Part shown: in pieces, positions 1 to 64,000 of the stretch
Layout of the letters: each line of letters opens with the position of its first letter
How positions within the stretch are numbered: position 1 is the first letter of the stretch
NCBI RefSeq assembly: GCF_009914755.1
Contig: NC_060925.1
Strand: one strand, 5' to 3'
Length of the DNA stretch: 64,000 nucleotides
DNA from: the human T2T-CHM13v2.0 reference genome, Homo sapiens
The notes under the pieces: generated by a model
What the model was told of the DNA's origin: nothing
Databases searched by the model: none
The model's input: only the letters and a program-made list of their open reading frames with translations
Position numbers and translations under genes: made by a program

Positions 1-193
1 AAAAATCAAAAATCAAAAGATAATAAGCCGGGTGTGGTGGTGCATGCCTGTGCTACTCAGCCTCAGCTACTCAGGAGGCTGAGGTGGGAGTACCACCTAA
101 GCCCGCGAGGCAGAGGTTGTGATGAGCCAAGATCATACCACTGCACTCCAGCAGCCTGGGCTACAGAGAGACTGTCGCAAAAAAAAAAAAAAA
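1..193 (+). mobile_element. Alu right arm (AluJ-like), cut by the window edge
   Basis: agccgggtgtggtggtgcatgcctg...ccactgcactccagcagcctggg...gactgtcgc followed by a poly(A) tail; diverged. Confidence 0.9.
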
Positions 194-3100
194 GGGAAAA
201 CGAAAGTTCTCATAACCTCATGAGAGGAGATAGGTTTGCAACTTGAAGTTGGATGATAGCTGAAATTAGGCGCCTCATCTCCCATGGAAAGTGAGATACA
301 AAAGTTCTATATTCCTTTATTGCATTGCAATTCAATAGGAAGACTCTTAGGCCCCTGAGAAAAAGATTCCTGTGCTGTAAACTGACAAGAAGCTTATTTT
401 GCTTTTTAAAAAGTTCACTTAGATCTCAAAAGGTCAGAGAAAAAAAATAAAAACGTATCTAAAAGAAATATTTTAAAGAAAAGGAGGTAGGGGAAAGTCG
501 CTCCTTCTAGAGCCAAGGACATTAATTAATTTTTTTTTTTAGATTTTTATTTACCCTTTTAGTGTCTTTGGGTAATTATATACATCCAACCCTGTATACT
601 CATACACATTTGCCCATGAACAAAGAAAATAATTAAATAATTATTGATATTCACAAGTTTTATCTTTGTTCTGCAGGAAAAAAGGTTATTTGGTTAGTGG
701 TGAAAATTAATAAAGATGGCTTGTTATACTAGGTATAATAATTAAAGAGAAACACTAATACATACATTGTTTATAGGGTAATAGGTGTAAAATTATATTT
801 GAAAGTATTATAGTTCCTTCAAACAGTAAATTTAATATGAAATATACATTGTTTCATATATGTTAAAGCTATAATTAAAATTTTCTAATTACCTATTTGA
901 ATACTCTTATGTTTGTGTATGTCTAAACGCATACATATGAAAGTATAATAACAAATAATTTTATGTTGATATATGCATAAAGTAGGAAAGGAGTGAAATT
1001 AAAATTTTTCTCTATTTTGATTTTAAAATTATTTTAAATTTAAGTAATTTATAAAATTATTTTATTCCCAGATTAGGAGCGGTTCCTTTTGACATAGAAT
1101 TCTTCTGTTAACTCTCCACGTTTTTTGGCGTGCTATCAAATAACTTTGAAAAGATTGCTTACTTTTGGAAAAAAAATTCTGATAATCATTGCTGCGTATT
1201 ACTATGTGCTTTTGCAATGTTGCGTATAGTTATATCTTATTTTAAATATTACTGTATTGTATTGTATTGTATATGCTTTTTCATTAGTAATTGCAACTTT
1301 AGCCTGGTTCACTCCTCTCACCTTCTAGCCGACATTTATTAAGGTGCTTATTCACAGATTTACCCTGGCTTTTTCACAGTTGCAAGCCAGAGTAGAAGAC
1401 TACTTCCTCCACAAAGCCACTTTACACAAGTCTAAATGCTTTAAGTTTTGTCTAACGCCCTCTGACTACAAAGCCTCACAGTTCCTCATGGTGCATGTTC
1501 TTCTCCATTGAAACAAATAGTAAATCCAATTTTCATCATCTATGGGTGTATTCCTGGTAGTCTTTGGCTAGATGACTTTGACAGAAATCAGAAGAAAATG
1601 GAAGACTATCGAGAAAGTGTGGACATCAAAGAAATGATCATTGAAGTTATACAGTCAAGGAAGATATCCTGCAAAACCAAGGCAAAATCAAATGTTTTCA
1701 GAAAAAATACACCAGTTCTCTTGGTGTATTCCAAGAGAATACACCGCTATCTGACTCCACTAAAGAAATTATTAAAAGGATCCAGTAAAGAGAGTAATCA
1801 CATGATGCTAAGATAAAGAGTAACATTCAAAGTATTTAATAAAGTTCCCAGTTTAAATCAATAATAATTATATTATTGTTAAATTAATGTTATATTATTA
1901 ATGATAAAATTATTGGTTTTAAAATTATTGTAATCTCCAAGGCATTTTCACACTTTGATTAGAAATGTAGTAATTGAATATGACATTCTTTGAAAAGATT
2001 ATATAATTTATGAGAAGTACAGGCAATAGAGTTTACAGTTAAGGAAATGAATTTTTTGCAGGCAGCATTTATGGTAAATGTTTACACTTCTACACTATTC
2101 TGAGCTATCTAAAGATTCCTTCCTACTAAAGCTACAACTTATATTGCATTATTTTAAGACCTTTTTGGCCTTATTATGCATTTTCTTGCTTAGATTTAAT
2201 TTAACTTAGATTTCTACTTTGTGCACAATAGCTACTTAGTTCCAGGCATTCTTTACAGCTATGTAATTTGGACCAATTTATTTGGCTTCCTTAAATTAAG
2301 ATTTGAGATAATAATACTTTCCTCAGAACACAACAAAGATTTAATGAAAAATTTGCACAAATAATTTACAACAGTGTCTGAAACACAATTGGTGTGTTGT
2401 GAGTATGAGTTCTTTTACTTCCCTTTCCCGTGACTTGACTCCCTATTTCTACATATCACATGGAAAAACTTCTTTATGTAGTGGTCCATAGAGTATATAA
2501 CTGTATCCCAAAATTCTAGCTTGTATAGCTGCTAAGGAAGAGGTTCAAAACTTCAGTTTTTATACATGGGTCTGAAATTTAAGAAATAATAACTCAGGGT
2601 TGCATGATTTCATATAAGGCATTTTTTCTTAGACTCTGGTGGCAGTTTATACCACCAGTAAAAACAAAACATTTGCACTATACTCAGGGACAGAGTGGCA
2701 TTGTTAAAATAAGAAGCCCCAGGATGGTCCTTTCTTCATTATTTTTCTACTTGTCTAGAAATGCAAAAGTTTTGCAAACCAGAAACCTGGGGATTTGTAC
2801 CTCCATGCACAAATCAACATTCTTAGGATGGTGATTCCTTTTTTCCTACTCCTCACTGCAAACCCACCCTACATCTGCCACATTGCTATCTTTTCTCTTT
2901 CTAGCAGAAGAGGGTAGCTTTCAGCAATCAACTGAAAAGAGACATGAATGGCAGAGAACAGAATGGAATGTATTCTTGAGCTTCAGGATTTTAGAAAAGT
3001 TTGTTGTTAAGACCTCATAAAATAATTGTCAAGGATTGTTTTCTATCTGCTCAGAAAGAGAAACAGAAAATGAGCCAGGATAAGAAACTGTCATTCCTCA

Positions 3101-3409
3101 GTCCGTTAGAGATATTCTACCAGAAAGCCACTTAGCACAGGAATTAGGCTAATAATTATACAACAATTCAACCCTTTTGATAGACCTTACGTGGTCACAA
3201 CTTCAATATTCAGAAAGAATAACAAGTGTATTAACAATAGGATACATTTTTAGAAAAGCTTGAATTTTGATACATCTCCATACATTGAATATCAATAGAA
3301 AGAAAAAAATGAACTATCAAAAATACTGCAGAACAGGAAGACAGCATCAGCCTAATTATATGAGGGAAGCATAAAATGTCAGCAAGTTATTTAGCTATGT
3401 GAATGTAAA

Positions 3410-3560
3410 TTGTCACATTCATTGCTTCATTTAAAGCTGAAAATCACCCCACAGACTAGGTGCTTTTATTATCCCAGTTTTACATATTAAGTACAATGAT
3501 TAAATAACTTACCCAGAATTTCACGGGAAGTATGCATAGGGTCTAGTATTAAAATCCAGA
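3410..3560 (-). mobile_element. MIR fragment
   Basis: tttattatcccagttttacatat...ttaaataacttacccagaatttcac resembles the reverse-strand MIR core. Confidence 0.6.
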
Positions 3561-4617
3561 GAACATAAATTCGAAGTTAGTCCCGCATATAGTTAGATTT
3601 TGAAGAATTTTTACCATTATTTGCCTCAACATTTTTTACTGGAAGCTATTGCATTCTTATAATTACATTCACAGAGAACTGTGTGAAAGAAATCAGCAAA
3701 AGAACTGCTAACCTTGGCTAATTTACCATATATTTATTAGGCAGCTGTTATATGCCAGTACAGCAAATCCTCATCCCTGTATGAGAGATGTATCTTCATA
3801 GTTAGAGTAATAGGTAATTGCTATCAACAAAATTACTACATTCTAGTAGTATATGTTAAGAGTTATACCTAATATTAGATCATTAGCACCTTAAGAGCTT
3901 CATGTCACGGTCAGTATAGTTTAAGTAGGAGAGAATAGAGTGAATGTCTAGAATGGGCCCAAATTTTGTCAAGACTAGATCTTCCATCAGTAGAGATGCC
4001 TTATTTAAGAATACATTATTGTGCATAAAAAATTAAGTTCTAAAGCGTGTATTTGTTTCCAATTAGAACAAAAACTCACAATAAATTTTAAATTTGGCAA
4101 ATATTTAAATTATTACCACAAGCAAAAACAACTTTAATCTTTCATCTTCTTGAAATACATATTTAATATATATCCTTCATTTTTTTGCTAATTATTGTTT
4201 GATTGTCTTTCCTATAAAAATGCTTTTGTAAGACAATTTCTATACAGACAATATTGTCAGTCTTCTATATGTCCATTATATATTTTTATTAGTCACATGA
4301 ATAATAATTTGTTGACTTTCACAAATAGTTTTTGTTGATGTCATGTAAGTTTTCAATATTATTGCTAAAATTAGAAAAATTTATATCAACTTATTTTTGC
4401 TTTTTAATTTTCAGCTGTTACAGATAAAGTCAGTGTATTTTCTCTAAAAGTTCTGTGCCTTAAACACACAGGAATTCTGATAAAGTTTTTTTTTTTAATT
4501 TCCTAGCAAAAAAGAACAAAATATATACTATTTATATTTATAATTATATACACTGCATAATTTAGATTTTTCTGTTTTGGTTTCAATTCTGGCTAAACAT
4601 TGATTAGAAGTGAATAT

Positions 4618-4916
4618 GGCCAGGTGCTGTGGCTCACACCTGTAATACCAACACTTTGGGAGGCCGAGGCAGGTTGATCACAAGGTCAGGAATTCGAGAC
4701 CAGCCTGGCCAACATGGTGAAACCTCGTCTCTACTAAAAATACAAAAATTAGCTGGACATGGTGGTATGCACCTGTAGTCCCAGCTATTCAGGAGGCTGA
4801 GACAGGAGAATCGTTTGAACCCAGGAGGCGGAGGCTGTGGTTAGCCGAGATTGCACCACTGCGCTCCAGCCTGGGGAACAGAGCCAGACTCCGTCTCAAA
4901 CAAACAAACAAAAAAA
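4618..4916 (+). mobile_element. Full-length Alu, AluS (Sg-like)
   Basis: ggccaggtgctgtggctcacacctgtaat...gatcacaaggtcagga...actaaaaatacaaaaattagc...ccgtctc plus (AAAC)n tail. Confidence 0.95.
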
Positions 4917-5024
4917 GACTGAAGATTGGGAGAATTTTCCACATACCGCTTTCTCATAACAAAACACTTTGTATCAAGTTTTTTCTCTATCATTTCCGTA
5001 TTTCCAGTGCTAAGTACCATACGG

Positions 5025-5071
5025 CATATATATATGTGTGTACCATATGGTACCATATATAAATACCATAT

Positions 5072-5116
<45 letters not shown>
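5025..5116. repeat. (TA)n microsatellite with ccatatgg interruptions
   Basis: About 20 uninterrupted AT units at ~5075-5116; source of the YIYIYI ORFs. Confidence 0.95.
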
Positions 5117-5118
<2 letters not shown>

Positions 5119-5362
5119 CCCATATTTCCAGTGCTAAGTACCATACAGCACATGTATACTGTGCTACAACCTTTGATGCTACACACAAATAAAATAACAC
5201 CAAATGAAACAACACACTAGGTGTTATGAGGTATTATGAGAGAGATTTAAGCCCAGGAGGTTTAGCAATAATTTGTTTTCATAGAAAGACTACAAAATAT
5301 ATTAAAACATAGTAAATACATATGTACATTTATGGATAAATATACAGAGGTATATGTATAAA

Positions 5363-5394
5363 GTGTGTGTGTGTGTGAGAGTGTGTGTGTGTGT
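5363..5394. repeat. (TG)n microsatellite
   Basis: gtgtgtgtgtgtgtgagagtgtgtgtgtgtgt. Confidence 0.9.
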
Positions 5395-5611
5395 AGAGAG
5401 ATAGACATCCTGACATTCAAATTTACCTGAACTGACTCCAAACTTTCCTAAGGACATTTCTATAAAGAGCACCATAGAGGTGAAGGTGATTTAGAAAATA
5501 AAGAAGTTTTAATCAATTTTAGTAAAAATATATTATTTTTATAGATTGTACAAAAACCTGTAAGCATATGAACATTTTGCTAAGGCCCCTCCAGTAGGAT
5601 GAGCTCTGTGT

Positions 5612-6264
5612 GAGTGTGCAAAATTAGGAAACAGTCCCCACAAGACCACCTTCACTTCTGACAAGTGAAGTTTGTTGGTCCCAAAGGCTACCATCACTTC
5701 TGAATCCAATAAGAAGTGTATGGGTCTTCAAGAAAACCCTTAGTTTCAGTAATTCAGTAGAAAGACTCACAAAACTCACTGAAAGCTGTTATACTCACAG
5801 TTATAGTTTTTTACAATGAGAGTACACACACTAAAATCTGTGAAGGGAAGAAACAGCTGGGGCAGAGTTCAGGAAAGCTCTATATTTGGAGCTTCCAGTT
5901 GTTCTCTCCCTGTGGAGTGGTACACAGCAGTAACTTTCCTGGCAACAACATGTGACAATGTTCAGGCCAACCAGTGGAGGTTACCTGAGGCTTGGTTCCA
6001 GATTCATTAGTGGAGCTCTGTCATATAGAAGTGCCTGACTCTCCACATGGCTGTCCCAAGTCTCCAGCTCTTCCCCAGATTGATTTAATCCCAGGTGACC
6101 CAAAGAATCACAAGTCACATTGTTAGACTCTCTGTCTTGGCCGAAGACTCTCAGTTTAAAGATACTTTTAACAGGCAGATATTACAAAGGCTTAGAGATT
6201 GCCTCCCAGGAGCCAAGGACAAAGACTAGACCTCTCTTTGGGCAAAGTTAAATTCCTTATTACA
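5612..6264 (-). mobile_element. Solo LTR, MER21 family (MER21B/C-like)
   Basis: Reverse complement begins tgtaataaggaatttaactttgcccaaagagaggtctag; contains the repeated caagaccacc/cacttctga units and actcactgaaagctgttatactcac typical of MER21. Confidence 0.8.
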
Positions 6265-6973
6265 TAAAGTGATAGAATCTGAAGCTGAAGTTCTATTGGT
6301 TTCACATTAAATCTGCTACTGCTGGGAACATTCTAAGTGATTAATAATATCTATTGAATAAATGGATCTTTTCTGTGCTTGCCTATACCTTTTAATCCTT
6401 AGAAAATCTAGGTTGAAAATAAAAACCTACATTATCTGTGATATAGAATAGCATAACTCTTTATACAAAATAAGTGAATTGAAGATACAGTGGGATATCT
6501 TAGTCATTAAAAAAGCTTCACGTAAATCCATGAATATTCTGGCACCCATGTATAAAAACAGCATTAAGTGAATCATAGTCAATGTTCATTTTACTGTATC
6601 AAATTTATTATTTATGAATGGTACCAAAGTAGGTGGTCAAATATTCATAATTATAATTCAATTGTAAATTCTCTCATATATAGTATTTCAATTATTTTTT
6701 ACAAAATAGTTTATGAAAACAAATTTTAAGTGGTTTTGGTGCATTAAATAAATTTTTGATTACAATGAATGTTGCACACTGTCGAGAATAGTTCTGATGT
6801 TTAATAAGTATTAATAGCAAGAACCTAAAAATGATGAATGAAAGTCACATAATAAATGACTCTGAACTGAAGGGTCCAATAGAGTAAATGATCTAGATAT
6901 AGTCAACCAGATAAGACAAAATAAATTGTATCTGTAGCAGTTTTTAATTGAAAGCTATGGAGAATAAAATTGA

Positions 6974-7284
<311 letters not shown>

Positions 7285-9239
7285 CATCTTATGTAGAAAT
7301 ATGATTTATTGAAAGAACATGAATTTCTATGAAGTCTGGAGATCTTTGTTTGGAAAATGGGTAGTGACATATGGAGGCTACTCATCCACAGTCATTGCCA
7401 AATCCTATATGTAGTATCAACATGCCATTAGAGAAAATGTCTATATGGAAGGAATATCCCATAATGAGTAAATAAGTGATTTAATCTAATTAAAAGGGAC
7501 ACTTACTATACCATAAAACTCCTCAACGTCCATATAATAACCATTGTAGAGTTTATGAACTCAAAGTTGATGACTTCAGGAAAATTTCCTACATTGTGGT
7601 GCTATTACACAGAACAGCATAGGTGAAATGATAGGACTGTTGTAGAACTGATGCATAGTCTCCATTTCATCTACCTTGGTCAAAATGTTCATGAATCTAT
7701 TGTTTATTATGGAGACAGCTGGAGACGGCAATCTTCTTCTCCAACAGATAATTGAAAGAGTCCCCTACATTCAGCAACATTTACTGAGCATTTACAAAGT
7801 ATATTGAAATACTCATATTTTAAACGTTTAATCTCTGTGAATTTTTTCTCTACTTCTCTAAAAATTCTGGACATTAATCCACTAATCTTGCTTATTCCAA
7901 AAACCTTAAACATAAAAATAATCTATTTGACAATGACTCTAAATTTATGTTGAATTTATTTCAGAGCATTTTTCCTTCAATAAGAAATGGGCAATGAATT
8001 ATGGCACCTAATTTTCTCCACTGAAAGGATTTCCCTCTCCACTGTCTTTCAGATATATCCAGGAGTAGATCTAGCTTACTTTAGGAAAACAGTCAATTTC
8101 CAGTTGTTGATAATTTATGCAGAGTAACCCTACTCCAATTAACTGTCATTAGGAACACCACAAACAATAGGAGTTGAGGAGGTATTCTCAACTGCCCCTA
8201 CAACCTGCCAGTAGGGCATGGCTTTGTTCTACAAGACCATAAGCCACTTCTATGTTTCTACATTTAGGCATGACATAGTTTCAGTAAAACCTCCAAGTAT
8301 ATCTTAGTAAATGTCAAAAACCTTGTGTATACAAGTCATAAAATCCAAAGGATAGAAATTTTAGTCTGGACTCCTCTTGGATTTATCTCCTCTTTTGTGC
8401 CACAAAGTTGCTGTTTATTGAATTATATAACAAATGGATCAAAACAGCATGAAATTATCTGATATGGGTATGTATCATATTCGGAGAGCCATGAAGTTAC
8501 CTGCCTTAACCTTGTATTAGAGGTTGCAAGGTAGAGCAACATGCCTCTCCATAATCTTCTCTAAGGTTATAGGTTCTGACATTTTGGCTTTATCTCACAT
8601 ATCTTAATATTCATGTACCTGTAAAGAAACATATTAATCATCTATTAATTCCTGCCATCCACATCTTCGCAGAATGATGTTATCAAAACAGTGACCTGTA
8701 ATGTACTTTGGAATGGTGGAATCACTAAGTTTTATTGCATTTAAATTGTATCACAGGGTAATAGAATGAATGTAATCTTTTGACAAGACTTTCATGAAAA
8801 TTGTGATCTCTGAAAGGCAGAAGAAAACTCAATGTAACTTTGTGCTATGGGATAAAAGAAGTTGATGTGGAGGTGGGGGGCTGAATGGAGTAGACACACT
8901 TTCGATTCAATCGGTGTGTGCCAGATACACTTTTCTTTACAATGATTCAATCGGAAATGTGCTAAGATCGCAATCCCTGAATGTCTCAAGTTATCTAAAC
9001 AAAAGGAAAAAAGAGTAGATGTGCACCAAGTAAGTATGAGTGACAAAATTACAATCAGGTGTAAGTTTTAATGAATATATTTAGTTTGTTAAATATAAAA
9101 CATATTTAAAACCATAAGACAGCTTAGTTTTATGGAAACAAAATTTACTTAAAAAATTATTGTGGACAAAATGACATTTGAAAAAAATGATACTATACCT
9201 TATAAAGACAAAGTAATTTAAAAGGCATAGGAGAAATAA

Positions 9240-11260
9240 ACGAAGCTTTATTAAATCTGAGCAAAACTGTACTGGAAGACAGAATTGAGGAAATAAGTCA
9301 AAATGAAGTATAGGGAAAATAGAGACGAATAATATAAAACACATATTAAGAGGCATAAAAAAGATTGAGAAAGGGAAATGGAAAAAATAGAAGATATTTC
9401 AGACAAAAATTACCTGAGACTCCTATAACTGATTGACTTCATGAACTCACAACACAAATTATACAAGGAAATAAAAATGAAGCCATTCATGCTAATACCT
9501 TATGAAACTGGAGAAAATAAAAGAATACAAGGATGCCTTAAACCAATATACAGAAAAAGAAAAACACTTTTAAGAATGGCAATTAATGTGTGAGCAGATA
9601 TCTCAAAAATGAAAAAGAAGTCAATACAATGAAAATTTTTTTTCATATATTGAGAAAAGTTTTATTTTAAATAACATAACCATTTTCAATAGCTTTCCAC
9701 AAATGATTAAAAATTTAATTACAGACAGAAGCACATGAAACAATATTAATGTCAGGCTAAATATTATTAAGTAATGAACAGCATATATAAAAAGCAAATA
9801 AGTAATATATACATTGTATGTAATAATTTATGTATAATAATGAAATCATTGATTCAGAGAATACTCTGAGATGTAATCATGTATCATATAAACACAAAGA
9901 GCAATATTATATTAGTAATAAAATAATAAATTATCATTAAAAAGAGCAAGAACATAGAAGAAATAAATATTATTTTGTAACAGAAAGCAAAATCTACACC
10001 AAGGAATTAATATAAATTACTTTCATCAGTTATATATTTATCACTATTTTTCCTGTATTAATCCAGAAGAAATACCTAAACAAATACTAAAAACATCATC
10101 TAAATTCTAAATAGTAGTATAATTAGAAGCAAATAATGAGAAATCCAGAAAATATTTCTATATTTGAAAGGAAAACATGCATAACTTATGGATTTGAACA
10201 CAAATACAGATATTTCTGAACGCATCAAATTGAAAAGTGGGAAAAATTTAGAATTTAATGAAAACAAAACATCACATATGAAATATAGTTTAAAGAATTA
10301 TTTAGAAAGAAATTCATCATCTTAAAAGGATAGAGTAAAAGAAGACTGAAAAATTAATGATCTAAACATCTTAATTTATAAAATTAGAAAAAGAAAAATG
10401 GTACAAACCTAAAGAACTTGATGAACACATATAATATATATGATAATATTTATTGATATAGAGAAAATCAGGAAAACATAAAGAAGATTAAGAAAGCTAG
10501 AATTTTTCTTGGAAAATATTATTAAAACAGCATTTTTTTCTCAAGCATGCTATACACATTAGAATCATGTGGGTAGCTTTTCAAAACATCTTATGTCAAG
10601 GTCATATTCCACAGCAATCAAATCAGAATCTCTGAAAGATAAACCCAGCCCTCAGAATTCTTTGCATCTTCCCAAGTGATTCCAATAAGCAGTCAAATTT
10701 GAAAAACGTGGAAATGGACACAATTCTAGTTTGGTATTAAAAGAAAAAGAGAAATGACAATGAGAGAGAGAGATGATGGAATGATGGAATGTAAAGAAAG
10801 AAAAAGCAGTGTTCCAGAGATATGGCACTAAGGTATTATTTAAAATTATAAGCTGCCTTTTGAATAAGGTGATAGAATCTCTGAATTTATTAATTAGTAT
10901 AAATAATGATAAAACAATTTAAATATTCATGTACCAAAACCTGGATGATTCTTAAGTTGTCTTCTACAATGTCTTCAAAAAATAGGAAACCCACAGAAAA
11001 AAAGAAGGGAGGGGGGCAGAATAAAAGTGAGAGGCGGGGAAAAGAAATGTCTACAACCTATTTTGTTTTCAGATATAGATGTTAATAAGAACATCAGTTA
11101 AGGATAGCACAAGAAAGAAAAATAAATTACATTTATTTAACTTAACATTAATTGAATAGCACAAAATAAAATATCAGCAAACCAAATAATAATTATGACT
11201 TTTTTCAAAAGGCAAAAGAGGATCAAGGTAAAATTTATTAATATGGTACAACATATGGCA
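9240..11260 (+). mobile_element. Highly degraded old L1 (L1M class), ORF1/ORF2 remnants
   Basis: Strong A-rich strand bias; remnants such as gagcagatatctcaaaaatg and aaaattaatgatctaaacatc...aaattagaaaaagaa. Confidence 0.6.
10528..10710. mobile_element. MER5-family hAT-Charlie DNA transposon fossil nested in L1
   Basis: cacattagaatca...aaatcagaatctctg...cccaagtgattc...aaatttgaaaaac, ~180 bp. Confidence 0.75.
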
Positions 11261-13639
11261 GGAATTGAAAGCTATTATCTAGTATCCATCTGCCAGTTCT
11301 TCCATGTGACTAAACACAACCTACTAAACTATTTGACCTACACTTGTCACTAAATGCGGCCACGTGAATTATTAATAATACTAGAATTTGTCTTCAGTAG
11401 GTTTAGTGGGAGTTTAGAATTTATATATTTCATTAACTGCAAGTAGAATATTAAATACATTTCCTGTGTTACCCAGAAATCTGGTTGTTCAGTAGGGCAT
11501 TCATTAATAGTTGGTTTATGTAAAGAAAGAAATACAGTCTTTTAAAATACTTAGATTTATTAAAATATTTAAAACTGATTTCTCTAATTCAAAGAAAAAA
11601 ATTTATTCAGTGTTTAAATGAACAAAGCAATTCGCTAGCCCCTAAACAAGGCACAAAGATGAGTGAAAATACTCCATTCCTCAGGACATGATACAACCTA
11701 CAGGAGGCAGAAAATGCATGTGTATCCCTTATTGGAAAAAGGAGTAAAAACTGTTATCAGAGAAGTGAAAGTGCTCTTGGAGCTTAGTAGTAATAGGTAA
11801 TACTCTTTGTATGGAGAGACCTCTTCATGGAGAAGGTGGCTTTAATATGGTCCTTTAAATATAACACTTAAAAGTCTGATTCATGCAAAAATGTCATGGA
11901 AACAGCTAATCTGTAACATGTTTGTCTAAAACATTATTTTGTTTTGCACATGAACACATTTATTTAGTGAACTTCATGTGCTGGCAATACTTTTTCCATG
12001 ACCCTTTTACTCACTACAGAATAACTTTAAATCTTACTAAAAAGTTATTAATAATAAGTAAGTTATTTATTAGAGATGGTATATCTACAATCATCAGTTA
12101 ATCATGGAAAATAAACTTACATATGCTCAGATGGTTTTATAAGTCAGAAAGGTGAATTATAGGCATTTAGGTAATTTTTAAGGTAGATACATAGCTGTAT
12201 TTTTAAATTAATCTGATATTTTAATAATAGATGGGTTTGATTTCATTATGTCTAAAGATTTCTCTTTATATATAAAAGGTGGTGCATTTAAAGAGGGTGA
12301 TGGATTTAACATATTCTCCACAGTGTACTTTACACATGCTAAAGATATACTACATGTTTCAGGACCTATTCTAGAACATCTTTGAAGAGACAATTTGAAA
12401 TATTGCTTTTATTAATATTCTGTGAGATTTTGAGAGCTTATACAGACACTTAAAAATTGGAGTTGGTTACCCTCAAGGAAGAGCAGATGTTTTGACATAC
12501 GTTGAGATGAGTACTCTGAACTAGAAATTCAAATCTCCTTCTGGAAAACTTTTTGTGCTAACATATGGTAGACAATGAATCTTAAAAACCATTGGCTATG
12601 GACTTGACAGAAAAATGGGATTAGTTAAGATTTATTTACAGAGATTAACCAAATTGAGCATAGAAACGAATGGAATTGGCTATATTCCTCTGATTTTCAA
12701 ATGATTGGCAAAAATTCCTTCAATCTTTCCAAAAAAATTGTTTAAACTCACTGAATTTTACATGCAATATCTGCCTTTGTTAAATCATGTAGAACACTTT
12801 TCTTGCCTACAACAACATTAGCAGTTCTAAGAAGAATATAAATTTGTAGTTCCCAAATTGCGGGAAAAAATGCTCAAATTTGAATAATTTTACTCACTTT
12901 TCTTCATTATCATAAAAAATGATGGATTCACAACATAACAATATCCACATTTAAATGGCATCAAACAAAATCATATCCTTTCTATATTGCTGATGATAAT
13001 TACATATGAAAATATCTCTCCATTTTTGTAGATTTACATTTATGTAATTTAAAGGTTTAAAATAAGAAGTGCATATTTGTCAGCTATTATTTTAACAAGC
13101 TAAAATTTATATAGAACAAGTGTGCATTTAACAAGATGTAAAGCATGGTTTTTATTTTCTTTCCTGGAGATATGTCATGGGTATATGACAAAAATAGAAA
13201 CTGTAATCATGCTTCCCTCTGTTTAAATGACACTTTATTGTCCTTTCTTTCTTTTTTCTGTTTTTTTAAAAACTATTTTACACTAAATATTTTTTGGAAA
13301 GCATTAGAAACACAGGATTTGTTTTCAGCACCCTCTACAGGAATACTTCAAATTTAACTAATAATGATTTCAACAATGGTTGATAGATAATAGATTCCCC
13401 CTACATTTAAGAAGAGAAATTACAGGTAAAACATTGGTAATCAGTACTCTTTGGCTGATGTACTTAAATGAGAAAGTGTACCTAATAGTAGAAGCTATTT
13501 TAGTATGAATCATAATGGAGTTAAATTATCCAAATATCTCCATGGTCCCAGAATTAATATTTTGTTGGTACACTTAACACTTTAATTCTATTTTTCTCTA
13601 CAAAGCTTTGAAAATGTCACTCTTGTTTGGAATTAAGTA

Positions 13640-14391
13640 TTTTTTTAACTTTTAAGTTTGGAGGTACATGTGCAGTTTTGTTACACAGGTAAATACATGT
13701 CATTCCTGGGAGTCATTGCACACATTATTTCATCACCCATGTATTAAGCCTAGTATTCATTAGGTATTTTCCCTGATCCTCTCCCTCCTGTCACCTTCCA
13801 CCCTCTGACAGGCCCTAGTGTGTGTTGTTCCCCTCTATATGTCCATGGGTTCTCATCATTTACCTGTCACTTCTAAGTGAGAATATGCAGTATTTGGTTT
13901 TCTGTTCAAGTGTTAGTTTGCTAAGACTAACAGCCTTCTGACCATCAGAGAAACTCAAATCAAACCACAGTGAGACACCATCTTACACCAGTGAGTGGGG
14001 TTATTACTAAAAACCCAAGAAAATAACAGATACAAAGGTTATGGATAAAAAGGAATGCTTATACACTGTTAGTGGGAGTGTAAATTAGTTGGGCCATTGT
14101 AGAAGACATTGTGGCGATTCCTCAAAGACTTAAAGACAGAAATACCATTTGAACCAGCAATCCCATTACTGGGTATATACCCAAAGGAATATAAGTTTTG
14201 TTTTGTTGTAAAGACACGTGCACGTGTATGTTCAATGCAGGACTGTTCAATGTAGGAAAGATAGGGAATCAACCTAAATGCCCATCAATGATAGACTGGA
14301 TAAGTAAAATATGGTACATATACACAATGGAATACTATGTGGCCATAAGATTAACAAGATCATGTCATCTGCAGGGACATGGATGGAGCTT
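13640..14391 (-). mobile_element. 5'-inverted, truncated L1PA (roughly PA13-16): 3' UTR on minus (13640-13938), ORF2 end inverted on plus (13939-14391)
   Basis: Minus part ends at ttagtttgctaagactaacagccttc; plus part ends at ggacatggatggagct, adjacent positions in L1 consensus; degenerate TSD gaattaagta / gaactaagca. Confidence 0.88.
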
Positions 14392-15049
14392 GAACTAAGC
14401 ACTAAGGAAAAATGTTTAAAACTAATCCCAAACTAAATTTTTGGTGTCTTAATAGATTACTGTAATAAAGAGCATTGTAGTCATCATATTCTGCATATTC
14501 CAGGCCAAAATTTTCCCCATAGACATATTGTCTTCATTGCAGAATTTTTAACTTTTGAAGAGCATACGCTCAAGTTTTCTGTGGTGCAGAATACCAGAAT
14601 TACTTTGAAAACTGTTTTTTCTAAGTATAATTGTTATCTCGACCAAAACTACAAGCAAGAGTTTGTTTTGTTCTGTTTTGTCTCTGGATCCATTGATTAT
14701 TATGACTAATCCTTATAGGTTGGCAATAAATATTTATTTTGAGTAAATGTGATGAGGTGATACTCAAAACTCTGAAGTCTCCTTGACAATCACTTTTCTA
14801 AACACATTCTATCAATCACTCATCTTCCAATCCTCAAGTGTTTATGATCTGTGATTGATCTTTGACCAAGCAGTGAACATAGTAATGTGTTTATATTAAT
14901 TCACCTAATCATAAGTTGACTTTTTCATGGATTTGGGGGTACTTAAAAGTTTTATGGAATTTACATGTAGCTTCTAAATATGATTTTTCTAACTTCAAAA
15001 TTCATGTGGAATAGTAAAAACAATTACTATGTCTAAGAGACACATTAAT

Positions 15050-15560
15050 TTGGAATGTAAAATCTGCCACTTTGTATCTGTGTGATTTTTAGGCGATTGA
15101 ATATACTTCTGTGAGTGATACGGTTTGGCTGTGTCCCTACCCAATCTCATCTTGAATTGTAGCTCCCATAATTTCCACGTGTCATGAGAGGGACCTTGTG
15201 GGAGGAAATTGAATCATGGGAGTGGGTCTTTCCTGTGCTCTTCTCTTTATAGTGAATAAGTCTCATGAGATCTGATGGTTCTATAAAGGGGAGTTTCCGT
15301 GCACACAAACTCTCTTGCCTGCCGTCATGTAAGACATCTCTTGCTCTTACGCCATGACTGTGAGGCTTCCCAGCTATATGGAACTGTGAGTCAATTAAAC
15401 TGCTTTCCTTTATAAACTACCCAGTATCAGATATGACTTTATAAGCAGTGTGAGAACAGACTAATACACTGAGACTCAGATTTTTCATCCATAAAGAGGA
15501 AATAACACCAACTCTTCAGAACTATGGTATATGTAAAATTCCTCAGCACTCAATACAGTT
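15050..15560 (+). mobile_element. MIR split by a THE1 LTR
   Basis: tctgccacttt...tgtgtgattttt...cttctgtgag [THE1] ctgagactcagatttttcatccataaa joins into the MIR core. Confidence 0.65.
15116..15468 (+). mobile_element. THE1 (C/D-like) MaLR solo LTR
   Basis: tgatacggtttggctgtgtcc...gaacagactaataca; TG...CA ends; 5-bp TSD gtgag/ctgag. Confidence 0.93.
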
Positions 15561-16099
15561 TGGTTTCCTGTTTCTGCTTCCAGGTCAATATCTCTTCAAA
15601 AAATCCAATATTAACCCTCTGACATCCCTAATCTGAAAAATTAAAATTAAAAAAAAAACCTGTTGTACAATTGAACTAAGAATCCACTCACATTGTCTTA
15701 ATTTTTATTATGTATCTTGGGGTTACACAATTTGGAGATGATGTTAATGAATTTTCACACTAGATAAATGATCCAAAATGCAACCCATTTATCATGCAAA
15801 TCAAATTATTTGATTTAAAATCCTCGCTGTAGAGCTCTTTAAGGATTTTAGCTAAAGGTACTTGAAACACTATAAGAATTTTATTTTATTTAAATATTAA
15901 AACTACCTCAAAATATTTTCACAACTAAAAAAATGTTAACCGCATTATATATCACTTTGTTCTATTATTGTTACTTGTTTACTTGTATTATCTCTCTGTT
16001 AACAAAATTAAATTTCAAACTGGTAGAACTTTATCACAAATGAGGAAGGTTGGGTTGTAGAAAAGAATTATACTTTCAACTGAACCGCTCAGGTAATTT

Positions 16100-18910
16100 T
16101 TTATATAATTGCAAACACAGCTGAGGAAATAATCAGTGAACTTAAGTACAGGCAATTTGGTAGAAATAATTCATTAAAGGTGAGGAAAATATATAAAAAG
16201 CAAAACACAAAAAACAAGATTTATAAAAATTACAGCATTCTAAGGATATAAAAAAACCAAACAGAAAGACACAAGTTTAAGTGAAATCTCTGAATGATGA
16301 GAGAGAAGTGCAAAAGCGAAAAAAAAGGAAAAGATAATGGTTAAGAATTTTCGAAAATAGTAAAGGACTTTAAAATAAAATGCAATAACTTTAGAGAACC
16401 CCGAAGAAGAAAAACACAAAAACATATAAGAACAACACAACCATAATACGGCCTATGCCAAGTGATAAATACAATGGTAAAGAGAAAACCTTGAAGGCAT
16501 CAAAATATTACATGCAGAAAACAAGGGGACAAATGTTTTCTGTCAGACAAATAAAAGCTGTGAGAATATATTGTCAGCAGATCTAAAGAAATATTCAGCA
16601 ATCCTCCTTTCATAAAGTAAATATGACACCACGTCAAAATCTGGTTCTATTCAATGAATAACGATCTCTGAAAATGGCAAAAAAAAAGACAATAAATATA
16701 TAGTTTTGTCTTATTTATAGAAATTCATCTCTATAAAGAAAAAAAAAGAAAAAATAGTAAAAATTATTTAAGTGGTAATATTAGAAATAAAAGTAAAATG
16801 TATGACTAAAACAGCACAGAAAGAGAGAGAAGAATTAGGTTTATCCTGTTGAAAGTTTAACACTATTTTTTAAAGCTGTAAATAAATACTAGGCCAACAG
16901 TGAAGGATAAGTGGAATGAAAAAAAGAATACGTAACCTAAAAGCTAGCATCTAAAGTAGAAGAAGGGAATAAATAACGGATAAAAGAAATAAAAAGTGAT
17001 AAGATGGCATAATTAAATTTAAACATGTCAATAATTGAGTTACATATAAACAAGGTAAAGACTCAATTAATGCTATTTATGTAGAATTTGATATAATAAA
17101 CCACATCTATTTGTTGTTAATATTGAAACCCAATATAAACATAAATGTATGGAAATGTTAAAAGTAATAATGTGGAAAATATAATATGCAAATATGAAGC
17201 CAAGAGAATTGGAGTGGCTATACAAATATATAAAAAGTAGAATTCAGAATAAGAAATATTACCAGAAATTAGTCAGTTTATGAAAAAGATAAAATAATTC
17301 TAACAAAGCTTTCAAAGACATGAAGCAAAACGTGATAGAACTGAAAGAGAAATTTTCCAAAACCGCAATTATAGCTATAGTTGGACGTATTTCTATTATT
17401 CTCTCTGAAATCTACAGACCAAGTAGACAAACAGTAAAAATTTAGAATACCTGATAAACATAAGTTAACCTAAATGACATCTATAAATCTAACAAACAAA
17501 AACAAAATGCACATAGAAAAAAATGCTTTTCAAATATTTGCTAATATAGAACATTTTCTGGGCCATCAAACAAATGTCAACAAATTTGAAAGAATTGAAA
17601 ATAACCAAACTGTATTTTCTGAATACAATGGAATTATACTATCAATAAAAAATAGAAAGATATCCAGAAAATTCAAAATGTCTAGAAATAAAACAAATAC
17701 CTTTAAGGAACTCATGGATTAAATGGGAATTCATAAAGAAAATTAGAAAATATTTTTGAAATGAATAAAAATGAAAACAACATATCACAGTTTGTGGGAC
17801 ATAGATAAAGTAGCACTTAACAATATTGTCTTAGTTCAGATCCTATAAAAACATTTCAAAGACTAGGTGGCTTATAAACAAGAAAAAATTATTTCTCAAA
17901 CTTCTGTTGGCTTAAAGTCCAATATTAGAGTGCTGGCATGATCAGATGGCAAAGTTCTCCTTGTATCCTCCCATAGCAGAAAGAGAGCAAGCTAAATCTC
18001 TGGCCTGTTTTCTTAAAGGGTATTAATCCCATTCATAAGGACTCAATACATATGCCAAAGGCCACAACTCCAAATACTGTCATTTTGAGATTAGATTTTA
18101 AAATATGAATATTAGGAGATACAAACATTCAGTCCATAACAAAGATGATACAGCAGTAAACGTTTATATTAAAAGAAAGAATGGTCTCAAATCAAGTATC
18201 TAACTATTCATGCTAAGCAATGATTAGAAAGGGAGTCAACTAATTTCAAAGCAAATGAAAGAGAGGAAATAATAAAGATAAAAGTAGAAAAAGTGAAATA
18301 TAAAACAGAAAAAATAAAAACAATACGTGCTTATTTTTTAAATAATCAATGAAATTGATCATTCTCTAGCCAGAGCAATCAAGAAACTCAAATCCACAAG
18401 AAAAAATGAAAAGTACTATTATAGAATGATAGATATATCATTAAATAGAGTATGTTTTTTTATAATTTTTCTCATTTCTTCTCTTAGTTCTATTAAATTA
18501 TGATTATATAGAGCAATAATTACAATACTCTTTTTAGTTTTATAACATAAATTGATGTAATACATATGGCAATAATAGAATAAAAGAAAATTAATAGGGA
18601 GATATAATAGAACAAACTTGCTAGTTGTTTCGGAATTGTCGGTATTAATGTGAAGTACATGTTAATACACGAAAAGACATACTGTAAATCATAGGGCAAA
18701 TAGGTAGTGAATCAACAGAAGACATAAATGGCATGCTAAGAAACATTTGTTTTATGTAAAAGAAGTTAATAGAAGAAAATAGCAACAGAGGCAAAAGACA
18801 TAGAAAAAAACAGCAAAATGCCAGTGAAAAGTCAAATTGCTTCAATCGTGATATGAAAAGACTAAAATTGTAAATTGGATTAAAAGCAAGATCCCACTTT
18901 ACCAATTAGG
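16100..18910 (+). mobile_element. Old L1 (L1M class) ORF1, inter-ORF and ORF2 endonuclease remnants; probably two elements
   Basis: ORF 17474-17722 (IEHFLGHQTNVNKFERIENNQTVFSEYNGI) matches the L1 EN C-terminus IDHILGHK..L.KF..IEII...SDHN.I. Confidence 0.8.
17827..18141 (-). mobile_element. MLT1A-like MaLR solo LTR nested in L1
   Basis: tgtcttagttc...gactaggtggcttataaacaa...taatcccattcat...acaaacattcagtccataaca; TSD aatat/aagat. Confidence 0.85.
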
Positions 18911-18967
18911 AAATACAGACATGTTTAGATTCAAAGATTCAAGCTCAAGTTTACCAACATATTACTA

Positions 18968-20614
<1,647 letters not shown>

Positions 20615-20782
20615 AACATATTACTATTTTTTACATTTATCAACATCATGTTAAATCTTTTCAGTCTTCTCAGATTTAAACTACACATTTAAGAAGTTAA
20701 CATAGTTTATTAAAAGTTTGCCTGTAAAGGAAACTATAAAAAAATGCCCTTGCAATAATAGTATACTAAAAAAGGTTATAGT

Positions 20783-21035
20783 TAGGAGCTGAACAATGAG
20801 AACCCATGGACACAGGGAGGCGAACAATGCACGTCTGGGGCCTGGTGTGGGGTGGGGTGGGAGGAGGGAGAGCATTAGGAAAAATGGCTAATGCATGGTG
20901 GAATAATACCTAGGTGATGAGTTGATAGGTGCAGCAAACCACCATGACATATGTTTACTTATGTAACAAACCTGCCCATTCTGCACATGTACCCTAGAAC
21001 TTAAAAAATAAAAATTTAAAATAAAAAATAAATAA
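20783..21035 (+). mobile_element. L1PA 3' UTR fragment (roughly PA11-13)
   Basis: ggagctgaacaatgagaac...ggtgcagcaaaccaccatg...ctgcacatgtacc.. plus A-rich tail. Confidence 0.9.
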
Positions 21036-21649
21036 TTTTGAAGCACACAAAATATAAAGAGCAAATATTTTATATTTTTACAAGGTAGTAAAAATATTAA
21101 ACTTTGTAATAGAATATTTGTACTTAGCAGTTACATATCTTAGCCCCACATTTAAGAATAGTTGTATTGTCAGTGTTCCAGCTTCAAAAGATGTATGGAT
21201 AATTTTGAGGAGCATACCACATTTAGCACTGTAAGGCTTTTGAACAAACAAATAAGGACTCTGACAAAAGTTCCTGAACTTTCCTAAAGAGAATATTGAA
21301 GCACTTCGTAAGGAATGTTGAAAACATACACATCCTTTTAAATGTCTTGTAATGAAAATATTTCATAGTCATATATGGTTGGAAATACTCCGTAGACTGT
21401 ATCCTCTTCAAGAGGCTCACCATTTAAATAAACATGATGGAATAGTCCTACAGGAAAAGAACAATGACTGTGTTTAATGTACCATTCCCTCAACAGTTAC
21501 TAATTCCCCACATAGATGATTTTCTTTGCAGTGTCCCTCAAAACACATTGAAGTAAACACAAACATATTAATACTTATAATTTAGTGTTCACTAAAATAT
21601 ATCTGAGGGGCTTTTTCATTCCAATGCCTAACAGAGTACCCAGTACTAC

Positions 21650-22435
21650 TGATGCAGGAAAGCTGGGAAGGGAAGCGAGTGGTCCCTTTAAATAACACGA
21701 AAGAGAAAAGGGAAGCTCTGGATAGAGAAGGGTGTGGTCCTTGGCTAGGGTTCCATCCCCAGGGACCTAGGTGAGGACAGGCACTCCTGCTTTCAAAGCC
21801 AACTGTTGCATTTTTCAAGACCACCTTGGCCTGCCAGGGCCCCATCTGGGCCTATAAAAACCCGAGATCCTAGCAAGGCAAAGACAGAAGCTGCTGGATG
21901 TCCAGAGAGGCACATCAGCAGAAGAGCACACTGACAGGCACCTGTACGCCCTCAGGCCATCCACCTGTGAGAGGAGGTGGAGTTTGGCAGGGGAGACGGA
22001 GGAGAGCCAGGCCTCTGAGCTACCCAACTCCAGTGGCAAACCATCTCCCTTCTGGCTCCCCAGTTGGCTGAGAGCTACTTCCACTCAATAAAACTTTGCA
22101 CTCATTCTCCAAGCCCACGTGTGACCCGATTCTTCCGGTACAACAAGGCAAGAACATGGGATACAGAAACCCCTTAGTCCTTGTGACCCGGTGTAATTGA
22201 GCTGACTAACACAAGCTGCCTATGGATGATAAACTAAAAGAGCACCTTGTAACACATGCATACTGGGGCTTCAGGAGCTATAAACATTCACCCACGGACA
22301 CTGCCGTGGGGTTGGAGCCCCACAGCCTGCCAGTCTGTATGCTTCTCTAGAGGTTTGAGTAGTGGGGCACTGAAGAAGCGAGCCACACCCCCATCACATG
22401 CCCTGAGAAGGCACAAGGGAACCTTTCCGGTTTCA
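21650..22435 (+). mobile_element. ERV1 solo LTR, LTR1-like (LTR1/LTR27/LTR28/MER52 group)
   Basis: TG...CA ends (tgatgcagg...gtttca), 4-bp TSD ctac/ctgc, ggacctaggtgaggacaggcactcctg motif, TATAAAA at 21853, AATAAA at 22087. Confidence 0.8.
21853..21860 (+). promoter_or_regulatory. LTR TATA box (activity unknown)
   Basis: cctataaaaaccc inside the LTR, upstream of the LTR polyadenylation signal. Confidence 0.55.
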
Positions 22436-25066
22436 CTGCTATACGTTTGTTTGTATTTTTGTTACATTTATCTGTATGTATCTGTGTGTTTATCAGTCTG
22501 TCTATAAAGAGTGAAATGAACGATTAACTTCTTTTATTTCAATTATGAAACATCCACAGTATACTATAGTTGTTTAATATATATCTGCAGGAAAACATCA
22601 ATACCATCCTCCATTAAAAAATAGAAGCCATCATGCCCACCACATGTAAACAGCTTATTTTCATTTTCATATTTGTGAATTATTATTTTTAAGTGAACAA
22701 CATGAAGTGCATATATTTGAAAAAGAATATGGAAAGGAATAACGTGTTTTTCACCACACCAATAGAATTTGGCATTAAAAACCTTTCCTAGACAGACTCA
22801 ACATTATATAGCATAATACAGTTGTTTCTTGGAACATAGAATGCAACATTTAATAGTAATCATGGTACCATTTATTAAAATACAAACCAATTTATTTATT
22901 TATTTTCTAATACATTTCCTTCTTTCTGATTCAACTGGATAGCCATGTTTTGCGCTGTCTTTTCCTAGGCAAGTCAAAGCAGAGTTAAATGAATGAAAAC
23001 TACATAACGACCGAGCATGTTGCTCAAGAACAAACTATGCTGAGTGTCCAGGAAGAAAAGGGAAAAGGCAGGTGGGAGGATGCCTTTGAGGATGACAGAA
23101 AAATAGGCAAGACCTCTGAAGCTGTGACCCCTGAGAGTATCAATTTTAAGCATAGAGACTCTCATATTCTATAAAGGACCTAACATTCAATGAATGACAA
23201 AGAATTTGGTGTCCCAAATAATTGAGGAATTGAGTAGTCTTTAACAATGTTGTTATTAAAGCCCACTATAATAGAAAAATAATTGAAGTGTCTGTTATAT
23301 TTTCAGGAACCCCTAAAGCCTCCTAGATTTTTAAGAAACCTTACAGGGGCTGAGCAAAAACAAGTGATACTGACACTGATTATCCTGACAAACTAGTAGT
23401 TTAGGATTCAGAGATAATTTAAAGTTTATTTAATGAAAATCCAGAAATACGACATCCATGATTTAAAAACTTGACTTCATACAAAATGTTTCTTTAAAAA
23501 CATGATAAAATTTTAGATATACAATTTAAAAACATACTTAGACAAAAAATAGTCCAGTGAGTGTTTACTCCTTATCAAGTAAAAATAAAAGTTGAACAGT
23601 AGCAACGATAAGAAAAATAATTTTGCTATCAATTTTCTTTTGTGCTTGTATACATACAAGTCCTAGATGCTCCAAAGAGAGCTATGCACTGACAATATCA
23701 ATAACACATAAAGATAAAAATGTCTGGTGATGCAAGAACAGCCAGTCAGAGTCATCTTAACACAAATTTTGTGGCTGATAAGACTGAAGTCCAAAGCTAA
23801 TATTCATTGCAATTGTTTGTGTACAACAAAGTAAACTCAAGTGGCTTGAAAAAAAATACTTAGTTAATGGAATTGTATGGCATAAAAGTTTGTGTATGAA
23901 GGAAGCCAGATTGTTTAAGAAAATTGCCGTTAGGCCTTCATTCTAAAAAGGAAAATAGGCTAACTAGGATTTATGTTTATGGCAGCTAGGCTTATGGCTT
24001 GGAGTAAGTGGGAAATTGCAAATCAGCAGCACAGCTTGTTTATTACACAAAACCCACATGTTTAAAGACCTTTTAATTTGTTTTTACCTCAGAAAATTCA
24101 AATTGTGGAAGAGTATCTGAAATGTAAGGATTGTGAAAGAAGGAGTTTACCTCCAGTTACTGCCTAAGAGAGGGATACTGAATTACTTATGAAATTGTTC
24201 CAATTTGTCATTGTTTATTTTATCTTGAATATTTTTACCTTCCTTTTTTCATCTAATGATATTTTATGACAAACCTTTTAGAATTAAAATAAATGTAGTT
24301 AATAAACATTGAGATTGTACCAATTTAATTACTGCTTTTTAGGAGAAATGAACACAACCTCAAATAACAGAGCAAGAGACAGGGAATAATGTTTAGGAAT
24401 TGAACACAATGACACAGGTGTGTCTTTTCACACTGTAATGGCATGTACTCAAGCTACTTGGTGACATGTTTACCTGTTAGCAAATACTAAAACCATTTGA
24501 GATGTGAGGATTGCTTATTATATTGATAGTTCTTGAATAGAATATAAAAGCTCATTAATTCATGATGTGTCAATGTCACCTAATCAGCAACAAAATAATG
24601 TTGATAAATTAATAATTGACATTAAGTGATATACAGCATTGGGAAATTTCCTGATACATGAAAATAAGTCTATAATGAGTTTCAACAGCATTGCTAATTG
24701 CTTACAGAACTACAGATTAATATAATTTTATAGCTGAAGAATCCTCTCTAATTTCTGGTTGAAGACAAAAAGCCAAGATCATTTAAAGTCAGACAAAAAT
24801 CTCAGTTATTCTGCTAAGTAAGGAGATATAGAACTCATATCCCCTGACTTCCATCCCAGGGCAATAAGATGATAGGTTGCTTTAAGTGATTTTAAGGATC
24901 ACTTATTTTAATCTCTTCACACAGTTTCTAATAAGAAAAAGCAGTAATAAAGACATAAGAAAGATCATTAAAATAAAACAGTAGCAGGTAATTGCTATTC
25001 ACTTATATTTATAAAAACATTTCATTTCAATAACCTTATAATTCAAGCAAAGAATTTTAAAAATAG

Positions 25067-25492
<426 letters not shown>

Positions 25493-26644
25493 CAACATTT
25501 GAGTCTTATAAGGCAAAGAAACTTGCAATTGTTTTTCTTTTGTTGATAGTTTTTAGATTTTGTTTTTAATCAAATCAACTAACACTGATTAAAACTAACT
25601 AAACTAGAGTCATTAACACAGGTTAAAATATTTTTGATTAGAATGATTTTTAGAAAACGAAATCAAGTGAAGAACCCATTAGCAGATCTCCTATTCAATG
25701 TCTGACTGTGGGAAAATGACTAAGTCAGATTTCTGTGAAGTTGTTTTAATATAAAAAAATTCCGTTTTTTATATCCATCATGGTAATTGATGGTCTTGGA
25801 TTACAACGTATGGTATCTACATATGTTGAAGTATTTGTAGAAAAAAATAGTAGTGTAACTATATTATTTGAAAATAATTACTAATAATAGCATTTTTACA
25901 AATATACTAAGAATTTATTATGTATTTGAAACATTTGCACTTACATCAGTGAGAGCAAAAATACAAAAAAGTTGTTTTGGCTTAAAAGATGTTATTTTAA
26001 TGAACCCATTTCAGAATAAGTATATAATATTAGTAATATTTTGTTTTTCAGTATGACATTCCTGGTGCATTAATGGCATGTTTAATTCTGGTTTGTGAAA
26101 GTTTTTCTAAGTATGTAATGAAATATATAAAATGATAGAAAGAGTAAAAGTTTATGGTTATGAGAGATAATTTTAAGAAACCAGTAGATATGGAATGGTC
26201 AAATAATAATTAATTAATTAAAATAATTTCTTTCATATGTATTTTATAGCCATATATGTGAAACATTCCTTCATAATATTACAGCGATGAAAAATAACAG
26301 TCCCACGAATAAACTGAGACAGTGTCTTTTGTATATTGAACTCAATGAACTATATCAATTTCTAAGAATAATTTTATTTTGTATTAGATATATAAATAAT
26401 CTTTTAAAGATCATCTCCTGATGGCAACAATATTTCCATGTATGGTATTTCATAATTGTATATAAAACTGAAAGTCCCTAAGAAAATAAAATTGGTTTAG
26501 GAGGGACACTCATGGAAATAAATGAACAAACTTTCAGATTCAACTTCTCCAGAATTATGGACGCTAAAAGTTTGCAACACTCAGGTGAACACTTGAATCA
26601 AGAAAAAACAGTTGAATGTTGTTACAGAGGTTTTGAGTCCGACT

Positions 26645-27139
26645 GTTACCAAACACCAAGGTTTCAGTCTAGGTCCTGCTGCTTGCCACACAGAAAGCCA
26701 ATCATTGAGACAATGAATATTGTCAAGGACGAAGCCTTTAATTGGGTGCGGAAGCCAAGGAGATGGGACATCAGCCTCAAATCTATCTCGCCAACTGATT
26801 AAAATTAGGGGTTTATATAGTATGTAAAAAATGTAACTATGTGTGGGAAAACAGGAACTAGGGAGTGGTAACAAATAGGAGTTCCTCAATAAGAAGCAGG
26901 TGGTCGGTTAGGAAAACAGGAAATAGGCAGGGGTAAAGAAGCAATCATGATGAATGAGGGGTCTGGCCTCTCATTGTCTGGATGCAGTGATCTGGTGAGT
27001 TTTAGTTCTTTGGTACTTTTTGAGAGATTTGAGGGTCTTTCCTGAGTAAATAACTCAGATAAAACCAATGTAAGTTTCAAGCTTTAAGACAAGAGGGTCA
27101 ATTTCTATGTAAGTGTGTGGGACTATTGGGTTGGTTTCA
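26645..27139 (-). mobile_element. LOR1-family ERV1 solo LTR
   Basis: tgttaccaaacacc..tctaggtcctgctgct..cacagaaagccaatca...gggtcaatttctatgt...ttggtttca. Confidence 0.75.
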
Positions 27140-28481
27140 CTATCCCCTGCTTCCTAAACTGGTGGTGTCATTAAAAAATGGTCCACATATCCAGCACAAG
27201 TGCTGGTAGTGGAGAAGCAGAATTGATCTTAGTCTCAAAGAACTTTGATTCTTTGTTTTAACCTGTCTGGTGGCTCCCTAGAGGATGGGATCAAAGCACT
27301 TCTTTTTATCTCACCAAAATTGCAACTTTCCCAGTGCTGAGGTAGCTACCTAGAGGGTAATTGTAAAAAAAAAAAAAATGCAGACAGGTAAATGTATTAT
27401 ACTCTACTTCCTATGGCAGATAAAAGTTGAAACAAAGAAGAGACTAAGCAAAAAGCCAGTAAAGAAAGGCTGGAGAATGTGAAGCTTTGAGAAATTAAGA
27501 CTTTGAAAAGCTCTGACAAAGTCATGGGACTCTACAAGGCCATATGTATGTCCAGGGCTGGGTTCCTGTTGATCTGAAGGAAAGAAAATACAAAAGTCCT
27601 GTCAGTTGCCCATGTAAAGGAAGGAAAACACTTAACTGCAGCTCCCACTATTCTTCCACTTAAGAGAAGGGAAATACCAAACTGTAGCCCATTCTAACCA
27701 TCCTGTCCCACCTAAAAGGGGAGACACAAAAAATAAACTGAGAAACACTTATGAAGGTCAGAATCCAGAAGCATAGACTCAATAAAAGTCTAAAACCTAA
27801 TAATAGGGCAGTAAAATACATCCCCTCCCCTTAACCCCTTACATTACTAAAAGTATATTTATAGCAGTTCCATTTACCTAGAATATTTTACATCTGGCTA
27901 TCAAAAAATTACAAAGCAGACTAAAAGGAAATAAAACACAATTTAAAAACACAGAGAATGCATTAGAACCACACATATCAAGGATGTGGGAATTCACAGA
28001 CCGGAAATTTAAAACAACTATGATTAATATGCTAAGGGGCTCCAACGTATAAAGAAATAGTTTGCAAGAACAGACATACAATGTAAGCAAAGAGATAGAA
28101 ATCCTAAGAACCAAAATCAATTGCTAAAGATTAAGAACACTGTAACAGAAATAAAGAATGCCTTTAATAGGCTTCTAACTTGACAGGACATAGCTGAGAA
28201 AAAATATATATATGAGTTATCAGAGCTATTTGGGACTATCAATAGAAACCTTCAAAACCCAAAAGCAAGGAGAACAAAGAATTTAAAAAAAAAAGACTAT
28301 CTGAAGACTGTGAGATAACTACAAAATGTTTAATATATGTATAGTTGGAATAGTTAAAAAAAAAAAGAAAGAGGGAAAGAGGCACAAAAATATTTGAAGA
28401 AGTAATGGCTGTATTCTTTTCCCAAACAGTGAAAGCAACAGATTCAAGAACCTGCGAGAACTTCACGTAGACTAAATACAA

Positions 28482-28650
28482 AAAAAGGAAGGAAGAATGG
28501 AAGAGGGAAGGAAAGAAGGAAAGAAAGAAGGAAAGAAGGAAGGAAGGAGAAAAGGTTGGAGGGAGTGAGAGAGGAATGGAGGGATTAGGCAGAGAGGGAG
28601 GGAGGGAAAAAGAAGGAAGGAGAAAACAAAAGAAGAAAGAGGGAGAAAAA
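28482..28650. repeat. Purine-rich (GAAG/GGAG)n low-complexity tract
   Basis: About 170 bp almost entirely A/G on plus; source of ORF 28239-28697. Confidence 0.9.
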
Positions 28651-28744
28651 GTCATGTCTTGGCATATCATACTGACACTATAGATAAGTAAAGCCAAGGA
28701 GTAAATCAGAAGAATGAGGGGAGAGAGGGTTGCACCTTACTCAT

Positions 28745-29109
28745 TGATATGGTTAGGATTTGTATCCCCACCCAAAACTCATCTTGAATTGTAATCCCCA
28801 GTGTTTAGAGAGACACCTGGTTGGAAGTTATTGGATTATGGAGGTGGTTTCTTGTATGCTGTTCTTGTGATCATGAGTAATTTCCATGAGATCTGATGGT
28901 TTTGTAAATGGTAGTTTTTATTGCATTGACACAGTCACTCTCTCTCTCCTGTCACCATGTAAGGCCTGCCTCTTCTCCTCCTTCCATGATTGTAAGTTTC
29001 CTGAGACCTCCCCAGCCATGTGGAACTGTGAGTCAATTAAATCTCTTTTCTTTATAAATCACCAAGTCTTAGGTATTTCTTTATAGCAGTGTGAAAACAA
29101 AGTAATACA
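28745..29109 (+). mobile_element. THE1D-like MaLR solo LTR
   Basis: tgatatggttagg...ggaactgtgagtcaattaa...taataca; TSD ctcat/cttat. Confidence 0.92.
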
Positions 29110-29392
29110 CTTATACATATGCAAATACATATACATAGATAAGACATATAGATAATTTCTATTCAGAAATTATGCAAATAAGAAGACAGTGGAGTAAAAT
29201 TTTTAATGTTTTTAGGAAGAAAAAAAAATTCTACCGAAATGAAATTTTATATCCAGAGAAAATATCCCTTTTCTCTGGATATTTGCCACCTCCTTGACCC
29301 GTTAAACAAAATAGTCAAGGAAATTGCTCAGAAAGATCAGAAAGATTAAAAATAATTAAAAAAAACTTAGACACTCCGTATGGCCTAATAAG

Positions 29393-32300
29393 TCCATCTG
29401 TATGGCATTTGGATCTTCTCTCTAGCTACTTTTAAGATTTTAACCCATTAAGATAGCAGCAGACTTTTAAGCAGAAACCTTACAGGACAGAAGAGGTTGA
29501 GAGCTTATTTTCAGCATCCATACAGAAAACAAATTTCAGAAAAATTCATATTCTGCCAAATTAGGTTTCATAAGAGCAAGAGAAATAAAATCCTGCTCAG
29601 AAAACAAACACTGAGAAAATTTATTTCAACTAGACCAGCCTTGAAAGAGACCCTTAAGGGAGTGCTAAACATGGAATCAAAAGGACAACACCTGCTACCA
29701 CAAAAACACACTTAAGCACATAGCCCATAGTCACTATAAAGCAATCACATAATCAAGTAACATAGGACCCAGCTAAAAACACAGTGACAAGATCAAAATC
29801 ATACATATCGTTATTAACTCTTTAAATGAGATAAGCATCCCACCTAAAAGGTATAGAGTGGCAAACTGGATAAAAAGCAAGACCCACCCATCTGCTGTCT
29901 TCAAGAGACCCATATCACATGTAAAAACACCCACAAGCTCAAAGTAAAGAGGTGGAGAAAGATCAAGCATGCAAATGAAAAAGAACAAAAAAAGAACAGG
30001 AGTCACTATTTTTATATCAGATAAAGCAGATTTTAAACCAATACAAATTGAGATATACCAAGAAGAGAAGTACATAATGAAAAAAATACAACCCAACAAG
30101 AAGCCTTAACTATCCTAAATATATATGCACCAAAAAATGGAGCACCCAGGGTCATAAACAAATTCTTCTTGGCCTACTAAGAATTATATGCAAACATACA
30201 ATAATGATGGAAGACTTCAACACTCCACTGACAGAGTTCAACAGAACATCAAGGTGGAAAACAAACAAAGAAACTCTGGACTTACACTCAACACTTGAAC
30301 AACTGCAACTAAAAGACATCTACAGGATAAACCATCCAATAACCAAAGGATATACATTCTTCTTATCTGTACATAGAACATATTCTAAGACTGGCCACAT
30401 GCTTGGTCATAAAGCAAGTCTCAATAAATTTTAAAACATTGAATTCATACAAAGCACACTCTTGGACTATAGTAAAATAAAAAAAGAAATAAATATCAAA
30501 AAAACTCTCAAAACTGCATAAATGCACAAAAATTAAACAACTTGTTCCTGAATAACTCCTAGGTAAATATCAAAATTGAGGCAGAAATTAAATAACAATT
30601 CTTTGGAATTAATAAAAATTAGGGAATAATTATAACTTACCAAAATCTCTGGTGAAATCTGCAGCAAAAGCAGTGTTAAAAGGAATGTTTATAGAACCAA
30701 AAGCCTATATCCAGAAGTTAGAAAGAGATCAAACTAACAATCTAACTTTGTTCCTAAAGGAACTAGAAAAAAGTACAAATCTCAAAGTTAGCAGAAGAAA
30801 AGAAATATCAAAAATTAGAGAAGAACTGAATAGAATTAAGATGTAAAAGTCCATACAAAGATGAATAAAACCAAGAAAAAATAAACAAGATTGTTAGACA
30901 GCTAGCTAGATTAAAAGAGAGAAGAAAAGAGAAGATCCCAACAAATGTAATCAGAAATGAAAAGAATGATGTTACATCAGTCAGACAGAAATACAAAAGA
31001 TCCTCAGAGACTACTCTTAACAACTCTATGCATACAAATTAGAAAATTTAAGGAAATGGGTAAATTTCTGGAGAAAAACTATCTCCCAAGATTGAGCCCA
31101 AAAGAAGTTGAAACCCTGAATAGACCAATATGGAGCTCTGAAACTGACTCAGTAATAAAAATCCTAACAACCAAAAAAGCCCTGTACCAGATGGATTCAC
31201 AACTGAATTCTACCAGATATAGAAATAAGAACTGGAACCAATCCTACTCAAACTATTTCAAAAATATCAAGGAGCAGAAGCTCCTCCTACATCATTCTAT
31301 GAAGCCAGCATCTGCCTAATACCAATATTTGGCAGAAATGCAATTAAAAAAGCAAATTTCAGTCCAATATCCCTGATGAAGATAGATACAAAAATCCTCA
31401 ACAAAAAAACTAACAAACTGAATTGAGCAAAACATCAAAAAGTAAATACACCAACATCATGTGGGCTTTCTTCCTGCTATGCAAATCTGGTTCAACATAT
31501 GAAAATTAGTGAGGTTCACCACGTAAACAGAAATAAAAGCAAAAACCACATGATCATCTCAATATATCCATAAAAGTCTTCAATAATTTCATCATTCCTT
31601 TATATGACAAAAGACTAGTAATCAAATGAACATACCTCAAAATAATAAGAGCTATCTATTACAAACCAAAGCCAATGTCACACTGAATGGCTACTCATCA
31701 AAGAAACATGCCTCAACATACCTCAACAAGCTATTCATCAAAGAACATACCTCAAAATAATAAGAGCCAACTATGACAAACCCAAAGCCAACAGCCTGCT
31801 GAAACAACAAAAGCTGGAATCATTTCCCTTAAGAAGTGGAAAAAACAAGAATGCCCATTCTGACCATTCCTGTTCAACATAGTACTAGAATTCCTAGCCT
31901 GACCAATCAGGGAAGACAAATAAATAAAAGGCATTCAAATAGAAAAAGAAGAAGCCTAACTATCTGTCTGCACAGAAGATATCGTTCTACGCCTAGAGAA
32001 GCCTTATGACTCAACCAAAAGAGTGCTAGAAGTGATAAACAATTTTAATGAAGTTTCCAGATACAAAATCAATATACAAAACAGTAGTATTTTTATACAC
32101 CTATAATGCCCAGGCTGCAATTCAAATAAAGAACACAATTCCATTTACAATACTCAAAAAGAAAAGGAAAAACCTAGGAATAATTTTAACCAAGGAGGTA
32201 AAAGATCTTTACAATGAGAACTACAAAACACTGCTGAAAGAAATGCAAATAAAAAATTTTAATATTCACAAATAGGAACAACCAATATTGTTAAAAGACC

Positions 32301-32746
32301 ATACTATCCAAAGCAATTTACAGATTCAATGCTGTTCTTATCAAACTACAACATTATTCTTCACAGAATTAGAAAAAAAAAAACTATTTTAAAATTCATA
32401 TGGAAGCACAAAAGAATCTGTATAGAAAAAGTAACTCTAAGCAAAAGAACAAAGCCACAGACACTACCTGACTTCCAACTATACTACAATGCTTTAGTAA
32501 ACAAAACAGCATGATACTGGTACAAAAGCAGACACAGACCATTGGAAAATTATAGAATACTCAGAAATAAAGCCGCACATCTACAGCCATCTGATTTTGA
32601 CAAGGCCAAAACCTAGGAAATACCCTTCTTAGCATCAGCTTTGCCAAATAATTTTTAACTAAGTCTTCATAATCCTATGTGCGCTAATGCAGGAACATAA
32701 AACAAAATACTGCTTTTTCTCCCTTATATGTAGGAGTTAAACATTG
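29393..32746 (+). mobile_element. L1 (L1PA15/16-like): ORF1 C-terminus, ORF2 EN and RT, with short 5' inversion and internal deletions
   Basis: ORFs 29497, 30204 (EDFNTPLT...HRTYSKTGHMLGHKASLNKF), 30652, 30957, 32048 and 32329 are frameshifted L1 ORF1p/ORF2p pieces. Confidence 0.93.
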
Positions 32747-32795
32747 ACAAATCAAGACTCCCTCTCTCAAAAAAAAAAAAAAAAAAAAAAAAAAA
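32746..32795 (+). mobile_element. Alu 3' terminal fragment with long poly(A)
   Basis: gacaaatcaagactccctctctc followed by ~27 A (consensus gacagagcaagactccgtctc-polyA). Confidence 0.7.
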
Positions 32796-34100
<1,305 letters not shown>

Positions 34101-36119
34101 ATAATACACACTCAAATGATATCAACTAATGCCATAAAAATTAATAAATCTAGTTTTGATGTCTCTATTTCTGTATTAACATTCTGTTAGTTATATCTTC
34201 TTGAATGTCCCCCTAGCGACATGCATTTCAGTTCATTTGCACACTTGTCATTCTCATTAACTCTTTTTGTTACTTTTTAGATTAAAATATCAGAGATTAA
34301 AATGATCTGCTTGTATGCCCACCTCCCATAATACATCACTGTCTCCTCAAAATCACATTATCATATTTTTCACCTAATGGCTGTAGTTCAAAGTGTTACT
34401 GTCAAAAAAATTAAATCAAGACAGTTTTTCCACATAGATTAAGAAGAAAGTCTATGTGAAAGTATAACTACTACATACCTAAAGTACAGCATGATGGTTC
34501 TTTTACAAAAGACTGTAAGTTAAAGGCAGGGAAATAATAATTTTATTCTGAAAGCTATGAATGCAATGTAAAGATACTGATTTGAGTAAAATACATCAGG
34601 TAACAAGCAGAATAAATACTAGGAAGATGTCATATTAGCAGCATTTAAGCTATTAATCTAATAAAACCTAATTATTGAATTCAGAATAGAAAGAAAAATA
34701 GATATTATATAATAACAACACAGTTTTCATAAATAAGTATAATAATAAATGTGTAATAGTAATAATAATATCTAACACTCACTAATTACCAGGTGATCTT
34801 TGAAGATTGTATACACACAGGTACACACACACGTATTTGTATATATTATATGTGTTTAATGTATATGTACATTAATGCTATTCAAAGGATAGATAGTATC
34901 ATTCATTATGGATAAAATTAAAAAACCAAAGTAAAGGTAAATGATTTCCTCAATGCTACAACGACAAGAAGGTTAAGCCAGTATTTAAATACAACCAGTC
35001 TACTTCTAGGGCCTGATTCTTTGCTAATATACTCAAACCCATCACAAATCAGCCTACATAATAAACGATTAGATTAGCTATAACATTAGCAGCAAGCATG
35101 CACTAGAATATTACAAAATAATTTGGACTACATTATTTATTGGAAAATATAAGTACTTACTTTCCTGAAAATAATTTTCTGTCACAATGATCAATCTCCA
35201 CAAAGGAATTTGGCAACTTTATTAAAAAAATATAATGATGCTGTCAAATACACAAATGAGATGCTAACTATGAAGAATAAGTTGTGCTATGAACAAAAAT
35301 CAGCCAAAATCTGCCCATATATACACTGGGCGGGACATATAAGCAAATCAATTTTATTTCTTATACATTGTAAATTTTACAACTCATTCCTGATACATAT
35401 TTTCTCTAATTTGATTTGGAACCAGAGGGTAATCTCTGCATTTGGGGTTCCCATCTGTTCCCATAATCTGTTCCCATAATCATTTTACCATATCTAGGAA
35501 TCTTGCATAAAATCACCATTTGGAGAAATATACTCTTAAAATATAAACTATGCCTTTAAAAATCATTTGTAATAAAATATTTTATAAATACTGGTGTGGT
35601 TTCTGCTATTCACATTTAAACAGTTCAAAAAATCTTAATACAACACATTTTTATTCAAAATTAATGATCTGTGTTGAAATTTCTTCTTTGAGCCTAATTT
35701 ACAAGGTTGTCATCATATAAGTACAATTTATGTATTGACTTCTTAGGTTGTATGTTATTAAAAAATAATTTGGAGGAGATTCTATTTCATTTTAAAAATA
35801 ATTGTATCAATACACTATAAATCTATAATATAAACATTATAGATTATATTTACATGAAGACAAAAGCTTTGTCAGGATGTGGTTTAATAAAATTAATAAT
35901 ATATTATTATAATTATTCAAGTACATAATTATAATTATTGATTTTTCATTAATAAAAATCAATATATAATTATAAATTATAAAAATATAAATATTCATCA
36001 TTGTATGTACCCAAAATACTGAAAATAAAAACTATAACAGAAGAATGAATAGGCAATTGACTGATAAAGATTTTATCTGAGATTTCAAAAAATATTTTGT
36101 GAAATATAAAATGCACATT

Positions 36120-36310
36120 TGAAAAGATCATAGGCTTTAGAGTCAGAGATCTTGGTTGGAATCTCATCGTGGGTATTTATTATCAGATTGAGACCATATT
36201 ATTTAACCTCTCTAACCCTACGTTTTCTTTCCTAAAAAATGATAATAAGTTTTATATTGCAGGTTTGAGGATTGAATTAAATAATGTGTAATGTGCATGG
36301 TTATCAAATA
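36120..36310 (+). mobile_element. MIR
   Basis: aggctttagagtcagagatcttggttggaatc...ttatttaacctctct...tgaggattgaattaaataatg. Confidence 0.75.
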
Positions 36311-37928
36311 CTAGCTTTTTTAAATGGACACTGATTTTTCCATTCCTAATTTCTGTACTATAAAATATGAAAAAAGTTACTTTTTATGAAAGAATTGTTA
36401 GAAATGTATGAAATATGTAATCAACCATAGATAAAGTACACTTAAATTCCAAGGTTCTTTACAAAGCCATGCCTGACAAGAACCCATATTATCTGTAATC
36501 ACATATCTTATGTGCAACTATTGTATATTATGCTTCAGTCACACTTAACTCTCACTTTACCTAATGTGTAATCGTCTTCTATTTGTTCTTGAGTCTGGTA
36601 AGATTTTGCTCCTCTTACATGAGCCTCTTTTTCCCTGTAATTGACCTGCCTTTATTTTTAGCTCACATATATCTTCTTCCAGAAAGCCAATCTTGATATT
36701 CAGATTAAGGGTCTCTACATAGTATTCTCATAGTATCCAGCATTTTCGTTACAATATTATGCTTTTAAAAAATTACTGGTTCAAGTATCTGTACCACTAC
36801 TCACTAAAATAAAATTAAAATGGAAGCAAAGACTGAATTTATAGTTCAGAACTTAGTACAGTACGTCCTCATAAAAACTTCAAGAATGTATGGACTAAAG
36901 ATTGTCAAGATTGCTTTGCTGTTTCTGTTTTTGTAAATAGAAAAATTTATGAAAAATATATACTTACAATACTTTAAAGAATGATTTGAATCTTAAAAAA
37001 AGGTAACTTCTGGAAGTCATTCAAGGTGGAGAAAATGGCATCACAAAAGGCAAATACGTGGAATTATTTGAAAAACAGTTTTCTCTAAGTCCTTTAAATG
37101 ACTCACATAATTGAATGAGTCTCCTTAAGCCAGATTCAAGGCTGTGTCTATCATGCAGATATAATTTTGTAATCTTATTTTTGAAAGATATGAAAGGCCA
37201 TTTTATGTAATAACCTGTTTTTACTTAGGGTTCAAAATAAAAATGACTCCTCTGGCTACATACACTATTGGTTAAAGATGATTAACCATAAATCCTGAAT
37301 TCATTTCGTTCATGTCCATGGATATTATTAAGTACTGGTTTTAAAAATTAGTATATTATATGCATTCGATAAATTATGTTGCATAAAAATTCACCAACAG
37401 CATTTATATCAATACTGTTTCTTCTAGAGTATAGTGGTTTGCTGGTATACTCTATTACTTTTTTATGATTTCTCACTTGATCTTTATGTATTAGGGAATG
37501 TCATATTTTTCCTCTTAGATGAAAAGATGTAAAGTTGTAAAAATTTTGAAGCTATTGGTTTAGTGACAGTGATTATTGCTACAGATAGTGGAATAAGCCT
37601 CAAAGATCAAAAGTCAATGCATGTCATTAATTTATTGTAATCTAGAGCTATGCCTGGAAGTATTTATTTTGTCATCATATTATTTGTCTCTCTAGATATA
37701 ATTGATTCTACTATTTATTCAATTTTTAGTCATAATATTTATGATGTGTGTACAAATGGGAATTGACTATATTATGCATCTTAGAGTATTTCTTTAATGT
37801 TTTAGCCCATCTTTGAAAGCCCAGCCTTATTTTTTATTCCTGGCATATAGTAATAACAAATGCCAATTATTATGCTAAGCAGTGGTAGTAGAGAGTTGTA
37901 TGAGACATATGACTAGACAGGATAATTT

Positions 37929-38599
37929 CACAGTCCTTAAACTTTTTGGCACCAGGGATCCGTTTCATGGCAGACAATTTTTTCACAGGCCAGCAAGGAG
38001 GTGGTGGTTTAGGGATGAATTGTTCCACCTCAGATCATCAGACATTAGATTCTCCTAAAGAGCACACAATCTAGATCCTTCACATGTGCAGTTCACAATA
38101 GGGTTCACATTCCTTCGAGAATATTTTTTATTTTATTTTTATTTATTTTATTATTACTTTCTTTGGGGCAGGGTCTCACTCTGTCATATAGGCTGAGTGC
38201 AGTGGTAAAATCTCAGCTCACTGCAACCTCTGCCCCCTGAGCTCAAGCAATCGTCTCATCTCAGCCTACCAAGTGGCTGGGACCATAAGCGCGCAGCCAC
38301 CACATCCCACTAATTTTTGTATTTTTGGTACAGACAGAGTTTTGCCACATTGCCCAGGCTGGACCTTCACTCCTGGACTCAATGGATCCACCCACCTGGG
38401 CCTCCCAATGTTCTGGGATTACAGGTGTGAGCCACCGTGCCAGGCCTTCTGATGAGAATCTAATACCTTCGCTGATCTGACAGGAGGTGAAGCTCAAATG
38501 GTAAAGCTAGCTGGCCCTCTGCTGACCTGCTGTGCAGCCCTGTTCCTAAGAGATCAGGGACTTGTACCACTCTTTGGCCCGGAGAGTTGAGAATCCCTG
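37929..38599 (-). mobile_element. MER1B hAT-Charlie element split by an Alu
   Basis: ctttttggcaccaggga..gtttcatgg..gacaattttt...cattagattctc...gctgatctgacaggagg...gttgagaatccctg. Confidence 0.88.
38124..38446 (-). mobile_element. AluJ (Jb-like)
   Basis: T-rich tail, cagggtctcactctgtc...gctcaagcaatc...gagccaccgtgccaggcc; flanks ttcgagaat / gatgagaat. Confidence 0.92.
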
Positions 38600-38841
38600 C
38601 TTTGTATGATACAGATTAACAATCACAATCCAGTGCTTTACGTGCCCTTATAGAGGTGGCTACTTCATGTTTTGTCTGTTACAGCCTTTAAAAAAAAATT
38701 CTGAGTGGTGATGATATCAGTCTGTTCACATTCTGTAATTCATTCCTTTGTACACCATTCTATGCACTGGTTAGACTTCAGTTGAAGAATTTTAGAAACT
38801 GTACCAATTGTTTAAACTAAGCCCAGCAAACCTCAGCAACA

Positions 38842-38927
38842 CATAATTAACCCATGTAACAAACCTGTACATGTACCTCCTGAACCTAAAAGTTGAGAAA
38901 AATGAATAAATAAATAAATAAATAAAA
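38842..38927 (+). mobile_element. Short L1 3' end with (TAAA)n tail
   Basis: cccatgtaacaaacctgtacatgtacctcctgaacctaaaag. Confidence 0.85.
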
Positions 38928-39192
38928 GCAAACATATATTTGAAAGTGAAAAAATAAAACAAAAAGCCCACATGTAATAAAAATATTACTTAGTAGTTAG
39001 ATCAATGTTATTACCAAAATATTAAACGGTATATCAATTATGTTTTCAGAGATAACTAAAGAAAAACAGCAGATGTAATGACCCAACTTCCTCAGATTGA
39101 TTTTAAGTGAGCAGATGAATAATGTAGTTATTTATGCATAACTGACCTTCATATACAATTCCTTCTAAAATTTAAATCTCATTAACCCAGGT

Positions 39193-39774
39193 ATATTAAT
39201 TTTCTACTGCAATTTAACAAATTACTACACATTTAGTAGCTTAAAACATTATTTACTCATTATCTCAGATGGGTAGGTCCAAATTCCAACATGGCATGGA
39301 TAAATTATTTGCTCAGAGTCTCACATGGTCGAAGGCAAAATGTTGGACAGCGCTTTTATTTTGAGTCTCAAAACAAGAATCCACTTCTAAATTAGTTTAT
39401 GTTCTTGGTTAAATTTAGTTTCTGTATTCATTAGACCAGCATCTTTTTCGCTATGTGGTGTTGGCTACGGGCTGCTCCCTGCTCCTAGAAGATGTTTGCC
39501 TTTCTTCCCATGTTGCCCTCTCCATCCAAGATAAGCAAAGTACATCAAATTCACTTGTTCTACCAATCTCTCTGTCTCTCTCTTGTGCCTTGAAGAACCC
39601 CTGTGATTACATCGTATCCACCTGCGTAATCCAAGATAATTTCCCTATCTTAAAGCCAGATGATTAGTAACCTTAATTATATCTGCTGAAAGTCCCTTTG
39701 TGATTTAAGTTAATATATCCATGGGCACATCAATAAGGTGAAAAGGTCATGGGGAAAAACGTCTACCTATCACA
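39193..39774 (-). mobile_element. MLT1 (D/E-like) MaLR solo LTR
   Basis: taacaaattactacacatttagtagcttaaaaca...taatccaagataatttccctatcttaa...ctacctatcaca. Confidence 0.8.
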
Positions 39775-40489
39775 GAAGCATATTGTCATTTGGATGGAAA
39801 ATTGTAAGTTGAAACTGAACATTTTTATATGTTAAAAAATATACTATTCTCAAGCCACTTTTTAGTCTCCACAAGATATAGAAGATAAAGTCTTATTGCA
39901 GGTAGAATAAATATTATTTCAATATAATGATTTTTTTTACAAGTGTACAACAATGAGGGATGTATGCAGTCTTACCAGTTTTTGAAAAAGTAGTGAATGG
40001 TATTTTTACAGCTGACATTTATATTTTCATAAATCTGTAAAACAGAGTCCTTAAAATTTTGTTTAGATAAATTTTACTACTAATGCAAAAATAAAAATAT
40101 TTGCCTCAATATTTTAGATGCTTTTTATATATGAAAATACAAAATCTACCCCGTAACACATACTATGTATAAGGGCAGAATGTTATTCAAATAATATATC
40201 TAAACAGTGTTGCTGTTGTGGATGTCTATTACGTATTACAACGGTTAAGCAAATAAGGTTGTGTTTAAATACTTCGTAATAACCTTTCATACATAGTATT
40301 TCAGTTTAACTGCTCTATTCTAAATCACTGCTCTACTGATTATACCAATTTTCTTCTTTGCAATAACAAATAAACATGATTAAATGGCATCTTTAAGAAC
40401 CCATTAATTAAGCTCCTATTTTGTTCTCATTGTATTCTCTATCAGCATTATAACTTTCTTTTCAAATTTATGGAAACAATTTTTAAAGT

Positions 40490-43270
40490 ATTAATATACT
40501 TATGAATATTTTATCACGATATAATTTGCATATCATAAAACTCCCTTTTTAACTTTACGATTAATTTTTGTATTTTGTGATCATCACCATAATTTTATTT
40601 TGGAAGATTTTATTTTCCTCCAAAAAAAAAATAAATAACATTATTCAGGAGTCATTCTTCCTTATCCTTCTCAACTTCCCCTCAAACACCAAAAAACTGT
40701 TATAACTTTGTAAATTTACCTACATTGGGCATTTCATATAAATTGAATTATTCAATTTGTGGTCTTTAGTAACTGGTTTCTTACAGTTGTTCAAACATTT
40801 TGTAAAATATTTGAGTCCATCCATGCTGTAGTATCCATCAGTAGTCCATTCCTTTGTGATGAAAAAAAAAAAAAACTCCCTTGTATGAATGTATCACATT
40901 TTGTTTATCCATTCAGCAGGCGATGGACATTTGGTTTGGTTGACATTGTGCTGTTATGAATAATCACATAAGTGTCTATCTATAAATCATGTGGACATGT
41001 TTTTGTTTCTTTTAGAAATATATCCAGGAGTGAAATTGCTGTGTTATATGGCAACTCTAGGTTTAAGATTTTGAGGAACCACCTAACTGTCATCCAAAGT
41101 GGCTGTACCATTATATGGCCTCACTAGTAATACCTGAGGGTTCTTATTTCCTCACATCCTCACTACACTTATTCCTTTTTAAAATTTATTATAACCACCC
41201 TAAAGATGTGATGTGGCATCTCATTGTGGTTTTGATTTGCTTTTCAATGATATTGAGCATATTTTCATATGCTTATTAGCCACATATATTTTCTTTCAAG
41301 AAGTATCTATTTGGATACTTTGCTAAATGTTTAATTGGGTTATTTCTCTATTTATTATTCAATTTTAGGAATTATGTATATATTCTGGACACTAGTCCTA
41401 TATCAGACATATTATTTGCAAGTATTTTTTCCTTTTCACTGAGTTTTTTTTTTTTCTTGATGGTATGCTTTGCAGCACAAAACATTTTAATTTTGAGGTC
41501 TAATACATGTAAGATTTTTTATTTTATCATTTGTGCTTTTGCTGTCATATGTAACAAAATATTGCCAAATTCAAGGTTAGGGTAATATATTCTATGTTTT
41601 CTTCTAATAATGTTATAGTTTTAACTATAACATGTAGGTCTATATTTCATCTTGAGTTAATATTTGTGTGTAATTTGAGGTAGCTATCTGTACTAATTGC
41701 TTTGTATGTGGATATACACTTTTTCCAGAAACATTTTTGACAGGATAATTTTTTCCCTATTGAATTTTATTGGCACGTTTGCCAAAAACCAAGTGATCAT
41801 AAATGTGGGGTCGGTTTTGGAACTTTTAGTTCTTTTTCATTAATCTCATGTCTATTCGTATATTATAGCACACCTACTTTATTGTTTTAGCTTTCAGGTC
41901 AGGTTTTAAATTAGAAAATGTGAGTCCTCCAGCTTTGTTTCTTTCAAGATTGTGTTGGATATCCTGGGTTCCTTGAGATTTCATATGTATTTTTAAAAAA
42001 GACTGTCAATTTCTCCAATAATTCCAGTTGCGACTTTCATACTGATTATTTTGAATCTGTAGACAAATTTGACAAGTTCTGCCTTCTTAACAACAATAAG
42101 TCTTCTGATCCATGAACATTAAAAGTTTTCCGTTTCTTTAAATATTCTTTAACTTTTAACAAAATTTTGTACTTATCAGTTAATAAAATTTAAGCTTCTT
42201 TTGATAAATTTATTTCTAGAAGTTTTATTTTTGCTGTAAGTGTGAATGAAATTGTTTTCTTCACTTCATTTTTGGATTGTTCATTTGTAGTGCATTAAAA
42301 TACAATATATTTTTGTATATTGATCTTGCATCCTGAAACTGCTTAAATATAATACTTACTGGTTCTTAGAGATTTTTAGTAAAAATACTTAGGATTTTCT
42401 ATAGACCAGATCATATGACTTGTGAATACAGATATCTTCACTTCTTCCTTTTCAAACCGAATAGTACTTCTTTCTCTTTTCAAATTGCTCTGGCTTAAAC
42501 CACCAATACAATGTTTTTAAGTAATAAAGTGGACATTCTTTCCTTTTTACTGATAGTAACAGGGAAATCATTCAGTTTTTTTCCCATTAATTATCATGTT
42601 ACCTATACTTTTTTTAAACATGCACTTGATTAGTTTTTAGCAGATTTTCCTTATATTTCTACATTTTGTAATGTTTGTGCAATGAAAGTATGTTAGATTT
42701 TACTCAAATGCTTTTATTTCATAGATTAATATCATGTGGGGTTTGCCTTTATTCCATTAAAATGGTGCATTACTTTTATTGGTTTTCAGATTACAATCTA
42801 ATCTTTCATTTCTGGGATAAATCCCGCTTGGTCACAGTAGTTTTACTTTCTTATAAGGTACTGGATTCTGTTTGCTAGTATTTTGTTGAGGCATTTTTAT
42901 ATCTATATTGAAAGATATATTGGGCTATAGTGTCCTTTTCTTACTATGTCTTTTTCTGGTTTATGATTGGGTTAATACTGACCCCAATAATCCGATTTGA
43001 GAAGTGTTCCCTCACTTCTGCAATTATAAGACTTGTAAAAGAGATATTTATTCATTTTTAAATGTTTGGCAGAGTTCACCAATAAAGGTATATTTTTCTA
43101 AATTTTGATTTGAGGTAATAAGATAATTACTAACTCAATATCTTTGCTTATAATAGGTATAATCAATTTTTATTTATTTCTATTCAGTTTTATTGATTTT
43201 TGTCTTTTTAGGAATTTGCCCATCTTATCTAAATAATCTATGTTTGGCAAAGTTGTTCATAGTATTGTTT
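40490..43270 (-). mobile_element. Old L1 (L1MB-like) 3' UTR and ORF2
   Basis: T-rich strand; ccaaagtggctgtaccatt, catctcattgtggttttgatttgc, ctgggataaatcccgcttggtca are reverse L1 ORF2 motifs. Confidence 0.88.
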
Positions 43271-43426
43271 CATGGAGTGTATTTCAATCCATTGAGAAAA
43301 GAAAGAAGAAGAAGTACATAACTATATTTTCTTATACTTACCTATAATTATCTTTACTGGCATTCTCTGCTTGTGTGTATTCTAATTACTTTATACTGTT
43401 GTTTGCTTCTAGCCTAAAGAACTTTC

Positions 43427-43699
43427 TTTTTTATTATTATTATTATTATACTTTAAGTTTTAGGGTACATGTGCACATTGTGCAGGTTAGTTACATATGT
43501 ATACATGTGCCATGCTGGTGCGCTGCACCCACTAACGTGTCATCTAGCATTAGGTATATCTCCCAATGCTATCCCTCCCCCATCCCCCGACCCCACCACA
43601 GTCCCCAGAGTGTGATATTCCCCTTCCTGTGTCCGTGTGATCTCATTGTTCAGTTCCCACCTATGAGTGAGAATATGCGGTGTTTGGTTTTTTATTCTT
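43427..43699 (-). mobile_element. L1HS pre-Ta-like 3' end (ACG, with A at the 6015-equivalent site)
   Basis: cccactaacgtgtcatctagc = reverse of gctagatgacACGttagtggg; gtgcacattgtgcaggttagttac; tatactttaagttttaggg; near identity to L1HS consensus. Confidence 0.88.
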
Positions 43700-43888
43700 C
43701 ACCACTTCTTCTAACATTGCATTCTTGAGTGTTTCTTTATGTGGTAATGTCCTTATTTCAGTTTAATTTTTGAAAGATAATTTTTCCGGACATAAGATTC
43801 AACATTGAGCATTTTTTATCCTTTTTTTTCTTGCAGCTCTTTGACTAGGTCATTCCTCTACTTTCTAGCTTCCATCGTTTTTGATAAG

Positions 43889-44218
43889 AAGTGAACTAAA
43901 CCAGGGACAAAGAAAACAAATGCTGCATGTTCTCACTTATGAGAGGGAGCTAAACATTGAGTACATACGGACACAAAGAAGGAAGAAACAGACACAAGAG
44001 CCTACTTAAGGTTGGAGGCAGGAAAGAGGATAGGGATTTAAAAATTACTTATTGGGTACTATACTTATTACCTGAGTGGTAAAATAATCTGTACACCAAA
44101 CCCCTGTGACATGCAACTTACCTATATAACAAACATGCACACATACCCCTGAACCTAAAATAAAAGTTAAAAATAAAATAAAATAAAATAAAATAAAATA
44201 AAATAAAATAAAATAAAA
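43889..44218 (+). mobile_element. L1PA15/16-like 3' UTR with (TAAAA)n tail
   Basis: ggagctaaacattgagtacatacggacacaaagaagg...ccaaacccctgtgacatgcaa...gaacctaaaataaaagtt. Confidence 0.9.
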
Positions 44219-44227
44219 TGTGAAGTA

Positions 44228-44455
44228 GGCTGAGCATGGTGGCTCACTCTTGAAATTCCAACACATTGGAAAGCCAGAGCAGGAGAATCGTTTGAGGCCA
44301 GAAGTTTGAGGCCAGGCTGAGCAACATAGCAAGACTTCAACTCTACAAAAAATTAAAAAATCAGGCGAGTGTGGTGGTGTGGGTCTGTAGACCTAGCTAC
44401 AGAGAGGCTAAAGCAGGAAGATCCCTTGATCCCAGGAGTTTGAGATTACAGTGAG
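44228..44455 (+). mobile_element. AluJ lacking its 3' end and tail
   Basis: ggctgagcatggtggctcac...gcaacatagcaagac...cccaggagtttgagattacagtgag. Confidence 0.88.
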
Positions 44456-44697
44456 TTTTGCTCTGTTGCCCAGACTGGAGTGCAGTGGTGCAGTCTTGGT
44501 TTACTGCAACCTCCAACTCCTGTGCTCAAGAGATCCTCCCACCTCAGCTTCCATAGTAGCAGGGACCATAGGCACATGCCACCACATTCAGCCTTTTTTT
44601 GGTGGAGACAGGGTTTAACCATGTTGTTGAGGCTGGTCTCAAACTCCTGGGCTCAAGGTATCCATTCACTTCAGCCTCCTAAAATGCTGGTAATACA
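44456..44697 (-). mobile_element. AluJ lacking its tail, abutting the previous Alu tail-to-tail
   Basis: gctctgttgcccagactggagtgcagtgg...gctcaagagatcctcccacctcagc...aaaatgctggtaataca. Confidence 0.9.
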
Positions 44698-44929
44698 AGA
44701 AGAAGTTAAATAATTTAAGAGAAATATTAAACAGTGAAATCATAGCGAGTTTGTAATTAATGATGTAAACATTTAACTGTAGCTCCTTGGCCAAATTAGT
44801 TATACTTTCCGATTTTAAACATCTTTATAGGAATGAAAATGCTGACTTTGCATTGTGTTATGGTAACAATTCATGTAAATGTATGTAAAGTAAAATAACA
44901 GTACTGTTCTATCCCTTTTAACAATAAAA

Positions 44930-45050
44930 ACAACCCCATGGGAGAAACACTCTTTCCCACTTTTACAGATGAGGAAGCCAACTTATAAAGTTTTGTAAGC
45001 TACCTGGTTTTTAAGAGATGAATCCAGAATTTGAGTTCAGTAATATTAAT
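44930..45050 (-). mobile_element. MIR fragment
   Basis: cccacttttacagatgaggaagc. Confidence 0.65.
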
Positions 45051-45097
45051 CCCAATTCCTGTTTTGTTGTTGTTATAAACTGAATCGAGAAGTACTA

Positions 45098-45170
45098 TTA
45101 GGTTAGTGCAAAAGTGTTTTGCAATGACTCAGCCTCCACAGTAGCAGGGACCATAGGCACATGCCACCAC

Positions 45171-45211
<41 letters not shown>

Positions 45212-45303
45212 GTGGAGACAGGGTTTAACAATGTTGCTGAGGCTGGCATCGAACTCCTGGGTCAAGGTATCCAAGTAATAGCAATTACTTTGCACCAATA
45301 TAA
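45098..45303. mobile_element. MADE1 (Hsmar1-derived MITE) containing a 146-bp Alu-derived insert
   Basis: Left TIR ta|ttaggttagtgcaaaagt, right TIR gcaattactttgcaccaatataa; insert 45128-45273. Confidence 0.88.
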
Positions 45304-46555
45304 TGTTACCTGTTTTTAGAACATAGGTTCTGAAATATTGTTACAACCTTAATGTCACTTTTTAATTTTGACAGGTCTTGTTAACTCATTTAAACTTTAA
45401 TTCTCTGATCAGTATTATGGGAAACATAATCTTCCCGTGGAATGTTGAGTAATCCCTTACATGTGTTTTCTGGGTGATAACACACAGTAAAATAATAATT
45501 TGTGTAGATAATTGAGTAAATCAAATGAAATAGGAAACAAGGGACTTTTCATGGTCGGATTTACATGCTATTTAGACTATGTTCTCAAAAATGTAAGATT
45601 TTAATTTAGTAAATTAGATTTTCGTATACCCCTAAAAGTTTATAACTATGTTTATGTACGTGATAAGTCATCCTAAAGAATTCCAAGTATTGCCCTTGGA
45701 AATGTTACTTTTAAATCAGTTGTAATTCTAAGTAATAGAAAATATTAAAATTTTTATAACTTTCCTGGAAATATTAATTATGTGGATTGTTTCTTATCAA
45801 TAAATATGAGCTTTCTATAAATATTTATTTTTTGTAAAGAGTATATGTTTTGAGGGAAAGCATATCAAATGAAAATTTGTATACTGAATTTGAAAAAAAA
45901 CTGTTTGCAAAAAACATTTTATTGAAGTCTCCTTAATCCAGTTGAAATTCATGTCATGACATAATGTTCTATGTTATTCCAGTTATTTACTTATAATTTA
46001 CATCTTACAAAGCATCAGCTTTTGCCTTCTAACAGCAGAAATAGATTATCATAAACAATAAAATCTGATTCAGCAGGGTAGGTGAAAGTCTTTGAGAGAT
46101 TTATAACAAAGAAATCTTCTCAGAAGATAAAAAGTAATAAAGATCATGAAAGTGTTTTACTTTACAATAATTTGGAAACACACACTAATATTCAGAATTT
46201 TATCAGGAGCAAACAAACAAAAGTATTTTTATGTTATTGCTCTAAAAGAAATATACTGAGATCTATAAAGTTATTGTTATATTATTGTTTTTATTGATCC
46301 AAAGGTCAATGATATCAATAATTTTTCTATAATCTTTGCTAACATTTGGAATAGATATAACTATTTGAATACTAATTGATTGATATTTAAAAATAATCAC
46401 AATACTAGAATTTTTGCAAAAGTGAGAATGTAGGTTTTACTTACCTAAAATTTATCCTGGGTAATTTTTATAACACTTCTTTATTAATTTTTTAAAAACC
46501 TGCATCCAGATTTCTCTTGCAATCATTTTTACCAGATTCTTAATTACAGTACTGC

Positions 46556-46599
46556 TATTAATTTGGTGCAAAAGTAATTACCTTTGCACTAATCTAATA
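46556..46599. mobile_element. Internally deleted MADE1
   Basis: tattaatttggtgcaaaagtaattacctttgcactaatctaata: both TIRs and TA TSDs, centre missing. Confidence 0.85.
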
Positions 46600-47539
46600 A
46601 CTCAGATGAGAAGTACAGAATTATGGTTTAATCTGACTTATTTAGAGAGCACAAATAAAGTGTCTCCTTATTCATGGATTTAAAACATTGTCTTTAACTT
46701 AGAGCTTTAGAAAAGGCAAAATTGTTTAATGGATAAAATTGAGAAATATGCTGTAACTAAACGATTTCTCTATGACAGCAATTACTTGAGTCTTAAAAAG
46801 GAGCGTAATGGAAAGAGTAAAGTTTGCAGCCAGGCACACAACAGTTTGAATCTGAGCTCTACCCTTAGAAATAATGTGGCCTTGAGCAATTACATTTATC
46901 TATAGCAAACACTCAATTCTTATATCACACCACTGCATTGTTTGAAAACTCCAAATGGGTTCTGGATGGAATGATGAGCTTTACTCTCTTGTTTTGCTTC
47001 ACATATTCTTCTGTCCTGTTTTTTATTGTTCTGTCTTCAGTACTACAGTTTTGTTTGCTTTTATTTATTTTTATCCCCTTATAGATCTATATTCCTTATA
47101 ACATTTTTTTTGCCCCCAACAAGATATCAGGAAGCACTATAAACTTCCATTTGGAGTCACAGATCAACAGACACACATTAAATTGTTCAGAATCTACTAA
47201 TAGCATAAACGTTATTCAGACGTACCTCTAACATTCCTTGGGCTGTGCAAGGGCACAAACTGAGGCCAGCATATGTCTAAAAAATTTCCATAAGACTAAG
47301 AAATTTAAAGTAATAAGTAAAGCTATTAAACTATTAAAATTGATTTTTTACTTAGATTTTGACAAATAGACTTTTATTCCACCAAAATAGACAAATATGA
47401 TTAAAGCTATGGTTTTATAAAACTGTATGTCTGAAAAATATCAAATGACTAAATGCAACAAATACTGCATATGTCTTTGTAATCTGTATTATTTAGAAAA
47501 TGCTAAAATAATAGAATCTAAGTATTTTTAAGCTTAATT

Positions 47540-47735
47540 TTTAAATTATTTTTTATTATACTTCAAGTTCTGGGATACATGTGCAGAACGTGCAGGTTCA
47601 TTACATAGGTATACATGTGCCATGGTGGTTTGCTGCACCCATCAACCTGTCATCTACATTAGGCATTTCTCATAATGCCATCACTACCCTTGACCCCCAC
47701 CCTCTGACAGGCCCCAGTGTGTTCCTATTTCTCCA
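47540..47735 (-). mobile_element. L1PA7-like 3' end joined directly to its own 5' truncation point
   Basis: aagttctgggatacatgtgcagaacgtgcagg...acaggccccagtgtg|ttcctatttctcca. Confidence 0.9.
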
Positions 47736-47951
47736 TCTAATTTTGCAAGCATGTCATTTTATAAGACTTTTTTCTTCACTAAAATTTGTTTGTCTTACCT
47801 TTTAAATATAGTGACAATTGTCATATTAAATGCAAACTTATCATGATGTATACTTTTAACATCCCTCATTTGTATGGATCTTTCCAAGATCCCAATTTTT
47901 ATTTATATTTATGTAAGTATCTTTTTAATTTTCTTTTTCTAAAAATGTGTG

Positions 47952-48082
47952 CCCCAAAATGATAAGTATATGAGGTAATGCCTACATAAGTTAGCTTGAT
48001 TTATCATTCCATAAGGTGTACATATTTCAAAACTACATGTTGTACATGATAACATATATATTTTTATCAATTAAAATTAATA
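47952..48082 (+). mobile_element. L1MA-like 3' end
   Basis: aaatgataagtatatgaggtaatg...ttagcttgattt..cattcca...catgttgtacatgataa. Confidence 0.8.
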
Positions 48083-48406
48083 CTTTTATAAAAAGAAAAT
48101 TATAAAAATCAGAAAATTATTAAAAATTATTGTAAAAATCAGCCTTGTGACCGAAGAAAATACTGAAATTCTCATAGTATGTGGAGGCCTGAAATATATT
48201 ACCAAAGACAGGTGAACAATAACAAAAACAAAAAAGTGACTTTGGGAACCACTACTGTAGCATTTAACTAGTCCCCAAACAATCAAGATAACAACAACAA
48301 AATGACAAAAATATGTTTGTTATTTAGAAGGAGCATCAAGATTTCAGAAAAATAAGGTAGTTGGTCAAGCCTAGTAGCCCATTTAGGCCCAGGGAAGAAG
48401 GATACC

Positions 48407-48860
48407 TGTGTTTTGTTCCCCTCCGTGTGCCCAGATATTCTCATTGTTCAACTCCCACTTAGGATTGAGAACATGCTGTGTTTGGTTTTCTGTTCCTGTG
48501 TTAGTCTGCTGAGAATGATGGTTTCCAGCTTCATCCATGTCCCTGCAAAGGACATGAACTCATTCTTTTTTATGACTGCATAGTATTACACAGTGTACAT
48601 GTGTCAAGTTGTCTTTATCCAGTCTATCATTGATGGGCATTTGGTTGGTCCCAAGTCTTTGCTATTGTGAATAGTGCTACAATAAACATACGTGTGCATG
48701 TGTCTTTATAGTAGAATGATTTATAACCCTTTGGGTATATACCCAGTAACGGGATTGCTGGGTCAAGTGGTATTTCTGGTTCCAGATTCTTGAGGAATCA
48801 TCACACTGTCTTCCACAATGGTTAAACTAATTTACACTCCCATCAACAGTGTAAAAGTGT
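48407..48860 (-). mobile_element. L1PA7-like internal fragment, the piece missing from 47540-47735
   Basis: Starts tgtgttttgttcccc, ends caacagtgtaaaagtgt; no poly(A), no TSD. Confidence 0.92.
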
Positions 48861-50238
48861 AGGCTTTGGGCATCAGGAAACCTGGGTATAATGAAGATTA
48901 TCACATTACATTTTTAATTGCTTTATCTCCACAGTTAGTAATAATCAGAAATATCTAAATACTCAAACCTCCACTGTTCATGAGGCTAAGAAAAAAAACC
49001 AGTAAAATGTTTAGTGCCATGAATAATTAATTGGCTAATGACATGCACTAGTGCTTTGTAATGAAAGAAATAATAAGTAGAAATGGCCATAATTATTAGT
49101 TATAGTAATAAAAAATAATAAATTTCAAGTAAGCTAAACTAGAAGCACTATTACATTTTGCCAAATGTAAACTTCCAGAATATGGAGAATATTTTTTTCA
49201 CTCTGAGTAATTTTGATAAATCATGTATTTTGATAGGGAAATATGTATCTTTTTTTTTTCCTTCTACAAAATTTCAGAGACAATAGCTATTAGGATAAAT
49301 TAAATTAATTGTATCCTTCATAACTAAATATTTCACCTACAGAGAATTTCTAATTGGTTTCATATATCTTAAGAACAGATTGTCCATTGGCTATAATTGT
49401 TATCTAAATTGATAGCCAACATTAAAGACTCCCTTACACATGAAAGTAAAATCCTTGAGAAGCAATATTTTAACTAAATTTGCACTGTTCATGAGTAGAA
49501 AAAAATCAATTCAGTTTTCTGAGCAGAACATAAGAATTCTTCCCAAGAACTGTTAAATGTGACACATTCATATAATTAATGTTTTATAAAAGAATTTCAC
49601 AGCAGACACTTGAGGCTATGCAGCTTTATTATCTCTGGATATAATGTACCACATTCTTTGCTTATTACTTTAGGTTTCAGATCTTCTTGTAATGCAGACT
49701 ATTACCCTCAGGCCATAAACAGTTGTGCATGATTGCATAGGCTTAAAATCCCCATGATCAACCACTTTTTTTGATTTTTCAACTGAATTTTGTAAAACCT
49801 TCACCATGCTTGATACTTCATTTTTCCTTCCAAATGTCTGTTATTCCTAGATTTGTAATTTTATCTTATCTGGATCTGTCCGTCTTTCCATTTCTATAGC
49901 TTATCTCCCCGTTTAGCTCCTTATTAACTCATTCTTAGATAATAGAAACTTACCCTAACTTGTAGGTCTATCTCAAGTATCTTTTATCTGTGATACATCA
50001 TATCCACAATCTCCCTGATGCATGACTTTCCTCTATTTCTGAAAATAGAATGAAACAATAGCAATAGTAAAACATGTGTAGTTCTTTATTTCCTAAATGG
50101 AGACACTTTAAAGTTCCCAAACCCGAATTTTCCACAATCTGAATTTAATTTGTATTTCAAAAGTTATCTTGCAAAGCATCCATTAATAAATCTTTGGTCA
50201 CTAAATATCTGCAGCATGTTTTATGACATGCACCAGAG

Positions 50239-50657
50239 CAGGGTGCCCAACCTCCAGGCCATGGATGTGAACCAGCCTGTGGCCTGCTGGGAACCAGGCC
50301 ACACAGCAAGAGGTGAGGAGTGGGCAAGGGAGCATTACCACCTGAGCTCCACCTCGTGTCAGATCAGCGATGGAATTAGAATCTTTTTTTTTTTTTTTTT
50401 GAGACAGAGTCTCACTCTGTTGCCCAGGCTGGAGTGCAGTGGTGCAATCTTGGCATTAGATTCTTATGGGAGGGTGAAACCTATTGTGAACTGCGCATGC
50501 AAGGGATCTAGGTTGCACATTCCTTATAAGAATCTAATGCCTGATGATCTAAGGTGGAGCAGCTTCATCCTGAAACCACCCCGTCACTCCCCCATATGTG
50601 AAAGATTTTTCTTCCATGAAACTAGTCCCTGGTACCAAAAATAGTGGGGACCACTGC
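50239..50657 (+). mobile_element. MER1B split by a truncated Alu
   Basis: cagggtgcccaacctccaggccatgg...gtcagatcagc...ttccatgaaactagtccctggtaccaaaa..gtggggaccactg. Confidence 0.9.
50384..50454 (-). mobile_element. Severely 5'-truncated Alu (about 54 bp plus tail)
   Basis: T17 gagacagagtctcactctgttgcccaggctggagtgcagtggtgcaatcttggc; TSD tggaattagaatctt / tggcattagattctt. Confidence 0.93.
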
Positions 50658-50930
50658 ACTAGAGCTTTCTAATGAAGGAAATAGTAATATTTTCACGTAT
50701 ACATAAACACATTGACTTCTACTCTTGGGATACTCTTCTGCTATTGGACTTGTTCACTTCAAGATCTATCTTATATCCTACTTTCTTCTTGATCTCTAAG
50801 CCATTCACCCTAGATCTGATAGGGGTTTTCACTATAACTCTTATAGCACTTAAAAAGAGAAAATAATACTCCAGTTAATTTCTTAAAGTTGGTGTCAAAT
50901 TTAAACTATTTTAAATAATACTGCAAAGCA

Positions 50931-51497
50931 GAGTTACTGATTACCAGATCCAAGGAGGAACCCCTTTTTATGGAGGATAGAAAAGGTTATCACTGTGCCA
51001 ATCACCAAGAATAGGAGTTCAAACACATTAGTCCACTTGTATCTTGGGCAGCACTTTTACTAGTTGCCTTAATCCAGTAAGATAGAATACTAACAAACAG
51101 TAAGTCATATAAAACAGGTCTATTACTTAAAGATAAGCAGGCAGGCAGGGATAACAGAAGCATAGACTTTATCTCAAGATAGTCCCCGAAGGCTCAGAAA
51201 AGCTGCCCAGGATGGATAGAATCTCATCTTAGTGTATCCCAAATGTTTTGCAGCTGAGTGACACAAAAGCAGTCTGCCGTGGGTTTTATGACCTAAAGGA
51301 AGGGTCACTTTCTGGAAAAGCATTGTAGGACATTCTATTTTAGGAGGGACAGGATCAAAACCTCGGCTCTTTCAAATAGTTCCTCCTTATTTCAGAATTT
51401 TGCATTTCCTGAGCATCCTACAGTTATTCTAAGTACTATAAGCAGGAAGTTGGGAGGAAAGCTTGGTCACCCAGGGCAATTTGAGAACTGTACTGCA
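50931..51497 (-). mobile_element. Solo LTR, MER74/MER73-like (ERVL)
   Basis: Reverse complement begins tgcagtacagttctcaaattgccctgg...agaataactgtaggatgct...ctgaaataaggaggaact. Confidence 0.65.
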
Positions 51498-52559
51498 AAT
51501 ATATATATGAAAATAATATAAGAAATATCATTTAAAATTTTATTTTGGTTTATAACAGTTTGCAATGCATGGAAAGTGGTATTTAAGTTTTAGAGTTGTG
51601 CAGATATAAGTCTAATTTTTTAACCTCCTCTCATGGTAGCTTAAGGGAAACCAGGATTAAAATGGGATCTCCTAAATAGGAAAAATTGAGAAAAGACCAA
51701 GAAGTGAATGTCAGTTATATAGTTAATAATTTTCTATTGTAAAGCAGAATCACCTAAGTCACTGCACAAAACCAAATGACAGAGAAAAATTACAGGCAAC
51801 TTTAGAGGTCAGGAACAAGATAGGACTCAAATACATCAAGTATAAGGTGAATGTAAGAGGATAGTGGCACCCATGATATTAAAGGCTTTTATTGCTTTTA
51901 CCTACATAGTTCCTTGAAAGATCAATAAAAATTAAAATTACTAGATAGATGCTTTTCTCAAGGAATAAATAACAAATACAAGAATATACATATGTGAACA
52001 TTAGCATTAAAATAATTATTGATATAAAACGTATAACTGAACATGATTTTTCCTGTATATTAAGTATGAGATATTGTAATTTTGGGGGGAATATTTTTAT
52101 ACACCCATTTGTTCTTTTTTGACAGGACAGAAAACTGAAAAAAAATCATTGTTAAACCTATTTTGAAGTTAAAATTTATTATAATCACAAAATGTTTCCC
52201 AATTTGATTCAGAAAGAGGAATAATTTATGAAGAACCAGTTATATGCCAGTCCTGTGCTAGATAACTACATGTATTTCATTATTTAATATCCACAAAATA
52301 CCATGATGTGAGGTAGAGAAGAGTTACTCATTCTGCAATATATATTTTTCACATTATTACTCAAATATAACAATGAGAATTTTATTTTTATGGTAGTGTT
52401 TTGTTTTTTGAAAAATATAAAGTGCTTTAAATAAAGTCTGGAATGGTATACCTTTCCCAAGAGAAGCAACCATAACAGATGAAACTTATTTAAAAAACAA
52501 ATATTTAATACATTTGAATGTCCTAATGAAAAACAGCAAATACATAAATACTTATTGAA

Positions 52560-53770
52560 GAAAATGCACTAAACCTTGACAAGACCATCAAGTGGCTGTG
52601 GCCATTGTAACACACTGCTCTTTAAATATAGCCACATAGCTTATGTTGATGGACTCCCTGCTCAAGTGTGTGTAGGCAAGATCACAGGACTCTCTTGCCA
52701 TTCATTTACCAGTCTAGGGCTACAGTATCTCTCCAGGAGTGGCAGGACAACAGCATTTTTTATTCTCCTTAGCTCTGTATTGTAGAAGCTCTTTTTAAGC
52801 CAAGAGAGGGTGAGAGATTTGGAGCACCTTTTGCCCACTGATGCTCCACTTCTAAACAGGAAGCTCTACTCTAGGCACAGCCAACCAAGAGCACTGAGGC
52901 CCAACCATCCTCATTTAACATCATTCATACGGTAGAGTTTTATGTCAAGTGAGACAAGCTGAGAGAACCAAAAGCTACTATTCTTCCCCAGTACCATCAT
53001 TATAAAGCAGAGATGTATCTGAGACAATTATGCCATTGGATTCCACCATGCCCCAGATACACAGCAGTGGTGCAAAAGTTTTACACAAGTTAAAAAGGAA
53101 GGTAGTAAAAAGAGAAAGTTGTGAAGCACATCCCAAGAGAATAAGTTTTATTTAGAAGAGATCCCATGAAATTTAAGGCATAAGGACACTGTTGAAAACA
53201 ATGTAAATTTTGTAAGCAATTAATAGGAGGCTGGTGGCTTCATGAGAGCAACAAGCTAAATGTCAATGAGCTATATTTTTAAGAGACAACCAGGAAAAAA
53301 AAAAAAAAAGCAAAGAAAAAGCTGAGAAGAAGCCACTTGGAATATATGAAGACTCATAAAATGACCATAAAGACTATACCTGAAAACATTCAAAATTTAG
53401 TTGTATCAGACTTTGGGGCAATTTATCTTCTAGCACATAATTTACCTTATAGAGGGACCTGTAACAAGATTAACAGCTGATATGTCATCTAAATTTATGG
53501 ATGCCAGGAAACAGTAGTATAACAAAAACTGAACCATTCTTGTGCCACAAACACCACCCCCGGCACAATGCCTCACAATTGAGGGGGAGGTGGATTTCTA
53601 ACTCCCAGCCCTGCACTCAGTAGTGAAGGGCATTGTTCACACATCTCACACACCACGTTTTATGGTTGCCAACTGAGGGACTAGCTTCTAAATCCACTAA
53701 CTCTGGGAACCAATGGCAAGGGGCATTCATACATCCCCTGGGACCCACAGAACAAAGAAGCCTTTTAAAC
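52560..53770 (+). mobile_element. Old L1 5' UTR and ORF1 fragments
   Basis: taccttatagagggacctgtaacaagattaacagctgat...gccaggaaacagtag is an ORF1 motif; upstream resembles L1M 5' UTR. Confidence 0.5.
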
Positions 53771-54954
53771 ATTAAATAAAATTAAAAATACAGCTTACCG
53801 AAACTGATGGGATGAAGCAAAATTAGTACCAAGAGGGAATTTTATAGATATAAGCAACTACATTAAAAGAAGAAAGATCTCAAATAAACAACCTAACTTT
53901 ACACCTCAAGGGATAGAAAAATAAGAAACAAAACCAAATATAGCATAAGTAAGAAAATAATTTTTAAAAATAGTACAAAATAAATTCAATAAAAATAGAA
54001 AAGAAAAAAAGTCAATGAAACTAAGAGTTTTTTTTGAAAAAAATAAATTCAATTGATAAAGCTTTATCTAGACCAATAAAATATACTCAAAATAAAATCA
54101 GGCATTACAATGGATGCCTCAGATATAAGAAGTATAAGGAACAGTGCCGAACACTTATATGCCAACAAATTTGACAACCTAGAGAGATTGCTAAATTTCT
54201 TAAAACATACAACCTGAATCAAGAAACAGAAAATGTGACTAAAGCAATATAAAACAAAGAGATTAAAGTAGTTATAATAATCATTTTTCAAAAATCTCCC
54301 AAGAAAGAAAAGCACAAGATGAGATGGCTTCATGGGTGAATTCTAGCAAGCATTCAAACAATAGCAATTTCTCTTAAATTATTCAGAAAATTGAAGTAGA
54401 GAGAATACTTCCAAATGAATTTTGAGGCCAGAATTGCCCTGATACCAAAGCCAGATAAAGATGCCACATGCATACAGATTTAGTAAAATTGAAGTATGCA
54501 AAATCAACATACAAAAACTGTTGTGTTTATATAAACAACTATCTATTCAAAAAGGAAATCAAGACAGCAATCCCATTTAAGATTGCATCAAAAATAATTC
54601 TGATGTATTAATTTAATGAAGGAAGTGAGGAAAAACATGTACATTTAAAACTATTAAATATTAATGAAAGAAAAGCTAAAAGGACAAAAATAAATGAAAT
54701 ATATACCAAGAAATATACCAAGTCTTCATATTGGAAGAATTAATATTGTTAAAATGTTCATACTATGCAAAGTAGTATACTGAGCAAATGTAATCCCTAT
54801 GAAAATCCCAGTAACAATTTTTACAGAATATTTTTTAAAATCTCAATTTCATGTGGAATACCAGAGGGCTTTGAAAAGCCATAGCAATCTTGAGAAAGAA
54901 AAACAAAGTTGGAGGCATCTCACTTCTTAATTTCAAGTTATTTTATAAATCTAT

Positions 54955-55323
54955 TTTATTAGTTTGTTCTCATGCTGCTAAGAAGAAATACCCAAGACTA
55001 GGTAATTTACAAAGGAAAGAGTCTTAATCAAGTCACAGTATCTGCAGGGCTTGAGAGGCCTCAGGAAACTTACAATCATGGTGGAAGGGGAAGCAAACAC
55101 ATCCGTCTTTACATGGTGACAGGAAGGAGAAGAATGAGAGCTGAGTGAAGGGGGAAGCTCCTTATAAAACCATCAGACCTCGTGAAAACTTAGGAGAATA
55201 CCATGGGGGAAACAGCCCCATGATTCAATTGCCTTCCACCGGGTCCCTCATACCACACATGGTGTTTATGGGATTATAGTTCAAAATGAGATTTGGATGG
55301 GGAAACAAAGCCAAACCATGTCA
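54955..55323 (-). mobile_element. THE1 (C/D-like) solo LTR
   Basis: tattagtttgttctcatgctgctaa...gaggcctcaggaaacttacaatcatgg...agccaaaccatgtca. Confidence 0.93.
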
Positions 55324-56201
55324 CCTAATTGTGATTAAAAAAAAATTTATGTTACTGGCATAAAAACAGACATATAATCTAATGGAACACAAGAGAGAGT
55401 TCAGAAATAAACCCAAGCCTATACAATCAACCAATTTTTGTACAAGAGCACCAAGAATACACAATGGGAAGAGGATAGTCTCTCCATTAAATTTTGCTAA
55501 GAGAACTGGATATCTACATGCAAAACAAAAAATCTGGACCCTTATCTTATACCATATAAAAAAATCAACTCAAAATGAATAAAAACTCTAAATGTAAAGC
55601 CTGACATCAATACTCTACAATGAAATATATGGTGAGGCCTTACACTTAATGTTTTTATTCATTTTGTATATCTTATTTGAACAAAAAGTATATTTTTCCT
55701 TTGGTTGTCTGACACTTGACAATGGCATTGGCAACGATTGCTTCAATATGACACAAAACAATCAGACAATCAAAGGAAAAATAAAACTAAATATAATATC
55801 AAACCAAAAAACAAGTGAGAATATTAAATCCAAAAACTTATGCACAGCAAAAGAAACAGCAAAATGAAAAAGTCAGGATGTGTATTGGAAGAAAATATTT
55901 GCAAACCATGTATCTTGCAAGGAGTTAATATCTAAAAATACATTAGGAACTCCCACAACTCAATAACACACATGCACAAAAAAACTGATTTTAAAATTAG
56001 AAAACAACCTAAATTTACAGTTTTTCAAAGAAGATATACAAATAGCCAGTGTATAAAAATGTGTTCAATATCACTAATCATGAGGGAAAGGCAAGTCAAA
56101 ACCAAAAAAAGCTATCATATCACATATTTATAGCAGCAATATTCATAGTAGCAAAGATAGGGAATCAATCTAAGCATCCATCAGTGAACAAATGGATAAA
56201 G

Positions 56202-56630
56202 TAAACCTCATATCTATATATGTGTGCATGTGCGTATATATATATGAGGTTTTATATATAATTTTTATATAATATGTGTACACACAGAAACACACACATA
56301 TTTAACCTATATATGAGGCTTTACATATATATAGGTTGTATACATGTAAATATATATATGAGGTGTTTTATATATGTGAGGTTATATACATAAACTATAT
56401 ATAAAGCATATATAGATATAAAACCTATATATAAAACCCTATATATAAATATATATAAAACCTCATATATGTAGGTTATATATATATTTGTATGTGTTTG
56501 TGTGTGTATATATACACACGTGTATATTATATAAAATATAATATGTATGTATATTATGTATTATATATAATATGTTATGTATTATATATTATATACACAC
56601 GTGTATATATATACACACTCAAACACACAT
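56202..56630. repeat. AT-rich low-complexity tract built from (TA)n plus aacct(c)at / at(g)aggtt units
   Basis: About 430 bp; the same motif recurs in both orientations. Confidence 0.9.
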
Positions 56631-56847
56631 GGAAGGCTATTTAACCACAAAAAAAAGAATAATGTTGGATCATTTGCAGCAACATGGATGGAACTAGAGG
56701 ACATTATGTCAAGTGAAATAAGCCAGGCACAGAAAGGCAAATGCTGCATATTCTTACTAGTATGTGGGAGCTAAAAATTTAATCTCATTGCCAGTTAGAG
56801 AGTGCCAACTCATGGAGTTAGTTACCAAATCCGGGATGGCTGTGTGT

Positions 56848-56872
56848 ATGGTGGTGGTGGTGGTGGTGGTGG
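56848..56872. repeat. (GGT)n microsatellite
   Basis: ggtggtggtggtggtggtggtgg. Confidence 0.9.
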
Positions 56873-57269
56873 GGAGAGGTGGGTGAAGAGAGATTGGTAT
56901 ATGGGTAGAAACATAAATTCAGATCGAAAGAATAAATCATGATGTTCAATAGCAGAGCAGATTGAATATAGTTTGTGTATTTCAAAATAAATAGCAAACA
57001 GTCTTGAAATGTTCCTAACAAGAAAAATGATAAATGCTCGATGTGTTGGGTTTCCTAATTACCCTGACCTGATCATTACACATTCTACGCATGTAAAAAA
57101 ATGTTATATAATCCCAATAAATATGTACAAATCTTTTGTATCAATGAAACGTTCAAGAATAAAAAAAGTAGCAGTAGTGTAGGATGAAGTATAGAGTTCT
57201 AATATACAGCATGATGACTATAGTTAATAATCCTGTATTTGAAACTGGAAAATTACTATAGGAATAATG

Positions 57270-57532
57270 AGACATATCTGGACAACATAGTGAGGAACTA
57301 TTTCTACAAGAAGAAACAACAACAACAACAACAACAAACAACAAAATGTATCTAGTCATGGTGTTGTGTGCCTGTAGTCCTAGCTACCTGAGAGGCTGAG
57401 CTGTGAGGATCACTTGAGCTCATGAGTTTGAGGTAAGCTATGATTGTGACACTGCACTCCAACCTGATGACAGAGTGAGAGCCTGTTTTTAACTAAAAAA
57501 GAAAAAAAAAGAAAGAAAGAAAGATAAAGAAA
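57270..57532 (+). mobile_element. 5'-truncated AluJ with (CAA)n linker
   Basis: ctggacaacatagtgag...gcctgtagtcctagctac...ggatcacttgagc...cactgcactccaacctg. Confidence 0.88.
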
Positions 57533-57534
57533 AG

Positions 57535-58310
57535 TTATTCAATATTTTTACCCATCAGGGAAATGAAAATCAAAACCACAGAGAGATAACAGTTTACACC
57601 TACTAGGATGGCTATAATTTTAAAATTACAGCTGAAAACACGTATTTGTGAGTATGCAGAAAAATTTTAGGCTTTAACATTGTTAGCAGGAATGAAAAAT
57701 CGTGCATCTACTGTGCAGAACAGTTTGGCAGTATCTCAACATGTAAAACATATATTTACTCTATGATCTGGTAATTCCATTCCTAGATATTTACCCAAGA
57801 GAAATGAAAACTTATGTCTGCACAAAGACATGTACATAGGTGTTAATAGCACCATCATTCACAATAACCAAAAAATGGCAAGCTCAAAAATTCACATCAA
57901 CTGATGAAAGAAATGTGATGTATAAATGAATATTGTTTGCAATAAAATTAATGAAGAAATATATGTGCTTATAAATGCTGTATTGTAGTTGAAACTTGAA
58001 ACAATTTTTCCAAGTGAAGGAAACCCTTCACAAAATAATGCATATTCTATGATTTTATTTGTTTGAAATGTCCACAGTAAGCAAATTTATTGAAACAGAG
58101 AGTATATTAGTGATGCCCTAGGGCTGATGGTTTGGTGAGAAATGGGGAATGACTACTGATGACTACAGAATTTATTCTGGGTTGAAAAACGTTCTTAATT
58201 TGATGGTGATAATGTTTTCACAATTGCATAAATGTACTAAAAATTTGAATTGTATAATTTTAATGTGTGAAGTGTAACATACATGAATATACTCCTATAA
58301 AGTTTTTTAA
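57535..58310 (+). mobile_element. Old L1 (L1MB8/L1ME-like) ORF2 end and 3' UTR
   Basis: aaatcaaaaccaca..gagata...tacccaagagaaatgaaaacttatgtc..cacaaagac...gaaatgtccacagtaagcaaat. Confidence 0.85.
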
Positions 58311-58387
58311 AGTTACCTTATACTAACATGGAAATTATATGTGATGTTTTATCTCAAAAAGGGAGGATGAGATTAGAACTACTTAAT

Positions 58388-58483
58388 TTGATGTTTGTTG
58401 TTCTAAGCAGGCAAAACAGAGTGAAGGACCCGCCTGAATAATGCTCTCAGAGCATTTTGCCTGCTTAGAACAACAAACATCAA
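58388..58483. repeat. Perfect 29-bp inverted repeat with 38-bp spacer
   Basis: ttgatgtttgttgttctaagcaggcaaaa (58388-58416) and ttttgcctgcttagaacaacaaacatcaa (58455-58483). Confidence 0.97.
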
Positions 58484-59719
58484 TGCATTCCCAGGAGGAA
58501 CTAATCTTAAGGACATTACATTCACCTGTTTGCTTTTACCTTCATACTCTGTATTGTTTACATTCATCATTAGCTGTATTGATAATAAATTGAAGTAAAA
58601 GCAATTGAAGATGAGTCAAAGTTGTTGTTTTTATTAAATTTTGAACATAGTTGACGTTATATGTTTTGCCATTGTCCAGGTGAGTTTGGAAGAACTATGG
58701 TCTTTGATGACATCAATATGCTATGGGATCAATGTACTCTGAAGGAAGAACAAATTTAGTAGTTCTAATTGGGCTAATACTAAACATTATATATTAATCG
58801 TAATGGTACAGTTATTTACCAATTAAAATAAACATGTAAACAATCAAACCAACCACTAGTAAGTCATTCTTATCAAAATATACTGGCTTTCCCGTCTTCA
58901 CTTGGAATAATGCAATTATATTGTTTTCTTTTCCAGATTTGAAATAATATTTTTCAATGTTTTTCTCTTAAAATTTATAAATTAAATTTAAAAAAATTCC
59001 TTAGTGTATACTTACATACAAGTATCTATATAGTCACTGTTTTACTTATTTGATTGTGCTAGCAACAGTTATTTCTATCTGTAATGTTGATGGAACTTGA
59101 AACAATTTTTCCAAGGATATTGAAATAACTATCTCTAGTCCAGCAAAGAAGTAATGTGGAAAATAGGGAACATCTCCTACAACTCCAAAGACAGTTTGAT
59201 TTGTGGAAGAGGTAATAACTGACAAGAGCTGTACCATATATTATTGCCACTTTTAGAATGGTAGTAAACCAGGAACAAAATAAAGAAGTAAATAGCTAGA
59301 TCTCCTTCTTCTGTTTTTAGACTTCTCATTAGTGCTTCTCATTGTGAAAATAGTGAGTCATTCGATATAGTTACTCAAGTGATGCATTTCTTTCAGATAT
59401 GTCATATTTGACATCGAGTATATCCGAAAGAAAAGAATGGCACAAAAAAACAGGATGATATATTGAAAAACATAAGAAATACATTCAGGCAAAGCATGAG
59501 ATTCATGAAATAATCAATTATAAAATGTCTCTTAGGTCTTCCTTTTTCCAAAAAAATAGACTTGACAAACTACCTACACTTTTTTCAGCTCAATATAAAA
59601 ATTAAAAAAAACTTGATGTAAAACCCATCTTCACTCCTACGAGCCTTAAAGGCCAGTTACAGTGACAATCTGTGAGTTGTTTAATCACATCTAGTCTGAA
59701 TAGAACAAAAAATAATTTC

Positions 59720-60959
<1,240 letters not shown>

Positions 60960-61190
60960 AAAATAACTTCATATGTAGCTTCTATTAATAATTAAAGTAA
61001 AAATATAATTACATATAGTATTTTATTTAGAAAAGGAAAATGTCATTCAGGTTTGTTGAATTACATCATCCTATGGTGAGGATAACTTTAAGATAGTAGA
61101 TACCCACAAAGAAGTCTTATCATTCTATTGTGAATATATATAATCTACATTCTCTATAAGATGAGGCACCAAAACCCTTTATAAATCTGA

Positions 61191-61582
<392 letters not shown>

Positions 61583-62171
61583 CAAAAAATTTTTATTGAC
61601 ACTTTCAGTTCTATTATATTCCTGGAAAAATATACCTATTATTTTGTTGTTGTTACTAATTTTGTAGAGAGCTTCAAAAAGTTGCATTTTTTTTTTTTGC
61701 AATTCTTTTGTCAAGAATATCTTATTTAAAATTTCTGGGCTGCTTGGACTTCCGGAGAAGAATGATCACTTCTGGTGTTTCTTCACAAATGAGAGGAAGA
61801 GATTGAAGACTCTGAAGTAAAGAAAGAAATGGAACAGATGAAGGCAAGGCATTGGATAATTACAGGGTGCAATTACATTGAAATTACAGTACTAATGCTA
61901 GTTAATACAAATAATACATAGTTGGTCTCTATATAATCAGATCTTTCTTTTAACCTGTTCAAACTTTATTAAATGCCTTGGGAAAATATATTATGCATAT
62001 TATCCCATGTAAATATTAAATGCAATATATGTGTATAAGGTTTTTAAGAGTAAAACTTCATAAACTATAAGTATTATAATTACTTTTTATTAGTATAGGC
62101 TATACATATACCCTTTCAAAAATTTTTGATTTTAGAGCACAATGTTTTTCATTCCTAACCAGCTCATAGTA

Positions 62172-62878
62172 TGACATAGTTTTGATGTTGATACCCTCCA
62201 AATCTGCAATGTTGGAGGCAATGCTTAATGGGAGGTGTCTGGATCATGAGGCCAGATCTTGCATGAATATCTTGGTGATATCCTTGAAGTAATGAGTGAG
62301 TTCTTGCTCTACTATTAGGTTCTGTGAGAAATGATTTTTAAAAAGAGCTTGGCATCTCCCTACCCTCTCTCTTGCCACCCCTCTTGTCATGTGATCTCTG
62401 CACACATTAACTCCCCTTTGCCTTTTGTGATGAGTGGAAGCGTCCTGAGGCCCTCACCGGAGTTATGCTTCTTGTACGGCATGGAAAACTGTAAACCAGG
62501 ACAGGTGCTGTGGCTTACACCTGTAACCAGCACTTTGGGCAGATCACTTGAGATCAGGAGTTTGAGACCAGCCTGCCCAACATGGTGAAACCCTCTCTCT
62601 ACTAAAACCAGCTGGATGTGGTGGCACACACCTGTAATCACAGCTACTCAGGAAGTAGACTCAGGAATTACTTGAACCCGGGAGGTTGAGGTTGCAGTGA
62701 GCTGAGATCGTGCCACTGCACTCCAGCCTGAGTGGCAGAGTGAGGCTCTGTCAAAACAACAACAACAACAACAAAAACAAACAAACAAACAAAGAACTAT
62801 GAGTCAAATAAATCTCTTTCCTTTATAAATTGATTAATTGCCCAGGTATTCCTTTATAACAACACAGAGTCAGACAAG
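62172..62878 (+). mobile_element. MST (MSTB/B1-like) MaLR LTR split by an Alu
   Basis: ccctccaaatct...gtaatgagtgagttcttgctct...catgtgatctctgcacac...aataaatctctttcctttataaatt...ggtattcctttata. Confidence 0.85.
62499..62793 (+). mobile_element. AluS with small internal deletions and (CAA/CAAA)n tail
   Basis: gatcacttgagatcaggagtttgagaccagcc...; degenerate TSD aactgtaaacca / aactatgagtca. Confidence 0.92.
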
Positions 62879-64000
62879 TTACTTCACATATTATAAGCAG
62901 CATTGACATGTGGAAAGGTTATAATTTTGATGCAAATATTAAAAGGATTTTTAGGAAAATTTGCAAATCTCAAACTGTGTCAGAAACATTAGTAATTCAC
63001 TATTACAATAAAACAGAAATCACTTACATATAGATTATATGATTATAAATATCTAGGTTGATTTCACTCTTGGATCAAATTTTACTGTTATATTTAAAAT
63101 ATAAATTTATCATTGGAAACATATTCTTTTCTAAACGAAAACTAGAATGGTTTACTAATGTATTTTGGGGGCATATTTGATATTTATTAATAAAGGTTCT
63201 CTGTGAAGTAACGTGATATTAGATTATTTTTATAGCAAACTCTGTTTTTAGCTTCTCAACAAATTGCATATGCTAGCCCTGAGGAAAAATTTTAAAAATT
63301 CTGTCCATTTGGATTTTTCACCCTTATTTATCTCCTAAATACATATTTTTCCTTGAGTATCAAGAGTCTTAAAACTTTTACTACTAAAATATTGTTTGCT
63401 AAAGTAATTATAAATACAAATTTGTTTAAGAGCTATAAATATTTTATAAGTTAAGAATTATTATATATCATTAGTTCCTTCCATTATATTAAATATATTT
63501 GCATAAGTATATAAAAGAAATAATGAGGAAAAAATAGGTAGAAAGTATTAAGTGCAGCCGTGTATTTAATTCCAGGATATTGCTATGGCTCTTACAAATC
63601 CAAATGGGAAATATTAAATAAAGAAACACCACCTGTGCATAGAAAACAATTTTAATAATTAAAGTGGGTTACTTTTCCCTATGATTACAAGTGTTTTGTT
63701 GTTGTTGTTGTTGTTGGTTTTACAAAATATGTTAAGATAACCAAAGAAACTTTTTTAAAAGTCTCAGCAGTTATGTTTTTAACTCAAGGATAATGAATAA
63801 AACAATTTTTAGTTTATGTTCTAAGCAATGAAACAGTCTAACAGTTGAATCACATTAATTACAGAGTTGCTGGATAAAAAAAAAAAAGTATAATTGAAAT
63901 CACTACTTTTCTCCCAATTTTACTTGTTTGGAACGTATAGAATAGGGAAGTTTTAAAATAATATGGCTTTAAAGTCTTCAAAAATAGGGTTAATAACGTT

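What the first reader, a model, noticed from the sequence alone, without database searches (positions are those of the whole stretch)
47540..48895. 454-bp internal L1 segment relocated ~690 bp downstream (block swap A-C-B-D)
The L1PA7-like element at 47540 jumps at 47717-47722, through gtgt microhomology, from its 3' UTR (ggccccagtgtgt) to tcctatttctcca. The sequence that belongs between those points is found at 48407-48860, same strand, starting tgtgt..tgttcccc and ending aaaagtgt. The intact L1 at 19130-19605 in this window shows the normal order. Removing the block rejoins ggaagaaggatacc with aggctttgggcatcaggaaacctgggt, which resembles a MIR 5' end, so the acceptor site was probably once continuous. 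There is no TSD or poly(A). Possible routes: excision and local reinsertion, multi-step template switching, or tandem duplication followed by two reciprocal deletions.
Basis: partly seen in the sequence, partly recalled or inferred. Interest (0 to 1): 0.8.

Follow-up and report, generated by a model that had tools for sequence, protein, structure and literature searches.

The report
Two neighbouring DNA blocks swapped places
A short, dead L1 retrotransposon copy and the host DNA beside it have had two adjacent blocks exchanged without inversion or loss, a rare but already named kind of small rearrangement with no sign of function.

Summary
A minus-strand, 5'-truncated L1PA-type 3' end runs from its T-rich tail (47534-47554) through 47722. 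It then continues with only 13 bp (47723-47735) that in other L1 copies follow directly after the 454-bp block now at 48407-48860. That block has the same orientation and lies 684 bp further on.

Coordinates interlock to the base. The A end and B start overlap by 5 bp in 23 of 26 reference copies. The B end abuts the 13-mer. Each piece and each junction is single-copy in the genome.

So the event swapped an L1 block with the L1's 5' tip plus its flank: A-B-c-D-E became A-c-D-B-E.

This matches the "adjacent segment swap" class of complex structural variant (PMC9510932). One balanced three-junction event is by far the best fit.

I cannot decide without primate orthologues whether it struck the DNA after insertion (about 0.5) or arose during L1 integration (about 0.3). 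The gtgt microhomology may have been only 2 bp, because one base sits in a CpG-decay site. MIR continuity at the acceptor is unproven. Interest is low to moderate.

The parts
47516..47533 (+). Candidate left copy of the L1 target-site duplication (ATCTAAGTATTTTTAAGC)
   Evidence: Local alignment with 47735-47750, which abuts the L1 5' tip. Not significant on its own: 405 of 2000 shuffles reach the score.
47534..47554 (-). Degenerate A-rich tail of the L1, T-rich on the + strand
   Evidence: Read directly. It lies between the candidate TSD and the L1 3' end.
47555..47722 (-). Block A: last ~168 bp of an L1PA-type 3' UTR
   Evidence: Identity is 90-93% to the best 39 genomic copies, and every match stops at 47722.
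47719..47722 (.). Junction J1 microhomology gtgt, shared by the end of A and the end of B
   Evidence: It is 4 bp as read today. The second base is a CpG-decay position in the family, so possibly 2 bp at the time of the event.
47723..47735 (-). Block c: 13 bp of L1 (TCCTATTTCTCCA) that normally follow block B; the 5'-truncated tip of the element
   Evidence: No L1 similarity beyond it.
47735..47750 (+). Candidate right copy of the target-site duplication (ATCTAATTTTGCAAGC)
   Evidence: see left copy. Its place directly at the L1 tip is the main argument for it.
47736..48406 (.). Block D: 671 bp of host DNA, the original 5' flank of the L1, now between the two L1 parts
   Evidence: No match to L1 copies. 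48130-48406 is unique in the genome at the tool's sensitivity.
47952..48108 (+). Older interspersed repeat inside D; looks to me like an old L1 3' end (by eye)
   Evidence: 39 other genomic matches at 74-82% identity, all confined to this stretch. It is older than blocks A and B.
48407..48860 (-). Block B: 454 bp of the same L1, displaced 684 bp. No poly(A), no flanking repeat
   Evidence: The first 7 nt read TGTGTTT against TGTGTGA in the family: 34 of 40 copies have GA at the last two, 0 of 40 have TT. These 7 nt could instead be host bases.
48861..48887 (+). Start of block E: a 27-nt stretch resembling the MIR 5' region
   Evidence: mean best local score against 30 MIR copies is 10.2, versus 6.3 (sd 0.7) for shuffles, and 0 of 300 shuffles reach it. 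The MIR profile gives no hit.

Best explanation
A conventional, 5'-truncated L1PA 3' end of about 650 bp (tail-A-B-c) inserted on the minus strand next to host blocks D-E. Later, one balanced rearrangement with three junctions exchanged the two adjacent blocks B (454 bp) and c+D (684 bp), without inversion and without loss. The order A-B-c-D-E became A-c-D-B-E.

The most economical DNA-level route is breakage at three points (A|B, B|c, D|E) and rejoining in the wrong order. One staggered break, filled in on both ends, would give the 5-bp tgtgt overlap. Serial template switching by one nascent strand (A, skip to c-D, back to B, on to E) gives the same product.

The product is a neutral fossil in a gene-poor region; nothing suggests function.

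Shown: the order, orientation, base-level interlock and single-copy state. Inferred: that it was one event, that it acted on DNA after insertion, and which repair route made it.
For: - Interlocking L1 coordinates: (23 of 26 copies).
- All parts and the A|c junction are single-copy, so there is no net duplication or loss beyond about 5 bp.
- A and B fit one element. B is 87.8% identical on average to 12 copies chosen only for likeness to A. Those copies are 89.4% alike among themselves in B and 92.0% in A, against 90.7% for the window's A. Both parts therefore sit 1.3-1.6 points below the mutual values.
- The element has a T-rich tail and a candidate TSD directly at the 13-mer, as expected if the L1 once ended at c next to D.
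- Swaps of adjacent segments of similar size exist as human polymorphisms: 3 'Tantrans' events among 1052 reconstructed complex variants, one spanning 657 bp (PMC9510932, section 16 and passages read).
- A balanced outcome follows naturally from break-and-rejoin, because each breakpoint is used twice (inference).
Against: - No outgroup or population allele with the unswapped order could be examined, so timing is not shown.
- Three breaks within 1.14 kb, with both fragments kept and neither inverted, is an unlikely draw.
- Under template switching, the second and third switches must return within 0-5 bp of earlier leave-points, which random switching does not predict.
- Two of the three junctions (D|B, B|E) show no microhomology as parsed. 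The third may have had only 2 bp.
- The B|c breakpoint lies only 13 bp from the L1's 5' end. That is about a 2% coincidence for a random break in a 650-bp element (my arithmetic), and it is easier to explain if the event belonged to integration.
- The TSD is not statistically supported (405 of 2000 shuffles).
Confidence: 0.5

Rival explanations
1. The structure arose during the retrotransposition event itself. One L1 RNA was reverse-transcribed from two primers on the same DNA strand.

A 3'-OH at a nick or break 671 bp inside the future 5' flank (the end of D) primed internally and copied block B, much as an endonuclease-independent patch would. The normal poly(T)-primed cDNA copied A and met the stretch already copied (or the RNA end left after RNase H). 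It then jumped to the next free RNA, copied 13 nt (c), and was joined to the target with a TSD.
For: - It explains the exact interlock without coincidences, because each RNA stretch is copied once.
- The 5-bp overlap (or 2-nt gap, if the first 7 nt of B are host bases) at the A/B boundary resembles the short internal duplications and deletions at the two-primer boundary in twin priming. Reported figures: 17% duplications, 66% deletions, medians 22 and 14.5 bp (bioRxiv 10.1101/2024.08.27.596794, passages read); 22 of 32 short deletions and 10 of 32 duplications (PMC11702581, passages read).
- Block B alone has the hallmarks of endonuclease-independent L1 insertions: no TSD, no poly(A), a non-EN-like site (PMC1920257, abstract and sections 11-12).
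- Only 13 nt were copied after the jump, which fits a failing reverse transcription.
- The TT at B positions 6-7, seen in 0 of 40 family copies, would be explained if TGTGTTT is the host primer end that annealed by 5 nt to the RNA.
- Template-switching reverse transcription and local rearrangement at L1 integration sites are documented (PMC11702581, sections 7 and 13).
Against: - I found no description of a same-strand, non-inverted split insertion in the library searched. Searches were made, and only the listed papers were opened.
- It needs a second 3'-OH on the same strand 671 bp away at the right moment.
- As parsed, the D|B junction has no terminal base pairing with the L1.
- The A|c junction is unique in the genome, so there is no sign of recurrence.
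Confidence: 0.3
2. Stepwise origin. Either a tandem duplication of B-c-D was followed by two deletions, or B was first copied into the D|E site and the source copy was deleted later.
For: Each single step is a common mutation type.
Against: The deletion ends would have to coincide with the duplication ends within 0-5 bp at two or three places. That is roughly (5/1000)^2 for independent events (my estimate). No remnant of a second copy of B, c or D exists.
Confidence: 0.05
3. Assembly artefact in T2T-CHM13.
For: Not tested; no reads are available here.
Against: The region is 1.36 kb, and its L1 parts are at most 93% (A) and about 91% (B) identical to any other copy. D and E are unique. Reads should therefore place unambiguously, and single long reads would span all three junctions (inference).
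Confidence: 0.02
4. Two unrelated L1 insertions that happen to be complementary.
For: Block B by itself looks like a separate endonuclease-independent fragment.
Against: Both ends of B coincide with the deletion ends in the neighbouring element to within 5 bp, in the same orientation, 684 bp apart. That is roughly (10/6000)^2 by chance (my estimate). Both parts show the same relative divergence.
Confidence: 0.01

Closest known systems
Adjacent segment swap ('Tantrans') class of complex structural variants (Mako paper, PMC9510932)
   Same: Two neighbouring segments of a few hundred bp exchange order in the same orientation with no copy-number change. It is rare: 3 of 1052 reconstructed complex variants in three genomes, with one example of 657 bp.
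   Different: Those are polymorphisms called against a reference. This one is in the reference assembly itself and is recognised only because an L1 supplies the expected order. Its population state is unknown. The authors attribute their cases to homology-mediated inaccurate replication. Here microhomology is weak: 2-4 bp at one junction and none at two.
Twin-priming 5'-inverted L1 insertions
   Same: The cDNA comes in two pieces whose L1 coordinates abut with a few bp of overlap or gap. A textbook case lies in this same window: 13809-13926 forward plus 13938-14394 inverted, with an 8-bp gap in L1 coordinates.
   Different: Here the second piece is not inverted and is separated from the first by 671 bp of host DNA. 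Twin priming as described cannot give this.
Endonuclease-independent (non-classical) L1 insertions, Sen et al. 2007 (PMC1920257)
   Same: Block B lacks a TSD and poly(A), is truncated at both ends, and sits at a site unlike the L1 endonuclease target (paper abstract and sections 11-12).
   Different: B is not an independent insertion, because its ends match the gap in the neighbouring element. 15 of the 21 published loci carry extra nucleotides, and the 21 loci together lost 31,009 bp of target DNA. Neither feature is evident here, and target loss cannot be tested.
Serial template switching (FoSTeS/MMBIR) and small balanced break-and-rejoin rearrangements
   Same: Several junctions are created in one event within about 1 kb, with short or no microhomology.
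   Different: Replicative switching typically leaves copy-number gains. This product is balanced to within 5 bp. The name and typical outcomes of these mechanisms are from my own knowledge plus the Mako discussion.

Membership tests
Adjacent segment swap (complex structural variant class) | Two adjacent segments exchanged in order, both keeping their orientation | tested here: met
   L1 coordinates: A 18969-19142, then 19590-19606, then host D, then B 19138-19593, all on the same strand.
Adjacent segment swap (complex structural variant class) | No copy-number change of either segment | tested here: met
   The whole region, D, E and the A|c junction are found once in the genome. The A/B overlap is only 5 bp.
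Adjacent segment swap (complex structural variant class) | An allele or orthologue with the unswapped order exists | not testable with these tools
   No primate or human population sequence is available. The order is inferred from other L1 copies only.
Adjacent segment swap (complex structural variant class) | The outer flank (D to E) was contiguous before the event | tested here: inconclusive
   E starts with a 27-nt MIR-like stretch (0 of 300 shuffles). The end of D is not MIR-like (75 of 300), and the MIR profile gives no hit.
Canonical endonuclease-dependent L1 insertion (element A+B+c) | 3' poly(A) tail | tested here: met
   A degenerate T-rich tract at 47534-47554 lies next to the L1 3' end on the + strand.
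Canonical endonuclease-dependent L1 insertion (element A+B+c) | Target-site duplication flanking the element | tested here: inconclusive
   Candidate at 47516-47533 and 47735-47750, correctly placed, but 405 of 2000 shuffles score as well.
Twin-priming 5'-inverted L1 | The 5' segment is inverted relative to the 3' segment and directly adjoins it | tested here: not met
   B is on the same strand as A and 684 bp away.
Endonuclease-independent L1 insertion (block B alone) | No TSD, no poly(A), 3' truncation | tested here: met
   (530 of 2000 shuffles reach the best flank match). B ends inside the L1 at both sides.
Endonuclease-independent L1 insertion (block B alone) | An independent retrotransposition event | tested here: not met
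   The ends of B fit the gap in the neighbouring element to within 5 bp.
   No repeat library is available. No B column separates 18 A-like copies from 19 A-unlike copies. About 12% pairwise distance to family members fits a mid-aged primate L1; the age scale is recalled, not computed.

The most novel reading that the evidence does not exclude
One L1 RNA was copied from two same-strand primers during a single retrotransposition. The usual poly(T)-primed cDNA skipped a 454-nt stretch that had already been copied from a second 3'-OH 671 bp inside the flank. One insertion was thereby deposited in two places, in the same orientation. This would be a non-inverting counterpart of twin priming that couples endonuclease-dependent integration with patching of a nearby nick.
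Probability: 0.3. Interest if true: 0.6.

Novelty: new member of a known kind. Interest (0 to 1): 0.3.

Why it matters
The L1 acts as a built-in ruler, so a small balanced swap that would be invisible in unique DNA can be read to the base with all three junctions. That makes it a clean specimen of a rare rearrangement class and a possible test case for mechanism: break-and-rejoin, template switching, or an undescribed two-primer outcome of L1 integration. It has no evident effect on genes. The nearest annotated features are lncRNAs and pseudogenes tens of kb away, according to the hub's table. Its value is as an example and as a search pattern for a genome-wide scan, not as a discovery in itself.

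Tried and rejected
- **Earlier findings.** A parallel second call failed on a missing field.
- **D+E against window and loci.** nhmmer with a script-joined D-end+E against the window and fetched loci gave no hit.
- **Genome searches with flanks.** Searches with E (48861-49010) and with D-right (48130-48406) returned only themselves. They gave no help on what the flanks are.
- **MIR core motif.** A search in the window at up to 3 mismatches gave 0 hits.
- **First MIR seed set.** Only 4 copies, too diverged upstream of the motif.
- **MIR profile from 30 copies.** It found a MIR at 36123-36288 (E = 3e-5) but nothing at E or at the joined D+E, even with filters off and E up to 1e6. One search ended in a script error because there was no hit to compare.
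- **Subfamily test by diagnostic columns in B.** 0 discriminating columns between 18 A-like and 19 A-unlike copies. The test has no power.
- **TSD tests.** Not significant for the element (405 of 2000). None for block B (530 of 2000).
- **Mako supplements.** A search for 'Tantrans' and 'swap' covered only the first 12 of 36 files and found nothing. The remaining files, including the dot-plot figure of the published swap, were not seen. They might show whether those swaps lie in repeats.
- **Insertion of c+D into an L1 with a 5-bp TSD (tgtgt).** Rejected, because the 13-mer c continues B exactly.
- **Excision as a circle and reinsertion.** Rejected, because tgtgt/gtgt is present three times now against twice in an intact copy.
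- **A B-deleted L1 subfamily.** Rejected, because the A|c junction is unique.

Full report
**What is there**

The window is human T2T chr1:188.42-188.48 Mb (hub note; one search gives the same coordinates). Reading 47300-49100 and comparing it with the rest of the window shows an L1 3' end on the minus strand.
- On the + strand a T-rich tail (47534-47554) is followed by block A (47555-47722). A aligns to the in-window L1 fragment at 18969-19142 (78.7%).
- Block B (48407-48860, 454 bp) aligns to 19138-19593 (86.2%) on the same strand.
- A second BLAST with the in-window L1 as query adds 47719-47735 = 19590-19606 at 100% over 17 bp. This is gtgt plus a 13-mer, block c (47723-47735).
- That search finds no further L1 sequence of this element between 47736 and 50000.

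The order in an ordinary copy is A-B-c. Here it is A-c, then 671 bp of other DNA (block D, 47736-48406), then B, then E (from 48861).

**Is it more than chance?**

I fetched L1 copies from the same genome. Seven came with the first search. Twenty were chosen only for similarity to A. Twenty were chosen from the best B matches.
- In 23 of the 26 copies that carry both parts, the A hit and the B hit overlap by exactly 5 bp (tgtgt). The three exceptions are trimmed local alignments.
- In the 40-copy alignment, B ends at AAAAG-NN-T and is followed by the 13-mer. By my count, 21 of 40 copies carry it letter for letter, and most others differ by one or two bases.
- The 26-nt A|c junction occurs once in the 3.1-Gb assembly at up to 3 mismatches.
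- None of the 39 best genomic matches to A continues past 47722.
- The whole 1356 bp matches only itself.

Two independent fragments fitting one another within 5 bp at both ends, in the same orientation and 684 bp apart, is not a credible coincidence.

**One element or two?**

Best genomic matches are 90-93% for A and about 91% for B. Both figures are inflated by selection, so I used the unselected part as the fair measure.
- B is 87.8% identical on average (84.8-90.5%) to 12 copies chosen only by likeness to A.
- Those copies are 89.4% alike among themselves in B and 92.0% in A.
- The window's A is 90.7% like them.

Both parts are thus 1.3-1.6 points more diverged than the family's mutual values. 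That fits one element of one age.

A diagnostic-column test had no power. No B column separates 18 A-like from 19 A-unlike copies. I cannot confirm the label L1PA7 because no repeat library is available. A pairwise distance of about 12% suggests a mid-aged primate L1, of the order of 30 Myr by the neutral rate I recall.

**What lies between and around**

- D has no similarity to the L1 copies.
- Its stretch 47952-48108 is an older repeat with 39 other matches at 74-82%.
- Its right part is unique in the genome at the tool's sensitivity.

D is therefore old resident DNA, the original 5' flank of the L1.

A candidate target-site duplication sits at 47516-47533 and at 47735-47750, the latter starting at the last base of c. 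The position is right, but in this AT-rich context the alignment score is reached by 405 of 2000 shuffles. It remains a candidate.

Block B has no flanking repeat (530 of 2000 shuffles) and no A-rich tail.

- The first 27 nt or so of E resemble the MIR 5' region in 30 fetched MIR copies (0 of 300 shuffles).
- A profile built from those copies finds a MIR at 36123-36288 but nothing at E or at a script-joined D+E.
- The last 40 nt of D are no more MIR-like than chance (75 of 300).

Continuity of D and E before the event is plausible but not shown.

**The junctions**

- *J1 (A|c).* The end of A and the end of B share gtgt today. The second base of that tetramer at the end of B is a CpG-decay position in the family. 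In the 12 copies chosen by A alone it reads GCAT 5, GCGT 4, GCCT 1, GCTT 1, GTGT 1. The homology may have been only GT when the event happened.
- *J2 (D|B).* There is no microhomology as parsed. B begins TGTGTTT where the family has TGTGTGA. At the last two positions 34 of 40 copies have GA and 0 of 40 have TT. Either two adjacent substitutions occurred next to the junction, or these 7 nt are host bases that offered 5 nt of homology. In the second case the L1 has a 2-nt gap there instead of a 5-bp overlap.
- *J3 (B|E).* Blunt.

**Mechanism**

Stepwise routes require deletion ends to coincide with duplication ends at two or three places, and they leave no trace of second copies. These routes are a tandem duplication followed by two deletions, or a dispersed copy followed by deletion of the source. 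I give them about 0.05.

A single event is the parsimonious reading. Within that, a balanced outcome follows naturally from three breaks rejoined in the wrong order, with one staggered break filled in to give the 5-bp overlap. Serial template switching yields the same product, but it must return to earlier leave-points within a few bases.

Swaps of this size exist as human polymorphisms. The Mako paper names 'adjacent segment swap' and reports 3 among 1052 reconstructed complex variants, one spanning 657 bp. The authors ascribe them to homology-mediated inaccurate replication (PMC9510932, passages and section 16). Because the class is documented at the DNA level, I rank a post-insertion DNA event first, at about 0.5.

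**The main rival: an event during integration**

If a second 3'-OH on the same strand, 671 bp into the flank, primed internally on the L1 RNA and copied B, the poly(T)-primed cDNA would have to jump over that stretch to reach c. It managed only 13 nt there before being joined to the target.

This explains the interlock without coincidences. It also explains:
- the short overlap or gap at the A/B boundary, as seen at twin-priming boundaries;
- the endonuclease-independent look of B;
- the closeness of the B|c point to the L1 tip;
- possibly the odd TT at B positions 6-7.

Against it, I found no description of such a same-strand split insertion. My searches were made, and only the listed papers were opened. 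It also needs a second primer at the right time and place. I give it about 0.3. It is the most novel reading left open.

Assembly error (about 0.02) is unlikely. The pieces are diverged from all other copies, and the flanks are unique. No reads could be checked.

**Verdict**

Its block 'C' is 13 bp of L1 plus host flank.

The structure is a fossil adjacent-segment swap, a new member of a known, rare kind. It has no indication of function. It is a neat base-resolved specimen and a useful template for a genome-wide search.

On present evidence it is not highly surprising, and I score interest at 0.3. Primate orthologues would settle the timing, and with it the mechanism.

Noticed in passing
window 13809-14394: An older L1 with a classical 5' inversion (twin-priming pattern). 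The forward part at 13809-13926 matches in-window L1 coordinates 19128-19246. The inverted part at 13938-14394 matches 19713-19255. There is an 8-bp gap in L1 coordinates at the inversion point, and identity is about 76%.
   Followed up: partly
window 43431-43975: Another L1 3' end at 43431-43693 (87% to the in-window L1, coordinates 18962-19222). About 200 bp further on lies a short inverted piece at 43902-43975, covering coordinates 19157-19230. That overlaps the forward part by about 65 bp. It could be an inverted duplication or two separate elements.
   Followed up: no
window 36123-36288: A clear MIR copy, found by the MIR profile built here (E = 3e-5). It is the only significant MIR hit of that profile in the window.
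   Followed up: no
window 20450-20476: A run of about 26 T inside the body of the in-window L1 fragment. BLAST also shows long T runs near 45173-45213 and 50382-50401. This looks like a homopolymer expansion within the element.
   Followed up: no
It still serves well as an order reference.
   Followed up: partly
loci L013-L030 and L031-L050, end of block B: The tetramer at the end of block B in this L1 family is a CpG hotspot. It reads GCGT, GCAT or GTGT in different copies. Such sites can inflate or hide apparent microhomology at old breakpoints.
   Followed up: yes

What the first reader, a model, noticed from the sequence alone, without database searches (positions are those of the whole stretch)
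58388..58483. Perfect 29-bp inverted repeat in unique DNA: a young 96-nt hairpin
The arms are 100% complementary, complex in sequence and match no TE terminus I recognise. Overlapping the spacer end is a second palindrome, aatgctct-c-agagcatt (58440-58456), which runs directly into the right arm. This suggests a fold-back followed by a second switch that copied the left arm. If transcribed it would give a pre-miRNA-sized stem on either strand, matching the template-switch route proposed for de novo miRNA birth. Expression is unknown.
Basis: partly seen in the sequence, partly recalled or inferred. Interest (0 to 1): 0.7.

Follow-up and report, generated by a model that had tools for sequence, protein, structure and literature searches.

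The report
Hairpin scar from chained template switching
This is a real, single-copy, perfect 29-base inverted repeat in unannotated human DNA, likely the scar of a DNA-copying slip that pasted in reversed copies of two nearby stretches, a well-described kind of mutation, and nothing found here indicates a microRNA gene.

Summary
The hairpin is real. Arms 58388-58416 and 58455-58483 are 29/29 complementary around a 38-nt spacer, far beyond chance. The arm occurs nowhere else in the genome at up to 3 mismatches and has no target-site duplication, so it is not a MITE.

58372-58390 is an 18/19 inverted copy of 58751-58769 and overlaps the left arm's outer end by 3 nt. This favours the left side as the new DNA, made by chained template switches from two templates 270 nt apart. 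No outgroup was available, so polarity is inferred.

A similar three-template insertion lies 2.7 kb away in an old repeat, where paralogues lack it.

Perfect arms only bound the age loosely (under about 5% divergence per copy). A miRNA is unlikely: the stem is 29 bp with no basal extension, the loop is branched, CNNC is absent, the site is intergenic, and there is no Rfam or RefSeq entry. Published work counts 6,054 such hairpins, 0.9% annotated as miRNAs. It is an ordinary, uncatalogued member of a known class.

The parts
58388..58416 (+). Left arm, 29 nt; inferred to be the new copy (fragment B)
   Evidence: 29/29 reverse complement of 58455-58483; single-copy
58455..58483 (+). Right arm, 29 nt; inferred template of fragment B
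   Evidence: no templated neighbour at its outer end
58372..58390 (+). Fragment A: inverted copy of 58751-58769, overlapping the left arm's first 3 nt (TTG microhomology); inferred new
   Evidence: 18/19 match, ends sharp on both sides; the only two exact hits of the degenerate 19-mer in the genome are these two sites; boundary statistic
58751..58769 (-). Inferred donor of fragment A, 360 nt from its copy and about 270 nt from the right arm
   Evidence: (I6)
58440..58456 (.). Small palindrome (8-bp arms, 1-nt centre) at the foot of the right arm; either a first fold-back of the same event or an older hairpin that positioned it
   Evidence: chance about 0.7% per 45 nt and 0.1% within 3 nt of a fixed point; DNA hairpin -4.8 kcal/mol
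58417..58439 (+). 23-nt unpaired spacer segment, probably original forward sequence between inverted fragments
   Evidence: single-copy; no significant local template (p = 0.12 against real 23-mers)

Best explanation
The hairpin is likely the scar of one germline chained template-switch event in which the left-hand block 58372-58416 was probably newly copied, in reverse, from two nearby templates (58455-58483 and 58751-58769). Read on the minus strand, a stalled or broken 3' end would fold back on DNA it had just made and anneal at the A-run at the foot of the small palindrome. It would copy 29 nt, hop through a 3-nt microhomology to a second template about 270 nt further back, copy 16 nt more, and return to the normal template near 58371. 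The small palindrome would be either a first 8-nt fold-back, with the 23-nt segment as an ordinary forward stretch in between, or an older hairpin that guided the fold-back. The mirror-image route (plus strand switching to the opposite strand ahead of the fork) gives the same sequence. The product is most likely neutral and not a gene. Shown: the three inverted matches, the 3-nt overlap, single-copy status. Inferred: polarity, single event, order of steps, neutrality. A template-switch origin of any polarity is about 0.9; this version is about 0.6.
For: Arms 29/29 and unique. Fragment A 18/19, with both matches ending sharply and overlapping by exactly TTG. Longest near-exact local match covering the 8 nt outside each arm is 19 nt on the left and under 8 on the right; 41 of 2,500 random boundaries in unmasked DNA (repeats included) reach 19, and 0 of 522 local positions exceed 14. 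In 264 kb, 11 complex inverted matches of at least 18/19 within 500 nt were found; 7 look like transposon pairs (family names recalled) and the other 4 all lie in window 55663-58769. 47 of 48 pairs intact is compatible with one event. An internal precedent at 55635-55712 has three inverted fragments, one from 340 nt away, and paralogues are 61-110 nt shorter. Chained local switches are described: hsa-mir-561, three switches copying two fragments (PMC10710096 Fig. S3); two inverted fragments separated by a 16-bp forward piece (PMC9435742); 33 and 26 complex germline templated insertions in two people (PMC8421209).
Against: No outgroup allele was seen, so direction and timing are untested. Fragment A was noticed after the fact, has one mismatch and is A+T-rich; the two-boundary chance in unmasked DNA is up to about 3%. 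Part of it has an alternative exact 12-nt direct match at 58194-58205. Entry and exit junctions cannot be resolved. The locus was not found in the catalogues searched.
Confidence: 0.6

Rival explanations
1. One reading: the right side is new. The plus-strand nascent end folds back at 58448, copies 8 nt, skips 23 nt through a 2-nt microhomology, and copies the left arm (or makes a 60-bp palindrome that later loses 25 nt). Fragment A is then unrelated or a separate event.
For: 58449-58483 is exactly the mirror of 58388-58447 minus 25 nt, with prefix match 8, suffix match 29 and overlap 2. It explains the small palindrome, which is unlikely by chance at that spot.
Against: It leaves fragment A, which ends within the left arm's first 3 nt, as a coincidence. 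The skipped segment forms no stable DNA hairpin (-1.0 kcal/mol). The left-new model explains the palindrome equally well.
Confidence: 0.2
2. An older imperfect inverted repeat was made perfect later by quasi-palindrome correction or by in-place inversion of the loop, so perfection dates the last homogenisation and not the birth.
For: Loop inversions at existing hairpins are documented (hsa-mir-4713), and microinversions are flanked by perfect or near-perfect repeats (PMC8755829 abstract).
Against: No decayed complementarity continues beyond the arms: 2 of the first 10 outer pairs match. It does not explain fragment A or the origin of the first repeat.
Confidence: 0.12
3. Polymerase-theta end joining at a double-strand break made the insertion by repeated snap-back synthesis, rather than a replication-fork switch.
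For: Pol theta makes inverted templated insertions of 3-30 bp, in several rounds, favoured in A+T-rich DNA (PMC7165422). The region is 33% G+C.
Against: Its first tracts are rarely over 10 bp and templates are typically within 30 bp; here tracts are 29 and 19 nt and one donor is 360 nt away. The sequence alone cannot name the enzyme, so this overlaps the best explanation.
Confidence: 0.1
4. The arms are terminal inverted repeats of a 96-nt MITE or other DNA transposon.
For: Size and layout resemble a MITE.
Against: No other copy of the arm at up to 3 mismatches, of the spacer or of the region. A real transposon palindrome in the same window gave 15 other copies. No target-site duplication of 2-12 nt. 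The tool warns that a missing match does not prove rarity.
Confidence: 0.02
5. Whatever its origin, the hairpin is transcribed and processed into a young miRNA.
For: Very stable stem on both strands. Template switches created at least 18 MirGeneDB human miRNAs. An old repeat lies 77 nt upstream and a processed pseudogene 1.7 kb downstream.
Against: The stem is 29 bp against a preferred 35 and cannot extend basally. Only 14-16 bp remain above a canonical cut, CNNC is absent in 6 of 6 strand/register combinations, and the terminal region is a branched 38 nt. The site is intergenic: 93 kb past LINC01035 and 18.7 kb before LOC105371657. No Rfam match up to E 10. The prior is 0.9% even inside genes, and 99 of 111 such miRNAs are intragenic.
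Confidence: 0.02
6. Assembly artefact or a change private to the CHM13 cell line.
For: Only one assembly was seen.
Against: The mismatch in fragment A suggests some age, and the anatomy matches known germline events.
Confidence: 0.02

Closest known systems
Short-range template-switch mutations (four-point model; Walker 2021 PMC7954356; Loytynoja 2022 PMC9435742)
   Same: New perfect reverse-complement copy of nearby unique DNA giving a single inverted repeat, the commonest outcome in apes.
   Different: The 29-nt fragment is longer than the median of 12. The full parse needs at least two templates, one 360 nt away, outside the roughly 140-nt search space of the ape scan.
Complex MMB-TI, multi-template germline insertions (Osia 2021 PMC8421209)
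   Same: Several templates, inverted orientation, junction microhomology, germline, no gross rearrangement.
   Different: Those were called against the reference from reads, with templates sought within 100 bp. This one is in the assembly and its ancestral allele is unseen.
TSM-born primate miRNAs such as hsa-mir-561, -4713, -4735 (Monttinen 2023 PMC10710096)
   Same: One-step stem; mir-561 needed three switches and two fragments.
   Different: They are mostly intronic and expressed. The hairpin at the expected place of mir-4735 has a 36-bp stem and 7-nt loop (identity from position and recall), against 29 bp, a branched 38-nt loop and no host gene here.
Pol theta templated insertions (TINS; PMC7165422)
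   Same: Inverted local copies, repeated rounds, A+T-rich context.
   Different: Typically shorter tracts and templates within 30 bp.
MITEs / non-autonomous DNA transposons
   Same: About 100 nt with terminal inverted repeats.
   Different: Single copy, no target-site duplication.

Membership tests
Template-switch mutation (TSM) | Near-perfect reverse-complement copy (15 nt or more) of a nearby stretch | tested here: met
   29/29 and 18/19
Template-switch mutation (TSM) | Not a simple repeat or dispersed element | tested here: met
   controls
Template-switch mutation (TSM) | Ancestral or outgroup allele lacks the copy | not testable with these tools
   No other primate genome is held (no relatives)
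Simple four-point TSM | One inverted fragment from one template explains the whole change | tested here: not met
   Either polarity needs at least two inverted fragments, unless the palindrome and fragment A are both coincidences
Complex multi-template insertion (MMB-TI / chained TSM) | Two or more templates joined end to end | tested here: met
   58372-58416 is tiled by copies of 58751-58769 and 58455-58483; significance moderate
Complex multi-template insertion (MMB-TI / chained TSM) | Microhomology at the junctions | tested here: inconclusive
   3 nt at the one resolvable internal junction; entry and exit junctions need the ancestral allele
MITE / DNA transposon | Dispersed copies | tested here: not met
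MITE / DNA transposon | Target-site duplication | tested here: not met
   none of 2-12 nt
MITE / DNA transposon | Match to a Dfam family | not testable with these tools
   No repeat library is on hand; the stretch is not among the longest masked stretches in the hub's table
Canonical miRNA gene | Stem of about 35 bp (30-55 in the published hairpin screen) | tested here: not met
   29 bp, no basal extension; criteria. On the minus strand the small palindrome stacks on one arm but leaves a 23-nt side branch
Canonical miRNA gene | Unstructured apical loop of 10 nt or more | tested here: inconclusive
   38-nt branched terminal region on both strands
Canonical miRNA gene | Microprocessor motifs (basal UG, CNNC; positions recalled) | tested here: not met
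   CNNC in 0 of 6 strand/register combinations; basal UG in 2 of 6, only for a cut that leaves 14 bp
Canonical miRNA gene | Known family or annotation | tested here: not met
   0 of 9 Rfam matches up to E 10 overlap the hairpin; none in the hub's RefSeq table. Rfam also gave no hit on the presumed mir-4735 hairpin at gathering threshold, so this test is weak
Canonical miRNA gene | Transcription and precise 22-nt miR/miR* reads | not testable with these tools
   No expression data
Pol theta TINS | Tracts mostly 10 nt or less from templates within about 30 bp | tested here: not met
   29- and 19-nt tracts, one donor 360 nt away

The most novel reading that the evidence does not exclude
A 3-kb stretch (55635-58769) carries two multi-template inverted insertions that each reach about 350 nt, from one germline episode or a local hotspot. 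Long-reach chained switching would then be a regular source of long perfect hairpins that published scans (templates within 100-140 nt, one fragment) miss or assign to the wrong arm. A processed young miRNA is a separate possibility at about 0.02.
Probability: 0.2. Interest if true: 0.45.

Novelty: new member of a known kind. Interest (0 to 1): 0.2.

Why it matters
It matters little as a single locus: thousands of template-switch hairpins are already counted in the human lineage and about 1% are annotated as miRNAs. Its modest value is methodological. The flank of a perfect hairpin can carry a second templated fragment that shows which arm is new without an outgroup, a prediction one primate alignment can test. 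Donors several hundred bases away fall outside current search windows.

Tried and rejected
Templated origin of the 23-nt spacer segment: 6- and 7-nt matches near the fragment-A donor cover 12 of 23 nt, but p = 0.12 against real 23-mers (0.016 against shuffles) with the donor window chosen after the fact; not claimed. Its 8-9-nt matches within 1 kb look chance-level. A hairpin in the skipped segment aiding slippage: too weak. Fragment A and its donor as ends of a 400-nt transposon: 10 other hits at 1 mismatch against 7 in the reversed control, no family; no dispersed copies of the interior. The outer helix in the RNA folds (58368-58376 with about 58497-58508) rests on a 7-nt match and is not counted. 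The bacterial promoter scan is not relevant to human DNA and was at shuffle level. Catalogue look-ups were negative: GRCh38 place estimated at about chr1:189,130,830-189,130,920 from two anchors (offsets 654.4 and 653.7 kb; anchor identities inferred). No row starts 18913 in Walker's six held supplements; the only chr1 rows shown at 188-189 Mb are 188,744,771 and 189,222,254 (places 1-19 of each term). None in 21 of 22 supplements of PMC9435742 or 3 of PMC10710096. Four 13-nt arm words are in 0 papers. A genome-wide density of such hairpins was not obtained: 0 arms over 14 bp in 246 kb only bounds it at under about 1 per 80 kb. Earlier scan findings were not available.

Full report
Observation. 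The repeat is as described: arms 58388-58416 and 58455-58483, 29 of 29 complementary, 38 nt apart. The expected chance number in a whole genome is about 9e-5. Both strands fold with z near -8.6 and 0 of 200 shuffles as stable. The inner palindrome 58440-58456 overlaps the right arm by 2 nt. Such palindromes occur at 10 per 64 kb in the window and 28 per 180 kb in sampled DNA, about 0.7% per 45 nt. In 246 kb of other DNA from this genome no complex perfect arm exceeded 14 bp (low-complexity rows dropped), so the feature is uncommon, but the sample is small.

Not a transposon. The arm matches only itself genome-wide at up to 3 mismatches, as does the 23-nt spacer segment. Searches with 58340-58540 and 58315-59300 return only this locus. 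Controls worked: 57910-58311 gave 39 other copies at 67-76% identity among 40 of 303 candidates scored, and the palindrome at 50452 gave 15 other copies. There is no target-site duplication. The tool notes that a blank does not prove rarity, and no Dfam search was possible.

A third piece. 58372-58390 is an inverted copy of 58751-58769 at 18 of 19 and shares its last three bases, TTG, with the start of the left arm. Both matches stop sharply on either side of that overlap. The two sites are the only exact genome-wide hits of the degenerate 19-mer. The longest near-exact match within 500 nt covering the 8 nt outside each arm is 19 nt on the left and under 8 on the right. 41 of 2,500 random boundaries reach 19 in unmasked DNA with repeats included, and none of 522 local positions exceeds 14. 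The test was designed after I saw the match, so I treat it as moderate evidence. An exact 12-nt direct match of 58382-58393 to 58194-58205, inside the old repeat, offers a second parse that also makes the left side new.

Mechanism. The simplest single story is that 58372-58416 is new DNA tiled from two inverted templates. On the minus strand both templates lie behind the growing end, so a fold-back, a 29-nt copy, a hop through 3 nt of microhomology over about 270 nt, a 16-nt copy and a return suffice (inferred). A plus-strand switch to the opposite strand ahead of the fork gives the same product; Walker et al. note that such mirror cases cannot be told apart. The small palindrome is either a first short fold-back or an older hairpin at whose foot the end annealed. 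I put left-new at 0.6, right-new at 0.2 and later homogenisation of an older repeat at 0.12. A template-switch origin of any kind is about 0.9. No outgroup was available, so none of this is shown.

Internal precedent. At 55635-55712, inside an old interspersed repeat (L1-like by recall), three stretches are inverted copies of 55571-55602 (28/32), 56024-56042 (18/19, 340 nt away, 4-nt overlap with the first) and 55762-55783 (21/22). Nine plus-strand paralogues measured, of 16 that matched in two pieces, are 61-110 nt shorter across this span. Two of four paralogue loci aligned with window-only gaps here; the other two aligned poorly. So an insertion of the same make, with known polarity, lies 2.7 kb away. 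It looks older (67/73 against 47/48), but the difference is not significant (p = 0.24).

Age. Intact arms allow up to 0.052 substitutions per site per copy (95%); with fragment A the estimate is 0.010 (0.0003-0.058). On recalled primate divergences this means anywhere within monkeys and apes, not necessarily human-specific. The locus (about GRCh38 chr1:189,130,830-189,130,920, from two inferred anchors) was not found among the human-chimp-gorilla events of Walker et al.. That scan looked about 140 nt for one template, so absence says little about age.

miRNA. The stem is 29 bp against a preferred 35 and just under the 30-55 used in the published screen. It cannot extend basally, 14-16 bp remain above a canonical cut, and CNNC is absent in all six combinations tried (motif positions recalled). 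The terminal region is branched. No Rfam match overlaps it (0 of 9), though Rfam also missed the presumed mir-4735 control. The site is 93 kb from LINC01035, 18.7 kb from LOC105371657 and 1.7 kb from GAPDHP75 (hub table). Expression could not be tested.

Comparison with print. Monttinen et al. found 53,666 template switches in genic regions of the human lineage, 6,054 of miRNA size, 57 (0.9%) annotated; hsa-mir-561 needed three switches copying two fragments. Loytynoja reports chained events with a 16-bp forward piece between. Osia et al. found 33 of 103 and 26 of 99 germline templated insertions to be complex. Pol theta insertions are typically shorter and closer. The locus works like these and is best filed as an uncatalogued complex template-switch insertion; the defining ancestral allele is untested.

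What I read. PMC10710096: main text parts 1-4 of 6, Dataset S1 part 1 of 3, SI part 1 of 3, word searches of three supplements; Dataset S2 was too large, and I did not see a list of the 6,054 loci, which are genic only. PMC7954356: abstract, sections 8 and 24, S2 Data part 1 and word searches; S1 Data too large. PMC9435742: abstract, passages, word search of 21 of 22 supplements, which may not hold the full locus list. PMC8421209: passages and section 10 part 1 of 2; supplements not searched. PMC7165422: passages. PMC8755829: part 1 of 5; its supplement is an unreadable scan. PMC5247683: one passage, not relevant. Unseen supplements could list this locus. Searches for the locus in print were made; the listings showed nothing on this hairpin.

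Verdict. Real, ordinary in kind, with a slightly richer anatomy than first read and probably the opposite polarity. Interest 0.2; new member of a known kind.

Noticed in passing
window 55635-55712: Probable older multi-template insertion inside an old interspersed repeat: inverted copies of 55571-55602 (28/32), 56024-56042 (18/19) and 55762-55783 (21/22); nine paralogues are 61-110 nt shorter here.
   Followed up: partly
window 57910-58311: Old dispersed repeat, 39 other copies at 67-76% identity; resembles the 3' end of an L1M element (name recalled). It ends 77 nt before the hairpin and is not among the masked stretches listed in the hub's table.
   Followed up: partly
window 50452-50541: Inverted repeat with 16-bp perfect arms that belongs to a dispersed family, 15 other copies at up to 3 mismatches; resembles a MER1-type DNA transposon palindrome (name recalled).
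   Followed up: partly
window 56240-56620: A+T-rich low-complexity tract with many short inverted and palindromic matches.
   Followed up: no
window 59059-59138 and 59382-59438: Two decayed short-spacer inverted repeats (20 nt at 80%, 19 nt at 84%) within 1 kb of the hairpin; possibly chance.
   Followed up: no
window 57351-57490: 7SL/Alu-like monomer, Rfam Metazoa_SRP E 0.004, below gathering score.
   Followed up: no
window 29249-29282: Perfect 14-bp inverted repeat with a 6-nt loop in complex sequence; possible simple template-switch product.
   Followed up: no
L022:4810-4834: Perfect 11-bp inverted repeat with a 3-nt loop at the place expected for event 491 of Walker et al.; used as a coordinate anchor.
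   Followed up: partly
L023:5758-5836: 36-bp, 86% complementary hairpin with a 7-nt loop at the place expected for hsa-mir-4735; no Rfam hit at gathering threshold.
   Followed up: partly
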